A stretch of 64,000 nucleotides of DNA from Myxococcota bacterium (GTDB taxonomy: Bacteria > Myxococcota_A > UBA796 > UBA2385), in NCBI GenBank assembly GCA_044344255.1, contig JBIJDH010000008.1:212640-276639 (forward strand), given 5' to 3'. The notes beneath the pieces are model-generated. The model was not told where the DNA came from. It made no database searches and saw nothing but the letters and a program-made list of their open reading frames with translations. Shown here in pieces: positions 1 through 64,000 of the stretch. How positions within the stretch are numbered: position 1 is the stretch's first letter; every line of letters begins with the position of its first letter. A program made the position numbers and the translations under genes.

Positions 1-486
1 ATCCGCGCGACGGGCAACGAGAACCCCACCCTGGACGAGGCCTTCACCGGCAACGACCACCTCGACATCCCGCTCGGCACGCGACGCACCGCGGCCCGCA
101 GCCGAGACCGCTTCACCCTCGACCGCCTCCTCCACGATCGCGACCAGCGCGTGATCGCCATCCTGCTCGACAACCCCCGCATCATCGAGCGGGACGTCGT
201 CACGATCGCCGCGATGCGGCCCACCCGGCCGGAGCTGCTCACGGTCGTGGCCCGTCACCCCCGCTGGTCGAGCCGGGTCGCCGTGCGCCGGGCCCTGGTC
301 GCCAACCCCTACACGCCGGCCCCGATCGCGCGGCGCCTGCTGCCCACGATGTTGCAACAAGACCTCCGCGAGCTCGTGTTCGCCGGCGTCCTGCGCGGCG
401 ACCTCCAGGCCCTCGCCCGCAGCCTCGTCCAGCGACCCGCCCAGACCTTCACCCTCGAAGAGGGCGAGCCGAACGACGCCGGCTGA
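1..486 (+). CDS. Hypothetical protein, 5'-truncated (HEAT/LRV-like helical repeats)
   Basis: Frame is open from base 1 (IRATGNENPTL...RLLHDRDQRVIAILLDNPR...ALVANPYTP) to TGA at 486; host-like codon usage. Confidence 0.7.
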   Translation: MRATGNENPTLDEAFTGNDHLDIPLGTRRTAARSRDRFTLDRLLHDRDQRVIAILLDNPRIIERDVVTIAAMRPTRPELLTVVARHPRWSSRVAVRRALVANPYTPAPIARRLLPTMLQQDLRELVFAGVLRGDLQALARSLVQRPAQTFTLEEGEPNDAG

Positions 487-504
487 GGGCGCGGCGGGCC
501 CTGC

Positions 505-741
505 TCAGCGGCGGATCTCCTCGGCGTCGGCCGGGGAGCGCAGGGTCTCCCGATCGCGGTCTCGATCGGGGGTCACGTCGATCGCCTTCTCTTCGGGATC
601 TTTCATCCCGTCCTTGAAGGCCTTGACCCCCTTGCCCATCTGCCCGAGCACGTTCGGGAGCTTGCCGACCCCGAAGAAGATCAGGACGATGGCCAGGACG
701 AGGAGCAGCTCCGTGGTACCGATCATGCCGACTCCGAACAT
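505..741 (-). CDS. tatA: Sec-independent translocase subunit TatA/E
   Basis: MIGTTELLLVLAIVLIFFGVGKLPNVLGQMGKGVKAFKDGM is the TatA TM, FG hinge and amphipathic helix; AAGGTG RBS before ATG 741. Confidence 0.93.
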   Translation of the reverse strand: MFGVGMIGTTELLLVLAIVLIFFGVGKLPNVLGQMGKGVKAFKDGMKDPEEKAIDVTPDRDRDRETLRSPADAEEIRR

Positions 742-745
742 GCAT

Positions 746-2026
746 TCACCTTTCAGACGAGAGGAACAGAGCTTCACCCTGGCAGATGACCCCGCGCGCC
801 CGATGCGAGGCGAGGTGCTGGAAGAGGCTGGCGACCTCCGGGGGCTCCCCCGGCGGTGGCTCCATCAAGGCCATATCACCAACGCCGCCCAGGCCGAGCC
901 AGCCAAGCTCCGGATGGCCGAGCGCGCGCCCCGCGTGGCGGGTGAGGCCGAGCAGGGCCTCCTCGACGGTGAGCCCCTGGATCAAGCAGGCCAGGGTGCC
1001 GATCGCCCACGGATCGTAGACCGGTGAGGAGCCCGGGTTGAGGTCGGTGCCCAGCGCCATCGGCACCCCGGCCGCGCGCAGCTCGGCCACCGGGGGCGCG
1101 CAGTCGCGGAGGTAGAGCTGCGCCCCGGGGAGGAGCACCGCCACCGTGCCGTGATCGGCCAAAGCCTGCACCCCGGCGGCGTCGATCCGCTCGAGGTGAT
1201 CGACGCTCACCGCCCCGAGCGCGGCCGCGGCCGCCGCGACCCCCGTGTAGGCCACCTGCTCGGCGTGGGCCTTCACGCGGAGGCCCCGGGCCCGCCCGGC
1301 GGAGAGGATCTCGACCGCCTCATCGAGGGTGAAGGCGCCCCGATCGCAGTAGACGTCGATGGCCTCGGCGTGGGGCGCGCAGCGGGGGAGCTGCTCGTCG
1401 ATGATCTGGCGCACGTAGGCCGCGCGGTCGCCCCGGAGCTCGGCGGGGAGGGTGTGGGCGCCGAGGAAGGTGGGGATCACCCGCAGGGGCCCGGCGCAGT
1501 CGGCGGCGGCCTGGAGCATGCGCAGCTCGACCTCGGGATCGAGCCCGTAGCCGCTCTTCACCTCCACCGTGGTGACCCCGCGCCGGAGCAGGTGGTCGAG
1601 GCGGGCGCGACCGAGGGCGGCGAGGCCAGCGCGGCTGGCGGCCCGGGTGGCCCGGACGGTGGAGAGGATGCCGCCGCCGGCCTCGAGGAGCTCCGAGTAG
1701 CTGCGGCCGGCGAGGCGCTGCTCGAATTCGACCGCCCGGCTGCCGGCCCAGATCGCGTGGGTGTGCGGGTCTACGAGGCCGGGGAGGCCGATGAGGCCGC
1801 GGCCGTCGATGACCCGGTCGGCATCGGGGGCGCGGGCCGCCTCACCGATGAAGCTCACCCGACCGTCGCGGAAGGCGACGCTCGCCCCCCGGAGGAGCCC
1901 GAGCCCGGGGAGGGAGGGGTCACAGGTGTAGAGGGTGGCGAGGTCGTGGACGAGCAGGTCGGCGCGACCGCGCTCCGGGAGAGCGCCGTCGGGGCGATCG
2001 TGCGGGGTCTGGGGCGCGTCGTTCAT
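746..2026 (-). CDS. hutI: Imidazolonepropionase
   Basis: PGLVDPHTH, GGGILSTVRATR, GVTTVEVKSGYGL, TFLGAH, HAEQ, SVDHLE, GTDLNPGSSP motifs. Confidence 0.95.
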   Translation of the reverse strand: MNDAPQTPHDRPDGALPERGRADLLVHDLATLYTCDPSLPGLGLLRGASVAFRDGRVSFIGEAARAPDADRVIDGRGLIGLPGLVDPHTHAIWAGSRAVEFEQRLAGRSYSELLEAGGGILSTVRATRAASRAGLAALGRARLDHLLRRGVTTVEVKSGYGLDPEVELRMLQAAADCAGPLRVIPTFLGAHTLPAELRGDRAAYVRQIIDEQLPRCAPHAEAIDVYCDRGAFTLDEAVEILSAGRARGLRVKAHAEQVAYTGVAAAAAALGAVSVDHLERIDAAGVQALADHGTVAVLLPGAQLYLRDCAPPVAELRAAGVPMALGTDLNPGSSPVYDPWAIGTLACLIQGLTVEEALLGLTRHAGRALGHPELGWLGLGGVGDMALMEPPPGEPPEVASLFQHLASHRARGVICQGEALFLSSER

Positions 2027-2062
2027 GGCGGAGGGGCCTCCTCGTATCCGGCCTCGAAGGCC

Positions 2063-2110
2063 GCTGGGGCACTGGGCCGCTGGGGCGCTGGGGCGCTGGG
2101 GCGCTGGGCG
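2063..2110 (+). repeat. Intergenic 8-bp tandem repeat (gctggggc) x6, two units imperfect
   Basis: gctggggc actgggcc gctggggc gctggggc gctggggc gctgggcg. Confidence 0.85.
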
Positions 2111-2117
2111 GCGCCCT

Positions 2118-2999
2118 TCAGCGTTTCTTCGCCACGACCAGCATCACGTCGCGCGGATCGAGGTGGGCCGATCGCCCGCCGATCGCCCCTCTCCCGAGCC
2201 GGGCCAGGGGGCGGGCCGCAGCGCCGAACATCCGCTGCAGGCGGTTGGTGACGAGCCGGATGCTGACGTCGCGGCCGACGGTGCCGGCTTCGAGGGTGTG
2301 GAAGCCCTCCCGATCGAGCAGGCGGCGCAGCGTCTCTTCGGTGAAGAACCACGCGTGCTCCGGAATGATCTGCCGCCATCGCGCGCCCAAGAGCCGAAAC
2401 CAGGGGTTGTCGAGGGTGGGCGTCTCGATGAGGAAGAGGCCCCCGGGGCGGAGCAGCTCGGCCACCCGCGCGACCTCGGCGCAAGGATCGGGCAGGTGCT
2501 CGATGACGTGCAGCATCACCACGACGTCGAAGGAGGCGGGCGCGTACCCCGCCTCCGCCAGCGTGCCCGGGAAGAGCGTGACCCCGTGCTCCGACCGGGC
2601 CACCTCGACGAGGCGACGGTTCGGCTCCACCCCGGCGACCTCGAAGCCGCGCGCTCTCGCCAGAGCGAGGAGCTGGCCGTCGCTCGCGCCCACCTCGAGG
2701 AGCCGCCGACCCGGGGCGTGTCGCTGCAGCGCGTCGAGGCGCCGCCGCAGGCCGGCCGCGCGGTTCTCGCGCTCCGCCGCCTCGACCTCAGGGTCCAGGA
2801 ACAAGCTGCGACGGGCCTCCTCGGCGATGCGCTCCGCGGCGGCGTCGGCCGAGTGGCCGCCCTCCCCCATCTGGAAGCGGCCCTCCGACTCGACGCGCAC
2901 GAGGCCACAGCCCGCGCAGCGCAGGAGCGGCCCGTCGAGCTTGGGGCTGCGGAGGAGCTCGACGGCCTCGGTCGAGGCGCAGAGGACACAGGGCTTCAC
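2118..2999 (-). CDS. Class I SAM-dependent methyltransferase with N-terminal CxxC...CxxC
   Basis: GTG start after CAGGAG; CVLC/CAGC; LLEVGASDG; FDVVVMLHVIEHL; LRPGG. Only the C-terminal part of the 1160-aa track ORF is real. Confidence 0.88.
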   Translation of the reverse strand: MKPCVLCASTEAVELLRSPKLDGPLLRCAGCGLVRVESEGRFQMGEGGHSADAAAERIAEEARRSLFLDPEVEAAERENRAAGLRRRLDALQRHAPGRRLLEVGASDGQLLALARARGFEVAGVEPNRRLVEVARSEHGVTLFPGTLAEAGYAPASFDVVVMLHVIEHLPDPCAEVARVAELLRPGGLFLIETPTLDNPWFRLLGARWRQIIPEHAWFFTEETLRRLLDREGFHTLEAGTVGRDVSIRLVTNRLQRMFGAAARPLARLGRGAIGGRSAHLDPRDVMLVVAKKR

Positions 3000-3107
3000 G
3001 GCGGACTCCTGGTCTGGCGAGCGGCGGGTGCGCGCAGGGTCTGAGGAGAAGAGGTCGGGTGTTATCATGCCGGACCCGCCGCAACCGTCGGCCGACCCGG
3101 ACCTGTC

Positions 3108-4577
3108 ATGACCCGCCTCCCCGTCGTCGGCCCCTGTCTCGGCCTCCTCCTCGGCTGCGCGAACGCCGCGCCTTCGGGCGCGCCGCCCCGCCCGCCGACG
3201 ACCACCCCGCCGACGACCGCCCCACCATCGGCCGCCCCGCCGACCTCCGAAGCCCCCGCCGCCTCGCTCGCCGCCCCACCGGCCGCGCCGAGCCGCCCGC
3301 GTGGCGCCACCACCTTCGGCGTGAACGATCCCATCACCATCCCCAAGCTCTTCATCGACCGGGGCGACTACCCTCGGGAGCGGGAGCCCCTCATGCTCGC
3401 CGCGAACGCCGCCCTGGTCGTTTCGGTGGGAGCGCGGGCGGTGCGGGGCTCCACCCCCGTCTATCCCTACCTTGACCATTCCACCTTGATCGCCAACAAT
3501 TGGGACTGGACCCGCCCCGACAACTGGGCGCGCGCGGTCGGCGAGGCGGGCCTCGAGCCCCTGCTCATGCTTGGCCCCTGGCCTGGCAACAAGACGGCCG
3601 GCTACACCGATCAGTACGTGCCGAGCGACATGGCCGCCTATCAGGCCTATGTCCGCCGCGTGGTCGAGCGGTACGACGGGGATGGCACCGACGACATGCC
3701 CGGCCTCTCGGTGGCGGTGAAGGTGTGGGAGGTCGACAACGAGCCCGATCTCCACAACACCCGCCCGCCCAAGGGGATGACCTCGAAGGTCGAGCCGAAG
3801 GACTTCGAGAAGCCCTCCGAATACGCCCGCGTGCTCGTCGCCACCGCCGCCGCCATCCGGGAGGCCGATCCCACCGCCAAGGTGGCGTCGGCCGGCTTCT
3901 ATGGCTCGGCCATCGTGTCGGGACAGGACTACATGCGGGCGGTCTTTCGGGAGCCCGGCGCCCTCGCGGCCATCGACATCATCAACGTCCACTGCTACTT
4001 CGACACCAACAACCTCGACGCCATCGAGAAGAGCCTCGCCATCGCCAAGGAGGTCGCACCGGGGCGGCCGATCTGGGTGACCGAGACGAGCGTGCCCTCC
4101 GACAAACGAAAACCCTGGGCGGACGAGGCCTGGCAGGCCCGGATGGTGGCCGCGGTCTATGGCGCCTATCTGGCCGGCGGCGCCGAGCGGATCTTCTGGC
4201 ACACCTTGGCCGATCCCCCGCCCAACCCGAACGCACCGCACTCCTCGTTCAGCACCAACTCCCTGTTCCGGCGCACACCCCCGCCCGGCGGTGCCAGCGG
4301 CTCGGGCCCCCGGAAGGGGGGCGGCGTGGAGGAGAAGCCCGCGGCCCAGGTGTACAAGCGCCTCGCCGCCCACATGGCGGGCCTGGACCCCTCCGCCCTG
4401 CGCGAGGAGCCGGCGTCCGGGGGCCGCCTGCTCTGGACCGGCCAGGGCTGGCTGGCCTTTTGGGGCACCCCACAGGTGCCCTCCAACGGGGGCGTCGTCG
4501 AAGACCTGCTGACCGGCACCACCACCGCGGGCCTGAGCGAGGTGGTGGCCCCGGCCTGGATCACGCCGCGCCCCTGA
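3108..4577 (+). CDS. Lipoprotein glycoside hydrolase, clan GH-A TIM barrel (GH39/GH5-like)
   Basis: Lipobox LLGC, Pro/Thr linker, WEVDNEPD (acid/base), IINVHCY, PIWVTE (nucleophile). Confidence 0.78.
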   Translation: MTRLPVVGPCLGLLLGCANAAPSGAPPRPPTTTPPTTAPPSAAPPTSEAPAASLAAPPAAPSRPRGATTFGVNDPITIPKLFIDRGDYPREREPLMLAANAALVVSVGARAVRGSTPVYPYLDHSTLIANNWDWTRPDNWARAVGEAGLEPLLMLGPWPGNKTAGYTDQYVPSDMAAYQAYVRRVVERYDGDGTDDMPGLSVAVKVWEVDNEPDLHNTRPPKGMTSKVEPKDFEKPSEYARVLVATAAAIREADPTAKVASAGFYGSAIVSGQDYMRAVFREPGALAAIDIINVHCYFDTNNLDAIEKSLAIAKEVAPGRPIWVTETSVPSDKRKPWADEAWQARMVAAVYGAYLAGGAERIFWHTLADPPPNPNAPHSSFSTNSLFRRTPPPGGASGSGPRKGGGVEEKPAAQVYKRLAAHMAGLDPSALREEPASGGRLLWTGQGWLAFWGTPQVPSNGGVVEDLLTGTTTAGLSEVVAPAWITPRP

Positions 4578-4648
4578 GCGCCGCCGCGCGTCGCGGCTGA
4601 GGAGAGCGACCGCCCGGTCCGGCAGGCCTTCGCATCGGCGCCCCGCGG

Positions 4649-4670
4649 CTGCCATCGAGCTGTCACACAA
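4649..4670 (+). promoter_or_regulatory. Pho box (PhoB-type) upstream of pstS
   Basis: CTGCCAT-CGAG-CTGTCAC-ACAA: two heptamers at 11-bp period resembling CTGTCAT, 34 bp upstream of the pstS ATG. Confidence 0.75.
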
Positions 4671-4703
4671 GAGGTTTAGATCCGGCGCCACCCCGGAGGT
4701 CCC

Positions 4704-5861
4704 ATGATCCGCCCGCGCTCCCTCGCCCTCCTCCCCCTGCTGGCCCTCGCCTGCTCGAACCAGCCCGCCGGCGATGGCGCCAAGAAGGGCCCCGAGGTGC
4801 CCGCCGAGGCCCCGAAGAAGGTCGACGCCGCGCCGATCGTCATCGACGGCTCCAGCACGGTCTACCCGATCACGGAGGCCGTGGCCGAGGAGTTCCAGAA
4901 GACCCACCCCGGCGTGAAGGTCACCATCGGCGTGAGCGGCACCGGCGGCGGCATGAAGAAGCTCTGCGCCGGTGAGCTCGCCATCGCGGGCGCCTCCCGC
5001 CCGATCAAGACGAGCGAGGCCGAGGCCTGCAAGGCCGCCGGCATCGAGCTCATCGAGCTCCCCGTGGCCTACGACGGCCTCGCCATCCTGGTCAACCCCC
5101 AGAACACCTGGGTCGACAGCATGACGGTGGCCGAGCTCAAGGCGCTCTGGGCCCCCGAGGCCCAGGGTAAGGTCAAGACCTGGGCCGACGTCCGGAAGGG
5201 CTGGCCCAAGGAGGAGATCCATCTCTTCGGCGCTGGCGTCGACTCCGGCACCTATGACTACTTCACCCAGGCCATCGTGGGCGAAGAGCACAAGAGCCGC
5301 GGCGACTTCACGAGCAGCGAGGACGACAACGTGCTCGTCCAGGGCATCGGCTCCGACAAGCTGGCGCTCGGCTTCTTCGGCTACGCCTACTTCGAGCAGA
5401 ACCAGGACAAGCTGAAGCTCGTCCCCGTGGATGACGGCGTCGCCGACAACGGCGCCGGCCCGATCTCGCCCTCCCCGATCACCGTGCGCGACGGCACCTA
5501 TCAACCCCTGTCCCGCCCGCTCTTCATCTACGTGAGCGTGAAGGCCGCGGCGCGCCCCGAGGTCAAGGACTTCATCCACTACTACCTCGGCGAGGGCCAC
5601 AAGCTGGTCGCCGAGACGGGCTACATCGCCCTCCCCGACTCGGCCTACACGCTCGTCAACGCCCGCTTCGACCAGGGCAAGACGGGCTCGGCCTTCTCGG
5701 GTGGGAGCAAGACCGGCGTGACGATCGAGCAGCTCCTCCAGGCTGAAGGCGCGGCCGCCCCGGCCGACCCTGCGGCCGCCCCGGCTGACCCTGCTGCCAC
5801 CCCGGGCGCCCCCGCCGCCGCCCCTGCCGCCGCTCCGGCCACCCCGGCCGCGAAGCCCTGA
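4704..5861 (+). CDS. pstS: Phosphate ABC transporter substrate-binding lipoprotein
   Basis: Lipobox [44 protein letters not shown]; Ala/Pro-rich tail. Confidence 0.96.
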
Positions 5862-6784
5862 TGTCCTCCGGAGGCGAGGCCGCCGGGCGCTTCAACACGA
5901 AGAGCGGCGCACACCCGCTCGGCGAGCGCATCGTCGAGGGGGCGCTCCTCCTCTGCGGTGTCCTCTCCGTGCTGACCACCGCGGGCATCATCACGGTGCT
6001 GGCGCAGGAGACCTGGGCCTTCTTCGCAGAGGTGGGCGTCGCCGCCTTCCTCTTCGACACCCAGTGGACCCCCCTCTTCTCCGACGCCCACTTCGGCATC
6101 TGGCCCCTCGTCTCCGGCACCTTCCTGACCAGCGCCATCGCGATCGCGGTGGCGCTGCCCTTCGGCTTGTTGGCCGCGATCTACCTCTCCGAGTTCGCGC
6201 CCCCGAAGCTCCGGCGGGTCCTCAAGCCCATGCTCGAGCTGCTCGCCGGCGTCCCCACCGTGGTCTTCGGCTACTTCGCGCTGGTCACCGTGACCCCCGC
6301 CCTCCAAAAGGTGATCCCGAACCTCGCCGGCTTCAACTCGCTGTCGGCAGGCATCGTGATGGGGGTGATGATCATCCCGATGATCTCGTCGCTCTCCGAA
6401 GACGCCCTCTTCGCCGTCCCGCGCAGCTTGAGGGAGGGGGCGTGGGCCCTCGGCGCCGGCAAGCTGCCCACGCTCTTCCGGGTCGTGCTGCCCGCCGCGC
6501 GCTCCGGGGTGCTGGCCGCCCTCACGCTCGCGGTCTCGCGGGCCGTGGGCGAGACGATGATCGTCGCCATCGCCGCCGGTCAGCAGCCCCGGCTGACCCT
6601 CGACCCCCGCGTCCCCCTCGAGACGATGACCGCCTACATCGTCCAGGTGAGCATGGGTGACCTCCCGCACGGCACCCTCGGCTACCGCACGATCTTCGCG
6701 GTGGGCTCCGCGCTCTTCCTCATGACCTTCACGATGAACATCTTCGGTCAGCGCCTCGCGGCGAAGGCGCGGAGGCTCGGATGA
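5861..6784 (+). CDS. pstC: Phosphate ABC transporter permease
   Basis: [31 protein letters not shown]; operon position. Confidence 0.96.
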
Positions 6785-7653
6785 GCGCCCTCTCCACCGA
6801 GCATCGGCGCGGAGATCGCCGGGCGGAGCGGGCCTTCGAGTGGCTCTGCCTCGCCGCCGTCGTGCTCCCCCTCGGCCTGCTCGGCTTCCTGCTCATCGAG
6901 GGCCTCCGAGACGGGATCTCCCGCCTCAGCCTCGACTTCCTGACCAGCTACCCCTCCCGGAAGTGGGAGGAGGCGGGCGTGTTGCCCTCGCTGGTCGGCA
7001 GCGTGTACCTCCTCGTGCTCACCGCGGCGATCGCGCTGCCGATCGGCGTCGGCGCGGCCGTCTACCTCGAGGAGTACGGCAAACAGGGCCGGCTCGCGCG
7101 CGTCATCGAGATCAACATCGCCAACCTCGCCGGCGTGCCCTCGATCCTCTACGGTCTGCTCGGGCTCGGTGTCTTCGTGCGAGCCCTCGGTATGGGCCGC
7201 AGCCTGATCGCCGGGGCCTGCACCCTCGCCCTGCTCGTGTTGCCCATCGTCATCTTGTCCACCCGAGAGGCGCTGCGCACGGTGCCGAACAGCCTCCGCG
7301 AGGCCGCGCTCGCCCTCGGCGCCACCCGCTGGCAGGCGATCCGCCAGGTGGTGCTGCCGATGGCCTTCCCCGGCATCCTGACCGGCGCCATCCTCGCCGT
7401 GTCCCGGGCCATCGGCGAGACCGCCCCCCTGGTCGTCGTGGGCGCCCTCACCTACGTCACCTTCCTGCCCGACGGCCTCGACGCCCCCTTCACCGCCTTG
7501 CCGATCCAGATCTTCAACTGGGTCAGCCGCCCCCAGAAGGGCTTCCTCACGGACGCCGCAGCCGCGATCACCGTGCTACTCGCCACCTTGCTCCTCATCA
7601 ACCTCAGCGCCATCCTGCTAAGAGACCGGCTGCAGAAGCGCCTGAACGGGTAG
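6781..7653 (+). CDS. pstA: Phosphate ABC transporter permease
   Basis: [36 protein letters not shown]. Confidence 0.96.
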
Positions 7654-7658
7654 GAACC

Positions 7659-8450
7659 GTGGAAAAAGCACCGATCTCCGCACCCAGCTCACGCCCACCC
7701 AAGTACGCGGTGAGCGCGCTGCGCGCCGGATTTGGCGCGGCGGAGGTGTTGAAGGGCATCGACCTCGACCTCCCCGAGAAGACGGTCACCGCGATCATCG
7801 GGCCCTCGGGCTGCGGGAAATCTACCTTCATCCGCACCCTCAACCGCATGCACGAGCTCGTGCCGGGGGCCTGGGCCAAGGGCCGGATCGAGCTCGACGG
7901 CGAGGACATCCAGGGCGCGGAGGTCGATCCCGTTCTGCTGCGGCGCCGGGTGGGGATGGTCTTCCAAAAGCCGAACCCCTTCCCGACGATGAGCATCCGC
8001 GAGAACACCCTCGCCGGCCTCCGCCTCACACACCGGCTCAAGCGCGCCGACGCCGACGGGGTCCTCGAGCGGGCCCTCAGCCAGGCCGCCCTCTGGGGCG
8101 AGGTCAAGGACCGCCTCGACGCCCCGGGCATGAGCCTGTCGGGCGGCCAGCAGCAGCGGCTCTGCATCGCGCGCGCCCTCGCCGTCGATCCCGACGTCCT
8201 CCTGATGGACGAGCCCTGCTCGGCGCTCGACCCCATCGCCACCGCCCGCATCGAAGATCTCCTCCACGAGCTGCAGGAGCGCTACACCATCGTCATCGTG
8301 ACCCACTCCATGCAGCAGGCGGCCCGGGTCTCCAAGCGCACCGCCTTCTTCCTGATGGGCGAGCTCGTGGAGCTCGATGACACCGACAAGGTGTTCTCAG
8401 CACCCACCGATTCGCGCACCGAGGACTACATCACGGGGCGCTTCGGGTAG
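7659..8450 (+). CDS. pstB: Phosphate ABC transporter ATP-binding protein
   Basis: [59 protein letters not shown]; probable GTG start at 7659. Confidence 0.96.
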
Positions 8451-8467
8451 GCTGCTCTCTTTGTGGG

Positions 8468-9157
8468 ATGGAACGCATGGGCTCGCGACACACGGACCGG
8501 GAATTCGAGCAGGAGCTAGAAGGCCTCCGACAGCGCATCCTGCGCATGGGCGGACGCGTCGAAGAGATGATGTCCCGCGCCGTCACCGCCGTCGGCCAGG
8601 GGCGCCCCGAGGACGCACGCGCCACCATCCTCCTCGATCGGCAGGTCAACCAGGACGAGCTCGAGGTCGACGAGGTCTGCTTGCGCCTGCTCGCGCGCTG
8701 GCAGCCGATGGCCTCTGACCTCCGCTTCATCCTCTTCTCGGTGAAGGTGGTGACCGACCTCGAGCGTATCGGAGACCTCGCGGTGAACATCTGCGAGCGC
8801 GCCGTCGATCTCGGAGAGGCCAGCCCCGCTGACTTGGCGCCCGAGCTGCCGGCCATAGCCCGCATCGTCTCTGCGATGCTCTCCGGCGCCATTGAGGCCT
8901 TCGTCGATCGGGACGCAGAAAAGGCCCGCGCCGTCATCAGCCGCGACGATGAGGTCGATGAGCTCTACCACATCATCTTCGGCCGACAGGTGGCCCGAAT
9001 GAGCACCGACCCCGGCATCGCAGACCGACACATCTCCGTGCTCAACGTCGCGCGGTACCTCGAGCGGGCCGGCGACCACTGTACCAACCTCTGCGAGCAG
9101 GTCATCTTCCTGGTGCGCGGCCAAGACGTCCGGCACCAGGGCAAGCGCGTGCACTGA
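8468..9157 (+). CDS. phoU: Phosphate signalling protein PhoU
   Basis: QPMASDLR, DLERIGDLA, DDEVDELY, YLERAGDHCTNLCE. Confidence 0.95.
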   Translation: MERMGSRHTDREFEQELEGLRQRILRMGGRVEEMMSRAVTAVGQGRPEDARATILLDRQVNQDELEVDEVCLRLLARWQPMASDLRFILFSVKVVTDLERIGDLAVNICERAVDLGEASPADLAPELPAIARIVSAMLSGAIEAFVDRDAEKARAVISRDDEVDELYHIIFGRQVARMSTDPGIADRHISVLNVARYLERAGDHCTNLCEQVIFLVRGQDVRHQGKRVH

Positions 9158-9180
9158 GCGGCCGCGCCCGGAGCGTTCGC

Positions 9181-11541
9181 TCAGGGGTAGACCACCACCC
9201 GGTAGCTGCGCTCCTCGCTCCCGGAGATCTTCACCTTCAGGCCGCCCACCTCGACGGTGCCGTCGGTGAGGGTCTGGCTGGCCTCCCCCGGGCCCGTGGC
9301 CGTGCCGCTCACCGTGTAGCGGGTGCCGTCGGCCTCCGTGAAGCGGCCGCCCGAGCCGAAGACGCGGAGCTCGCGCGCGCCGTCCATGTCGGAGAGGGTG
9401 GTGATGCCGGAGTCGGTGGCGGTGGTGAAGGTGTCCGGGGCCTCGGCCAACAGCGGGATGATCGTGCCCTCCGCCGCGAAGACCGGGATGTCCCCCAGCG
9501 CCGCCGCCTGCCAGCCGCTCTCGACCTCCGCCCCGCTGAAGTAGTTGAACCAGCGCTGCCCGCCCGGGAGCTCGACCTCCCGACCCTCTGCGCCCGCCTC
9601 CATCACCGGCGCCACGAGCAGGGCGGAGCCCAAGAGCCAGGCGTCGATGCGCGCCCAGTCAGCCTCCGGATAGACCAGCGCGGGCGCCAACACGAGGGGG
9701 ATGCCGTCGGTGTGGGCCTTCTCGGCGAGGCCGCGGAGGTAGGGGAAGAGGCGGGCGTGCTCGATGGCATAGCGGGTGAAGTGGGCGAGGGTCTCCTCGT
9801 CGGTGTCGAACTGCCAGTTGTCCTCATCGAAACGACCATGGTGCGTGCGCATGATCGGGGTGAAGGCCCCGAGCGCGCACCAGCGGAACCACACCTCTTT
9901 GGTGGTGGGGGCGTTGCCGATCGAGTTGTAGCCCGCGATGTCGTGCGTGTAGAAGGCGACCCCCGAGATGCCGAGGCCGATGCCCATCGGGAGCACGGTC
10001 GGGAGCCCGTCGTCCGCCTCAAAGCTCGTGCGCTGATCGCCGGCCCAGGTCACGGGAGAGACCGCCTGGCTGCCCGTCCAGCCGGAGCGGGTGAAGAAGA
10101 CCGAGTCCGTGCCTGCCAGGACCTCCGCCGACATCTCCTGCCAGAGGCGGGGGTAGGCGTTGTGGTCGTCGAGGGCGTCCATGCCTTGCAGGGTGGCGTC
10201 GGTGGGCAGCCACTCGGCGTAGTCGGTCATCCAGCCCTCGAGGCCGATCTCGAGCGCCGCGGTCATCTTCTCCTCCGCCCAGGCCACGGCGTCGGGGTTG
10301 GTGGGGTCGAGCACGGTGACCTCGCCCAGGCCCGCGCCGGTGAACCAGTAGGTCTCCTCCCCGTCAGGAGTGCGCACGCCGAATTCGGCGGCCTCTGACG
10401 CCGCCTTGGTGTCCTTGGCGATGAAGGGGGCGAAGTAGCCGAGCCACTTGAAGCCCTGCCCATGGAGCTCGGCCGCGATGTCTTCGGCGTTCGGGTAGAG
10501 CGCCTCGTCCACCTCCCACTCGTCGGAGAGCTGGTAGCCCACGGCCTGGGGATTGGAGCCCTTCCAGTCCTCCGTCCAAATGACCGAGGCCGGGGCCCCG
10601 GCGGCGCGCAGCGTCGCGGCGACGGTGCGCACCCGCTCCACACCGCGGATCGCGTCGAGCCAGGGGGCGAAGGCCCAGTCGGGCGGCAGGACGGGCGCCC
10701 CCGACGCCAGGGTGTGCGTGCCCACGACCTCGAGGGGGCTGTCTCCCGCGACCACCTTGAGGTTGAGCACCCCGCTCCAGGTGGTGAGCGACCAACGGCT
10801 AGGATCGGAGGCGCAGAGGTCGACGTCGACCCTGCTCCAGGTGCTCACCCCCACGCCCACCGGCGCGCGCGGGTTCAGGATGAAGGGCACCGGATAGGAG
10901 CTCGAGTGGCGCGTGCCCTGGAGGAACCAGTCGGCGGGATAGGCCTCCTGGTCTGACTTTCCGATGCCCGGCTCGCCCACCCACAGCCCGAAGGCCTCGC
11001 CGCGGTGATCCACATCGAAGGCGTGGGCGCCGAGGCCGAGGAAGCGGTCGTCGGGGTCGCAGGCGAAGGAGGCGCGGGCGCGGTTGGTGCCGCTCGAATC
11101 GGAGAGGATCGAGACGTTGAGCACGCGGTCGCCCACCGCCCAGGCGTGCAGCCAGCCCACCGACTTGTCGCCGGCGCCGATGAGCTCCAGCTCGAGGGAG
11201 TCATCGCGGCGCTTGGAGCGGAGCTCTGTCCCCTGCACGGCGGAGAGGTCGAGCGCGGTCTCGGTGAACTTGTAGCTGCCGACCTGAAAGTCGACCTCGG
11301 CCTCGCCTTGTCCGAACTCGAGCTCCTCGAGGTCCAGCAGGCGCTTGCCGTGCCAGTCTACGGAGAGCCCCGTGCCCTCCTCCGGCCAGCTCAGCCGAAA
11401 CTCGCCCACCTCTTGGTCCTGACGGTTGCAGGCCATCGCCAGGCTCAGGCTGAGGATCAGGCCGAGGCTCCGGCGGGACCGGAGGCGCGAGCGGAGACGA
11501 GGGCGGCAGGGCGAGTGGCTCGGGGAGCGGCGCATGATCAC
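9181..11541 (-). CDS. GH31 family glycoside hydrolase lipoprotein
   Basis: WMTDYAE (nucleophile), FTRSG, WAGDQ (acid/base), HDIAGY, RW..LGAFTPIMRTH, LLVAPV; signal ending AMAC. Confidence 0.9.
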   Translation of the reverse strand: MIMRRSPSHSPCRPRLRSRLRSRRSLGLILSLSLAMACNRQDQEVGEFRLSWPEEGTGLSVDWHGKRLLDLEELEFGQGEAEVDFQVGSYKFTETALDLSAVQGTELRSKRRDDSLELELIGAGDKSVGWLHAWAVGDRVLNVSILSDSSGTNRARASFACDPDDRFLGLGAHAFDVDHRGEAFGLWVGEPGIGKSDQEAYPADWFLQGTRHSSSYPVPFILNPRAPVGVGVSTWSRVDVDLCASDPSRWSLTTWSGVLNLKVVAGDSPLEVVGTHTLASGAPVLPPDWAFAPWLDAIRGVERVRTVAATLRAAGAPASVIWTEDWKGSNPQAVGYQLSDEWEVDEALYPNAEDIAAELHGQGFKWLGYFAPFIAKDTKAASEAAEFGVRTPDGEETYWFTGAGLGEVTVLDPTNPDAVAWAEEKMTAALEIGLEGWMTDYAEWLPTDATLQGMDALDDHNAYPRLWQEMSAEVLAGTDSVFFTRSGWTGSQAVSPVTWAGDQRTSFEADDGLPTVLPMGIGLGISGVAFYTHDIAGYNSIGNAPTTKEVWFRWCALGAFTPIMRTHHGRFDEDNWQFDTDEETLAHFTRYAIEHARLFPYLRGLAEKAHTDGIPLVLAPALVYPEADWARIDAWLLGSALLVAPVMEAGAEGREVELPGGQRWFNYFSGAEVESGWQAAALGDIPVFAAEGTIIPLLAEAPDTFTTATDSGITTLSDMDGARELRVFGSGGRFTEADGTRYTVSGTATGPGEASQTLTDGTVEVGGLKVKISGSEERSYRVVVYP

Positions 11542-11587
11542 CTCCTCCGCGCACTATCAAGAAAGGCGCGCGGGCGCGGGGGCCGCC

Positions 11588-12205
11588 CTACCGAGGCCGA
11601 CGCACCGCCCGAATCACGGCCACCGCGGGGTGCAGGCGCTCGGCGAAGTGGAGGAAGCCGGCCCGGTCGAGCTCGCCGGTGACGTCGTCTACCGAGGGCG
11701 CGAAGCGGTGCTCCCGATCGAGCCAACCCTCCACGCCGTCGAGGCGGTCGGGTGGGAGGCTCCAGAGCAGATCGCCGATGACCAGCAAGCCGTCGGGGGG
11801 CAGCGCGGCGTGCAGGCGCCCCCAGAGCGCGCGCCGCTCCGCCGCGTCGAGCAGAGAGAGCGATCGGGCCATCATCACGGTGCTGAGCCCAGGGATGACG
11901 GGGGGATCCCGCAGATCGCCGAGCTGGAAGGAGAGGTTCGGGGCGTCGCTCCGCCCGCGGGCGAGCGCGAGGCGCAGCGGCGAGCAGTCGAGGCCCACCC
12001 CTCGGCGGATGAAGGGGGCGACGTCGCTGAGCATCCTCCCCGTGCCGCAGCCGAGGTCGAGCAGGACGTCCTTGTCCTCGAGCTCGGCCCGGTCGAGGAC
12101 GGTGTGGTGGATGACCTCGTACCAATGGGCGAGCGCAGGATCTGCGGGCTGTTCTTCGAGGTGCTGGTCGAAGTGGCGGATGAGCTCGGGGAGGGGCCGC
12201 TTCAT
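11588..12205 (-). CDS. Class I SAM-dependent methyltransferase
   Basis: LLDLGCGTG, GLD, LPPDGLLVIGD. Confidence 0.85.
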   Translation of the reverse strand: MKRPLPELIRHFDQHLEEQPADPALAHWYEVIHHTVLDRAELEDKDVLLDLGCGTGRMLSDVAPFIRRGVGLDCSPLRLALARGRSDAPNLSFQLGDLRDPPVIPGLSTVMMARSLSLLDAAERRALWGRLHAALPPDGLLVIGDLLWSLPPDRLDGVEGWLDREHRFAPSVDDVTGELDRAGFLHFAERLHPAVAVIRAVRRPR

Positions 12206-14145
12206 GGAGCCAGCGGGACGAAGAGGTGGTTGACGGTCGCCATCCAGGCGGTCGTTCCGTCCACCACCGACTGCGGCCCGGAGACAGGGAAGCGGTCGAG
12301 CGCGGGGACCACCTCGGGGGGGAGCTGGATCAGGGGGGCGCCGCCGGACTGGCCCTGGGCCCGCGCCTCCACCCGCACGAGGCCCGGCTCGCGGCCGGTC
12401 GTGTAGTAGACCTGCGCCACGCCGGCGTCGTCGGTGGTGGCCTTCGCGGGGAGCATCCCGTCCCCCTCGGTCACGTCGAGCTCGAGTGGGACGCCGGTGA
12501 CCGGGTAGCCGAACTCGTCAAGGCAGAGCACCGTGAGCATCGTGCTCGACACGCCGTCCAGGGGGAGGCGGCTGCGCGTGGGGAGCACGAGGATCTGCCG
12601 AACGGGGTTCTGATTGGCCGGCGCCTTGACCGTGCCGAGGAGGTCGACCGGCGACTTTCCGCTCACCGTGAAGGTGGCCTTGTAGTCGCCCTGGGTGAGG
12701 TCCTTCACGGGCCCCGCGATGCGCCCACCGTCGATCTTGAAGGCGAGGCTGCGCCCGGCGAGACCCTGGCCGTCGCGCCCGGTGACGTGGGCCGTCACCT
12801 CGAGGGTGGTGACGCCAGCCGGCAGCGGGCTCGGGCTGGGGGTGAGGCTGAGCCCGACCGCGCGGCCCGGGCTGAGCGTCACGCTCCGCTTGTCCTGCTG
12901 TCCCTTCTCGGGGAGCACCACCTCCACCGACACGGCGCCCGGTGGGGTGGGCTTGCCCGCGGTCGAGCCCCCCTTGGTCGAGCCCCCCTTGGTGGGCGCG
13001 GGCAGGGCGACGGGCGGGGACCAGGAGGCGACGTAGACGCCGTTGCCCTCGTGACGGGTGTCGGAGACCACCCCCGCCGAGACCTTGATCACCGGCTTGG
13101 CGCCGCTGTCCGGCTGCCCCTCGGGGGTGACCACGAAGGCCCGAAGGGGCACGGAGAGGGCGGGGTCAGCCGGCACCCCGCTGAAGGTGGGCAGCAGCCG
13201 CACCCGCGCGGCTGGGGTGAGCTTGAGGTCGAGCGGGGTCTCCTTCGCCACGTTGTTCACATAGGAGACCACGGTGGCCTTCCCAACCCCCGGCGAGAGG
13301 ATCGCCTGAACCTTCGCGTTCCCCGACTTGTCGGCTGTGACGGGCCCAAACTCGCGACCCCCGAGCCGGAGGAGGACGCTGCCGCCCGGGCCGCCCTTCA
13401 CCGGGAGCTCGGCCTTGGCTTGCAGGGGGATGGAGACCACCCCGTAGGTGCGCGAGGGATCACGGCGGTCCGCCACGGTGATCACGGCCACGCCCGGCCT
13501 TTGAGGCTGCCCCTTGGCCGCGACGGGCGGCGTGTAGAGGGCAGAGTAGGCCCCGTTGCCCATCGGGGTGAGGTTCGAGAGCGTGCCCGAAGACACATTG
13601 AACTCGAGGTCGCCGCCGTCTCGGGCGGCGGTGGCCCCCCCGGTGAGGGTGACGGTCAAGCTGGCGGTCGCGTCCTGGCCGAGCACCAGGGCGGGCGGGC
13701 TGGCCGCGAGGGTCACCCGCTGGGCGGGCACCGGGAGCACCGAGATCGCCCAGGCCTTGGCGATCTTGTCCTTGTTGACGGTCTTACCCTTGAGGCTGAT
13801 CTCCACCTCCCGCGGGGCATCGACGAGGGGGGGCGTCCACTCCATGCGGAATAGGCCCGGCCCCACCGAGGTCGGCTGGCTGAGCTCACCGCCGGTGCTC
13901 TGCGCCTTCCACTCGAGCTGCCCCAGCGGCTCTCCGCTGCGGTCGAGGGCCAGGACGTGGATCAGGGTCTTGCCTTGCCCCGAGCCGTACACCGAGCCCA
14001 CGGGGAGCATCTCGATGACCAGATCACCGAAGACCGCTCCGCCCACGGCCGCATGGGCGTCGGAGGCGCGGAGGGCGGTCGCGGGCAGGCCCACGGCGAG
14101 GAAGAGGCCGAGGCCGAGGAGCCGAAGTGAGAGCCGCGACACCAT
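12202..14145 (-). CDS. Secreted protein with invasin/Big-like Ig domains
   Basis: Signal peptide; repeated GNGxYxA strand motifs; DEFGYPV and TTDDAGVA typical of Big_1. Confidence 0.7.
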   Translation of the reverse strand: MVSRLSLRLLGLGLFLAVGLPATALRASDAHAAVGGAVFGDLVIEMLPVGSVYGSGQGKTLIHVLALDRSGEPLGQLEWKAQSTGGELSQPTSVGPGLFRMEWTPPLVDAPREVEISLKGKTVNKDKIAKAWAISVLPVPAQRVTLAASPPALVLGQDATASLTVTLTGGATAARDGGDLEFNVSSGTLSNLTPMGNGAYSALYTPPVAAKGQPQRPGVAVITVADRRDPSRTYGVVSIPLQAKAELPVKGGPGGSVLLRLGGREFGPVTADKSGNAKVQAILSPGVGKATVVSYVNNVAKETPLDLKLTPAARVRLLPTFSGVPADPALSVPLRAFVVTPEGQPDSGAKPVIKVSAGVVSDTRHEGNGVYVASWSPPVALPAPTKGGSTKGGSTAGKPTPPGAVSVEVVLPEKGQQDKRSVTLSPGRAVGLSLTPSPSPLPAGVTTLEVTAHVTGRDGQGLAGRSLAFKIDGGRIAGPVKDLTQGDYKATFTVSGKSPVDLLGTVKAPANQNPVRQILVLPTRSRLPLDGVSSTMLTVLCLDEFGYPVTGVPLELDVTEGDGMLPAKATTDDAGVAQVYYTTGREPGLVRVEARAQGQSGGAPLIQLPPEVVPALDRFPVSGPQSVVDGTTAWMATVNHLFVPLAP

Positions 14146-14387
14146 GAAGTTCCTCCAGCGCTCGGCCTATGGCCGAGGACAGGTCCTGTCGAGGCGCAGG
14201 ATCCGGATGGACGCACCCGCGGCGCGAGACGGAGACACCCGAGCCCGTCCAGGGAGCCCATCCGAGATGTACTCCACAAACCGACATCACCAAATGCCGT
14301 TATCGTCTTCTAACTGCGCGCCCCTCTTCCCCAGGGGGCCGCGTTGTGCTTGACTCCGGGTCTTGACTCCGAGGCGAACGGAAGAGA

Positions 14388-15617
14388 ATGCAAGCCCCCC
14401 TCAAGGTTCACCTTGTTGACGACGATCCCGAGATTCTCGAGGTTGTTAGCACCGCTTTGTCCTCAATCGGTTGTTCAGTCCAGACATCCAAATCGGGCTC
14501 CGAGGGCCTGGAGGCCCTGCGAGCGAGCCCTCCGGACTGCGCGATCGTCGACCTCATGATGCCCGGCATGGACGGTGCAGAGCTCTGCAGACGAATCCGC
14601 GCCGACAACACGCTCTCGCACATCAAGATCATCGTGCTGTCCGCGAAGATCTACCCGGCAGACCGGAACGCCGCGATGGAGGCCGGCGCCGACGCCTACG
14701 CCATCAAGCCGATCCGCATGAAGCAGCTCCAGGACTTGATCACCCACGTCGTCACCGACGAGGTCACCGCCCACTTCTGGGGGGTGCGCGGCACGCTGCC
14801 CGCCCCTTCGCCGAAGAACATGAAGTATGGCGGCAACACCTCCTGCGTGCAGCTCACCTTCCCCCGCGGGGAGCTCTTCATCCTCGACGCCGGGAGCGGC
14901 ATCCGCGAGGTCGGTCAGCACCTGATGACCCAGAAGCGCGGGCGGCTGAAGGGGGCGATCATGATCACCCACCCCCACTGGGATCACCTCAACGCGCTGC
15001 CCTTCTTCGCGCCGCTCTACGTGCCGGGCAACGAGTTCGAGGTCTGTGGCCCCGCGCAGCCCGGCGCCAGCATGCGAGAGCTGGTCTCGGCGCAGATGGA
15101 TGGCCGATTTTTCCCGATTACTCCAGGCGAATTCGGCGCCAGCGTCACCTATCGCGACCTCTACCAGGACGCCTACCGCATCCAAGGTGTGCAGGTGCGC
15201 ACCATGCTCCTGATGCACCCTGGCGCTTGCCTTGGCTACCGTTTTGAGTACAAAGGCCGCTCGATCGCCTACATAACCGACAACGAACTTTACCTCGCGA
15301 GCTCGGTACATCACGGCGAAGAGTACATGGAGCAGCTCTCGGGCTTCGTGGCCGGTGCCGATCTCTTGATCACCGACACCACCTACACCGACGCCGAGTA
15401 CCCCGCGCGTGTGGGCTGGGGGCACGCCTGTGTCTCCGAGGTCGCCCGCCTCGCCCATAAGGCCGCGGTGAAGCGGCTCTGCATCTTCCACCACGACCCC
15501 GCCCAGAACGACGACGACATCGACCGAAAGCACGGGGCCACGATCGACGCCCTCGCCCGCCTCGGCTCGACGGTCGAGTGTCTCGCCCCGCGAGAGCGCG
15601 ACGAGCTCCGAGTCTGA
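14388..15617 (+). CDS. Response regulator receiver fused to an MBL-fold metallo-hydrolase
   Basis: VDDD, VDLMMPGMDG, AIKP; WGVRGT, YGGNTSC, ILDAGSG, THPHWDH, YITDNE, GWGH, FHHDP. Confidence 0.9.
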   Translation: MQAPLKVHLVDDDPEILEVVSTALSSIGCSVQTSKSGSEGLEALRASPPDCAIVDLMMPGMDGAELCRRIRADNTLSHIKIIVLSAKIYPADRNAAMEAGADAYAIKPIRMKQLQDLITHVVTDEVTAHFWGVRGTLPAPSPKNMKYGGNTSCVQLTFPRGELFILDAGSGIREVGQHLMTQKRGRLKGAIMITHPHWDHLNALPFFAPLYVPGNEFEVCGPAQPGASMRELVSAQMDGRFFPITPGEFGASVTYRDLYQDAYRIQGVQVRTMLLMHPGACLGYRFEYKGRSIAYITDNELYLASSVHHGEEYMEQLSGFVAGADLLITDTTYTDAEYPARVGWGHACVSEVARLAHKAAVKRLCIFHHDPAQNDDDIDRKHGATIDALARLGSTVECLAPRERDELRV

Positions 15618-15705
15618 GTCGAAGCCACCCTTGTCGGCAGGGTGCGGGGACGCGCACCAAGCGCTAAGGGACCCAGGCGAAACCGCTCTCCCTCCGGAGC
15701 CCCGG

Positions 15706-16920
15706 ATGTCCCTGCTGCTCGCGGCCATCTGCCTCGCCCTGACCGGTCCGTCAGCCCACGCCCAGAACCCGGAGGCGCGTGTATCCACCGAGAGCGCCGA
15801 GCAGGTGCGCCTCGACGAGGACATGCGCCGCCTCGCCTCCCGCGGCCTCTGGGACGGCGTCGAGCGGAGCTACCTCGAGCTCGTCTACCTCTCCACGCAT
15901 GGGGTGGTCGTGACCGCGGATCAGCATGATCTCGGCGCCGAGGCCGCCCGAAACCGGGGAGACGCCCAGGGCGCCCACGAGCGACTGCTCCGCGCCCAGG
16001 AGGTGAGCCCGACCGCCGCGCGAGGCATCGACGTCGCCGATCTGGAGGGCCGCTTCGGCGAGGTGCACCTCCTCTCCCGCGCGAAGCGGGACAAGGCGGT
16101 CCTCTCCGTCACCGACCTCCCCTTCGCCCCCGACGAGCGGGCGGCCGTGCTCTTCGCACAGAATGAGCTCGCAGCGAAGGGACAATTCAAGGGCTACCTC
16201 CCGCGCTTGGCCTACAGCTTCGCCGGTGAGAATTTCACCGTGGTCCCCGGCCAGGTGCCGGTGGTGATCGAGGTCTCGGCGCTCCCCGAAGGGGAGGGCG
16301 CCCAGACCCGCCGCTCGGGGAGCATCAGCCAGGCCCGGGCGCCCCTCCGCGGGCCGATCATCACGGTCGGCCCCGCGTGGACTTGGGCGGCGGCCACCGA
16401 CAACTCCGAGGTCCAGCCCGAGCCCTTCTCCGGGCCGGGGGCGCGGGTCGGCGCCGGCCTGGACCTCGGGACCACCAACCCGCTCTCCGTGCCCATCGTC
16501 ATCGGCTACCAGAGCCTGTACGGCGTCCCCCCCGGCGGCGGCGAGCTGCCCGATCGCGCACACTTCGGCTGGGTGCAGGCCTCGCTGGCCATCCACACCC
16601 GCACCATGCGCTTCGCGATCGGCCCCGAGCTCGCGCTCGGCTTCGCCTCCTCCACCGGGCTGCGCACCGATCCGGCGCCGGTCTGGTGCGAGGAGCCGAA
16701 CACACCCGCGGAGGTCTGCACGGACGCCGCGCTGGCCCGCACCGCCGTCCGCGGCACCCTCCGCAGCGGCGGGATCGTGGGCGGCTACACCTGGTGGGGG
16801 GCCAGCAGCAAGACCTGGCAGGCCGGCCCCACCCTCGAGGGCGGCTTCCTCCACGACGGGGCGCGGGTCTGGCCCTGGCTCTCCCTCGGCTTCACGGTGC
16901 AACCCCAGGGATTTCGGTAG
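15706..16920 (+). CDS. Secreted hypothetical protein (helical N-terminus, possible C-terminal beta-barrel)
   Basis: Signal peptide MSLLLAAICLALTGPSAHA after GGAG; host-like codon usage. Confidence 0.65.
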   Translation: MSLLLAAICLALTGPSAHAQNPEARVSTESAEQVRLDEDMRRLASRGLWDGVERSYLELVYLSTHGVVVTADQHDLGAEAARNRGDAQGAHERLLRAQEVSPTAARGIDVADLEGRFGEVHLLSRAKRDKAVLSVTDLPFAPDERAAVLFAQNELAAKGQFKGYLPRLAYSFAGENFTVVPGQVPVVIEVSALPEGEGAQTRRSGSISQARAPLRGPIITVGPAWTWAAATDNSEVQPEPFSGPGARVGAGLDLGTTNPLSVPIVIGYQSLYGVPPGGGELPDRAHFGWVQASLAIHTRTMRFAIGPELALGFASSTGLRTDPAPVWCEEPNTPAEVCTDAALARTAVRGTLRSGGIVGGYTWWGASSKTWQAGPTLEGGFLHDGARVWPWLSLGFTVQPQGFR

Positions 16921-16925
16921 GCCTC

Positions 16926-18899
16926 ATGCGTCACCCCCGCCTCGCGCCCTCCCGCCCCCTTCGCCCCGGGCCCGCTCGCCTCGGCCGCCTCGCGGTCCTC
17001 CACGCCGTCCTCCTCGTGGCCTTCGGCGCGCTGTCGGGCTGCGCCTCGAGCTGGGAGCCGCTCGACAAGGACGGCGACGGATACACCTGGGTCGACGGGG
17101 ACTGTGACGACACCCGCGCCACCTCCAAGCCCGGCAACGCCGAGGTCTGTAACGGCCTCGACGACGACTGCGACGGCGAGATCGACGACGGCGTCGCCGT
17201 AGACCTCTGGGCGGACGCCGACGGCGACGGCCACGGCGACCCCACCCGCAACCAGAGCGGCTGCGCCGAGACGGACGGGCTCGTCGCCAACTTCGACGAC
17301 TGCGACGACGCCAACCCCTCGGCGGCCCCCGACCTCGTCGAGGTCTGCGACGGCGTCGATCAGGACTGCGACGGCCGCATCGACGACGAGCCCTCCGACG
17401 GCGGCACCTGGTACACCGACGCCGACGCCGACCACCACGGCGACCCCAACGCCGTCGTCCGAGCCTGCGAGAAGCCAGCCGACGCCGTCACCGAGCCCAC
17501 CGACTGCGATGACAGCGACGGGGACGTCTTCCCCGATTCACACGCCACAGAGGTGCCCGGAGACGGCGTCGACCAGGACTGCGACGGCCTCGACGTCTGT
17601 ACGGACCTCGACTGCGACGGCATCCCCGACCTCTTCATCCCCGCCGAGCGGGCCGGCGCCGCCGACGATCTCGCGGCCGAGACCGCCTCCCACCTCTACC
17701 GCGGTGACCCCGGCGACCACCCCGTGCTGTTCGGCAGCCTCGTGGGGCCGGGCGTGGCCGCCGCCGCCGCCGCCGACTTCGACCAGGACGGCACCATCGA
17801 CCTCGCCCTCGGCGCCTCGGCGCCCGGTGAGAGCCGCATCGCCTGGGGTTCGGTCACCGGCCCTGCGGACGCCGGCAGCGCCTCCTTCACCACCGATGGG
17901 GTCGTGGCGATCGCGGCGGCGGAGCTCAGCGGCGACAGCCTCCCGGAGCTCATCCTCCTCGAAGGGGGGCCGAGCGAGGGCTCCGCCGCCCTCACCCTGT
18001 TCCATGGCGCCACGGGCGGGCCCGACCTCGCCCACCCGGTCCACCTCCCCGCTGTCGATCCCCGCGCCCTCGTCGTGGCCGACCTCGACGGAGACGGCAG
18101 CGACGACATCGCGGTCTGTGACCACGCCGGATCCACCATCTACTGGAACGACGCCAGTCTGTTCTTCACGGAGAGCAACCAGATCAACCTGCCGAGCAGC
18201 GGCTGCGCAGGCATCGTCGCCGAAGACCTCGACCAGGACGGCGACATCGACCTGGTCCTCGCCAACAGCGACGCTGACTCCGAGATCCTCTGGAACCAGG
18301 GCGACCACTTCGCCAGCCCCGACCGAACCGCCCTCCCCACCCGCGGCGCCTGGAGCGTGACCGCCGCCGATCTCGACGGCGATGGCTGGAGCGACCTCGT
18401 CTTCGGGGCCTGGGCCGGCGAGGGTATCGACCCCGCCGAGCCCGTGGGCGGGGACTGGGAGAACCTCGTCCTGGCCTACTACAGCAACGAGGGGGTCTTC
18501 ACCTCCACCGACGCCGATGGCCTGCTGGCCACCGGCGGGGCGTACCCGGCGGTGGGCGACCTCAACGGCGACGGCCTGCTCGAGATCGTCGTCCCCGGCT
18601 ACCGCAGCGAGGCCGGCGACTGGTCCCCCGGCAGCGCCATCTGGTGGGGGGACGCCGCCGGCTACGGCACCGCGAGCCGCACCCTGCTCGACACCGCCAA
18701 CAGCCTGCGCGTCCGCCTCCTCGACGCCGACCAGGACGGCGACCTCGACCTGCTGTTCACCGGCTGGTTCGACGGCGGGGACCACGACGTGCGCCCCCGC
18801 ATCTACTCGAATGAGGGCGGGGCCTTCGACGAGGCCCACCTGGACGACCTCGAGACCGCCGGAGCCTGGGCGAGCCCCCTCTGGATCGGCCAGCGCTGA
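16926..18899 (+). CDS. Lipoprotein with MopE-related Cys/Asp repeats and FG-GAP/VCBS repeats
   Basis: LSGC; DCDD..PG.AEVCNGLDDDCDG repeats; ADFDQDGTIDL, DLDGDGWSDL, GDLNGDGLLEI. Confidence 0.88.
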   Translation: MRHPRLAPSRPLRPGPARLGRLAVLHAVLLVAFGALSGCASSWEPLDKDGDGYTWVDGDCDDTRATSKPGNAEVCNGLDDDCDGEIDDGVAVDLWADADGDGHGDPTRNQSGCAETDGLVANFDDCDDANPSAAPDLVEVCDGVDQDCDGRIDDEPSDGGTWYTDADADHHGDPNAVVRACEKPADAVTEPTDCDDSDGDVFPDSHATEVPGDGVDQDCDGLDVCTDLDCDGIPDLFIPAERAGAADDLAAETASHLYRGDPGDHPVLFGSLVGPGVAAAAAADFDQDGTIDLALGASAPGESRIAWGSVTGPADAGSASFTTDGVVAIAAAELSGDSLPELILLEGGPSEGSAALTLFHGATGGPDLAHPVHLPAVDPRALVVADLDGDGSDDIAVCDHAGSTIYWNDASLFFTESNQINLPSSGCAGIVAEDLDQDGDIDLVLANSDADSEILWNQGDHFASPDRTALPTRGAWSVTAADLDGDGWSDLVFGAWAGEGIDPAEPVGGDWENLVLAYYSNEGVFTSTDADGLLATGGAYPAVGDLNGDGLLEIVVPGYRSEAGDWSPGSAIWWGDAAGYGTASRTLLDTANSLRVRLLDADQDGDLDLLFTGWFDGGDHDVRPRIYSNEGGAFDEAHLDDLETAGAWASPLWIGQR

Positions 18900-18959
18900 G
18901 CGAGACCTTCCGGCCGATCCCGCGCGCATCGCGGCGTGGGCAGGCCCGCGGAGCGGGGT

Positions 18960-20402
18960 ATGGTGCCGACCAGCCACCTCGGAGGCCGCTTGCGGGTCCT
19001 GCTCATCAATCCTGCCATGAACATGCGCAAGCTGGGGCGCTTCGCCGGACTCCTCGAGCCGATGCCCTGCATCGGGCTGGCCTACATCGCCGCCGCGCTC
19101 GAGCAGCACGGCTGCCACGTGCGGGTCATCGACATGTTCGCCGAGAAGCTCTCCGGCGAGGAGGTCGTCGACCGCGCCGCCCGCTTCAAGCCCGACCTCG
19201 TCGGCATGACCGTGCTCACACCGTCTGCCCCCGTCTGCGCCGAGCTCTCCGGGCGCATCCGGGCGCGGCTCCCCGACGTCCGGATCGTCTGGGGAGGGGT
19301 CCACGCCGACGTGTTCGCCGCCGAGATCGTGCGGGCCCACGAGGCTGACTTCTGCGTCCACCACGACGGAGAGGTGACCGTCTGCGAGCTGGTCGACGCC
19401 ATGGCCACCGGCGGGCAGGACTACGCCTCCGTGGACGGCCTCACCTGGAAGAGCACCGACGGTCAGGTGATCACCAACAAGGGCCGCGTGCTCAACCGCG
19501 ACCTCGACGATCTGCCCTACCCGGCCTGGCACCTCTTCCCGTACCACCGCTACGGCCTGCTCCCCTTCGCTGACTTCGCCAAGCCCGTGCTGACGATGAC
19601 GGGCTCCCGGGGCTGCCCCTACCGCTGCGACTATTGCTCGCTCATCAACACGGGTGGCAAGATCTACCGCAAGCGCGATCCCATCAAGATCGTCGATGAG
19701 TACGAGTTCCTCGTCGATCGGTACGGGGTCAAGCAGATCGGCTTCGTCGATCCCATCTTCCCGCTCGTCAAGAAGGACCTCGAGCCCTTCTGCGTCGAGC
19801 TCGTCCGCCGCGGCCTCGACAAGCGGTGCCAGTGGCTCTCCGAGACCCGCTGTGACCGCCTCGACGCCGACACCGCGCGCATCATGTACGAGGGCGGCTG
19901 CCGTCGCGTGTTGATGGGCATTGAGTCCGGCTCCGACATGCTGCTCGGCAACGTGAACAAGAACATCACCACGGCCAAGGTCCGAGAGGGCGTCAAGCAC
20001 GCCCGCGACGCCGGCATCCAGACCGTGGGTCTGTTCATGATCGGGATGCCCGGCGAGACCCCCGAGATGACGAAGGAGACGGTCGAGTTCGCGGTCGATC
20101 TCGACCTCGACTTCGCCAAGTTCGCGATCACCGTGCCCTTCCCCGGCAGCAAGCTCTTCGAGGATCGGTGGCAGAAGGACCTCTTCCGCGACGACTGGGA
20201 CAACTACACCACCTTCAACCCCAACCCCGACCAGCTCATCTACCACCCGCCCGACTACGATCCCGCGCTGCTGATCGAGATGCAGAGCTGGGCCCTTCGG
20301 CGCTTCTACATGCGGCCCGCCCAGCTCAAGCGACAGTTCGTCGAACTGCGCACGATCAGCCCGAAGATGCTGCTCTACGGCCTCTACGGCATGGCGATCT
20401 GA
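18960..20402 (+). CDS. B12-binding domain radical SAM protein
   Basis: GLAYIAAAL, WGGVHA, DGE, SRGCPYRCDYC (CxxxCxxC), GIESGS, FMIGMPGET. Confidence 0.93.
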   Translation: MVPTSHLGGRLRVLLINPAMNMRKLGRFAGLLEPMPCIGLAYIAAALEQHGCHVRVIDMFAEKLSGEEVVDRAARFKPDLVGMTVLTPSAPVCAELSGRIRARLPDVRIVWGGVHADVFAAEIVRAHEADFCVHHDGEVTVCELVDAMATGGQDYASVDGLTWKSTDGQVITNKGRVLNRDLDDLPYPAWHLFPYHRYGLLPFADFAKPVLTMTGSRGCPYRCDYCSLINTGGKIYRKRDPIKIVDEYEFLVDRYGVKQIGFVDPIFPLVKKDLEPFCVELVRRGLDKRCQWLSETRCDRLDADTARIMYEGGCRRVLMGIESGSDMLLGNVNKNITTAKVREGVKHARDAGIQTVGLFMIGMPGETPEMTKETVEFAVDLDLDFAKFAITVPFPGSKLFEDRWQKDLFRDDWDNYTTFNPNPDQLIYHPPDYDPALLIEMQSWALRRFYMRPAQLKRQFVELRTISPKMLLYGLYGMAI

Positions 20403-20436
20403 GCCCGTCAAGGGGCCGCCCAGAGGACTCCCACCC

Positions 20437-22482
20437 ATGTACGCCGCCCGCTCCCTGCGCATGTTCACGCTGATCGGACTCCTCACGGGCTGCGCCGGCG
20501 CCGACAAGGGGGCCGGCGGCGAGGGGGACGGCGCGGTCATCCTCGATCCCGACGGGGACGGCTACGCCGGGGAGGCCGACTGCGACGAGGGGGATCCCAC
20601 GCTCCACCCGGGCGCGGAGGAGCGCTGCGACGGGGTTGACCAGGACTGTGACGGCGTGATCGACGAAGACCCCGTCGACGGCGCCGCCTACTTCCAAGAC
20701 GCCGACGGGGACGGCTTCGGCGATCCCCTCACCCCCGTCCAGGCCTGCACGTTGACAGAGGGCCTCAGCCAGGACGGGGCCGACTGCGACGACACCGACG
20801 CCGCGGTCTCCCCGGCCGCGACCGAGGTCTGTGACGATGTAGACAATGACTGTGACAGCGTCACCGACGACGTCGCGCCGGAAGACCTGCTCACCTGGTG
20901 GATCGACGAAGACGGAGACGGCCACGGCGACCCCGCCCTCAGCCTCTCCCAGTGTGAGCCCCCGCTCGGCTACGCCGCGCTCGGGGATGACTGCGACGAC
21001 CTCGATCCGGCCGTACACCCCGACGCCGTCGAGCGCTGCGACCCCCTCGACACCGACGAGGACTGCGACGGCGCGGCCGAGGAGGCCGACGACAGCCTCG
21101 ATGAGGGCTCCCTCATCGAGTGGTACCCGGACGAAGACGAGGACGGCTACGGCGCCGGGAGCCCCTCCCTCGCCTGCGAGGCCCCCTCGACCGCCCACGT
21201 CAACCAGAGCGGCGACTGCGACGATCTCAACCCGGCCGTCTCACCGAGCGCCCGGGAGCGCTGTGACCCCCTCGACACCGACGAGGACTGCGACGGCCTC
21301 GCCGATGACGCCGACAGCTCGGTCGACCCCTCGACGATGGACACATTCTACGAGGACGCCGACGCCGACGGCTTCGGGGCCGAGGGCGCCGGGGCCCCCT
21401 CCTGCGACCCGCCGCCCGGCACCTCGGCCCTCTCGACGGACTGCGACGACGACGCCCCCGCGATCCACCCCGGGGTGACCGAGGTCTGTGACACCCTCGA
21501 CAATGACTGTGACCGCCAGATCGACGAGGGGCTCACCGGCGACTGGTACCCCGACGCCGACGGCGACGGCTTCGGCGATCGCGAGTCCAGCGCCACGACC
21601 GGCTGCGCCCCCACCGGCTACCTCGCCGACTCGAGCGACTGCAACGACGGCGACTCCGCGATCCAGGACTGCGGCTTCCCGCTCTTCACCGGCAGCGTGA
21701 GCGCGACCTGGACCTCCCGAGCCGCCTCCGCGTGGACGTCCAGCCTCGGGAGCCTGTCGAGCTACTGGCCGACCGACGAGAGCGACCTCGTCAACCTCTA
21801 CGGCTCGCCCGCTCAGTCCTACGACCCCACCGCCAACCTCTGGTCGAAGGGCAGCACGACGAACCCGCTCAGCACCGCCTACTTCGCCGGCGGCGCCCCC
21901 TTCAACGGCTACCTGTGGGTGATCCGTAAGGGCAAGGTCTACCGCTACGACCCCCTCACCGACAGCTTCGCCACCGCCGCCTCCTTCACGATGACCGACG
22001 ACAAGTCGATGACGGAGTCCGATGAGGAGGGGGTGGTCTACGGCTACGACGGCGCGGGAGAGCTCATCACCTACGACACCCTCACGAGCACGCTCACAGA
22101 GTCCTCGACCGGCCTCGGCGCGCTGACACAGACCCGCCTCGCTTACGATCCCACCCATCGCTGGCTCTTCGTCGGCGCCTACGACGGGCCCGAGCTCTAC
22201 CGCTACGACATCCTCGCCGACACCTGGAGCGCGGTCAGCCCCATCCCGGAGACCCAGCTCAACGACATCTTCTGCGGGGACCGCTCGGGGCACATCTACG
22301 CGGCGGGAGGCACGAGCGGGACGACGATCTACCAGTACACCACCGCCACCGACACCTGGACCACCATCACCGCCTTCCCGGTGAGCCACGCCAACGCGGG
22401 CGCCTGTACGGTCTCCGATGACGGCTACCTCTACGTGAGCACCGGCAGCGCCTCGGTCTTCTACCGCCTCGCGCTCTACTGA
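20437..22482 (+). CDS. Lipoprotein with MopE-related repeats and a C-terminal kelch-like beta-propeller
   Basis: LTGC; several DCDD..HPGA.E.CD..D.DCDG units with YxDADGDGFG; RYDPLTD / RYDILADTW blades. Confidence 0.85.
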   Translation: MYAARSLRMFTLIGLLTGCAGADKGAGGEGDGAVILDPDGDGYAGEADCDEGDPTLHPGAEERCDGVDQDCDGVIDEDPVDGAAYFQDADGDGFGDPLTPVQACTLTEGLSQDGADCDDTDAAVSPAATEVCDDVDNDCDSVTDDVAPEDLLTWWIDEDGDGHGDPALSLSQCEPPLGYAALGDDCDDLDPAVHPDAVERCDPLDTDEDCDGAAEEADDSLDEGSLIEWYPDEDEDGYGAGSPSLACEAPSTAHVNQSGDCDDLNPAVSPSARERCDPLDTDEDCDGLADDADSSVDPSTMDTFYEDADADGFGAEGAGAPSCDPPPGTSALSTDCDDDAPAIHPGVTEVCDTLDNDCDRQIDEGLTGDWYPDADGDGFGDRESSATTGCAPTGYLADSSDCNDGDSAIQDCGFPLFTGSVSATWTSRAASAWTSSLGSLSSYWPTDESDLVNLYGSPAQSYDPTANLWSKGSTTNPLSTAYFAGGAPFNGYLWVIRKGKVYRYDPLTDSFATAASFTMTDDKSMTESDEEGVVYGYDGAGELITYDTLTSTLTESSTGLGALTQTRLAYDPTHRWLFVGAYDGPELYRYDILADTWSAVSPIPETQLNDIFCGDRSGHIYAAGGTSGTTIYQYTTATDTWTTITAFPVSHANAGACTVSDDGYLYVSTGSASVFYRLALY

Positions 22483-23033
22483 CCGCGGGCGGTGAGGCGG
22501 GCCCGCCAGGCCTGCACGCTCTCCCCGGCCTGATCCCGGGCGGAGAGCAGGGGTGGCCCTTGGAGGGGCCAGGGGATGGCGAGCTCGGGGTCATCCCAGC
22601 GGAGCACCCGCTCGTCTTCGGGCCGGTAGGGCGCGGTGAGCTTGTAGTCCACCAGGGCCTCGGCGCTGCGGACGTAGAAGCCGTGGGCGAAGCCAGGGGG
22701 GATCCAGAGCGACTCGCGGACCTGATCGCTGAGGTCGATGCACATCGCCTGGCCGGCCGTCGGCGAGCGGGGGCGGACATCGACGAGCACGTCGAAGATC
22801 TGCCCCACCAGCACCCGCAGCAGCTTCCCTTGGGGCTCGGCCTCCTGGTAGTGAAGCCCGCGGAGCGCGCCGTGGATCGAGCGGCTCAAGTTCTCTTGGG
22901 CGAAGGCGGTGGGCAGACCGAGGGCGGCGAGCGCATCGGCCTGGAACGTCACCCAGAGGGCGCCCCGGGCGTCCTCAAAAGGAGAGGGTCGAAGCCGAAG
23001 AGGGCCGGAGAGCGCGCAAGGGAGGGCCAACAT
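22476..23033 (-). CDS. rmlC: dTDP-4-dehydrorhamnose 3,5-epimerase
   Basis: QENLSRS, GALRGLHYQ, QGKL, DVLVDVR, IPPGFAHGF, WDDPELAIPWP. Confidence 0.93.
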   Translation of the reverse strand: MLALPCALSGPLRLRPSPFEDARGALWVTFQADALAALGLPTAFAQENLSRSIHGALRGLHYQEAEPQGKLLRVLVGQIFDVLVDVRPRSPTAGQAMCIDLSDQVRESLWIPPGFAHGFYVRSAEALVDYKLTAPYRPEDERVLRWDDPELAIPWPLQGPPLLSARDQAGESVQAWRARLTARGQ

Positions 23034-23131
23034 CCTGCCTCCCTAGCCCGCGCTCGCCTCGGGATCGAGCTGTCCGCTCCTTGTCAGATCCTGCGCTTGA
23101 TTCGTGCGGGTGGGTGGTCTACGATCAGATC

Positions 23132-24985
23132 ATGGCCCCTATCGATCCTTCGACCAGCGCTGGCCCGACGACGATCGCCTCGGAGAGCCCCGAGGTGGGC
23201 CGCTCTACCCTGATCACCACCCTCAAGGTCTTCGTGCTGGGCTTCGCGCTCGGCTCGGGCTGGATCGTCTACCACTCGAGGGAGCTCCGCGGGCAGCTGG
23301 AGGAGCGGGTTCACACCCTCAGCGCGCTAGGGGGCCTCAGCCGCACCGTGGAGATGGCGTTCGCGGCTCCGGCCGCCGACGGAGCGGCGCAGGACCGCCT
23401 CCGCCAGGCCGTGGAGGACGTCGAGCAGCTCCGCCCGGGCCTGATCGCCGCGCTGCCCGAGGTCCCCGTGGCCCGCTCCCTGGACGAGCTCCACGCGGGG
23501 CTGATCGGCCTCCAAACGACGCCCCCGTCCGCGGACGCCGCCCTGCGGGCCAACGAGGCGATCGGCACCCTCAGTCAAGCCCTCCGCCTCGAGACGGCCG
23601 CGATCTCGACGAGCCTCGGCTCCCTCTGGAGTGGCCTCAACGTGCTCGTGCTCGTCGCCCTCGCCTTCGCCTGGGCCACGCTGAGCTACGCCACCCACAG
23701 CCGAGGCTTGGAGGCCGCTCTCGGGCGCCTCCGCGAGGCGCTGGCGCTGTCCAACGCGACCGCCGAGCGGGCCAGCGAGGCCGAAGCGGAGGCCCAACGC
23801 CAGATCGAGCTCTTCGTGGCCCTCGGCGGCGGCGGCGGCTGGACCTGGAGCGCCGGGGGGGCCATGCGCTACTCCCGCGCCTGGAGGGGGATGCTCGGGC
23901 TCCCCGCCGACGCGCCCCTCGAGGCCCTCTCCGACTGGTTCGACCGCCTCCACCCGGACGACCGGGCCCCGGTCGAGGAGGCCTTCGAGCGCCACCTCTT
24001 CGGCGGCGACTCCACCCTCGAGCTCCGCTACCGGATCCGTCACGAGGACGGCCGCTGGCGGAGGATGCGCACCCAGGCCACCTCAGAGCGCGGCGCCACC
24101 GGGGAGGTCGAGCGTATGGTGGGCCTACAGCTCGAAGGGGCTGAACCCCGCGTGACCGCGCCCCTGCCCGACCGCAGCGCGCTCCTCCGCCAGGTGAGTG
24201 ACGGGCTCGGGCTCGGCCTGCTCACCCTCCACGCCGACGGCAGCATCTCCTCCCTCGGCCCCACCCTCGAGCGGCTGACGGCCCCCTGGGGGGACGTCAG
24301 CGGCTGGTGGCGGGCGGTCCAGCGCAACTTGAGCTGGCCCCGACAGGTCACCTGTCCGACCTGTCGCCAGACCGTCCCCACCGGCCCCAGCGTGGCCGAG
24401 GTCTACACCGCCGAGGGCGCGCGCCGCACCTTCCGAATCCACTGGACCGGGCACGGCCACAGCCTCAGCGCCGACGATCCGCCCCTGGTGCTCACGGTGG
24501 AGGACATCACGGACGACACCACCCAGCGCGAGGACGTGCAGGACGTCCGCCACGACCTCGCCCGCACCCGCGAAGAGATGAACACCATCATCGAGCGCAG
24601 CCACGACGCGATCGCGCTCGTGGCGGACGGTCGGGTCCTCTACGGCAACCTCGCCCTGCGCCAGCTCGTCGGCGTCTCCGAGCCCGAGGGCCTCGCCGGC
24701 CGCCGCTTCGAGGACCTCGTCCGGGTGCCCGCAGGCAGCCGCCCCGGCACCCTGCCCGAGCTCCGCCGCCCCGATGGCCGCAGCCTGCCCGTCGTCGTCG
24801 CGGCCCCGCTCCCGATCGAATTCCAGGAGCAGCAGGTCGAGCTCATCTCCATCACCCCAGGCTGGTTCGCTCGCCTCGATGACCTCGACCCGGACTCCTC
24901 CCTCGACGGAGTGGCCTCCCTCGTCCCCGGCACACCGCCGCCGCCCGGCGAGCTCAGAATGGCGGTTCAACCCCGGTCTCGCTGA
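23132..24985 (+). CDS. Membrane-anchored multi-PAS sensor protein with no visible output domain
   Basis: Two hydrophobic segments; PAS_3 signature WFDRLHPDDR...ELRYRIRHEDGRWR; further PAS-like segments (VEDIT, LYGNLAL). Confidence 0.72.
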   Translation: MAPIDPSTSAGPTTIASESPEVGRSTLITTLKVFVLGFALGSGWIVYHSRELRGQLEERVHTLSALGGLSRTVEMAFAAPAADGAAQDRLRQAVEDVEQLRPGLIAALPEVPVARSLDELHAGLIGLQTTPPSADAALRANEAIGTLSQALRLETAAISTSLGSLWSGLNVLVLVALAFAWATLSYATHSRGLEAALGRLREALALSNATAERASEAEAEAQRQIELFVALGGGGGWTWSAGGAMRYSRAWRGMLGLPADAPLEALSDWFDRLHPDDRAPVEEAFERHLFGGDSTLELRYRIRHEDGRWRRMRTQATSERGATGEVERMVGLQLEGAEPRVTAPLPDRSALLRQVSDGLGLGLLTLHADGSISSLGPTLERLTAPWGDVSGWWRAVQRNLSWPRQVTCPTCRQTVPTGPSVAEVYTAEGARRTFRIHWTGHGHSLSADDPPLVLTVEDITDDTTQREDVQDVRHDLARTREEMNTIIERSHDAIALVADGRVLYGNLALRQLVGVSEPEGLAGRRFEDLVRVPAGSRPGTLPELRRPDGRSLPVVVAAPLPIEFQEQQVELISITPGWFARLDDLDPDSSLDGVASLVPGTPPPPGELRMAVQPRSR

Positions 24986-25063
24986 AATGTCTGCGGGGCG
25001 ACCGTCCACGGGCCCCTCAGGTCCCGCGCGGGCCGGGTAGACTGCGCGACCCTGGAGGCGCCT

Positions 25064-26584
25064 GTGCCCGCGCTGTTGTTCCCCTCGCTCGCCCTGCTCT
25101 TGAACGCCGGCGGCGCCCGTGCCGCCGAGCTCACCGTCCTGGACGGGGAGTCCATCCAGGCCGCCCTGGACGTCGCCCTCCCCGGCGACACGATCACCGT
25201 CGAGTCCGGCACCTACGTCGAGTCCCTCCTCACCGCGGTCGACGGCGCGATCACGCTGCAAGCCGCCGAGGGGGCCACCGTCGTCGTCCAGGGCTCGCCG
25301 GCCCTCACCGTCTCGCACGCCGATCTCACCGTGGAGAACCTCATCCTCGAGGGGGCCTACGCCGCGGGCCCCGTCGTGGCGGTGGGAGACGGCGGGCACC
25401 GATTCCGCCTCGTCGGCGGCGAGGTGCGGGAGAGCGCGCGGAGCTGCCTCGTCATCGGCGCGCCCGAGGCGGTGCGCATCGAGCGCACGGTGATCCACCA
25501 CTGCCTCTGGTGGGAGGACGCCCCCGAAGAGGCGCACGCGGTCGTCGCCGGCGCCGTCCAGGGCCTGCTCCTGAGCGCGGTCGAGCTCCACACCTTCTCC
25601 GGCAGCGGCGTCCAGCTCGACCCCGACCGCGCCGAGGCCGGCTGGGCCGACCTCACCATCGAGAGCTCCACGATCTGGCTGGCGCCGCTCACCGAGGCGG
25701 TGGCCGGCTTCAGCGTGGGCGCAGTCCCCGGCCGCAGCGCCCTCGAGACCCGCACCGCCACCACCCCCGAGCGCGCCACCGTGGTCGTGCGCGACACCTG
25801 GGTCTACGGCTTCAAGGACGGGCCCGATCCCGAGGCCGCCGCCTTCAACTTGAAGGAGAAGGTGGACGTCACCCTCGACCGGGTGCGCATCTCGGACAGC
25901 ACGATCGGGCTCCGCGCCCTCGGCCCCAGCGACACCCGCCCCGACAGCGTGATCGTGCGCGTGCAAAACAGCCTCTTCTGGGACCTCGGCGTGGCCCTCC
26001 AGGCCGAGGACGAGGTGGAGACGCTCCAGGTCTGGAACGACACCCTCGGCCTCAACGTCACCGCGCCCCTGGTGCTCCTCACCGACAGCGGCACGGGCAT
26101 TGACCTCCGCAACACCCTCGTCGTCGGCACCCTGCCCGCCCAGGCTGTCGCCGCCCTCGGCAACCTCGCCACCGATCAGACCGCCTTCGAGGACGCCGTC
26201 GCCGACGACTACCACCTCATGGAGACCGCCACCGCGGTCGACGCGGGCGTGGAGCTCCCCGAGGTCATCGGCGACCTCGACCAGGACACCCGGCCGCAGG
26301 GCCTCGCCTGGGACGTCGGCGCCGACGAGCGCGTCAACACCGACACCGGCGCCGACACCGGCGGCACGGACGGCACCGACGGCACCGGCGCCGACACAGG
26401 CCTCACCGTCGATGACACCGGCGTCCCCACCACCCCCGGCACGTCGGCGGCGATGGACGCAGGCGAGAAGGGCGGCTGCTCCTGCACCACCGCAGGCGGC
26501 GCGGGCGCCCTCCGTCGCACCACCGGCCTGCTCGGCCTCTTGGGCCTGCTCGGCCTCCGCCTCTTCCGGGCGCGCCGCCGCTGA
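25064..26584 (+). CDS. Secreted parallel beta-helix protein with choice-of-anchor-Q-like motif and MYXO-CTERM-like tail
   Basis: SIQAALD..PGDTI....GTY; DYHL...AVDAG...DLD..RPQG.AWDVGADE; GGCSC + hydrophobic stretch + RRR. Confidence 0.82.
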   Translation: MPALLFPSLALLLNAGGARAAELTVLDGESIQAALDVALPGDTITVESGTYVESLLTAVDGAITLQAAEGATVVVQGSPALTVSHADLTVENLILEGAYAAGPVVAVGDGGHRFRLVGGEVRESARSCLVIGAPEAVRIERTVIHHCLWWEDAPEEAHAVVAGAVQGLLLSAVELHTFSGSGVQLDPDRAEAGWADLTIESSTIWLAPLTEAVAGFSVGAVPGRSALETRTATTPERATVVVRDTWVYGFKDGPDPEAAAFNLKEKVDVTLDRVRISDSTIGLRALGPSDTRPDSVIVRVQNSLFWDLGVALQAEDEVETLQVWNDTLGLNVTAPLVLLTDSGTGIDLRNTLVVGTLPAQAVAALGNLATDQTAFEDAVADDYHLMETATAVDAGVELPEVIGDLDQDTRPQGLAWDVGADERVNTDTGADTGGTDGTDGTGADTGLTVDDTGVPTTPGTSAAMDAGEKGGCSCTTAGGAGALRRTTGLLGLLGLLGLRLFRARRR

Positions 26585-26627
26585 TCCCCGCGGCGCCGAT
26601 CCCCGCGGCGCCGATCCCCGCGGCGCT
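26583..26627 (+). repeat. 15-bp tandem repeat gatccccgcggcgcc x3
   Basis: Read directly after the stop codon of the beta-helix gene. Confidence 0.9.
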
Positions 26628-26695
26628 CCGGGGTCCCCCAAACGAGCCCGCCCCTCCACACCCCGCCAAGCTTGGCGGAGCGGGAGGGGCGGTCC

Positions 26696-26730
26696 TTCAC
26701 CGGCGGAGCCACGCTGGCCCCGCCGGTGAA
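26696..26730. terminator. Hairpin between convergent genes (probable terminator)
   Basis: ttcaccggcgg-a-gcc-acgct-ggc-c-ccgccggtgaa; 11-bp perfect outer stem. Confidence 0.65.
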
Positions 26731-26743
26731 TGAGGCGATCCGA

Positions 26744-27397
26744 TCAGATGCGGATCGAGAGGCCGGTGCGGAGCCCGATGTTCTGGAGCTTGGCCTCGGT
26801 GTCCTTGACCTCGTCGCCATCGAAGAAGAACTTGCCCTTGCCGCCTTCGTAGCTGAGCGAGGTGTCGATCGAGGCGCGCTTCATGATCTTGTAGCGAACG
26901 CCCGCGTCGAGGCCGTACACGGTCCACTTCTGCTGCGTGACCGGGTCGCCCGAGGAGGCGCGCTCGATGCCCACGTTGACCTGACCGAAGCCGACGAGGG
27001 ACTCGCCGATCTTCTGGTTGTAGCCGCCGTAGAGCTGGAAGCCGGCGTGGGTGTTGGGGTCACCGTCGCCGTCGGTGGCCTTGTTCTCGGGGTCGGACTC
27101 AACGCTGTCCGTGAGCTTCGAGTAGGCCAGGAACGCGCCAACCTCGACGTTCTTGGTGGCCATGTAGCCAACGCCGAAGCGGGCCGGCTGGTCAAAGAGG
27201 GCGAGGCCGGAGGTCTTCGTCTTGGAGGAGACGTCGCTGGAGCCACCCGTGAAGGTGACCGTCGTCGAGTTGCTGACGAAGATCGGGGTGCTCAGGGACA
27301 CGCGAACCTTGCCTTCATCGTCCCCACCACCCTTGCCCTTCTTGGCGAACGCAGCGGGAGAGGCAACGAGGACAGCGAGCAGCAGCAAGCGCTTCAT
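26744..27397 (-). CDS. Outer-membrane beta-barrel protein
   Basis: Signal MKRLLLLAVLVASPAAFA; alternating amphipathic strands; C-terminal GLRTGLSIRI. Confidence 0.75.
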   Translation of the reverse strand: MKRLLLLAVLVASPAAFAKKGKGGGDDEGKVRVSLSTPIFVSNSTTVTFTGGSSDVSSKTKTSGLALFDQPARFGVGYMATKNVEVGAFLAYSKLTDSVESDPENKATDGDGDPNTHAGFQLYGGYNQKIGESLVGFGQVNVGIERASSGDPVTQQKWTVYGLDAGVRYKIMKRASIDTSLSYEGGKGKFFFDGDEVKDTEAKLQNIGLRTGLSIRI

Positions 27398-27708
27398 GGA
27401 GGGCTCCTTGGGTCTGGGAAGAACGGCGCAAAGGTACCATGACCTGCCACCGTGTGCACGGTGACGCAGGCCGAGCCCCGACATTCGAGGCCTCCCCTGT
27501 GAAGTTCGATCCAATTCCCGATCACAGCCGCGGAGATCCAGGCCACGGCGAGGCCGCCGCGCGCCGCCACCTGTGCGGGATCAGCCCCGGTACCAGATCC
27601 TCGCGATCCGGGCCCTGCGGCCGGCTCCCAGCCAACCCGGCACCTCTCCAGGGCGTAGCGGCCGAGGATCCGCCTGGATAGGCTGCTCTCCTCGCCCTGG
27701 AGTCCGTC

Positions 27709-29130
27709 GTGCCCGACTTCCGCAGCTACCTGGAGCTCTCTGAGGAGGGCGGTGGTTCCCACAAGTTCTACGAGGTCGTGATCGAGGGCACCACGCTCAC
27801 GATCCGCTACGGCCGCATCGGCGACAAGGGGCAGTCCCAGGTCAAGGCCTTCCCGAGCTTCGAGAAGGCCAAGGCAGAGGCGGACAAGAAGATCCGCGAG
27901 AAGGCGAGCAAGGGCTACGCCGCCGCGGTGCTGGGGGAGCGTAAGAAGCGCACCGTCACCCGCCGCGAGGTGGTCTCCCGCCCCTCCACCTCCCGCGCCG
28001 CCCCCGTGCTCTGGCAATTCGACTCTGGCAGCGCGGCCTTCGGCGTCTTCGTCGACGCCGGGCTCTGCTGGGTGGGCAACCAGAAGGGCAACGTCTACGC
28101 CCTCGACCACGCGGGCAAGGTCGTCTGCAATTACCAGCTCCCCGACGGCGTGAAGTGCCTCGTGGCCGACGGAGAGTGGCTCTACGCCGGCTGCGACGAC
28201 GGCAACGTCTATGACCTCACGAGCAAGGCGCCGCGGGTGGCCTACCGCATCTCCGAGAGCGTCGACATCCTCTGGATCGACATCAAGGACGGCGTGCTCG
28301 GCGTGGGCGACACCGGCGCCCAGATCAGCGTCTTCAACCACGAAGAGGAGACCTGCTGGACCCAGAAGCAGCAGGGTGGCTACGGCTGGATGGTGCGCTG
28401 CGACGAGATCGGCGTCTACTTCGGCTGCGGGGCCCGGGTGACGATGTACGACTGGCAGGACGGCCGCGTCGTCTGGGAGCACGCGCTCGGCGGCGGGGTG
28501 CTCTTCGGCTGGCAAGAAGAGAGCGCGGTCTACGCGGCCTGCGGCGACAACCTGATCTACAAGGTGTCCAAGCGCGGTGAGCGCCTCGCCACCTACCGCT
28601 GTGACGCCGGCGTCTTCTCTTGCGCCACCGCCCCCGACGGCGCCTTCGTCTTCGCCGGCGACAACAGCTCCTCGATCTACTGCTTCGACGCCGAGGGCAA
28701 GCGCCTCTGGAAGGTGGGCACGGGCGCCGGCTCGGCCCTCTCCATGCAGTTCTTCGGCGATCGGCTCTTCATCGTCACCTCCGGCGGGGCGCTCTGCTGC
28801 CTCGACGTGCGCGCCGAGGCCATCGCCGCCGCCGAGCAGGGCACCGTGCCGGTGATGCTGAAGATCGCCGCCCCCACGGCACCTGCGGTCCAGGTGAGCA
28901 CCACCGTCGAGACCACCGCCACCGCCGGCAGCGGCGTCGTGGTGGAGTGTGTCGAGGTCGGCAGCCAGCTCCGGGTGCGGCCGGTCGGCGCCGGCTTCCA
29001 CGCCGACTGGTTCGTCCAGTTCCCGAAGGACCTCCGCGTCGTCGGCGCCCGCTACGTGGTGGCGGAGCTCCGCGAGTCCAGCCGCGGCGGCTTCTACCGG
29101 GCCTTCGGCGAGATCAAGAAGCTGGGATGA
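27709..29130 (+). CDS. WGR domain + PQQ-like beta-propeller protein (first gene of the retron-linked operon)
   Basis: YLELSEEGGGSHKFYEV...IRYGRIGDKGQ...KASKGY (WGR); W-terminated blades; C-terminal VQFPKDLR..GARY....GGFYR domain. Confidence 0.87.
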   Translation: MPDFRSYLELSEEGGGSHKFYEVVIEGTTLTIRYGRIGDKGQSQVKAFPSFEKAKAEADKKIREKASKGYAAAVLGERKKRTVTRREVVSRPSTSRAAPVLWQFDSGSAAFGVFVDAGLCWVGNQKGNVYALDHAGKVVCNYQLPDGVKCLVADGEWLYAGCDDGNVYDLTSKAPRVAYRISESVDILWIDIKDGVLGVGDTGAQISVFNHEEETCWTQKQQGGYGWMVRCDEIGVYFGCGARVTMYDWQDGRVVWEHALGGGVLFGWQEESAVYAACGDNLIYKVSKRGERLATYRCDAGVFSCATAPDGAFVFAGDNSSSIYCFDAEGKRLWKVGTGAGSALSMQFFGDRLFIVTSGGALCCLDVRAEAIAAAEQGTVPVMLKIAAPTAPAVQVSTTVETTATAGSGVVVECVEVGSQLRVRPVGAGFHADWFVQFPKDLRVVGARYVVAELRESSRGGFYRAFGEIKKLG

Positions 29131-32100
29131 AGCTCCTCGACCAGCGCATCCTCGTCTGGCGGGACGGCAGCGTCGACCGCATCCACGAGGTCGACCTGCT
29201 CGAGCTCTCCCCCGGGCGGGCCGTCGTCAACTTCCGCTACGGCAAGCGGGGGGGCCCCCTCCGGGACGGCTCGAAGACCCCGATGCCCGTGCCCCTCGAG
29301 CAGGCCCGCGCCCTCTTCCTAAGAGAGATCGCCGCGAAGATCGAGAAGGGCTACGTCGAAGACACAAGCGCGGTGCCCGGCGGTGGGGCCGAGCGCCCGC
29401 CGCCTTCGACGGCCTCTCCGCCCGCCGCCGCGCCGACGCTGCGGGCCGTTCCGCCTCCCCCTCCGCCCTCGGGGGCCGGCCCCGAGGGCGCCCTGCTCCG
29501 CCGCCTCGCCGAGGGGGAGCGCCCCGCCGCGCCCGCCACCCCCGACCGCCCCGCGACCTTCCTCCGCGGCTCGGCCGGCATCGTCGCCCGCCAGCGCCGC
29601 CGCGTCCGTAAGCCCCGCCCCCTCTACCGGGTGATCGAGCGGGTGGGGGAGCTGCGCCTGGAGGCGGCGCTGCCCTACCTCTTCGACCTCCTGCCACGCG
29701 CCGACGTCCGTCTCGCCTATGTGATCGCGGGGGCCCTCGGGCGGATCGGCGGCCCGGAGGCCTCCGCGGCGCTCGTCCCCCTGCTCCAGCACGCGGACGA
29801 GCCCCTGCGCCGCCGCGCCGTCGAGGCGCTCCGCTTGCACGCCCCGCCCGAGGCGCGGGTGGGCCTCGCCGAGTCCCGCACCGACCGCCTCCCCGAGCCC
29901 CTCCGCGCCGCCGTGAAGAGCCACCGGCCCGAGCGGGTGGCCGACGAGGTCACCGCCCTGCTCGCGGAGCCCAGCCTCGAGCGGGCCATGCTGCTGGGCG
30001 AGCTCTACCTCATCGACAGCGAGGCCGTCCGCCCGGCGCTGCTCGAAGCGGCGCGCACCCTCCCCCTCCGCCCGCCCTTCCTGCGCGTGCTCCGCCACCT
30101 GTTCAAGGCCGCAGAGTACCGCCGCGATCCCGCCCTCTGGGGCACCCTCGCCTGGCGCTTCGAGACCACCCGCGCCGCCTTCCGGGTCGGCAAGCGGATC
30201 GGCAGCGGGCGCTTCGGCGAGCGGGTCGTGAACATCTCGTTGAACGGCGAGCGGAAGACCCAGGTGATGTCCCGCATCGGCGCCGCCGACAGCGCGCTCG
30301 GGTACAGCGACCGCACCCGCAAGTACCTGCGCATCCGCTGCTGGCGCCTGCTGCGCCGGCTCGGCCAGGATGGCGGCCCTGACTACGTCCGAATGGCCGT
30401 CGGCGCCCTCCTGCCCTGGACCGACGCCGACCGCGTCGAGCCCCGCGTCCAGCCCGGCCTCGAGGCCGCCCCGCCCACCTCGGGCGCGCGGGGTCGCGGG
30501 CCGATGCTCTCGGTCCCCTATCCGCTCTTCCACAGCCTCGTTCACGGCAACAGCGGGCGCTTCCTCCGCTCCAAGCGCGGCAGGATGGCCTGGCTCCCGG
30601 CCAACGCTCCGAAGACCGGCATCCCCCGCGAGGAGGCCTTCGCCGAGCTCTGGGACCGCGCCCCCGCCGGCCTCCTGCATCTCCTCGCCGAGAGCCGCTG
30701 TGAGGCGGTGCACGTCTTCGCGGTGCGGGCGCTCCAGGCGAACGCCCCCTTCGTAGACACCCTCGACAAGGGCGTGGCGCTCATGCTGCTCGAGCGGCCC
30801 TACGAGGGGACGGTGGCCCTCGGCCTCAAGGTCGCCCGGCTCCGCTGGCCCCCGCAGGGGGATCGTGACCTGCTGCTCGCCGCGGCCCACGCCGCCCACC
30901 TCCCGGCCCGCAGCCAGGCCTGGCAGTGGATGAGCCAGTCGCCACACCTGCTCGCGAACGACAGCGACGGCATCGCGACCCTCCTCTCCGGGCCTTGGAG
31001 CGACACCCGCGCCGTGGCCCGTCAGCAGCTCGACCGGATGGTGCTCGCGCCCGACCTCGCCCGGGCCCTGGTGGTCCGCCTCGTCTCGAGGCTGTTGCCC
31101 CTCCGCGGACCGGCGGCGGCGGACGTGGTCGCCGCCCTCGGGGGCCCGCTCGAATATTCATTCGTGACCGTCGGGCTGAGCGTCCTCCGCGATCTCATGG
31201 CCCACCCCGAAGAGGCTGTGCAGGCCCTGGTGGCGCGGGTGTTGGCGGCGCGGCCCGCCGATCAAGAGGCCGCCCTCGGCCTCCTCCTCCGATCCACCTT
31301 CCCGGCCATCCGCGCGACCGCCCTGTCCTGGCTCGACGGGCTCGGCGTCGAGGCGCTGCTCGCCCGCCCGGGGCTGCTGCTCGCCCTCGCCGCCAGCGCC
31401 GACCCCCTCCTCCGCGAGCGCGGCCTGCTGCTCGCCCGTTCGGCCGTCGAGAGCGGCGGGGGCGACAACGGCGGCGCCGCTGACCTCGCCCTCGCCGCGA
31501 CCGCGCTCCTGCTCGAACCGCTCCCCGCCGGGGCCCCCACCGGCCTCGTGAGCCTGCTCGAGGCCCTGCCCGACGCCGCCCTGGCGGACATCCCCGAGGA
31601 GCGGCTCCACGAGCTCCTCCGCTCCAAGCGCCCCACCGCCGTCGAGGCCGGCGGCCTCGTCCTCGGGGCCCTGCCCGCCGATCGAGCCCTCGATCCCGCG
31701 CTGTACCAGCTCGTCCACCACGAGGCCCGGCGGGTGCGCGAGGGCCTCCTCCGCGCGCTCCAGCGCCGCGCCTCCACCCTGTCGGGCGCGCTCGCCGAGC
31801 TCACCCCCCTCACCGACTGCCGTTGGCCCGAGAGCCGAGAGGGCCTGTTCGCCCTGCTGCTGCGCCTCCCCGCCGAGGCCTGGACGGTGGAGCACCTCTC
31901 CACCCTGTCCGACTCCAACCGCCCCGACGTACAGCGCTTCGCCGTGCAGATCATCCAGCGGGCCACCCCGCCCGGCCAGGAGGCGCCCCTGCTCCGCCGC
32001 CTCGCCGAGCACCCGAGCCCGCGCATCCAGTCCGTGGCCGTCAGCCTGCTCGAGGGCGTCGCCGAGGGGGCCGCCCTCATCCCCGAGCTCGAGCCCTTCT

Positions 32101-32348
32101 TTCGTGTCCTGCTCGGGCAGATTGGCCGCGCCACCGCAGCGCGCCTGCGGCTGCAGGCCTGGCTGCTCCGGGCCGCCCTCGAGGAGGAGACCGCCGCCCG
32201 CGTCGCCCTCTCGGTGCTCGGCCCCCTCTCCGCCACCACCGCCATCGAAGACCGAGCGCGCATCATCGAGGCCCTCGCGGCCCTGCGACGCCGCTGGCCC
32301 GCCCTCGAGGGCCCCCTCCGACCCATCCCCGTGGAGCTGCGCGCATGA
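29127..32348 (+). CDS. WGR-like domain + HEAT/ARM repeat protein, 1073 aa (retron-associated)
   Basis: ATGA overlap with the upstream stop; VNFRYGKRG...KIEKGY; ALGRIGG...LRRRAVEAL HEAT; RHLFKAAEYRRD, YSDRTRKYL, LLAESRCEAVHVFA. Confidence 0.85.
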   Translation: MKLLDQRILVWRDGSVDRIHEVDLLELSPGRAVVNFRYGKRGGPLRDGSKTPMPVPLEQARALFLREIAAKIEKGYVEDTSAVPGGGAERPPPSTASPPAAAPTLRAVPPPPPPSGAGPEGALLRRLAEGERPAAPATPDRPATFLRGSAGIVARQRRRVRKPRPLYRVIERVGELRLEAALPYLFDLLPRADVRLAYVIAGALGRIGGPEASAALVPLLQHADEPLRRRAVEALRLHAPPEARVGLAESRTDRLPEPLRAAVKSHRPERVADEVTALLAEPSLERAMLLGELYLIDSEAVRPALLEAARTLPLRPPFLRVLRHLFKAAEYRRDPALWGTLAWRFETTRAAFRVGKRIGSGRFGERVVNISLNGERKTQVMSRIGAADSALGYSDRTRKYLRIRCWRLLRRLGQDGGPDYVRMAVGALLPWTDADRVEPRVQPGLEAAPPTSGARGRGPMLSVPYPLFHSLVHGNSGRFLRSKRGRMAWLPANAPKTGIPREEAFAELWDRAPAGLLHLLAESRCEAVHVFAVRALQANAPFVDTLDKGVALMLLERPYEGTVALGLKVARLRWPPQGDRDLLLAAAHAAHLPARSQAWQWMSQSPHLLANDSDGIATLLSGPWSDTRAVARQQLDRMVLAPDLARALVVRLVSRLLPLRGPAAADVVAALGGPLEYSFVTVGLSVLRDLMAHPEEAVQALVARVLAARPADQEAALGLLLRSTFPAIRATALSWLDGLGVEALLARPGLLLALAASADPLLRERGLLLARSAVESGGGDNGGAADLALAATALLLEPLPAGAPTGLVSLLEALPDAALADIPEERLHELLRSKRPTAVEAGGLVLGALPADRALDPALYQLVHHEARRVREGLLRALQRRASTLSGALAELTPLTDCRWPESREGLFALLLRLPAEAWTVEHLSTLSDSNRPDVQRFAVQIIQRATPPGQEAPLLRRLAEHPSPRIQSVAVSLLEGVAEGAALIPELEPFFRVLLGQIGRATAARLRLQAWLLRAALEEETAARVALSVLGPLSATTAIEDRARIIEALAALRRRWPALEGPLRPIPVELRA

Positions 32349-33994
32349 TCGTCGAGCACGCCTATCGGGGCCGGTCCCGGGTGCTGGGCGGGGCCCGGTC
32401 CACCTCCCTCTCCTTCGCGCCCGACACGCTGCGCGAGCCCACTCGGCTCGTCGCCGAGCTTCGCCGCCCCCTGCCCTTTCGCGAGGCGATCAGCGCGCTG
32501 CACGACGTGGTGGTCTCGAACCTCCGCTTCGTCCCGAAAGACCGCACCGCCTGGCGCGCCTGGCTGGCCGAGCAGGGCGACCTCCTCGACTGGCGCGGCA
32601 TTCACAGCCAGCGCGCTCGGCTCGACGAGCGCATCCGCACCTTACAAGCCGAGCTCCAGGAGCTCAACCTGCGCCGAGAGGCCCGGGGCCGGACCTGGAA
32701 GGACGCCGAGCGAAGGTACTTCAATTATCTGTACGAGCGTGACCGAGACGCCTGGATCGTGCTCGACCCCGTGATCTCCGTGCACCCCGACGAGGTGCTC
32801 TTCGAGTGTTTCTCCGAGGACGAGAGCAGCTATGGCCGCCTGTCGGTGGTCCACGACGAGCTCGCCCGCGAGGGGGAGGTGGCCTACGGCACCACCAACA
32901 TCGACTACTCGGCGCCGCTCTATGAAGAATTCCAGAAGATCCGCTCCTACAAGCGCACCCGCCTGTCGGTAGACCCCCAGGGCCTCGGGGTGCAGCAGGG
33001 AGAGGCCGCCGCCTATCGAGAGGAGAAGATCGACCTCCCGGAGAGCTGGGTGCGCGGCTTCCTCCAGGTGAGCGCCGCGATGGGCATGGAGGCCACGGTC
33101 CTCGATCTCCAGCCGATGGACGTCCACGCGCTGCTCTTCGCGCTGCGCCGCCGGCGCGAGAAGAGGGGCCCCCGCTCGCTCCGCTTCCGCCTGCGGCCGG
33201 GGCAGCCGGTGTCGGTGGTGGTCGAGCCCTGGTTCCAGGAGCTGACCTTCCCCCGCAGCCCATACACCGGAAACGTCGAGACCGAGGTGCGCCTCTGGGG
33301 GCGGCGCCGGCTCTTCATCCTCGAGCGGCTGCTCCCCTGGGCCCGGAGCGTGCGGCTCCACCTGCTCGGCACCGGCCTCCCCTCCTTCTGGGAGGTCGAC
33401 CTCGGCGGGCTCCGCTTCACGCTCGGCCTGTCCGGCTGGACGGCGAATGACTGGTCCCGGGCCGGGCACTTTGACCTCCTCGCGCCCCGCGGGCGGGTCG
33501 ACGACAACACGGCCGTGCGCGTGATCGACGCGCTCCGCCGCGCCTGGGTCTCCGACGCCGACAGCCTCTCTCGCACCCTCGGCCTCGACCGCCCGACGGT
33601 CCTCTCCGCCCTGCTCGGCCTCGCGCAGGCCGGCCGCGCCATCCCCGATCTCGGCACCGATCGCTGGCGCGCCCGCGAGCTCACCCGCGAGCCCTTGCCG
33701 CTGGCCGCGCTGCGCTTCGCCGACCCCCGCGAGGAGCTGGCCCGCGGTCTCGTCAACAGCCGCGCCGTGAACATGCGCCGCCCCACGCTGGCCGCGGACG
33801 GCAGCCTCGAGGTGGCCGGCACCGTCCGCGGGGAGGAGCGCCTCTACACCGTGAGCCTCGTCCTCGACGCCGATCAGCGCATCACCGACGGGAGCTGCGG
33901 CTGCAGCGCCTTCACCCACAACCGGATGCGGAAGGGGCCCTGCGCCCACATCCTGGCCCTCCGGATCCGCCACGGACAGGGCGGTGTCGCGTGA
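32345..33994 (+). CDS. SWIM zinc-finger protein with a wHTH-like segment, 549 aa (retron-associated)
   Basis: ATGA overlap; LDPVISVHPD.VLFECFS.DESSYG, SWVRGFLQV, LGLSGWTANDW; C-terminal CGC...GPCAH (CxC..CxH). Confidence 0.88.
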   Translation: MIVEHAYRGRSRVLGGARSTSLSFAPDTLREPTRLVAELRRPLPFREAISALHDVVVSNLRFVPKDRTAWRAWLAEQGDLLDWRGIHSQRARLDERIRTLQAELQELNLRREARGRTWKDAERRYFNYLYERDRDAWIVLDPVISVHPDEVLFECFSEDESSYGRLSVVHDELAREGEVAYGTTNIDYSAPLYEEFQKIRSYKRTRLSVDPQGLGVQQGEAAAYREEKIDLPESWVRGFLQVSAAMGMEATVLDLQPMDVHALLFALRRRREKRGPRSLRFRLRPGQPVSVVVEPWFQELTFPRSPYTGNVETEVRLWGRRRLFILERLLPWARSVRLHLLGTGLPSFWEVDLGGLRFTLGLSGWTANDWSRAGHFDLLAPRGRVDDNTAVRVIDALRRAWVSDADSLSRTLGLDRPTVLSALLGLAQAGRAIPDLGTDRWRARELTREPLPLAALRFADPREELARGLVNSRAVNMRRPTLAADGSLEVAGTVRGEERLYTVSLVLDADQRITDGSCGCSAFTHNRMRKGPCAHILALRIRHGQGGVA

Positions 33995-34022
33995 CGCAGC
34001 CCTTCCCAAGCCCACTCCCCCA

Positions 34023-34279
34023 CGATAAGCCACCCCTGCAACCGCGGTCTCTGGCGAGCCTTGCAACCCGGCCGGCGCTTCGCCGTCCTTGCGACCCGCT
34101 TCGTCATGCGTCACTGGCCTGCTCATCACCGGGCGGGGCCACGCCCTGGTGGGGCGGATGCGGTCTGGCTTCCGAGAAGCCAGGCACGCCCCACCAGGGC
34201 CGGCCCCGCTTCAGTCGAGCGAGTCCAGTCCCGAGCCTCCTCGAAGACCCCAGAGACCGCGGTTGCACCTATCTTATCG
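34023..34279 (+). ncRNA. Retron msr-msd ncRNA
   Basis: Perfect 18-bp inverted repeat 34037-34054 / 34250-34267 plus outer 7-bp pair 34023-34029 / 34273-34279; long hairpin 34133-34209; small hairpin 34073-34085; lies directly upstream of a retron RT. Confidence 0.88.
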
Positions 34280-34301
34280 CGCCCACCCGCAGGGCCGTCC
34301 G

Positions 34302-35876
34302 ATGAGCGAGAGTGAGCGCGAGAGAGCGAGCGAGAGACCCCGCTCCCGGCAAGCGATCTACGATCACATCCGAGCCTCGTCCAAGGATGAGTTCATCCGC
34401 GAGGACATGGTGCGCCTCGGCTTCTGGCCGAGCCGCGAGCCCCGCCCGAGCGACCCCGCCGAGGAGCAGCGGCGCCGCGAGGAGATCTTGCGCGAGCTCC
34501 GCGCGCTCCAGACCGAGGGCTCCCGCCTCAAGGACGAGGCGAAGCTCAAGGCCGAGGCGCGGAAGCAGCGCATCGAGGCCAGCCGGGCCAAGCAGCAGGC
34601 GAACAAGGCCCGACGCGCCACCGATCGAGCGGCGGCCGCGGAGGCGTGGCGGGCCCGCGGCGAGTCCGAGCTGCTCTACCTCGGAGCGGGCGCCTCGGCG
34701 GGCCTCGGGCCCACCGGCACAGCGGCCACCGGCACAGCGCACCCCTCGCTCCCCGCGTTGGAGGGGCCCCTGTCGCTCGCCCGCTGGCTCGGCCTCAGCA
34801 TGGGCCAGCTCCGCTTCCTCGCCTTCCAGCGCACGGTGAGCCGGGTCTCTCACTACGCCCGCTTCCGCATCCCCAAGAAGACCGGCGGTGACCGCCTCAT
34901 CTCCGCCCCGATGCCCCGCTTGAAGGCCGTGCAGCACCGCATCGCCACGGCGCTCCTCCGCGAGGTGCCGGTGCACGAGCGCGCCCACGGCTTCGTGCCC
35001 GGCCGCTCGATCACCACCAACGCCGCCCCCCACGTGGGCGCGGCCGTCCTCGTGAACCTCGATCTCCAGGACTTCTTCCCCTCGATCCACTGGCGGCGGG
35101 TGCGGGGCGTCTTCCGAACGCTCGGGTACTCCGAGGCCGTATCGACGGTGCTGGCGCTGCTCTGCACCGAGGCCCCCGTGGAGGCCTGGGAGCTCGACGG
35201 TCAGCGCTGGTTCGTGCAGACGGGCCCACGGGCGCTGCCCCAAGGTGCGCCCACCTCCCCCGCGCTCACGAACCTCCTCTGTCGGAGCCTGGACAGACAG
35301 TGTGAGAAGCTGGGAGAGCGCCTCGGCTTCACCTACACCCGATACGCCGACGACCTCACCTTCTCCTCGACCGATCCCGAGGCCCGGGTGGGCGCCCTCC
35401 TCTATCGCCTCCGCAAGGACCTCGATCGGCACGGCCTCACCGAGCACCCCAAGAAGACCCGGGTGCTCCGACAGGGTCGGCGCATGGAGGTGACAGGCCT
35501 CATCGTCAATCACAAGCTGGCGGTTCCCCGAGAGGAGCTCCGGCGTTTCCGGGCGGTCCTCCACAAGATAGACCGCGCCGGGCCCACCGGGGCCGAGTGG
35601 CGCCCCGGGATCGAGCTCTGGGCCGGGCTCCGCGGCTTCGCTGGATACGTCTTCATGGTCGATCCCGCGCGCGGTCAGACGCTGCGAGACCGGGTCGAAG
35701 AATTGGCGGGTCGATACGAGGTGAAGGCGCCCGCGCCCGTGGTGAGGAGCGCCCCTGTCGCGGCCCCCGTGGTCGCGCCGGTGGTGACGGCGGCTCCAAC
35801 GGTCACTGCGCCCCTGCCCGAAGTCGCGCCCGCGCCGGAGCCGCCGGCGAAGAAGCCGTGGTGGAAGCTTTTCTAA
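34302..35876 (+). CDS. Retron-type reverse transcriptase, 524 aa
   Basis: IPKKTGGDRLISAP, AHGFVPGRS, NAAPH (retron region X), DLQDFFPSI, LPQGAPTSP, YTRYADDLTFS, HPKKT, VTGLIV (region Y); charged helical N-terminal extension. Confidence 0.96.
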   Translation: MSESERERASERPRSRQAIYDHIRASSKDEFIREDMVRLGFWPSREPRPSDPAEEQRRREEILRELRALQTEGSRLKDEAKLKAEARKQRIEASRAKQQANKARRATDRAAAAEAWRARGESELLYLGAGASAGLGPTGTAATGTAHPSLPALEGPLSLARWLGLSMGQLRFLAFQRTVSRVSHYARFRIPKKTGGDRLISAPMPRLKAVQHRIATALLREVPVHERAHGFVPGRSITTNAAPHVGAAVLVNLDLQDFFPSIHWRRVRGVFRTLGYSEAVSTVLALLCTEAPVEAWELDGQRWFVQTGPRALPQGAPTSPALTNLLCRSLDRQCEKLGERLGFTYTRYADDLTFSSTDPEARVGALLYRLRKDLDRHGLTEHPKKTRVLRQGRRMEVTGLIVNHKLAVPREELRRFRAVLHKIDRAGPTGAEWRPGIELWAGLRGFAGYVFMVDPARGQTLRDRVEELAGRYEVKAPAPVVRSAPVAAPVVAPVVTAAPTVTAPLPEVAPAPEPPAKKPWWKLF

Positions 35877-35891
35877 ACGAGACCGGCTTCG

Positions 35892-37973
35892 TCACTCCTC
35901 CTCGACGCAGGCCCCCGCGAGGTCCATGTTCCAACCCGCGAAGGGCCGAGCCTGCTTGATGAAGAGCTGGGGCTCCCCCGGCACGTACTTGTCGTCGAAC
36001 TTCCAGTCCACCTCGAGGGCGTACCAGTCCCCGTCGCCGCCATAGGCCTCCTGGAAGAAGCTGTGGATGGAGTCGAGCGCCACACCGAGCTCATAGGCCT
36101 CCTCGTTCGTGAGCACCGTCTCCCCCTCCGCGACGAGGGAGCTGTGCTGGATGTAGACGATCGGCTGGCCCGGATAATAGAAGTAGTGGAGATAGGCGTC
36201 GGGGAGGAGGCCGAGCTCCGGGGTGACCACGTCCTCGCCGCCCACCTGCGCGTTGACATAGAAGGCAGGCTCGAGGCCGGAGGTGTCATAGGGGTTGTTG
36301 GTCAGCGCCACCCCGTTGGACTCCTCCTCCGGGAAATTCGGGTGGACGAGGAGGCCCATCCCGACGTCGAGGTGGTTCATCGAGTAATAGTCCCGCTCCT
36401 CATAGGCGCGGGGGTTCCAGACTTGGGACCACACCTTCTTCACCGCCCACTCGATGGAGTCCGAGCCGTCGCCTGCGATGTCGGGGTCACCCGTCTCGGA
36501 ATTGTAGAGGCCGGCGCCGGTGAAGGCACCGAGGTCCTCTGAGTTTGTGCTGGAGCGGAAGCGGGCGTCCTCCCCCGGAAACATCTCCACGGCCTTGGCG
36601 CGGATGAGCTCGACCACCTCGGGGCGCATCGGCATGTCGCGGAGCTCGTCCTTGAAGTCCTCAAGGGCCTGGGTGCGATAATCGGGATCGGCCCACTCCG
36701 GGGAGGCCATCATCTCTTCGATGTGCACCCACAGCCCGTTGTCGGTCATGAACTGGTCGTAGTAGTACATCGGGATGGCGAAGCCCGGCTGCACCGGGAT
36801 GGGCGACCCGAGCGCGGCGGCGTCCTCCAGGGCGCCATAGTTGGTGGCCTTGGCCCCGAAGATCGGGATGGCGCCCGAGATCGCCTCGCCGAGCGGGAGG
36901 GCGTCGAGGTCGAGGATGTCGACGTTGTCGCGCAGGTCGGTGACGCTGAGGTCCATCGGCTGCACGACGAGGGGCTCGGGGCGGTGGTCCAACCACCAGG
37001 CCTCAGCCTCCTCGGCGCTGATCTCCTTGATCTCCCAGTCGAAGGCGCCCACGGTGAGCTCGACCCACTTGCCCTCGAGGGCCTGGAGCTCCGCCGCCGC
37101 CTGTGCGTCTCTCAGGGCCATGTTGGGCGTGCCCCGGTTGACGGACAGCACGTTGATGTGGGCGAGCGGCGTCTGGAACTGGGCGGTGATGATGCCGGCG
37201 ACGATCGAGATGTCATTCGGGACCGCGTCGAGGACCACGACCTCCCGATAGGGCGTATAGCTGCCGTCCACCTCTTCGGCGGTGCGGAAGGAGAGGATGC
37301 CGGTGGTGGTGCCGAGGTTGAGCGGCTGATAATCCACTCCGGCGTAGAGCTCATCGGTGGAGACGAGCTTAACGTCGGCGGGGAGGTCGAGGGCCATCCG
37401 CTCCACCGCCTCGCTCGTGGGGTGGAAGCGCAGCTCCTCGCCCATCCAGGCGCTCGCGGCCACCCGGCGATAGGCCGCGGCGACCATGTCGGCGCTCGCG
37501 GTGTCATAGGGGGATATCTCATAGACCCACAGCCCCGGCCCCTCGTAGCGGGAGACGGCGCCGAGGAGGAAGCGACGGTCCGGGCTGTAATACTCGGTGG
37601 TGTTGAAGGTTCCGAGGTCGGGGACGATGGGGAGGCCGTCCCCCGAGAGGTGGGTCGAGCAGAAATCCCAGTGGACACAGTACCGTTTCGAGTTCTGAAA
37701 ATAGAGCGCGTCTCCGTCCAGGCGATCGATGACGGTCTTGACCGAGGTGGCGCCGGGGATGCTCGAGTCTGCGGGCTCGCTCGACAGGGCGAGGTAGTCT
37801 GCCTCACAGCCGAGCTGCTGGGCGAAGTCGGGATCGGCGCCCTCGGGGATGAGGCAGTCCCAGCCCGGGACGGCGCTGTCATCGGCGGGGGTGGAGCCGC
37901 CGCCCTTCGGGCCGGGCGGATCATCCCCACACGCAGAGACAGACAGCACAACCAGGATCGCGAGACGAGTCAT
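35892..37973 (-). CDS. Lipoprotein with PEP/pyruvate-binding (PPDK_N, ATP-grasp) domain
   Basis: MTRLAILVVLSVSAC lipobox; FGAKATNYG, GFAIP, RFRSSTNSEDL..FTGAGLY, VKKVWSQ, EVDWK, IKQARP. Confidence 0.83.
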   Translation of the reverse strand: MTRLAILVVLSVSACGDDPPGPKGGGSTPADDSAVPGWDCLIPEGADPDFAQQLGCEADYLALSSEPADSSIPGATSVKTVIDRLDGDALYFQNSKRYCVHWDFCSTHLSGDGLPIVPDLGTFNTTEYYSPDRRFLLGAVSRYEGPGLWVYEISPYDTASADMVAAAYRRVAASAWMGEELRFHPTSEAVERMALDLPADVKLVSTDELYAGVDYQPLNLGTTTGILSFRTAEEVDGSYTPYREVVVLDAVPNDISIVAGIITAQFQTPLAHINVLSVNRGTPNMALRDAQAAAELQALEGKWVELTVGAFDWEIKEISAEEAEAWWLDHRPEPLVVQPMDLSVTDLRDNVDILDLDALPLGEAISGAIPIFGAKATNYGALEDAAALGSPIPVQPGFAIPMYYYDQFMTDNGLWVHIEEMMASPEWADPDYRTQALEDFKDELRDMPMRPEVVELIRAKAVEMFPGEDARFRSSTNSEDLGAFTGAGLYNSETGDPDIAGDGSDSIEWAVKKVWSQVWNPRAYEERDYYSMNHLDVGMGLLVHPNFPEEESNGVALTNNPYDTSGLEPAFYVNAQVGGEDVVTPELGLLPDAYLHYFYYPGQPIVYIQHSSLVAEGETVLTNEEAYELGVALDSIHSFFQEAYGGDGDWYALEVDWKFDDKYVPGEPQLFIKQARPFAGWNMDLAGACVEEE

Positions 37974-38139
37974 CCACACCTCGACCCCGGGCGAACGGAC
38001 CAGGGCTCCGCTCCCAGTATGCCCCGGCAGGACCCAATATGCCTTGGCAGGCCGCCGCCCGAGCGCGATTTGAGGCCCCCGCGGCGACCTCGCGCGCCCC
38101 GGCTGGTTACCGGGCCGGCGCACGCCCCCGGGAGACCCG

Positions 38140-39465
38140 ATGTCCATCGCCCCCATCGACTGCGACCTGATCGTCCTCGGGCTGGGCACCGCCGGGGCGA
38201 TGGCGGCCTTCGCCGGGGCCCGCGCCGGGCTCCGCGTGCGGGCCTTCGAGCGGCGGCCCCTCGAGTCGGCAGGCGCCCGCTGGGTGAACGCGCTGCCAGC
38301 CGCCTCTTTCGACGAGGCCCGCCTCCCGCGCCCCGAGGCGCCCGAGCTCCGCGCCCTCGGCCACCGCTTCCACATGAAGGCCGGCTGGACGGGCCCCTCC
38401 CTGCCCCTCTCCGCCGATGGGCTGCTGGAGGTCGACATGCGGCTGCTGGTCGCCCGCCTCCATCACCTCGCCGTCGAAGCGGGGGCCCACCTCGCAGGCG
38501 GCGCGACGATCGAGGGCTGGCGCGTCGAGGAGGGCGCGGTCACGATCGACAGCCCCGAAGGGTCCATCCGAGGCCGCTTCCTCGTCGACGCGCGGGGCAT
38601 GGTGCACGGAGAGGGGGCCGTCCCCCGGGAGCTCATCTGCGCGGCCGCCCATGAGATCCGCGCCCTGACCGACCGGGCCCGCGCCGAGGCCTGGTTCCGC
38701 AGCCACGGCGTCACCCCGGGGGAGACCCTCTGCTTCACCGGCGTCGAAGGTGGCTTCTCCGTGCTCAATGTCCGCCTGGAGCTGGACACCGCGGAGGCCC
38801 TCGTGGGCGCGGGATCCATCTCGATCCTCACGGGCTCGATCCCCGGCCAGGGCCACCCCTCGGGCCGCCAGATGCTCGACCGCTTCGTGGCCGAGCACAA
38901 GGACTGGATAGGCCCCCTCCACTTCGGCGGGGCCCGACCGATCCCGCTCGGCCTGCCCCAGGCCTGCCTCGCCGAGGGGCCGGTGGCCCGCATCGGCGAC
39001 GCCGCAGGGCAGGTCTTCGCGATGCACGGCTCCGGCATCGGCGCCGGGCTCGTCGCCGCTGAGCTCCTCGCCACCACGCTCGCCCGCGGTGGTAGCCCCT
39101 GGGACTACAACGTCGCCTGGCAGCGCCGATACGGCGGCCTCTTCGCCGGCTCGGCCGTCTTCGCCGCCTGGAGCCGGGCCCTCCGCCCCGAAGACCTCGC
39201 GCGGCTCTTCGAGGCGGGCCTGATGAACCCCCACCTCGCGCGGATGGGGCTCCTCCAGCAGCCCGCCCGCCCGCGGCCGGCCGATCTCCCCGGCCTCGCC
39301 TTCGGCCTGCTGCGGGCCCCCGGGACCGCGGCGCGCCTCGCCCCCGCCCTGTTGGCGATGGAGCGACTCAACCTGCACGCCGGACGCTATCCGGGCGACC
39401 CCGCCGCGCTCCCGGCCTGGTCCGCCGCACGCGACCGCATCGCGGGCCTGCCAGCACAGGGATAG
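38140..39465 (+). CDS. FAD-dependent oxidoreductase (geranylgeranyl reductase-like)
   Basis: VLGLGTAGAMAA...FERR, VDARG, IGDAAGQV...HGSGIG. Confidence 0.85.
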   Translation: MSIAPIDCDLIVLGLGTAGAMAAFAGARAGLRVRAFERRPLESAGARWVNALPAASFDEARLPRPEAPELRALGHRFHMKAGWTGPSLPLSADGLLEVDMRLLVARLHHLAVEAGAHLAGGATIEGWRVEEGAVTIDSPEGSIRGRFLVDARGMVHGEGAVPRELICAAAHEIRALTDRARAEAWFRSHGVTPGETLCFTGVEGGFSVLNVRLELDTAEALVGAGSISILTGSIPGQGHPSGRQMLDRFVAEHKDWIGPLHFGGARPIPLGLPQACLAEGPVARIGDAAGQVFAMHGSGIGAGLVAAELLATTLARGGSPWDYNVAWQRRYGGLFAGSAVFAAWSRALRPEDLARLFEAGLMNPHLARMGLLQQPARPRPADLPGLAFGLLRAPGTAARLAPALLAMERLNLHAGRYPGDPAALPAWSAARDRIAGLPAQG

Positions 39466-39473
39466 ACCGCCCC

Positions 39474-40145
39474 ATGGCTACCAAAGTCCCCCCCATGCCC
39501 GATCGCGCCCTCCACCTCGCCGCCGAGGCCCTGCCGCTCTTCCCCTTGAGCGGAGTCGTCCTCCTGCCGAGCGCGGTGCTCCCATTGCACGTCTTCGAGC
39601 CCCGCTACCGCTCGCTCGTCGCCGATGTGATCGCCGCAGACGGCCTCTTCGCGATCCCACAGATCCGCCCGGACGACCTCGGGCTCGCCGATGGCACCCC
39701 CCGCCTGCTCTCGACCGCGGGCATGGGGCGCATCGTCCGCCACCAGATCTTGCCCGACGGGCGCAGCAACATCCTCGTGATGGGGCTGGCCCGCGTGAAG
39801 ATCCTCGACGAGCACCCCGCCGACCGCGCCTACCGCGTCGCCCGCGCCGTGGTCCGCCCCGACCTCTGCCCCCCCGAGGCCACGCTGCGGCGCCTCGTCG
39901 AGCAGGTGCGCTTCGCCGTGCACCGCGTCCTGCTCCGCCGCCTGCCCATCGGCCCCGAGCTCGTCGAGGCCGCCGCCCTCGACCAGGAGCCGGTGGCCCT
40001 GCTGCACACCGTCGCCAACCGCGCGCTCGGCGAGGCGGACTCCCGCCAGGCCTGGATCGAAGAGGACGACGTCCTCACGCGCGGTGAGCTGCTCCTCGGC
40101 GTGCTGACCGCGCTCGGCACCGAGACCACCGAGGCCGAGGCATGA
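39474..40145 (+). CDS. LON peptidase substrate-binding domain protein
   Basis: LPLFPL..VLLP...LPLHVFEPRYRSL, LPDGRSNI. Confidence 0.9.
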   Translation: MATKVPPMPDRALHLAAEALPLFPLSGVVLLPSAVLPLHVFEPRYRSLVADVIAADGLFAIPQIRPDDLGLADGTPRLLSTAGMGRIVRHQILPDGRSNILVMGLARVKILDEHPADRAYRVARAVVRPDLCPPEATLRRLVEQVRFAVHRVLLRRLPIGPELVEAAALDQEPVALLHTVANRALGEADSRQAWIEEDDVLTRGELLLGVLTALGTETTEAEA

Positions 40146-40831
40146 GCGCGCCGCTCCTCCTCCTCGCACTGGGGGCGGCCCTCGCGGAGGGCCCGCCGGC
40201 CCCACCCGCCCCGCCACCCGAAGCAGCCCCTTCGACCGCGCCCGCCGCGGTCGAGGGCGCCTGCGCGGCGCCGCTCAGCGCCTACATCGAGGAGGTGCAG
40301 AAGGCCGGCAACCGCGTCGCCTACTTGTGCCTCGCCACTCGCGACGACGCCGGCGCGGCGCTGCTTCAGGCCATCGACGCCCTCCCCGCCGACGCCGTCG
40401 GCGACGAGCGGCTCCAGCGGGCCCTCGCCGTGCACCTGCTCCCGCGCCTCGACCGCGCCCTCACCGTCCCCGAGGTGCGCGCCCTCGGGGCCGCCGACCG
40501 CCGCCTCCTCGCCGACGGCGTCCACGCGCGCCGAGGTCGCCGCTCGCCCTCCCCGGAGCACGAGCTGGTCTTCGGGCAGTTCGACTGGTACAGCCCGACC
40601 CCCTCCTTCAACAACGGGTCCCTGCAGCCGGTCGACCGCGAGAACATCAAGGCCCTCGACGACCCGCCTCGCCCGCCCAAGCCGCCCAAGGAGGGCGGCG
40701 CCGCCGACGCCATCGCCGCCGACGGGACCGCCGGCGGCGCGCCCACCCCCTGCTCCTGCACGACCGGAGGCGCCGCCGGCCTCGCCTGGCTCGGCCCCCT
40801 CCTCCTCCTGCTCGGGCTCCGACGCCGATGA
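40142..40831 (+). CDS. Secreted YARHG-like domain protein with MYXO-CTERM-like tail
   Basis: VHARRGR...FGQFDWYSP...L.PVDRENI resembles YARHG; CSCTTGG + hydrophobic stretch + RRR. Confidence 0.65.
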   Translation: MSAPLLLLALGAALAEGPPAPPAPPPEAAPSTAPAAVEGACAAPLSAYIEEVQKAGNRVAYLCLATRDDAGAALLQAIDALPADAVGDERLQRALAVHLLPRLDRALTVPEVRALGAADRRLLADGVHARRGRRSPSPEHELVFGQFDWYSPTPSFNNGSLQPVDRENIKALDDPPRPPKPPKEGGAADAIAADGTAGGAPTPCSCTTGGAAGLAWLGPLLLLLGLRRR

Positions 40832-42156
40832 GCGACGGCCCCACCGAGCGCCCTACCCTCGAGACCGACGTGCTCGTGGGGCCGCCCCGGCCAGGCCTGA
40901 TCTTCACCTGGGGGCCCGGCCCCGTCCGCGCTGGCGACCGCGCGCTGCGCTTCGAGGTGGTGACGGAGGGCGCCGGGGTCGGCCTCCTCGGGTGCACCGT
41001 CGAGGCCACGCCCGCGCCGGGGGCCGATCCCGACATCCTCCAGCCGAGCCGCCGCGGGCCGCTCCAGCGCCTCGGGTGGTCCGGTGGGGCCCTCGTCCCG
41101 ATCGGCGGCGTCGAGCCCGAGCTCCTCGCGGGCGCCCGCGCCTTCGTCGACTCCGCCCCGGGCCTCCTCGACGCCGCCCACCGCGTCGCCCTCTCGATCG
41201 GCGGCCCCAACCTCCTGCCCGCCCTGCGCGCCGGGGGATGGGGGCCCGGCCTCCTCCTGGCCCTCCATGACCTCGCCCCGCTCGAGCCCGAGCTCTTGCC
41301 CGAGCCCGGCGGCCTCTCCTGTCAGGTGGAGCCCCTCTTCTGTGTCAATCCGCGCTGCGACTGCCAGGACGCCCTGCTCGAGTGGGGAGCCCTCCAGGTG
41401 AGCGCCGACTCCGCGCTGATCGGCACCGTCACCGTCGACCTGCGGCGCCGGGTGGTCACCCACGTGGACGGCGCCGGCGCTCAGTCCCCGCGCCTCGAGC
41501 GCCTGTCCGCCGCCCTGCTCTCCGACCTCGGCGCCGTCGAGCGGCTCCGGCAGTGGCGCTCCCGGGCGCGCGCCGCGGTGCAGGCCGCCCTGTCCCCTCC
41601 CCTCCCGCCTCTCGCCGCGGGGCGAAACACGGCCTGTCCCTGTGGGAGCGGCAAAAAATACAAGGTCTGTTGCCTCGGCAAGCCGGTCGCGCCGCCCTCC
41701 ACCGTCGCGCGGATGGCCGCGGCGAGCCGCTCCCTCTCCGTCGCCCTCGGGCTGGACGGGACGGAGAGCGCCCTCGACCGCGCCCGCGCCACCCTCAGCC
41801 CGCGGGCCCTCACCGCCCTGTCTGGGCTCGGTCCCGCTGAGCTCGACCTCGAGCGCCGCCTCCGGCTCCGCGTCGGCAGCCCCTTTGACCCCTACGAGGT
41901 CGATGAACAGGGGCAGATCACGGACCTGCTCAGCGGCCGGCCCGAGGCTGTCGAGGTGGAGTCGCCCGTCCGCCCCGGCACCGCCTTCCTCGCCCAGCGG
42001 ATCGACCTCGACGGCGAGGTCACGCTCGAGGGCGTCGTGCCGGAGCTCGAGCTCACGCGCCTCTCGCCGCTGCTGGCCGCCCTCCGCGGCGCCTCCCGCC
42101 TCGGCCGACTGGCCCGCGGCCCCGCCCTGCTCGAGGCCCTCGGCGCCGCTGGCTGA
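40828..42156 (+). CDS. SEC-C motif-containing protein
   Basis: GRNTACPCGSGKKYKVCCL; additional FCVNPRCDC. Confidence 0.8.
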   Translation: MSDGPTERPTLETDVLVGPPRPGLIFTWGPGPVRAGDRALRFEVVTEGAGVGLLGCTVEATPAPGADPDILQPSRRGPLQRLGWSGGALVPIGGVEPELLAGARAFVDSAPGLLDAAHRVALSIGGPNLLPALRAGGWGPGLLLALHDLAPLEPELLPEPGGLSCQVEPLFCVNPRCDCQDALLEWGALQVSADSALIGTVTVDLRRRVVTHVDGAGAQSPRLERLSAALLSDLGAVERLRQWRSRARAAVQAALSPPLPPLAAGRNTACPCGSGKKYKVCCLGKPVAPPSTVARMAAASRSLSVALGLDGTESALDRARATLSPRALTALSGLGPAELDLERRLRLRVGSPFDPYEVDEQGQITDLLSGRPEAVEVESPVRPGTAFLAQRIDLDGEVTLEGVVPELELTRLSPLLAALRGASRLGRLARGPALLEALGAAG

Positions 42157-42231
42157 AGGGTCGAAGAAGGGTTCGAGCGGCGGGGCCCCCGGGTACAGCT
42201 CTCGCACCTCACCCGACCGCGGAGCTCCCCC

Positions 42232-43869
42232 ATGTTCATCCCCTCGGCCCTCATCGCCCTCGCCCTGTCCGTGCCCTCCGCGAACGCGGCGACGAGCGGC
42301 TACGTGCCGCGCGCCGTCCTGCTCGACCTCGAGCCCGGCGTGCTGGACGCGGTCCGCGTGTCCGTCATTGTCCCCTCCAATGACGGCACGGTGGCCGAGG
42401 TCTCCGCCGAGGTGCAGTCCGACGGCGGCGCGGAGACGGTGGCGCTCACCGAGTCCGACACCCGGCTCCACGGCGCCGCGCTCATCAAGGCCCTGCCCGC
42501 CAAGGAGGCCACCCTCTCCCTCACCGTCTACGATGTAGACAACGCGGTGCTCGCCTCCTTCACCGCCACGCTCAGCGCGACCGGCGCCCTCACCCGCATG
42601 AAGCGCGCCGACTTCTGCGGCACCGGCGACCCGACGACGACCGCCGACCTCTCCGGCTGCTCGAGCGGTGACGCCGACATCGAGACCCTGACCGCCGAGC
42701 TCTTCCCGGCCGAGGGTGGCGGCTGGGACGTCGCCGTCGACCTCCACGGCGCCGACACCTACGACATCGCCTACGCCGACGTCACGCTCACCGAAAGCGA
42801 GAAGACCACCACCACCGCAGAGGTGGGCTGGGACACGCTCGACGCGGTGTGGGAGGGCGCGCTCACCGTCGCGCACGAGGGCCTCATCGAGGTCAAGGCC
42901 AAGACCTATGACGCCGACGGCAAGAAGCTCGGCGCCGCCAAGGTCAAGCTCGGTAGCCCTTGGCAAGACGGCGGAGCCGGTGCCCCCACGCTCGCCACCG
43001 ACGAAGACCCGCTCACCCGCGTCGCCCTGCTCAGCGACGAGGTCAACAACAACGGCACGAGGGGCTTCTTCGTCGTCTCCGACGGCTGGTCGGTCACCGA
43101 CACCCTGCCGATCGACGCCGAGGTCGATCTGGAGGGCGGAGAGACCCTCACCCTCCCCGTCAACAGCTATCAGGTGGCGGCCCTCGCGGTGCCCTCTCTC
43201 AAGGTCGAGCTTGAGGCCATCGTCATCACCCACCTGAAGGTGAACATCAACGGCGGCACCCTCACGCTGGACGGCTCCTCGGCCCTCTCCCTTGCGTCCC
43301 TCTCCTCCCCGGTCTGTGCCAACGGCACCTGCGTGGCGCTCCGAGAGGACAGCCTCGGCGGCTACGCCCTGTCCGTCACGGCCTACTCCAGCAAGGCCTC
43401 TGCGCTGCCGAAAGACACGAAGGTGGGCATCACCGCCCTCGACAGGGGGGGCAAGGAGGTCGCCTCCGACACGGTGGCGGTGACCTTCGAGGATGACGTC
43501 ACCGTCGTCTTCGCCAATGAGGTGAGCCTCGCCGCCGATCCGGTCGGCCTGGGCCTCTCCGGGGTGGTCCGCCTCCTCGGCGCGCCCAACAAGAAGGGCA
43601 AACAAGCCACGCTGAGCAAGGGTGCGTTCTACGGGTCGCTCACCCGCGACGCCGACGGCGAGCTCGCGCTCTCCGGCGCCGACAAGGACGAGGTGCAGTC
43701 GAAGGGGGACATCCTCATCGGCGGAGAGCCCATCGACTTCGAGCTCACCGACACGAACAAGGACGGCGTCATCGAGGCGCCCCCGGTCATCCAGCTCCTG
43801 ACCAGCGGCAACGGCAAGGGCACGCGTGCGGTGACGACGACGAGCACAGTCAATCCTGGGCTGCTGTAA
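42232..43869 (+). CDS. Secreted beta-rich hypothetical protein with an N-terminal tubulin-like peptide
   Basis: Signal peptide ending ANA; GGAG RBS; strong host codon bias; YVPRAVLLDLEPGVLDAVR directly after the signal. Confidence 0.75.
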   Translation: MFIPSALIALALSVPSANAATSGYVPRAVLLDLEPGVLDAVRVSVIVPSNDGTVAEVSAEVQSDGGAETVALTESDTRLHGAALIKALPAKEATLSLTVYDVDNAVLASFTATLSATGALTRMKRADFCGTGDPTTTADLSGCSSGDADIETLTAELFPAEGGGWDVAVDLHGADTYDIAYADVTLTESEKTTTTAEVGWDTLDAVWEGALTVAHEGLIEVKAKTYDADGKKLGAAKVKLGSPWQDGGAGAPTLATDEDPLTRVALLSDEVNNNGTRGFFVVSDGWSVTDTLPIDAEVDLEGGETLTLPVNSYQVAALAVPSLKVELEAIVITHLKVNINGGTLTLDGSSALSLASLSSPVCANGTCVALREDSLGGYALSVTAYSSKASALPKDTKVGITALDRGGKEVASDTVAVTFEDDVTVVFANEVSLAADPVGLGLSGVVRLLGAPNKKGKQATLSKGAFYGSLTRDADGELALSGADKDEVQSKGDILIGGEPIDFELTDTNKDGVIEAPPVIQLLTSGNGKGTRAVTTTSTVNPGLL

Positions 43870-44044
43870 CCAAGGGGAGGCGCCGCTGGGCCGCCCGACA
43901 CAGCGGGGAGGGTGAGCCCACACAGGCCACCGGAACGCCAGGAGACTTCTACGGCTCCGTAGCGCCTCCATTCAAAGGCATACCGGTTGCGTTAATCTCC
44001 TTTTGGCTCATCGACGCCTTCTTCGACGGTTGGAGCGTTTGAAC

Positions 44045-44060
44045 TGGCACGATAGTTGCA
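44045..44060 (+). promoter_or_regulatory. Sigma54 (-24/-12) promoter
   Basis: TGGCACG-ATAG-TTGCA matches TGGCACG-N4-TTGCW, 54 bp upstream of ATG 44114. Confidence 0.82.
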
Positions 44061-44113
44061 ACCCTATCCCGTACGCAGGCCATCCGGTCTGCGCACACCC
44101 AAAGGGGTACAAA

Positions 44114-44569
44114 ATGCGTACCTTCCTTGCCCTGACCGTTATCACCGCTCTGTTCACCTCCTCTGCTTGGGCGGGAGACACCGCAGGCCACACCGTCACC
44201 GTCACCGTCGTACCCGTCAATGAGGTTGCGATCACCGGTGGGAACGTGAGCCTCAACATCGGCTCGACTTATGCGGCGGCCGACGCCACCACCGCGGACC
44301 TCACTTGGTCCACGAATGAGTCCGACAAGAAGATCACGGTGGCCTCGAGCCTCGCGACGATCGTCTACCCCCTGGTCGTCGTCGCGACCGGTGTGACGGG
44401 CGGCACCGCGGCCAGCGCCGTGACGCTCAGCACCGCCGCGCAGGACCTCGTCACCGGGATCTCCCTGACGGACGGCACCGCCAACCTGAGCTACAGCGCG
44501 ACGACCACCGCTGGCGACGGTGTCGGCGTGGAGGCGCACACCGTGACCTACACGATCCTCGCCGAGTAA
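44114..44569 (+). CDS. Small secreted Thr/Ala-rich protein, putative major fimbrial/pilin subunit
   Basis: Signal ending AWA; HTVTVTVVPVNEVAI; C-terminal TVTYTI; first gene of the operon. Confidence 0.62.
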   Translation: MRTFLALTVITALFTSSAWAGDTAGHTVTVTVVPVNEVAITGGNVSLNIGSTYAAADATTADLTWSTNESDKKITVASSLATIVYPLVVVATGVTGGTAASAVTLSTAAQDLVTGISLTDGTANLSYSATTTAGDGVGVEAHTVTYTILAE

Positions 44570-45105
44570 TGAAGCACGCTGGAATGAAGCAGGTGACGTC
44601 AGGCGGATCACGTAACTTCACACTGCTTAACTTCACACTGCTGGCCGCTCTTGGGTGCGCGACATTCGCCCCAAGAGCGGCTTCAGCGATGGACATCGAC
44701 CTATCCGGCGCGTGGAGCGTCCTGGTCAATGCCTCCGACCTCCAATCTGGAGCCGGGAGCGGGCTTCAGGGCACGATTCAGAGCGCGACCTCCGAGGTCA
44801 CCCTCGATGTCTCGCTCACCGCCGGAAGCACTGACCATTGGCGGGTCGAGGTTCGTCGGACGAACAGCGTCTGGAACAGCGCGATGCACATGTGGGTGCG
44901 TCGCACGGGAGTGGGCAGCGGCCTGGGATCTGTAGCGGAAGGAACGTCTTGGGTGGAGGTGACAAGCACCAATGCAGCCTTCTTCGAAGGCGAGGGCAAT
45001 CGGAGCGGCGTCCCCATTGAGATCCGACTCACGGGTCTCTCCCTGTCTGTGGCCCCCGATGCCTACCTCACAACGATTCAGTACACCCTCATCGACACCC
45101 TGTGA
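44569..45105 (+). CDS. Small secreted protein, putative minor fimbrial subunit (start uncertain)
   Basis: Signal-like N-terminus; beta-rich; C-terminal YLTTIQYTL. Confidence 0.55.
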   Translation: MKHAGMKQVTSGGSRNFTLLNFTLLAALGCATFAPRAASAMDIDLSGAWSVLVNASDLQSGAGSGLQGTIQSATSEVTLDVSLTAGSTDHWRVEVRRTNSVWNSAMHMWVRRTGVGSGLGSVAEGTSWVEVTSTNAAFFEGEGNRSGVPIEIRLTGLSLSVAPDAYLTTIQYTLIDTL

Positions 45106-45108
45106 CCC

Positions 45109-45897
45109 ATGACCACCCTCTTCCTGCTCTTCTCGATGCTCGCCGCACTCGCGGGCGAGATCAGCGTGATCGGTAGCCTCTCCCGGGAGGCGACGCTCCA
45201 GCCCGGGGGGAAGTCGGAGGGCACGATCCTGGTACGAAACAATGGTGACGAAGCCAGGGTCGTCATCGTTCACTTGTCCGACTATCAGTTCAGCGCCGAC
45301 GGTCAGAGCGACTACACGGCACCCGGGACCCTCCCGCGCTCCAACAGCAGCTGGATCCTGTTCAGCCCTGAACAGGCCACGATCGCGCCCCACGCGACGG
45401 CCTCGTTCTACTACTCCGTGCAGGCGCCTCCCGACCCCACCCTCCAAGGCACCTACTGGAGCCTGCTCCTCGCCGAAGCCCCCGCGGAGCCCGCGACCGT
45501 CGGCGCCGATCCAATGACCCGAGGCGTCCAGGTGCGCACGGTCATCCGCTACGGCATCGCGATCATCACCGAGGTGGGCCTCCCGGCCCCCGGGAAGCTC
45601 GTCTTCGAGCGCGGAGCGGTTGCGAGAGAGGACGGGAAGACCGTCCTGACGCTCGACATCGGAAATCCGAGCATCTACCAGCTCTCGCCCCAGGTGTGGA
45701 TGGACGTGTTCGACGCCGACGGTGTCAACCTGGGGCGCTTCCGCGCCAATCGGCGACCCCGCCTGCTCCCAGGCTGCTCCGCCCGTTATGCAATTGATCT
45801 CAGCAGCCTCCCGCCGGGGATGTACAGCGGCTTGGCCATCGCCGATGCCGGGTCCGACCAGGTCTTCGGCTCAGAATATACCTTGGACACGCGGTGA
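45109..45897 (+). CDS. Putative periplasmic chaperone-like two-Ig-domain protein
   Basis: GTILVRNNG, DY, SWI, GTYWSLL, RYGIAI, IGN, LLPG pattern typical of PapD-like / DUF916-like proteins. Confidence 0.6.
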   Translation: MTTLFLLFSMLAALAGEISVIGSLSREATLQPGGKSEGTILVRNNGDEARVVIVHLSDYQFSADGQSDYTAPGTLPRSNSSWILFSPEQATIAPHATASFYYSVQAPPDPTLQGTYWSLLLAEAPAEPATVGADPMTRGVQVRTVIRYGIAIITEVGLPAPGKLVFERGAVAREDGKTVLTLDIGNPSIYQLSPQVWMDVFDADGVNLGRFRANRRPRLLPGCSARYAIDLSSLPPGMYSGLAIADAGSDQVFGSEYTLDTR

Positions 45898-48644
45898 AAC
45901 CCCGGGGAGCCCTCTCGCTGCTCCTCTGGCTACTGCTCCTCTGGCCACTCGGCCTCGTCTCTCCAGCCCGAGGGGAAGACCTCCCGGGGATCGAGGTGCA
46001 CCGCACCACCGCGGAGGACCTCCCCGCCAACGGGGGCAAGGTCATCACGGTCGGCTTCCGCGTCACCGCCGGCGGGAGTCAGCCGGCAGAGCTGATCGAG
46101 TCGCTGGAGCTCCCCGACGGTTGGAGCCTCATCACCACGCCCGGCCGCCTGATGATGGCGCCTGGACAGACCCGCGTGCGGATGATCGCCTTCAAGGTCG
46201 GCGCCGACTCCGCCCCCGGCGTGTACGAGCTCCGGTACCGGGCCACCGACAGCGTCAACCCCGCGGCCTTCGCGACAGACACCCTGCGGATTGTCGTGAG
46301 CACCCTCACGAATGTCTCGATCGCGGCGATCGACCCACCGCCCTACGTCATGGCCGGTGAGAGCGCGGTCCTGCGCGTCCGCGTGTCGAACCGCGGCAAC
46401 ACCGCCCAGCACCTCCGCGTCAGCGCGATACCCGAGGCCGGGCTCACCGCCGCCTTGAGCGGCGCCGAGGTCGATCTCGCGCCCGGCGCCTCCGGGGAGC
46501 TGTCCCTGGCCGTGAAGACAGACAAGGACGAGGTTCGTGCGACGGAGCGTGTCGTTCGCCTCCTGGTTCAGTCCGCGGAGGCGCGGTCGGAGGCGGTGGT
46601 GGTCCTCTCCGTCACCCCCCGGCCCGACCGCACCGAGCGCTGGCGCCGCCTCCCGATGACGGCGTCGCTGATCGGGACCGGCAGCCGCGAGGGCTACGCG
46701 CTGCAGCCCGAGCTTCGCGGCGCCGGCCCCGTCGACACACGGGGACAGTGGAACACCGACTTCCTCCTCCGCGGCCCCGACGCAGAGGGCACCGGCGCGT
46801 TCGCGGAGCGGGACGAGCTTCGTTTCGCGCTCCGAGGGCCCTCGACCGTCGCCCTCCTGGGGGACCAGACCTACGTGCTCTCCCCGCTGACGACCCCCGG
46901 AACGTACGGTCGCGGCGCGGGGCTGGCGCTGTCTCCCGGGCGGCTCCGCCTCGGCGTCTTCACCGTGCAGGACCGCTTCTCGACCCAACCGGAGCGGGGC
47001 ATCGCCGCGACCGCCGGCGCCGCGTTTGGACGGGCCGGGCAGTACAACCTCAATTTCATGCAACGACGCGGCGAGTCGGCCGCCGACCTCTGGACGGTCT
47101 CGGGCACCGCCGAGCCGATTGAAGGGGGCCACGTAGACGCGGAGCTGGCCGGCGACTCCGCTCCCGCCAGCGGGCTCCCGCTCGCGGGGCGACTCCACGC
47201 GACCTTCGCCGCACCCGGCGGCGGCTTCACCGGGAGCGCGCGCGAGACGCTCGCCGCCCCGGACTTCGGTGGACACGAACAAGACGTACACCGCAGCGAG
47301 CTCGCCGGCTTGGTGCAGCTCTCCCGCACGAAGACCGTACATGGGGACTGGCAGCGGGAGGAGCGGAACCTCGCGGGCGACCCCCTCCTCTCCAACGCGC
47401 CGATCCACCAGCAGGCCGAGGCGCGCCTGGTTTGGACGCCGTTGGACGCCTGGTCTGTCGACGCGGGCATCACCGCCGCGACGGAGCGACACCGCCTCAG
47501 CGACGCGGGATGGGACGAGGCCGCCGGTCGCCTCCTCGTGGCGCGGGGCGCCTCCGATCTGTACGCGAACCTCGGCGCGACCGTGGGCGGCCACGTGGAC
47601 ACCGTCAGCGGGCTCCTCTCGCCCGGCGCACAGCTCGTGGCCGCGATCCTCGCCTTGCCACGTCCGATGCTGACGCTGCGCGCCTGGGGGAGCTGGGGCA
47701 CAGAGGAAGCGGAGGTCCCCACGTCGCTGTTCGCCGTGGACCGCACGGTGGGCACCGGCCTGCGCTGGCAGGCCCACCCCACCGTCGAGACAGAGGCAGA
47801 GGCCCGATACAGCTTCACGGAGCGGCAGACGCTCCTCGACGTACAGGCTCGGTACACGTCGACAGAAGGGGTTCTGTGGACCGCGCGGGGGAGCGCCGGG
47901 CTCGGAGAGACACCCGAGGTCTCTGGGCTGATCATGGTGTCCGTACCGTTCCGCGCGCCGATTGGCCGCAACCTGGAGGCCGGCCGCATCCAGGGGAGGG
48001 TCTACGACGCCGACGCGCCCGATCAGCCGGGGATCGCGGGGGTGACGCTCCGCACGGGCGGAGTGGTGGCCGTCTCCGAACGGGACGGGAGCTTCACCTT
48101 CGGACAGCTGCCGCCCGGGCAGCACCGGATTGAGGTGGACCGCGCCAGCCTGGGCCTCCATCGAGTCGGCGTCGGTACGATCCCCGTGCCGGTGGAGGTG
48201 CTGGCCGGGGCGAGCCAGACGGTGACGATCGGCGCGACGGCAGCGGCGAAGCTGAGCGGCTGCGTGCTCCAGGTCGGCGCGCCCGCGCTGTCCAGCGCAC
48301 AGGCGATCGGGCTGGCCGGAGACGGGAGCGGGGGCGGGGATCGTCGCCTGCCGGGGATCGGCGTCGTGCTCGAGAGCGGCACCGAGCGTGTCCTCCGAAA
48401 CGCCGACGACCAGGGCTGCTTCGCCGTCGGCGGTCTGCGACCCGGCGAATGGACCGCCTCCGTCGCGCCCGCAGACATCCCGGCCTTCTTCACCCTCCCC
48501 ACGCCGGGGCGCGCGGCGCTCAGCCCCGGCGGCTCCGGCGTGGCCGACGTCATCTTGCAGCCACGGGTCCGCCCCATCCTGATCACGGAGGGGGGAACGC
48601 TCACGATCCGGCCGAGCGAGCCGCCTCCGGCCAAGGCGGAGTAG
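45894..48644 (+). CDS. Large secreted/outer-membrane protein: Ig (NEW3-like) domains, beta-barrel-like centre, carboxypeptidase-regulatory-like C-terminal domains (usher-like)
   Basis: LELPDGW, VSNRGN, LGDQTY.LSPLT..G..GRG, GRIQGRVY, DGSFTFGQLPPG. Confidence 0.6.
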   Translation: MKPRGALSLLLWLLLLWPLGLVSPARGEDLPGIEVHRTTAEDLPANGGKVITVGFRVTAGGSQPAELIESLELPDGWSLITTPGRLMMAPGQTRVRMIAFKVGADSAPGVYELRYRATDSVNPAAFATDTLRIVVSTLTNVSIAAIDPPPYVMAGESAVLRVRVSNRGNTAQHLRVSAIPEAGLTAALSGAEVDLAPGASGELSLAVKTDKDEVRATERVVRLLVQSAEARSEAVVVLSVTPRPDRTERWRRLPMTASLIGTGSREGYALQPELRGAGPVDTRGQWNTDFLLRGPDAEGTGAFAERDELRFALRGPSTVALLGDQTYVLSPLTTPGTYGRGAGLALSPGRLRLGVFTVQDRFSTQPERGIAATAGAAFGRAGQYNLNFMQRRGESAADLWTVSGTAEPIEGGHVDAELAGDSAPASGLPLAGRLHATFAAPGGGFTGSARETLAAPDFGGHEQDVHRSELAGLVQLSRTKTVHGDWQREERNLAGDPLLSNAPIHQQAEARLVWTPLDAWSVDAGITAATERHRLSDAGWDEAAGRLLVARGASDLYANLGATVGGHVDTVSGLLSPGAQLVAAILALPRPMLTLRAWGSWGTEEAEVPTSLFAVDRTVGTGLRWQAHPTVETEAEARYSFTERQTLLDVQARYTSTEGVLWTARGSAGLGETPEVSGLIMVSVPFRAPIGRNLEAGRIQGRVYDADAPDQPGIAGVTLRTGGVVAVSERDGSFTFGQLPPGQHRIEVDRASLGLHRVGVGTIPVPVEVLAGASQTVTIGATAAAKLSGCVLQVGAPALSSAQAIGLAGDGSGGGDRRLPGIGVVLESGTERVLRNADDQGCFAVGGLRPGEWTASVAPADIPAFFTLPTPGRAALSPGGSGVADVILQPRVRPILITEGGTLTIRPSEPPPAKAE

Positions 48645-48723
48645 AGCGCTGGCTGGGCGCCCCGACGGTGAAGGGCCCGGACTGCGGCACGCTCGGCCAG
48701 CGGCCTCCCCCGTTCGCCGCCCT

Positions 48724-51483
48724 TCAATGGCCGACGTCGTAGCTGCAGCCCTTCGGCCCCGGCGCGTCGTAGACGCCGTCCCCGCCTACGTCCACAAAGA
48801 GGGCGTTCGTCGTGAAGCGGGGCACGAAGGTGGGGTCAAACTGCGGGAAGCCGCGGGGGAAGAGGCCCTCGCCCATCCCGAGCACCACGATGTTGCTGTC
48901 CACCGTCACCGGGACGCTCACCGTCCCGTCGTACTTGACGACGCCGTCTGGATCGTCGGTGAGCACGTCGAGCACCTGGTCGCCGTTGACCAGCACGACG
49001 AAGTGCGTCACGTCGATGCCGCGCATCGCCTCGATGTGGACAGAGAGCTCGACAGTGCCATCGCTGTCGGTGAGGGTGTCGCCGATCCCGGCCGCGCCGC
49101 CATTGGCCGACACCCGCGCGAAGGCCCCGGCGCTCACCACCGCCCGCCCACCCTGCACGGCCGCCACCATGTCGGAGACGTCGAAGGCGCCCGGCTCATC
49201 GGTGGGGGACTCGTAGTAGGTGCGGGGAGAGCCGATCATGTCACTCGCCGAGTGGGTGTCGGTGACGCCGATCGCCGTCACCCGGTGGCCGAGGTTGAGG
49301 AAGCCGATCCAGTCGTCGAGGAGGCCGGTGCTCTCAGGGTCAGCGGGGTCGAGGAAGGGGTCCTGGTGGCCGTTCTGGTACTCCATCGCCGTGAGGTCCC
49401 AGCTCCAGAGCGAGGCGTCGGCCGAGAAGGCGAGCCAGGTGGGGTCGTCGAGCGTGGGGACGCCGTTCACGCGGTCCCAGCCGATGAGGCAGAGGTAATT
49501 GCAGCCCCGGCGCGGGTGGTTGAGGGTGACCACCTCAGCCCCCCGCTCCCGCTCGAGCGCATAGACCTCGCCGAGGTCGAGCCCGTACCAGTGGGGATAG
49601 CCGCCCCGGGACAGACTGTCGTCGGGCACGAAGGGCCAGGCGTTGGTGTGCTCGGGCAGCGTGGCGGTCACCTCTTGCCCGACGACGGTGGCGACGAAGC
49701 CGGTGAGCTCCGCCTCATCGACGGCCCCCGCGAGATCGTTGATGATCTCATGGTCGGTGGCCACCATCACGTCGAGGCCCGCGGCGGCCGCCGTGCGCAC
49801 CCGATCCGCCTGATAGAGCGCGCTGTCGGGGCTGCCCGACGAGTGGACGTGGCCGTCATAGGCCATCCAGCCGGTCGTGTCCACGGCGTGGACCATCGTC
49901 ACCGGGAGGGTGGCCTCCCCGCCTTCGGGGACGGTCAGGGTCGTCTCGACGGGCTCGTACTCATAGCCCCGGAGCACGCTCACCTCGTAGTCTCCGGGCG
50001 GCAGCGGCATCACGGGCTCGGCGGGCGTGGAGAAAAAGCGCCGCACCTCGGCGCCGCCCTGATAGAGCACCACCTCCGCAGGGAGCTCCTCTCCCGCCTC
50101 GTCTCGAAAGTCCGTCACGAGCGTGCCGGCGGCGCCGATCGACAGGCTGACCGCGCCGCCGGAGGTGAGGGTGGCCTCTCCCCAGCCGCGGTCGTCCGTA
50201 TAGGGGAGGAGCCGCCAGGCGTGGGCGCCGAAGTCGGACAGGGAGCCCGAGAAGCTGCCGTCGGCGGCGGTGCGGAGGCGGTCGAGGGTGCGCCACTCGC
50301 CGGCCTCCTCGAGCTGGACGAAGAGGTCCGCGCCACCCACGCCCAGGCCGTCGGGGCCGAGCAGGGCGCCGGAGACCGCGGTGAGGCTCAGGGTCCGGCC
50401 GGGGATTGGCGTGGGGTTGACCGCGGCCAGCGGGGCCGTGGCCGAGTTGAGGTCGGTCGCCCCCACCGAGAGGAAGAGGGTGGTGCTGCCGCTGTCCCCC
50501 GCCGCCTCGAGGCGGATGGGATCGAGGGCCAGCGTCGTGTCGAGGAAGGCGGTGACGCCCGAGATCTCAGTCCGGCCCGCGTTCGCCGACTCGATCGCGA
50601 AGGCCAGCGCCCCCTCTTCGCCGGCCGCGCCCACCCAGGGCACGCCGGTGCTGAGGCTGATGCCGCCCGCCCCGAGCGCGCTCGTGGAGAAGGCGGTGAG
50701 CTCGGTGTGGTCCGAAGGGAAGAGCAGCGCGCCTGCGAGGTAGTCGCCGGCCGGCTCACCCTGGCTCTCGAGGATGACACCCATCCGCAGCACCGCCGAG
50801 CCCGGCTCGAGCGTGTACCGGAGCCGCATCTCGAAGCCGTAGGGGTCGTTGAGCGGCTTCTTCACCCCGCCCTGGTAGCTCTGCTTGACGAGCTCGAGCT
50901 CGACCAGCCAGAAGCGGTCGTCCACGCCCACGACATCGACGACCGCGGCCTCACCGTCTGATCCGTCGTTCACCACCTCGATGCGCTCGCCGCGGAACAT
51001 GTGAAGCGTCGAGGCGGGGAAGTCGAAGAGGTCGAGCGTGCCCACCACCACGCCGAGCTCGCCCATCTGCTCGGGGCCCGCTTGGGCGCAGCCCGACACC
51101 GGCGCGGCGTCGATGGGGATGCCCCCGTAGTGGTAGTAGGTGCGGACGTCGGTCACCCCGGAGATGACGAAGGCCGCGGCCTCGGAGAGGAGGAGCACGT
51201 CGCCCGGCTTGCCGAGCACGTCGGTGCCCCACATCACCTCATCGGCCCCGGCGATGAGGCGGGCGCGGGCCTCTCCGGCGACCGGGCAGCCCCCCTCGAA
51301 GATGCCCTCCCCGGTGGCGCCGCCGCCGTCGGCGCCGTCTTCGCCCTCTCCTTCCCCTTCCCCCGGGGTAGTCCCGCCGATTGTACCCTTTCTATCGTCA
51401 TCACTCGGGTGACATGCGGCACCGAGGGCGGCGAAACAGAGGCCAAGGCACACTGCGGCGAACGTGTGGCGGTGGGGTGACAT
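48724..51483 (-). CDS. PHP-domain (CehA/McbA-like) metallohydrolase lipoprotein
   Basis: GAAC lipobox; DGHVHS..SPDS, ATDHE, GQEVT, HTN, NHPR, TDTH, PRTY. Confidence 0.85.
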   Translation of the reverse strand: MSPHRHTFAAVCLGLCFAALGAACHPSDDDRKGTIGGTTPGEGEGEGEDGADGGGATGEGIFEGGCPVAGEARARLIAGADEVMWGTDVLGKPGDVLLLSEAAAFVISGVTDVRTYYHYGGIPIDAAPVSGCAQAGPEQMGELGVVVGTLDLFDFPASTLHMFRGERIEVVNDGSDGEAAVVDVVGVDDRFWLVELELVKQSYQGGVKKPLNDPYGFEMRLRYTLEPGSAVLRMGVILESQGEPAGDYLAGALLFPSDHTELTAFSTSALGAGGISLSTGVPWVGAAGEEGALAFAIESANAGRTEISGVTAFLDTTLALDPIRLEAAGDSGSTTLFLSVGATDLNSATAPLAAVNPTPIPGRTLSLTAVSGALLGPDGLGVGGADLFVQLEEAGEWRTLDRLRTAADGSFSGSLSDFGAHAWRLLPYTDDRGWGEATLTSGGAVSLSIGAAGTLVTDFRDEAGEELPAEVVLYQGGAEVRRFFSTPAEPVMPLPPGDYEVSVLRGYEYEPVETTLTVPEGGEATLPVTMVHAVDTTGWMAYDGHVHSSGSPDSALYQADRVRTAAAAGLDVMVATDHEIINDLAGAVDEAELTGFVATVVGQEVTATLPEHTNAWPFVPDDSLSRGGYPHWYGLDLGEVYALERERGAEVVTLNHPRRGCNYLCLIGWDRVNGVPTLDDPTWLAFSADASLWSWDLTAMEYQNGHQDPFLDPADPESTGLLDDWIGFLNLGHRVTAIGVTDTHSASDMIGSPRTYYESPTDEPGAFDVSDMVAAVQGGRAVVSAGAFARVSANGGAAGIGDTLTDSDGTVELSVHIEAMRGIDVTHFVVLVNGDQVLDVLTDDPDGVVKYDGTVSVPVTVDSNIVVLGMGEGLFPRGFPQFDPTFVPRFTTNALFVDVGGDGVYDAPGPKGCSYDVGH

Positions 51484-51605
51484 GCGCGCATCGTACCGCC
51501 GATGGGAGCAAGAAGGTGGTCAAGCCGGCACGGGACGGCCTGCGAGCCTGCGGAGGCCCCCGGCCCCGGGCTACCTTGGGCCCGCTCACCGCACCCGGAG
51601 GAACC

Positions 51606-53591
51606 ATGTCCGCCCGCCCCCTCAGCCTCGCCTCGCTCCTCGGCCTCGTCGCCGCATGCGCCTCGGCGCAGCCCAATCCCTCGGCCGACGCGGGTCCGGG
51701 CGCCTCCGCGGCCGGCGACGCGGTGTTCACAGGGAGCGAGTCCCCGGACGAGCTGGCCCTCGCCGAGCGGCTCGCGCGCCCTCACCTCCAGATCCTCGCG
51801 CACAACCACGACTTCAGCCGGAGCTTCGCGAACCGTGCCGACCTGCTGGTGAGCCGGGTGCGGGTGGATGAGCTGCTCATGGCGCACACCCGCGTCCAGC
51901 AGACCCTCGGCGGTGTACCCGTCTTCGGCAGCGAGGCCATCGTGAGCCTCGACGAGGCCGGCCAGCTCGCCCACCTCACCGACAACCTCATCGACGTGGA
52001 CGACATCGACACGCGCCCGGACTGGGACGCAGACGAGGCCATCGACCTCGCGCTCGACCGCACCGACCTCTGGGAGGACATGCACGAGGAGCCCACCGCC
52101 ACCCTGGTCGTCCTCCCCCACGAGGGGGAGACCCACCTCGCCTGGGACGTGCAGCTCAAGGCCCTCGAGCGCGCGCAGCCGACGATGCCCCGCCTCTTCA
52201 TCGACGCCCACACCGGCGAGACGATCTGGCAGATCGAGGGGCTGAAGACGGCCGCCGGCACCGGTAAGGGCACCACCGGCTACTACGGGTCGGTCACGCT
52301 CTACACCTACAAGACCACCGGCACGGGCGCTGCCTGGTACCTCGAAGACACGACCCGTGACATCGGCACCTATACGATGAACGGTGGGTACTCCGTCTCC
52401 ACGGCTGACTACGTCACCGACAGCGACGGCAACAACACCTGGACGGACTCGGCAGACACCTCGGCCGTCTCCGCCCATTATGCGGCCCGCCTCTTCTATG
52501 ACTACTACAACAAGACCTATGGTCGCCTCGGCATCGACGGCGCGGGGGGCCCTGGATACGTCCAGTCGGTGGCGAGCGCGGATTATGTGGTCTCGGTCTT
52601 CGCCAACCTCGGCACCAACTATGTCAACGCCTATTGGGACGGCACGGCCGTCTACATCGGCGACGGGGATGGTGTGGACGCGAGCTCCCTCGCCACCATC
52701 GACATCGTCGGCCACGAGATGACGCACGGCATCACCACCAACGAGGCGAACCTCACCTACGCCTACGAGCCCGGCGCCCTCGACGAGGGCATCGCCGACA
52801 TCTTCGGCACCATGATCGAGTTCTACTCCGGCAAGTCCACCGACTGGACCCTCGGCGAGGACTGCTGGACCCCGGGCACCGCCGGCGACGCCCTCCGCTA
52901 CATGAACGATCCCACCCGCGACGGCGCCTCCTCCGACCACTACACGAACCGATACACCGGCTCGGGTGACAACGGCGGCGTACACCTGAACAGCGGCATC
53001 GTGAACCTGAGCTTCTACCTCCTCTCCCAGGGCGGGAGCCACCCCTCCGGATACGCCGGATCGGTGACGGGCATTGGCAAGATCAAGGCCGCGGCCATCT
53101 GGTACCGCGCGCTCACGACCTACATGACCGCCTCCACCGACTTCGCCGGGGCGCGGACGGCCCTCCTCTCAGCAGCGACAGACCTGTACGGGGCGAGCAG
53201 CGCTGAGTACGCCGCGGTGCAGAACGCCTGGTACACGGTGGGCGTCGGCTCGGCGGCGAGCTCGAGCAGCTCGTGTACCGGCTACACCACCACCTATACG
53301 GGCACCCTGGCGGCGACCGGCGCCCTCTACTACGAGCCGGGCGGCACCTACTACACGAGCGCCGCCTCGGGCACCCACGCCGCCAAGCTCTCGATGGCCT
53401 CGGGCTCGAATTTTGACCTCAAGCTGCAGAAGTGGGTGGGCGGCACGGGCTGGTCCAACGTGGCCACCTCGCTCAACACGGGCAGCACCAACGAGACCAT
53501 CAGCTACTCGGGCGCGGCGGCCAACTACCGCTACCAGGTGAAGAGCGCCTCGGGCTCCGGCGCCTACACCCTCTGTGTGACCAAGCCCTGA
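51606..53591 (+). CDS. M4 (thermolysin-family) metalloprotease with propeptide and C-terminal PPC-like domain
   Basis: QTLGGVPVFG propeptide; NAYWDG, HEMTHG, GALDEGIADIF, GGVHLNSG. Confidence 0.95.
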   Translation: MSARPLSLASLLGLVAACASAQPNPSADAGPGASAAGDAVFTGSESPDELALAERLARPHLQILAHNHDFSRSFANRADLLVSRVRVDELLMAHTRVQQTLGGVPVFGSEAIVSLDEAGQLAHLTDNLIDVDDIDTRPDWDADEAIDLALDRTDLWEDMHEEPTATLVVLPHEGETHLAWDVQLKALERAQPTMPRLFIDAHTGETIWQIEGLKTAAGTGKGTTGYYGSVTLYTYKTTGTGAAWYLEDTTRDIGTYTMNGGYSVSTADYVTDSDGNNTWTDSADTSAVSAHYAARLFYDYYNKTYGRLGIDGAGGPGYVQSVASADYVVSVFANLGTNYVNAYWDGTAVYIGDGDGVDASSLATIDIVGHEMTHGITTNEANLTYAYEPGALDEGIADIFGTMIEFYSGKSTDWTLGEDCWTPGTAGDALRYMNDPTRDGASSDHYTNRYTGSGDNGGVHLNSGIVNLSFYLLSQGGSHPSGYAGSVTGIGKIKAAAIWYRALTTYMTASTDFAGARTALLSAATDLYGASSAEYAAVQNAWYTVGVGSAASSSSSCTGYTTTYTGTLAATGALYYEPGGTYYTSAASGTHAAKLSMASGSNFDLKLQKWVGGTGWSNVATSLNTGSTNETISYSGAAANYRYQVKSASGSGAYTLCVTKP

Positions 53592-53601
53592 GGCCCACCC
53601 C

Positions 53602-54045
53602 ATGAGCACCCCCACCGAGGCGGCCCCCGCCGAGACCACGCTCTACGCCCTCCTCGGAGGGCCCGACGGGGTCTTCACCCTCGTCGACCGCTTCTACGAG
53701 CACATGGACAGCCTCCCCGAGGCCCGGGCCATCCGCGCGATGCACGGCGCGGACCTCTCCCGAGCCCGCGAGCGGCTCTATGACTTCCTGTCGGGCTGGC
53801 TCGGCGGCCCGCCGCTCTATGTGGAGAAGCACGGCCACCCCCGGCTGCGGGCGCGGCACCTGCCCTTCGTGATCGGCCCCGCCGAGCGCGACGCCTGGAT
53901 GTCCTGTATGCACCATGCCCTCCAGGACACGGTGGAGGACCCGCACCTCCGGGCCTACCTCGAGGAGGCCCTGGGGCGACTGGCGACTCACATGGAGAAC
54001 ACGCCCGCCACCGCGCCACCCGCTCCGTCCCCCTCACAGACGTAG
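53602..54045 (+). CDS. Group II truncated hemoglobin
   Basis: LYALLGG, LVDRFY, FLSGWLGGPPLY, GHPRLRARH.PF, ERDAWMSCM. Confidence 0.93.
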   Translation: MSTPTEAAPAETTLYALLGGPDGVFTLVDRFYEHMDSLPEARAIRAMHGADLSRARERLYDFLSGWLGGPPLYVEKHGHPRLRARHLPFVIGPAERDAWMSCMHHALQDTVEDPHLRAYLEEALGRLATHMENTPATAPPAPSPSQT

Positions 54046-54188
54046 CGGTGTACTGGCCCAACGTGAATCGGACTCTCGGACTGATGGCGTAGCGAACTCG
54101 CGGGCCCCCCTTGCCACCGCCGACTGCGGTTTGGGGATGCGCCGTCCTGGCGCCCCGTTACAGTCAGGATGCCTGCTGCTGGAGCCCC

Positions 54189-54794
54189 ATGTTTGCCCCC
54201 ATCGAGATCAACCCCATCCCCAATGGCCCCCTCGCTGTCTCAAAGGCCGAAAGCCTGCAATTTGAAGGCGAGGTGCGGCCGCTCTCGGGCACCGTCTACC
54301 TCTGCCGCTGCGGGGAGAGCCGCAACGCCCCCTTCTGCGACGGCAGTCACAAGGCCGCCGGCTTCTCCAGCGAGGGGCCCCGCCCCGAGGCCGTCGCCCC
54401 CCGCCTCTGGGAGGGCCAGCGCCTGCGCACCCGCTTCGATCCGCGCGTCTGTATGCATGTCTTCACCTGCAAGTCGCTGAAGGCCCTGCGAGATGCCGAG
54501 GTGCTGGCCACGGATGATGGCGTGGCCATCGAGATTCGCGCCGTCGCCGCCGCCTGCCCCTCGGGAGCGCTCACCTGGGAGGAGAAGGCCCCGCTGCCCC
54601 CCCTTGAGGCCGCCGTCCAAGCCGCGCCCATCGAGGTCATCCCCGGCGGCGAGCTGCGCGTCTGCGCCCCGGTGCGCGGCCTGCCCCTCGACCCGGCCCA
54701 GCCCGACGACCGCCTGACGCTCTGCCGCTGCGGCCTGTCGGCCAACAAGCCGCTCTGTGACGGCCGTCACAAGGCCAAGGTCGGCTTTCGGTAG
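54189..54794 (+). CDS. CDGSH iron-sulfur protein (two CDGSH motifs around a ferredoxin-like segment)
   Basis: LCRCGESRNAPFCDGSH; CMH..C...CPSGAL; LCRCGLSANKPLCDGRH. Confidence 0.92.
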   Translation: MFAPIEINPIPNGPLAVSKAESLQFEGEVRPLSGTVYLCRCGESRNAPFCDGSHKAAGFSSEGPRPEAVAPRLWEGQRLRTRFDPRVCMHVFTCKSLKALRDAEVLATDDGVAIEIRAVAAACPSGALTWEEKAPLPPLEAAVQAAPIEVIPGGELRVCAPVRGLPLDPAQPDDRLTLCRCGLSANKPLCDGRHKAKVGFR

Positions 54795-54835
54795 GGGAGC
54801 AGGAGTCGAGCCGGTCGAGCCGTGCCAGCGATGAG

Positions 54836-55213
54836 CCGGTGCGAGCGATGGAGGGTTGCCACTTCACGCGGGGCATGGTCTGCGAGCAGATTGACGCTCC
54901 ACCTCCTCGCCCTCAAACCAGCTCCTGCCGCTATGCACCGCCTCTCGTCCGATCCGGATTCCCGGCCCAGCCTTTTCTCCAACCCCGGGGACTGAGGCGG
55001 GAGCCCCGGCATCACCGACGTGCGTTGAAGTGGGAGATGGCGAAGATGAGAGTGAGGTCGCTCGAGCATCTTAAACGGCGGGGCCGAGCTGGGCATCTGT
55101 GAGGCCAAGCCCAGGGAGCCGCTCGTGGTCCCACCATCGGTCGGAGACCGGCACGACGGATAGCTGCCGGCGTCGTCGGCTCCAAGGTGTCGACTATCCA
55201 TCGCTGGCACCGG
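54836..55213. mobile_element. MITE-like non-coding element, copy 1, with 17-bp terminal inverted repeats
   Basis: ccggtgcgagcgatgga (54836-54852) versus tccatcgctggcaccgg (55197-55213), 1 mismatch; ~92% identical to copy 2 over a 255-nt core. Confidence 0.6.
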
Positions 55214-55346
55214 TCCCTTGGCGCAGCTCGACGGCACGATCCGATAACGTCTCCCGATTGGCTACACGATTCGGAGTGAACGGTACCCTTGACTCCCGCG
55301 GCGCCGGAGGGCGCAGCCCGGCGAGCGGAGCGGGGAATAGACCCGC

Positions 55347-56297
55347 CTACCGCACCCGCCGCTTGTGGTCGTACATTCCCGCGTCGGCAGAGGCCAACCA
55401 GTCGTCGAACGTGACGTGACGCGCGGGGTCCAGCGCCGCGATCCCTACGCTGTACCCGAGCCGGTAGGCGGCCTGGGCGTTCACGAGGTCGAGCGCGGCG
55501 TCCAGGCGCGCGAGCATGGTCGCGGTATCCACGATGCGCGCGCGCGCGATCACGCAGAACTCGTCGCCCGCCAACCGGCAGACCACGTCCCCCGACCGGA
55601 ACGCCCCGCGGAGGGCGTTCGCGAACTGGATCAGCGCGGCGTCGCCCACGGCGTGCCCGTGCGAGTCGTTGATCGCCTTGAACGCGTCCAGGTCCAACAT
55701 CAACACCACGACGTCCGCCGGCTGTCGCCTCGCCGTGCTGACCAGGTACTCCCCGACCAGGCGAACACCGCGACGATTCAGCAAGCCCGTGAGGCCGTCC
55801 AGCGTCGCGTCCCGGGCCTGTCCGAGCTGCTCCTCCACCATGCCGGCCAGGTCCCGGAGCGACGCCAGGTCGCCCTCGTCAAGCGTCCGCGGGCGCGTGT
55901 CGATCACGCACAGGGTGCCGACCAAGCGGCCGTCCCGGCCACGCACGGGGCAGCCAGCATAAAACCGGATGTACGGCGCGCCCGTCACGAGCGGGTTGTC
56001 AGAGAACCGCTCGTCCAGGTGCGCATCGGGCACCACCATCACCTGCCCGGAAGCCAGCGCGTGCCCGCAGAACGAGATCGCCCGGGAGGTCTCCGTGACG
56101 TCCAGCCCAACCACGGACTTGAACCACTGCCGGTCTGCGTCCACGAGGCTGACGACGGCGATCGGCAGGTCAAACAGCCGACGAGCAACGCGCGTGACGC
56201 GGTCGAACCGCTCCTCCGCGGGGGTGTCCAGAACGTGCAGGCTGTGCAGCGAAGCGAGGCGACAGTCCTCGTCGTCGAGGGGCGGAGGGACGATCAT
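55347..56297 (-). CDS. GAF-GGDEF diguanylate cyclase (AGDEF variant)
   Basis: LDTPAEERFDR, RQWFKS, IRFYAG, GTLCVID; DGLTGLLNRR, DLDAFKAINDSHGHAVGD, RSGD I-site, RLAGDEF. Confidence 0.92.
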   Translation of the reverse strand: MIVPPPLDDEDCRLASLHSLHVLDTPAEERFDRVTRVARRLFDLPIAVVSLVDADRQWFKSVVGLDVTETSRAISFCGHALASGQVMVVPDAHLDERFSDNPLVTGAPYIRFYAGCPVRGRDGRLVGTLCVIDTRPRTLDEGDLASLRDLAGMVEEQLGQARDATLDGLTGLLNRRGVRLVGEYLVSTARRQPADVVVLMLDLDAFKAINDSHGHAVGDAALIQFANALRGAFRSGDVVCRLAGDEFCVIARARIVDTATMLARLDAALDLVNAQAAYRLGYSVGIAALDPARHVTFDDWLASADAGMYDHKRRVR

Positions 56298-56397
56298 GGT
56301 ACTCCAAGCTGGCGAAGCTAACCCGCGTCGACGGCAGCTGTTCCCGCCGGTGCCTACCAGTAGCCCTGCGACCGCGCCATCCGGACCTCCCACCGCA

Positions 56398-56764
56398 GAG
56401 CCGGCGCCAGCGATGGAGGGTTGCCACTTCAAGCGAGGCATGGTCTGCGGGCAGATTGAAGCTCCACCTCCTCGCCCTCAAACCAGCTCCTGCCGCCAGG
56501 CACCGCCTCTCGTCCGATCCGAATGTCCGGCGCAGCCTTTTGTCCAACTCCGGCGACTGACGCGGGAGCCTTGGCATCACCGACGTGCGTTGAAGTGGGA
56601 GATGGCGAAGATGAGAGTAAGGTCGCTCGAACATCTGGAACGGCGGGGCCGAGCTGGGCATCTGTGAGGCCAAGCCCAGGGAGCCGCTCGTGCTCCCACT
56701 ATCGGTCGGAGACCGGCACGACGGGTACCTCCCGGCTGTCGTGTGGCACGTTCGGCACCGGTCC
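56398..56764. repeat. MITE-like element, copy 2
   Basis: Colinear with 54833-55216; shares the terminal ggcaccggtcc; right end about 17 nt shorter. Confidence 0.8.
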
Positions 56765-56769
56765 GACGC

Positions 56770-57528
56770 TCAGCAGCGCAGCCGCAACAGCTCGCGCGAC
56801 CGTTCGTGCGCCGCAGGAGACTCGAAGCCCTTGCCGGTGGAGTGCGCCCACGCCTTCTCGATCTGCGCGACGGCGTCGGGAGTGGCGCACGCCGTGTCTC
56901 CGTGATCGACCTCGACCTTGCCGATGCGGCGCGCCGTCGCGAGCGCGTGTTGGCGCAGGGCCTCGTTGCGGCACCCGACGCTGATGACGGCGCGGATCAT
57001 GCTGACGCGGTGATCGTTCGGCGCGGTGTGGATCGTGCGCGCGATCGTGTCGAGCCCCGTCTCGAACCACGCGTCCGGGGCCGTCGTGTCCACCAGCGCG
57101 AGGTGACCGAGGAGCGACCACCCAGCCGAGCGCTCCCAGGGGTCGGCGGCGCCGATCCACCGCGCGGCCTTTGCGGCGGCGTGCGGCCCCTCGGCCGCGA
57201 GCATCGCGATGTAGGATGTACACGCTGGCGTCGTGTCCGAGCCGCGTGCCCACCGATCGAGCTCGTCCGCGGACATCTGGGCAGGGTCGGCGATCTTCGC
57301 GGCGAGGTTGCGCGCGTCGTAGTTCCCGGAGCCCCACAGCGCCACGGCCAGCGCGTGGTCAACGCCGATGCGCTTGCGCAGGGTCTTCAACGTCGCGAAG
57401 CTGACGCCGAACATCGGCCCGGTGATGCCGTGGCGGGCGTAGGTCTTGCGGGTCTGCTCGGAGCCGGCGGCCTCGAGCGCGGACATCGCCTCGGCGAAGC
57501 TCATGGCGGGAGGGGAGGATTGCTTCAT
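56770..57528 (-). CDS. DNA alkylation repair protein (AlkD-like HEAT repeat)
   Basis: YARHG..MFGV....LK.L.K.IGVDHALAVALW.SGNYDARNLA; IGKVEVDHGDTACATPDA; start may be ATG 57504. Confidence 0.85.
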   Translation of the reverse strand: MKQSSPPAMSFAEAMSALEAAGSEQTRKTYARHGITGPMFGVSFATLKTLRKRIGVDHALAVALWGSGNYDARNLAAKIADPAQMSADELDRWARGSDTTPACTSYIAMLAAEGPHAAAKAARWIGAADPWERSAGWSLLGHLALVDTTAPDAWFETGLDTIARTIHTAPNDHRVSMIRAVISVGCRNEALRQHALATARRIGKVEVDHGDTACATPDAVAQIEKAWAHSTGKGFESPAAHERSRELLRLRC

Positions 57529-57604
57529 CCCCCTGGACTATCGGGGCGGATGAAGGCCGGCGAGGAGGGACGGCGTGGACCTCCCGTCGAGGGGGGAGCG
57601 TCGC

Positions 57605-57762
57605 GAGCCGGTACCCGCGATGGAGGGTTGCCACTTCAAGCGGGGCACGGTCTGCGGGCAGACTGGAGGCCCACTGCCTCGCCCCCAAACCAGCTCCTGC
57701 CGCCAGGCACCGCCTCTCGTCCGATCCGGGTGTCCAGCACAGCCCTTTGTCCCACCCCCGGG
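57605..57762. repeat. MITE-like element, copy 3 (left ~155 bp only)
   Basis: gagccgg..gcgatggagggttgccacttcaagcggggca...caccgcctctcgtccgatcc matches the left half of copies 1 and 2. Confidence 0.8.
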
Positions 57763-57772
57763 GGCGCCCGTC

Positions 57773-59131
57773 TCAGTCCCCCTCACAGACGTAACGAGTG
57801 ACCTCGAGCGCGTCGATCAAGTGGTAGTTCGTCGCCCCGCCCGTCGCCGCGGTGAAGCCCACATAGGCCGGGAAGGCGTAGGTCCCGGCGATGTCCTGGT
57901 CGATGTAGGTGACGCCGTCGATCACCACCGTGACGTGCGGGGCGATGACCGAGACCTGCATCGTATGCCAGGCCCCGTCCTCCATCTCCGGGAGGGTGGC
58001 CCAGGCGTAGACCGTGTAGGGGTAGCCGTCGAAGAGGAAGGAGACGTGGTCGTCGGGGGTGGGATCGCCGAGCTCCGGGTTGTACCAGGTGTCCACCTCG
58101 ATGCTCCAGCCCGGCAGCCCGGCGTAACCAATGCCGCCGCCGGAGTCGCCGACGAAGCTGGTCATCCGTGTGGTGTCGAGGGCGGTGAGCGAGAAGCCAT
58201 CCGCGCCCGAGCCGCCGCTCACATAGAAGGAGAAGTCGACCACCACGTTGTCGGCGGGCACGGTGGCGGCGGTCTGAAAGGCGGTGCCGGACTGGGTGTT
58301 GAGCGGCTTTGTGATCTCGACCCAGCCATTCGTGCTGTCATAGAGGGCGGAGCCCTCGAAGTGCCAGGTGGTGAGGTCGAGGGAGTCGGCCGAGTAGCCC
58401 TCGTCCTGGCAGAAGGAGACCGTATCGGATGCGCTCTGTCCACAGGCGTCCGTAACGGTGAGGGTGACGCTGTGGGTGCCGGCCGAGCGGGCCGCGCTGT
58501 CCCAGAGGTAGGCGCTGCTGCCGTCGGGGGCCGCGAGGTCGGTGGAGAGCAGCCCGTCGACGTCGCTCGACCAGGAGAGCTCGAGGAGCTCGGCGCCGCC
58601 GTCGTCGCTGAGCTGGCCGAGCAGGGTGGTGACCGCGCTCACGGGGAGGACAGAGCCGTCGAGCGGATCGACGATCTCGGCGGTGGGCGGCGCGTCGACC
58701 TCGCCGGCGAGCGGGATCTCCAACGCCGGCTCGTCGGGGTCGTTCGAGGTGAGGGTGAAGACCCCGGGGCCCTCGCCCCCGGTGACCGTGAAGGGGGTGG
58801 TCTCGCCCGGGAGGAGGGTCACCGGCAGGGTGAAGGCCCCGAGCGTCCAGCCCTCGCCCTCTACCGTCGCCGCGCTCAGCGTGAGGGCGGCGTCCCCCTC
58901 GTTGGCCACGGTCACGACCGTGTCGACGGGCTCTGGGGCCACCCCACAGCGGGTGCCGAGGTCAATGGCGGAGGGATCGGCCGCGATGTCGGGGAGGCCG
59001 GCGTCGGGCACCACGGGCTCGCCCGTGTCCTCCGGGGTGGGTGAGGGCTCCTCCTCCCCCTTGAGCGAGTAGTCCGAGCAGCCGAGCCCAAGACAGAGGA
59101 GCAGCAAGCGGGCGCGGGGATAATCGCTCAT
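57773..59131 (-). CDS. Lipoprotein with Ig-like (choice-of-anchor D / PKD-like) domains and a C-terminal L-type lectin domain
   Basis: LGCSDY lipobox; VANEGDAALTL, SNDPDEP, WSSDVDG; GADGFS, IEVDTWYN, DGAWH, VGFTAATGG. Confidence 0.85.
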   Translation of the reverse strand: MSDYPRARLLLLCLGLGCSDYSLKGEEEPSPTPEDTGEPVVPDAGLPDIAADPSAIDLGTRCGVAPEPVDTVVTVANEGDAALTLSAATVEGEGWTLGAFTLPVTLLPGETTPFTVTGGEGPGVFTLTSNDPDEPALEIPLAGEVDAPPTAEIVDPLDGSVLPVSAVTTLLGQLSDDGGAELLELSWSSDVDGLLSTDLAAPDGSSAYLWDSAARSAGTHSVTLTVTDACGQSASDTVSFCQDEGYSADSLDLTTWHFEGSALYDSTNGWVEITKPLNTQSGTAFQTAATVPADNVVVDFSFYVSGGSGADGFSLTALDTTRMTSFVGDSGGGIGYAGLPGWSIEVDTWYNPELGDPTPDDHVSFLFDGYPYTVYAWATLPEMEDGAWHTMQVSVIAPHVTVVIDGVTYIDQDIAGTYAFPAYVGFTAATGGATNYHLIDALEVTRYVCEGD

Positions 59132-59193
59132 GGACACCTCGGAGCCCGCAGTCTATCAGAGCTCCCCGACCCAGGCGGGGGCGAGTCGGCCGC

Positions 59194-60429
59194 TCAGGGA
59201 GCCGGCGCCGCCCCCTCGGGCGCCCGCAGGGGGGGCACCACCCGCGCCCGCTGCAGCAGGACGGTGTAAGGCTCGCCAACCCCGCTCGTGTCGGCGGCGC
59301 CGAGGGTCAGAGCCTCGGCCAAGGCCGCGAGCCCGACCTCCCCGAGGCTGCGATCCACCCCCTCACAGCGGACCGGGCCGGGAAGGGCGACGGGCTCCAC
59401 GCCGGCCGACAGCGCACACTCACAGTCCATCGACAGCAGCGCCAGCCGACAGGCGACCCGCTCCTCCCCCGCGACCCCGCTGGGCGCGCCCTCGCGCACG
59501 AGCAGGGGCCGCCCCTCCTCCCCGCGCGTGGCGCCGTTGAAGCCGTAGGCGAGGCTGGTGACCGCGGTGTGCAGGGCCTTCTCGCGGCGGAGCGTGGCGC
59601 GGAGCGGGTAGGTCTCGAGGGCCCCCTCCGCCGAAGGGAGCCCCACCTCGATCGAGACGGTGGTGAGGCCGTCCGCCGAGGCCAGCTCCCAGGTGGCGCC
59701 GGGGATGAGCGGGAGCAGGGGATCGGCCTTGGCCTCGCCGACGACGACGAAGAGGGTGGTCTCGACCGCGAGCGGACCCCGCGTGGCGCGTGCGGGGACG
59801 GGGAGGAGCCCCACCACCTCCCCTTCGACGCGGCGGTGGGCCGCCTCGATCTGCCAGAGGTGCGCGTCCGGGCCCTCCATCCGCAAGGTGAGGTCGAGCC
59901 CGCGACCGACGTGCAGATCGGATGCACCCCCGAGCACAACATGGGGCAGCGCGCCGAGCTCGAGCAGCCAGTGGCCATGCGCGACGCCGACCTGGGAGAC
60001 CCCCCAGGGCAAGAGCGCGAAGGCGAGCCGGCCGGCCGAGCGGGCCCGCCAGGCGACGAGCGCGAAGGCCGCCGCCCCAAGCCCCGCCGCCGTGACATCG
60101 ACCAACCAGAGCTCCGGGAAGGCGCTCACCCAGGAGCCGGCGTCCGACCCCCGGTTAGCCACGAGGAGCAGCAACCCGAGGGGGAGGAAAGAGGCGAGGG
60201 CCAGGGCCGGCCGGAGCAGGCGGGTGGGCGGTGCGGGCCGACGGGTGCCCGCGCGACCGACCAGCACGCCCACCGCCGTGAGCAGGGCCACCGCGGCGCC
60301 GAGCGCCCCTACGAGCGTGATCCCACCGTCTGCGGTGTAGCGGTGGCCCGCGTCTTCGACGGTGAGCACCACGCTGTCCAACAGGGCGGCCAGCGGGGTG
60401 TCGGGGCTTTGAGCCAATTCGGGCGACAT
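59194..60429 (-). CDS. Hypothetical membrane protein
   Basis: About four hydrophobic segments; follows the DUF4956 gene in the same orientation. Confidence 0.55.
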   Translation of the reverse strand: MSPELAQSPDTPLAALLDSVVLTVEDAGHRYTADGGITLVGALGAAVALLTAVGVLVGRAGTRRPAPPTRLLRPALALASFLPLGLLLLVANRGSDAGSWVSAFPELWLVDVTAAGLGAAAFALVAWRARSAGRLAFALLPWGVSQVGVAHGHWLLELGALPHVVLGGASDLHVGRGLDLTLRMEGPDAHLWQIEAAHRRVEGEVVGLLPVPARATRGPLAVETTLFVVVGEAKADPLLPLIPGATWELASADGLTTVSIEVGLPSAEGALETYPLRATLRREKALHTAVTSLAYGFNGATRGEEGRPLLVREGAPSGVAGEERVACRLALLSMDCECALSAGVEPVALPGPVRCEGVDRSLGEVGLAALAEALTLGAADTSGVGEPYTVLLQRARVVPPLRAPEGAAPAP

Positions 60430-60463
60430 AGAACGCGGGCCTCGTCCAGGAGAGCCAGCCGAT

Positions 60464-61168
60464 TCAGTCGCTCTCCCCGGAGCCGTGCTCATCGGCAGAC
60501 ATGATGATCCTCTCTACCCCCTCCACGCCGGCGAGCGCTCGGAGAAAGTCGTTCTGCTGTCGGTCGTCCTTGAGGATGACCCGCCAACGGTACGAGAGCG
60601 TCTCGCCGAAGCGCATCGACCGCGTCTCCATCAGCCACCGACGCTTGACGTACTGCTCCAGCACGGGCTCGATACGGCTCTCGATCTCGTTGTAGGCCGC
60701 GACGTCGGTGCGCAGCACGCTCACCTTGGTGCGCAGGCCCCCGAGGGGGGTGAGCGAGAGGGCGAGCACGGCGAGGGTGACCACCAGGGTGCCCCCGAAG
60801 GCCACCGGCCAGCCGGCCGTCCCCGCCGCGGTGCCGGCGGCGAGCGAGAAGAAGACGAAGGAGATGTCCCAGGGGGTCTGGAGCTGGGTGCGGAAGCGGA
60901 TGATCGACAGCGCGCCGACGAGGGAGAAGGCGCGGGCGAGGTTGTTGCCCACCACCATCATCACCATCGAGGAGACCAGCGTGAGCAGCACGAGCATGCC
61001 CATCGTCGCCGGCGGCACGATGCGCTCGGCCACGCTGACCCGGTAGACCACCGAGACGATGAGCCCGAGGACGAGCGACACCACCATCCCCTGGATGACC
61101 TCGGGGAGGGAGAGGCTCGTGGCGGTGACCGAAGAGAAGGCGAGGTCGAAGCCAGACTGCGGGTTCAA
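60464..61168 (-). CDS. DUF4956 family membrane protein
   Basis: VGNNLARAFSLVGALSIIRFRT; TTG start overlaps the VTC gene stop. Confidence 0.88.
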   Translation of the reverse strand: MNPQSGFDLAFSSVTATSLSLPEVIQGMVVSLVLGLIVSVVYRVSVAERIVPPATMGMLVLLTLVSSMVMMVVGNNLARAFSLVGALSIIRFRTQLQTPWDISFVFFSLAAGTAAGTAGWPVAFGGTLVVTLAVLALSLTPLGGLRTKVSVLRTDVAAYNEIESRIEPVLEQYVKRRWLMETRSMRFGETLSYRWRVILKDDRQQNDFLRALAGVEGVERIIMSADEHGSGESD

Positions 61169-62025
61169 CGGGCGGCCTCCGGGAGCTCAGCCAAGGTCCC
61201 CAACCGGGGGGCCGCACGGGCGCCGAGCACCGAGACAGGGGTGAGGGCCCGCAGCTCGGCGGGTCGGGAGGCACGGACCCCCTGCGCGACGCTGAGGCCG
61301 AATTTGGAGACCGACTCGGCGTGGAGGTGAAGCTCTCGGGCGAGCCGATCCATCCAGCCAGGGCGGATGTCGCGGAACTTGAGCTCGAGGACCATCCAGC
61401 CGCGGGGGATGATGGGGTAGCCGGGCGCGCAGGTGATGTCGTGGACGTCGGGCCGCTCGGTGGCGGTGCAGTCGTGATCCATCGTCAGGCGGGCCTCGGC
61501 GTCGTCGCCCTGGGTGGGGACGAAGACCTCACGCACATAGTGCACCGACGAGACCGGCACGCGGCCGCCCTGTTCGATCAGCCAGCTGATGTGCTCGGCG
61601 GCGAAGCGGTGCTTGGCCTTCAGCTTGGGGATGAAGGCCCGCCAGGGGGTGTCCCCCGCGGTGCGCCGGTACTCCCCGTAGGTGCAGAGCTTGGCCCGCT
61701 GCTTGACCACGAGGGTCTCGTACTTTCGCTTGTTCTCCATGAACACGGGGGCGGCGTCGCCCGGCTCGCCGTAGGTGCGCACCCGGAGGCGGTCGCGCAC
61801 ATTCTTGTTCGCGAGGCGGTCAAAGTAGTCATCGAGGCGCGGGGTGTCGAAGTACAGGCTGTGGACGGTGTAGCCGCGGGCACCGGTGCCCTCCAGCGGG
61901 GCGCCGAGCAGCGTGGCGTGGGGATCGGGCGTGACGTAGCCCTTGAGCGCGGCGAGGATGTCCCCGCGCAGGCTGGCGGGGACCGCGTACTTCATCTCGA
62001 AGCGGCCAGCCTCGTACTCGATCAT
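61165..62025 (-). CDS. VTC domain (polyphosphate polymerase-like) protein
   Basis: RFEMKY, YTVHSLYFDT, RLRVRTY, ENKRK, VKQR, RLTMD, VLELKF, SKF. Confidence 0.9.
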   Translation of the reverse strand: MIEYEAGRFEMKYAVPASLRGDILAALKGYVTPDPHATLLGAPLEGTGARGYTVHSLYFDTPRLDDYFDRLANKNVRDRLRVRTYGEPGDAAPVFMENKRKYETLVVKQRAKLCTYGEYRRTAGDTPWRAFIPKLKAKHRFAAEHISWLIEQGGRVPVSSVHYVREVFVPTQGDDAEARLTMDHDCTATERPDVHDITCAPGYPIIPRGWMVLELKFRDIRPGWMDRLARELHLHAESVSKFGLSVAQGVRASRPAELRALTPVSVLGARAAPRLGTLAELPEAAR

Positions 62026-63167
62026 CAGGCGCCCCCCGTGACGCGTCGCCAGATCGCGCTCCAGGTGCCACCGCCCTGGAGCTCCACCCGCACATCCCCC
62101 ATCATGCCGGGGCGCAAGGCGCCGTCCCGGTTCTCGACCTTCGCGGTGGCCCAGAAGACTTGGTAGCCGTTGAGCGTGGAGGCCGAGGCCGACACGTCGG
62201 TGACCACGCCCGAGAAGGCGCGCCCCGGCTGCGCCGCGGTGTCGAATTGAACGGCCGACCCCGTCTGGATGCGCGGCCGGTCCACCATGGGCACCGGCAT
62301 TCGGACATAGACCGAGGCGACGTCCTGCACGCGGAGGAGGGTCGTGCCATCGATGCTCCCGCCGAGAGACACCACGCCGCCGATCGGAGAGGTGAGCTCG
62401 TCTTGAGACTGCACCGCCTCGATCTCGGCGAGGCCGGACTCGGCGGCCCGGATCTGGGCGTCGAGGGCTGCGAGGGCCTCCGGGCGAGCGGAGGAGCGGG
62501 CGACCTGGATCGCCGCCTCCGCCACCGCGATCTCCTGGGCGAGCACCTTGTCGGTCAGCTCGAGCGCCTGGAGCTCGGCCTCCGAGGCCGCCGCCTGCTC
62601 CACCAGCCCGCGGACCCGGTCGAGCTCGGCGCGGTTCTGCTCCCGGCGGGCGACGGCGAGGTCGCGATTGCGGGAGGCCTGCTGGACCTCCTCCGGACGG
62701 GCCCCCGCGGCGAGCAGGGCCTTGTTCTGGCTCAGGGCCTCCTTGGAGGCCTCGAGCTGGAGCCGCTTCCGCTCATTCCGCGGGGTCTTGACCCGGGCGA
62801 CGATCGCGCCGGCGGCGACGACGACCCCGCTCTGGACACCCTCTTCGAGCGTCAGCTCAACCAGATCACTCTGATCGAAGCGGATCACCTTCTCAGAGAC
62901 GATGCCGGGCCCCACCGCCGAGCCGCTGTCTTCGAGGCTCCAGGCGTACTGTCCCGGCCCGACGGCGGAGAGGGTGAAGGTCTGGTTCGCGAGCACGAGC
63001 GCGCGCTGCTGCAGCTCCGTCCCGCCGCCGAGGCGCCCCGTGCCCGCGAGGCCAAGGCCGAGGCCAAGGATGGCCACGACGGCCGACAATCCCATGAGGA
63101 GGCGGGCTCCTGAGCCAGAGTTTGCCACGGGTTCAGCGACCCCTCGGGAGGAGCGCCGCGCAATCAC
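62025..63167 (-). CDS. HlyD/RND-type periplasmic adaptor protein
   Basis: N-terminal TM, coiled hairpin with GARPEE, LTSPIGGVV, LRPGMMG. Confidence 0.85.
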   Translation of the reverse strand: MIARRSSRGVAEPVANSGSGARLLMGLSAVVAILGLGLGLAGTGRLGGGTELQQRALVLANQTFTLSAVGPGQYAWSLEDSGSAVGPGIVSEKVIRFDQSDLVELTLEEGVQSGVVVAAGAIVARVKTPRNERKRLQLEASKEALSQNKALLAAGARPEEVQQASRNRDLAVARREQNRAELDRVRGLVEQAAASEAELQALELTDKVLAQEIAVAEAAIQVARSSARPEALAALDAQIRAAESGLAEIEAVQSQDELTSPIGGVVSLGGSIDGTTLLRVQDVASVYVRMPVPMVDRPRIQTGSAVQFDTAAQPGRAFSGVVTDVSASASTLNGYQVFWATAKVENRDGALRPGMMGDVRVELQGGGTWSAIWRRVTGGA

Positions 63168-63302
63168 CCGCCAAAGGACCCGTCTCCGACCCCATCATCC
63201 GCTCCTCGACTACACCCTCTACCCAACAAGGCCCGGTGCCGGCCACCACAGCCGGCCACCGGTGCCGGGCGCCACACGCTACAGGACAGCATAGTGTCTC
63301 GC

Positions 63303-63324
63303 ATGTCATCCCGTTGTCACAATT
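63303..63324 (+). promoter_or_regulatory. Putative Pho box in a divergent intergenic region
   Basis: ATGTCAT-CCCG-TTGTCAC-AATT, 11-bp period. Confidence 0.62.
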
Positions 63325-63368
63325 CCGAACGCGACCCGACAAGCCTTCGCGCTTTGGGAGCACCCCGC

Positions 63369-64000
63369 ATGTCCGAGCTCCACAAGATCTTGAGCGCGTC
63401 GCTGATCGGGGCGCTCAGCCTCTTTGCTCCCCGGGGCGCCGAGGCGAGCGTGGACGGCACCTGCGCCTCCTGGGGCCAGCCCGTGCAGGCGGGCGTCGTG
63501 GAGGACGAGTCGGTAGACCAGCTCTCCGGGCTCGCGGCCAGCCACGCCTGGCCCGGGGTCCTGTGGGCCCAGGAGGACGCCGGCGAGGAGGCGAAGCTGC
63601 TCGTGCTCGCCTCGAACGGTGAGAAGCTGGGCCGCATCGACGTCACCGGGGCGACGAACACCGACTGGGAAGACCTCGCGCTCGGCCCCTGCACGTCGCT
63701 CGAAGCCGAAGAGGCCTGCGCCTGCCTCTACATCGCTGACATCGGAGGGAACAACCTGAACCGCACCGAGGGCGTGATCTGGCGCCTGCCGGAGCCCGAC
63801 CCCGAGGACGACGTCACCGCCGAGGCCACCGCGATCCGCTTCCGCTACCCCGACGACGGCCACGACGCCGAGGCCCTGATCGTCCTGCCCGGCAGCGGCG
63901 AACTCTTCATCCTCACGAAGGAGGTGGGCTTCCCGGCACAGCTCTTCACCTTTGACGGCCCGGGAGATCCCGACCGCACGACCGACCTCCGGCTGGTGGG
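63369..64000 (+). CDS. Secreted beta-propeller-like protein, 3'-truncated (absent from the ORF track)
   Basis: GGGAG RBS; MSELHKILSASLIGALSLFAPRGAEA signal; LSGLAAS, DWEDLA, LYIADIGGN, YPDDGHDAEAL, LFILTK; open to the window end. Confidence 0.8.
   Translation, partial: MSELHKILSASLIGALSLFAPRGAEASVDGTCASWGQPVQAGVVEDESVDQLSGLAASHAWPGVLWAQEDAGEEAKLLVLASNGEKLGRIDVTGATNTDWEDLALGPCTSLEAEEACACLYIADIGGNNLNRTEGVIWRLPEPDPEDDVTAEATAIRFRYPDDGHDAEALIVLPGSGELFILTKEVGFPAQLFTFDGPGDPDRTTDLRLV

What the first reader, a model, noticed from the sequence alone, without database searches (positions are those of the whole stretch)
34023..34279. msr-msd ncRNA structure readable directly from the sequence
Seen: TGCAACCGCGGTCTCTGG (34037-34054) is the exact reverse complement of CCAGAGACCGCGGTTGCA (34250-34267), extended by CGATAAG/CTTATCG. 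A nested hairpin is formed by 34133-34140/34202-34209 (8 bp), 34143-34156/34187-34200 (14 bp) and 34165-34172/34176-34183 (8 bp, CGA loop), possibly extended by ACTGG/CCAGT (34113-34117/34225-34229). A small CGGCG-CTT-CGCCG hairpin sits at 34073-34085. Inference: msr is about 34055-34110, the branching G is 34056 or 34058, and the msDNA is roughly 130-160 nt. The retron could also be a candidate ssDNA-production tool for high-GC hosts.
Basis: partly seen in the sequence, partly recalled or inferred. Interest (0 to 1): 0.85.

Follow-up and report, generated by a model that had tools for sequence, protein, structure and literature searches.

The report
Template RNA of type XIII retron

Summary
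The RNA lies between the SWIM and RT genes of a type XIII retron operon (PADLOC RT_XIII 551, SWIM_XIII 694, WGR_XIII 695 bits). Homologues precede the RT in 36 of 80 related loci, and 32 of 42 pairs covary. RNA contigs identical to the window, from four studies, lie inside 34036-34261. Correction: G34063 is kept in 39 of 39 aligned RNAs, G34056 and G34058 in 16 of 39 each, so priming is likely at G34063, copying from C34242, about 138 nt. Type XIII is published and already tested as a tool. The scan met this operon before on other DNA (e1-7730435, e1-7730430). Side leads: the SWIM protein model has a PCNA-like fold (Z 15.1); one related genome carries 16 RT-less copies of this RNA, nine with long, mutually unrelated hairpins, plus an RT operon without an RNA. 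Verdict: real, new member of a known kind.

The parts
27709..29130 (+). WGR + beta-propeller gene, first in the operon; optional extra partner
   Evidence: Pfam WGR and propeller hits; no PADLOC hit; full-length homologue near the RT in 6 of 36 RNA-bearing loci and 4 of 9; no RT, SWIM or RNA in 18 of 18 metagenome loci fetched with it, most of them short
29127..32348 (+). WGR-like + HEAT/ARM protein (type XIII accessory, cluster 216-like)
   Evidence: PADLOC WGR_XIII 695 bits; Pfam HEAT_2
32345..33994 (+). SWIM zinc-finger protein (type XIII cluster 114-like); model shows a PCNA-like fold at residues 34-368, then a winged helix-like part and SWIM
   Evidence: PADLOC SWIM_XIII 694 bits; CxCx12CxH at 518; model pLDDT 78.8; Foldseek E 2e-7; VIA-align Z 15.1, rmsd 3.0, 217 aligned
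34023..34029 (+). outer 7-bp arm pairing with 34273-34279; possible extension of a1/a2
   Evidence: exact; homologues often pair this far out, median reach 43 nt upstream of the G; not covered together with the RNA by any RNA contig
34037..34054 (+). a1 arm (18 bp with a2)
   Evidence: exact; own a2 is the best partner in 32 of 39 RNAs, mean -36.5 against -17.7 kcal/mol for swapped arms
34060..34064 (+). CTT-G-C priming site; G34063 is the likely branching G; CTT pairs with AAG 34244-34246
   Evidence: all five bases 39 of 39; pairs -1/+1, -2/+2, -3/+3 in 39, 36, 39 of 39; changed but paired in L036 and L031
34070..34088 (+). msr stem-loop, 8 bp with one mismatch
   Evidence: 99% of cells paired, 4 of 8 pairs change on both sides
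34105..34112 (+). conserved block just before the msd hairpin; likely msr/msDNA 3' overlap and stop of reverse transcription
   Evidence: C34109 and C34112 39 of 39; role inferred from known retrons
34113..34229 (+). msd hairpin (nested stems)
   Evidence: exact arms; five helices, 88-96% of cells paired, 13 of 13 pairs of the main stem change on both sides
34105..34242 (-). predicted msDNA, about 138 nt, first base G (complement of C34242); 3' end uncertain by about 5 nt
   Evidence: length 132-145 nt in 39 RNAs by the same anchors; folds as one DNA hairpin, -53.1 kcal/mol
34250..34267 (+). a2 arm
   Evidence: exact
34302..35876 (+). retron reverse transcriptase, clade 10 / type XIII, 524 aa, extended N-terminus
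   Evidence: PADLOC RT_XIII 551 bits, next family 312; NAAPH 240, YADD 348, VTG 397; single copy in the genome

Best explanation
The stretch is the msr-msd RNA of a type XIII retron, which the adjacent reverse transcriptase likely copies, primed by the 2'-OH of G34063, into a branched single-stranded DNA hairpin of about 138 nt that likely controls the SWIM and WGR-HEAT partner proteins in anti-phage defence. Shown: the fold, its covariation, the operon, the RT motifs, and RNA-library contigs confined to the RNA. Inferred from known retrons: a1/a2 pairing plus CTT/AAG puts G34063 opposite G34243; copying starts at C34242, runs through the hairpin and stops near 34105; RNase H leaves the msr with a short 3' overlap. 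Inferred and untested: RT, msr and msDNA bind the clamp-fold SWIM protein and the WGR-HEAT scaffold and hold them in check until phage activity disturbs the msDNA, which triggers growth arrest. Odds by step: retron RNA 0.97; makes msDNA 0.9; branch at G34063 0.85; defence role 0.6.
For: Exact arms and z -8.3. PADLOC RT_XIII, SWIM_XIII, WGR_XIII in one operon; NAxxH, YADD, VTG. 38 homologous RNAs in 36 of 80 RT loci, record titles spanning Myxococcota, Acidobacteriota, cyanobacteria, Bacteroidota, Proteobacteria and others. 32 of 42 pairs change on both sides; 93% of cells paired against 35-42% for slid controls. Arm-swap test 32 of 39. G34063 39 of 39. In divergent L036 the same position reads TTAG-C with five consecutive pairs and A-T at -1/+1; in L031, read by hand one base off the model's alignment, C-G at -1/+1 with five pairs. 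The census paper reports the branch G often follows TTA and the first copied base is mostly G (passage), as predicted here. RNA contigs with no differences: 34049-34261, 34036-34220, 34076-34226, 34076-34235, four studies, while DNA contigs run on into both genes. Patchy spread, 5 of 41 relatives and 8 of 151 phylum genomes, fits a defence system. Clade 10 is among the best RT-DNA producers (passage).
Against: No msDNA was observed. The minimum-energy fold pairs G34063 with 34089-92; forcing the priming register costs 5.4 kcal/mol. G34058 lies in GAGC, the published priming context of Mx65. The 39-of-39 count is partly circular: the 17 seed RNAs were picked by this motif and the 9 hold-outs were anchored on it. 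L034 gives no clean register. One of five near-identical RNA contigs lies outside the RNA (33876-34031), and contigs show neither strand nor ends. No known toxic domain was found in the partners; 9 of 36 RNA-bearing loci lack the SWIM gene in the DNA held. Mestre 2020 suggests vertically inherited retrons such as type XIII may have non-defence roles (passage).
Confidence: 0.6

Rival explanations
1. Same retron and same msDNA, but domesticated for a cellular DNA-maintenance role: the clamp-fold and WGR proteins act at DNA ends or stalled forks and the msDNA is a scaffold or decoy, not a phage alarm.
For: Clamp-like fold; two WGR domains in the operon; no nuclease or toxin family hit; GC3 0.90-0.95, like the neighbours' 0.88-0.97, so long resident; type XIII tracks host 16S moderately.
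Against: Found in only 5 of 41 relatives searched and scattered across phyla; the characterised retron types in the paper listing are anti-phage systems.
Confidence: 0.25
2. One reading: priming at G34056 or G34058, msDNA starting near 34249.
For: G34058 is in GAGC, the Mx65 context; both lie next to the end of the 18-bp helix and are not blocked in the MFE fold.
Against: Each is G in only 16 of 39 RNAs; pairing is conserved inside them, up to G34063; L036 has TTAG-C at the G34063 position.
Confidence: 0.1
3. The RNA acts as a structured RNA only and is not, or hardly, reverse transcribed in normal growth.
For: No msDNA seen here; type VI retrons are reported not to follow the usual constitutive msDNA pattern (start of abstract only).
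Against: Intact RT motifs; founding type XIII members are validated msDNA producers and clade 10 yields high RT-DNA.
Confidence: 0.05

Closest known systems
Retron type XIII / RT clade 10 (Mestre et al. 2020, PMC7736814; Mx162, Mx65, Sa163, Ne144)
   Same: RT_XIII, SWIM protein with CxCx12CxH, WGR-HEAT/ARM protein upstream, a1/a2-closed RNA with msr stem-loop and long msd hairpin.
   Different: An extra WGR-propeller gene not in that paper's Table 1 passage; priming context TTGC rather than CAGC or GAGC; the cluster-114 core models as a PCNA-like fold where the paper proposed a transposase-like DEDE motif. Which of the published RNA sub-models (Firmicutes, Ne144, Mx162, Mx65) it matches could not be tested: the supplement was unreadable.
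Mestre-1710 of the retron census (PMC10849725), Comamonadaceae NML120219 = Vandammella animalimorsus
   Same: Type XIII; same species as locus L033, whose RNA is in my alignment; it has RT-DNA, bacterial, phage and human editing vectors in the table.
   Different: Its sequence and RT-DNA map were not visible (media-3.pdf too large), so identity with L033 and the measured start site are not checked.
Dispersed msr/msd-like repeats of Nannocystis exedens (Retron-Nex1/Ne160; seen only as a passage in PMC6868368 citing Lampson and Rice 1997)
   Same: RT-less copies of a retron RNA in one genome, as in relative G002.
   Different: The window's genome has one copy. In G002 the frames are 80-85% alike but the hairpin region is unrelated between copies; the primary papers were not read.

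Membership tests
Retron (general) | RT with NAxxH, YADD and VTG | tested here: met
   NAAPH 240, YADD 348, VTG 397
Retron (general) | adjacent RNA closed by a1/a2, with msr hairpin and long msd stem | tested here: met
Retron (general) | conserved unpaired G at the inner end of a1/a2 | tested here: met
   G34063 39 of 39, facing G34243; paired changes next to it in L036 and L031; count partly circular
Retron (general) | produces 2'-5' branched msDNA | not testable with these tools
   needs expression, gel and debranching
Retron type XIII | RT of clade 10 | tested here: met
   RT_XIII 551 bits over 4-433 of 469; best other family 312
Retron type XIII | linked cluster-114 protein with C-terminal CxCx12CxH SWIM finger | tested here: met
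   SWIM_XIII 694 bits; motif at 518
Retron type XIII | Dx7[D]x4Ex30-32Dx37E motif in the cluster-114 protein | tested here: inconclusive
   strict pattern finds nothing; invariant D141, D149, E154, D187, E226 fit with the last gap 38, not 37
Retron type XIII | WGR/HEAT-ARM accessory gene before the SWIM gene | tested here: met
   WGR_XIII 695 bits, 1-971 of 973
Retron type XIII | match to a published type XIII RNA covariance model | not testable with these tools
   models not held; no Rfam family reaches its cut-off; supplement unreadable
Anti-phage retron | phage protection needing RNA, RT and effector | not testable with these tools
   no experiment possible; no type XIII defence test seen in searches
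PCNA / DNA sliding clamp (SWIM protein) | two-domain clamp fold | tested here: met
   Z 15.1, rmsd 3.0, 217 of 248 residues, 9% identity, on a predicted model
PCNA / DNA sliding clamp (SWIM protein) | closed ring around duplex DNA | not tested

The most novel reading that the evidence does not exclude
This RNA is a reusable cassette: a fixed priming frame that accepts different hairpin inserts. In relative G002 it has spread into at least 16 stand-alone copies, nine of them full-length with mutually unrelated 23-41-bp perfect stems, while an intact type XIII operon of the same RT subclade has no RNA of its own. That RT would read the dispersed cassettes in trans and give a clamp-fold partner a repertoire of different DNA duplexes: a multi-template, possibly adaptive, retron.
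Probability: 0.12. Interest if true: 0.8.

Novelty: new member of a known kind. Interest (0 to 1): 0.3.

Why it matters
The locus itself adds one more member to a published class. Its use is practical: exact priming and template coordinates, a 39-sequence covariance model, and RNA-level support make this sub-family easy to express and test. Type XIII includes the founding myxobacterial retrons, yet my searches showed no test of its function; the clamp-like fold gives a concrete hypothesis. If the G002 array is real and active, one RT serving many hairpin templates would be a new retron layout and a natural multiplex single-stranded-DNA source.

Tried and rejected
Rfam: 13 weak matches, none near a gathering score, mostly microRNA hairpins; rejected. 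Sigma-70 promoter and terminator scan of 33700-34400: none. I considered the outer 7-bp arm to be promoter DNA rather than RNA; homologues often pair as far out, so this stays open. The RNA motif was not found in IMG/VR; in plasmids one partial match, Methylobacterium. Sources of the G002 hairpin inserts: 7 of 9 searched in G002 (four of them also in three other genomes): only their own loci, two further partial copies of the same cassette and short matches that I take as chance (best E 6e-4); 2 exact 21-mers absent from IMG/VR; 1 insert gave only a 21-nt match at E 0.2 in phage records. So no support for phage-derived or self-derived spacers. The propeller gene as a fixed retron part: rejected, 0 of 18 loci fetched with it hold RT, SWIM or RNA, 1 of 18 the WGR-HEAT gene; only 5 are longer than 9 kb. 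Ring formation by the clamp-fold domain: tool not available, untested. The measured RT-DNA of type XIII census retrons could not be read. In one search L005 was anchored 11 nt early; it was left in the count. The tree is the quick version, SH-aLRT only. The 4e-6 containment figure is post hoc and leaves out the fifth contig; it is not used as a test.

Full report
Observation. All six arm pairs and the small hairpin are exact at the coordinates given. The 18-bp pair is the longest short-range perfect inverted repeat in the window, and 34023-34279 folds at -149.7 kcal/mol, z -8.3, below all 200 shuffles. No Rfam family reaches its cut-off.

Setting. The RNA fills the gap between a SWIM gene (stop 33994) and an RT (start 34302). 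Upstream, three genes overlap stop-to-start: WGR-propeller (27709-29130), WGR-HEAT (29127-32348), SWIM (32345-33994). PADLOC gives RT_XIII 551 bits, SWIM_XIII 694, WGR_XIII 695, and nothing for the propeller gene. The RT has NAAPH, YADD and VTG. The genome holds one such RT and one such RNA. This is the layout of type XIII in Mestre et al. 2020 (PMC7736814; I read search passages only; its supplement was unreadable). The host is likely a myxobacterium, by inference from neighbours in the tree; its name is not given.

Conservation. The RT fetched 80 genome loci. A profile seeded with 17 RNAs found the RNA at 50 bits or more in 36 of them, twice in L002 and L003; with the window that makes 39. 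The other 44 loci are mostly more distant RTs. In the alignment 32 of 42 predicted pairs change on both sides; 93% of cells pair, against 71% for shuffles and 35-42% for slid partners. The a1/a2 arms share little sequence, so I tested them by swapping: own pairs average -36.5 kcal/mol, swapped -17.7, and the own partner is best or tied in 32 of 39 (one row mis-anchored). The SWIM gene is present in 27 of these 36 loci.

Branch point. G34056 and G34058 are G in 16 of 39 rows each. CTTGC at 34060-64 is invariant, CTT pairs with AAG at 34244-46 (39, 36 and 39 of 39), and G34063 faces G34243 in all. That is the usual retron geometry: the census paper says the branch G often follows TTA and the first copied base is mostly G (PMC10849725, passages); here copying would start at C34242 and give G. 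The count is partly circular because seeds were chosen by this motif, and the 9 hold-out RNAs were anchored on it (all 9 have it 175-186 nt before the matching C). The independent check is in divergent homologues outside the seed: L036 reads TTAG-C at this position with five consecutive pairs and A-T at -1/+1; L031 gives C-G there with five pairs if read one base off the model's alignment; L034 is unclear. Against: G34058 lies in GAGC, the Mx65 context (PMC6868368, passage), and the priming register is 5.4 kcal/mol above the MFE. I put G34063 at 0.85. The msDNA would run from 34242 to about 34105, 138 nt (132-145 in homologues); the stop point is inferred from the conserved block before the hairpin.

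Expression. Six RNA runs held part of 33700-34700; I laid five. Four, from four studies, have contigs with no differences at 34049-34261, 34036-34220, 34076-34226 and 34076-34235; the fifth has one at 33876-34031 and a diverged homologous RNA. Three DNA runs cross the RNA into both genes. Contigs show no strand, ends or level, and DNA can sit in RNA libraries, so this is support for a discrete abundant species, not proof.

Mechanism. Steps shown: fold, operon, motifs. Inferred from known retrons: priming, copying, RNase H trimming. Inferred and untested: control of the partners. The SWIM protein model (123 sequences, pLDDT 78.8) matches PCNA and other clamps over residues 34-368 (Foldseek E 2e-7; Z 15.1, rmsd 3.0, 217 aligned). 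An earlier scan note (e1-7730430) had reported this; my calls reproduce it. The invariant acidic residues that Mestre et al. read as a transposase-like motif fall inside this fold. A shared fold shows no function, and ring formation is untested. I favour defence (0.6) because the RNA is patchy, 5 of 41 relatives and 8 of 151 phylum genomes, and spread across phyla; a DNA-maintenance role is the main rival (0.25). I saw no experimental test of type XIII function in searches (3 papers; 5; 20 of 113 listed; 3, unrelated), and none of the 12 of 781 papers listed mentions retrons; these are listings of an open-access library only.

Tool value. Clade 10 is among the best RT-DNA producers. The census table lists 17 type XIII entries, among them Mestre-1710, from the same species as L033, with editing vectors (section 7 read in full). 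Its data file could not be read. The window's retron is a reasonable but ordinary candidate.

Side lead. Relative G002 has 17 matches to my model (150 of about 3,900 candidates scored). One sits before an RT. Nine others are full-length, keep the priming site, msr stem and a1/a2 pairing, and carry perfect stems of 23-41 bp; their frames are 85% and 80% alike, their variable parts 51% against 47% for shuffles. The remaining seven are partial, low-complexity or gapped. The nine lie among unrelated genes, two beside YhgA-like transposase genes, on contigs with no RT_XIII match. An intact RT operon on C47, inside the same RT subclade (SH-aLRT 96), has no RNA between SWIM and RT. No source for the inserts was found, two stems recur in partial sister copies, and no other of the 11 positive genomes has more than one copy. 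The plain reading is a repeat family spread in one lineage, with a precedent in Nannocystis exedens (review passage; primary papers not read); G002 is a 560-contig assembly. Searches showed no paper on such variable-hairpin copies.

Verdict. Real, well supported, new member of a known kind; branch G corrected. Interest 0.3, mostly for the testable coordinates and the side leads.

Noticed in passing
G002, loci L111-L126 and L157 (C47:28345-29730): At least 16 RT-less copies of this RNA in one related genome, nine full-length with unrelated 23-41-bp perfect hairpins and predicted msDNAs of about 190-200 nt, plus an intact type XIII operon with no RNA between SWIM and RT.
   Followed up: partly
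L002 8457-8917; L003 8474-8913: Two Acidobacteriota loci carry two tandem RNAs (74% and 82% alike) before a single RT.
   Followed up: partly
window 32345-33994: SWIM partner models as a PCNA-like clamp fold with a long helical insertion (about residues 45-132).
   Followed up: partly
window 27709-29130: WGR-propeller gene: in the operon here and in 4 of 9 related genomes, convergent behind the RT in several cyanobacteria, but also common without the retron.
   Followed up: yes
L005, L020, L033: RNA plus RT with no SWIM or WGR-HEAT gene in 9 kb upstream: stand-alone cassettes of this family.
   Followed up: no
L007, L011, L024, L025, L042, L043: In Pseudanabaena and Tumidithrix the WGR-HEAT gene is inverted relative to the RT and the SWIM gene is displaced or outside the DNA held.
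   Followed up: no
L158 (G002:C194) and L168 (G025:C30): A separate RT_XIII branch with a SWIM gene nearby, no match to this RNA, and one stop inside the profile match.
   Followed up: no
L163 14118-15098: A second RT on the opposite strand just behind the retron RT in G140.
   Followed up: no
L035, L039: Nostoc RTs inside the same subclade with no match to this RNA.
   Followed up: no
window 35892-38438 (-): Gene with a PPDK_N (PEP/pyruvate-binding) domain, convergent with the RT; seems unrelated to the retron.
   Followed up: no
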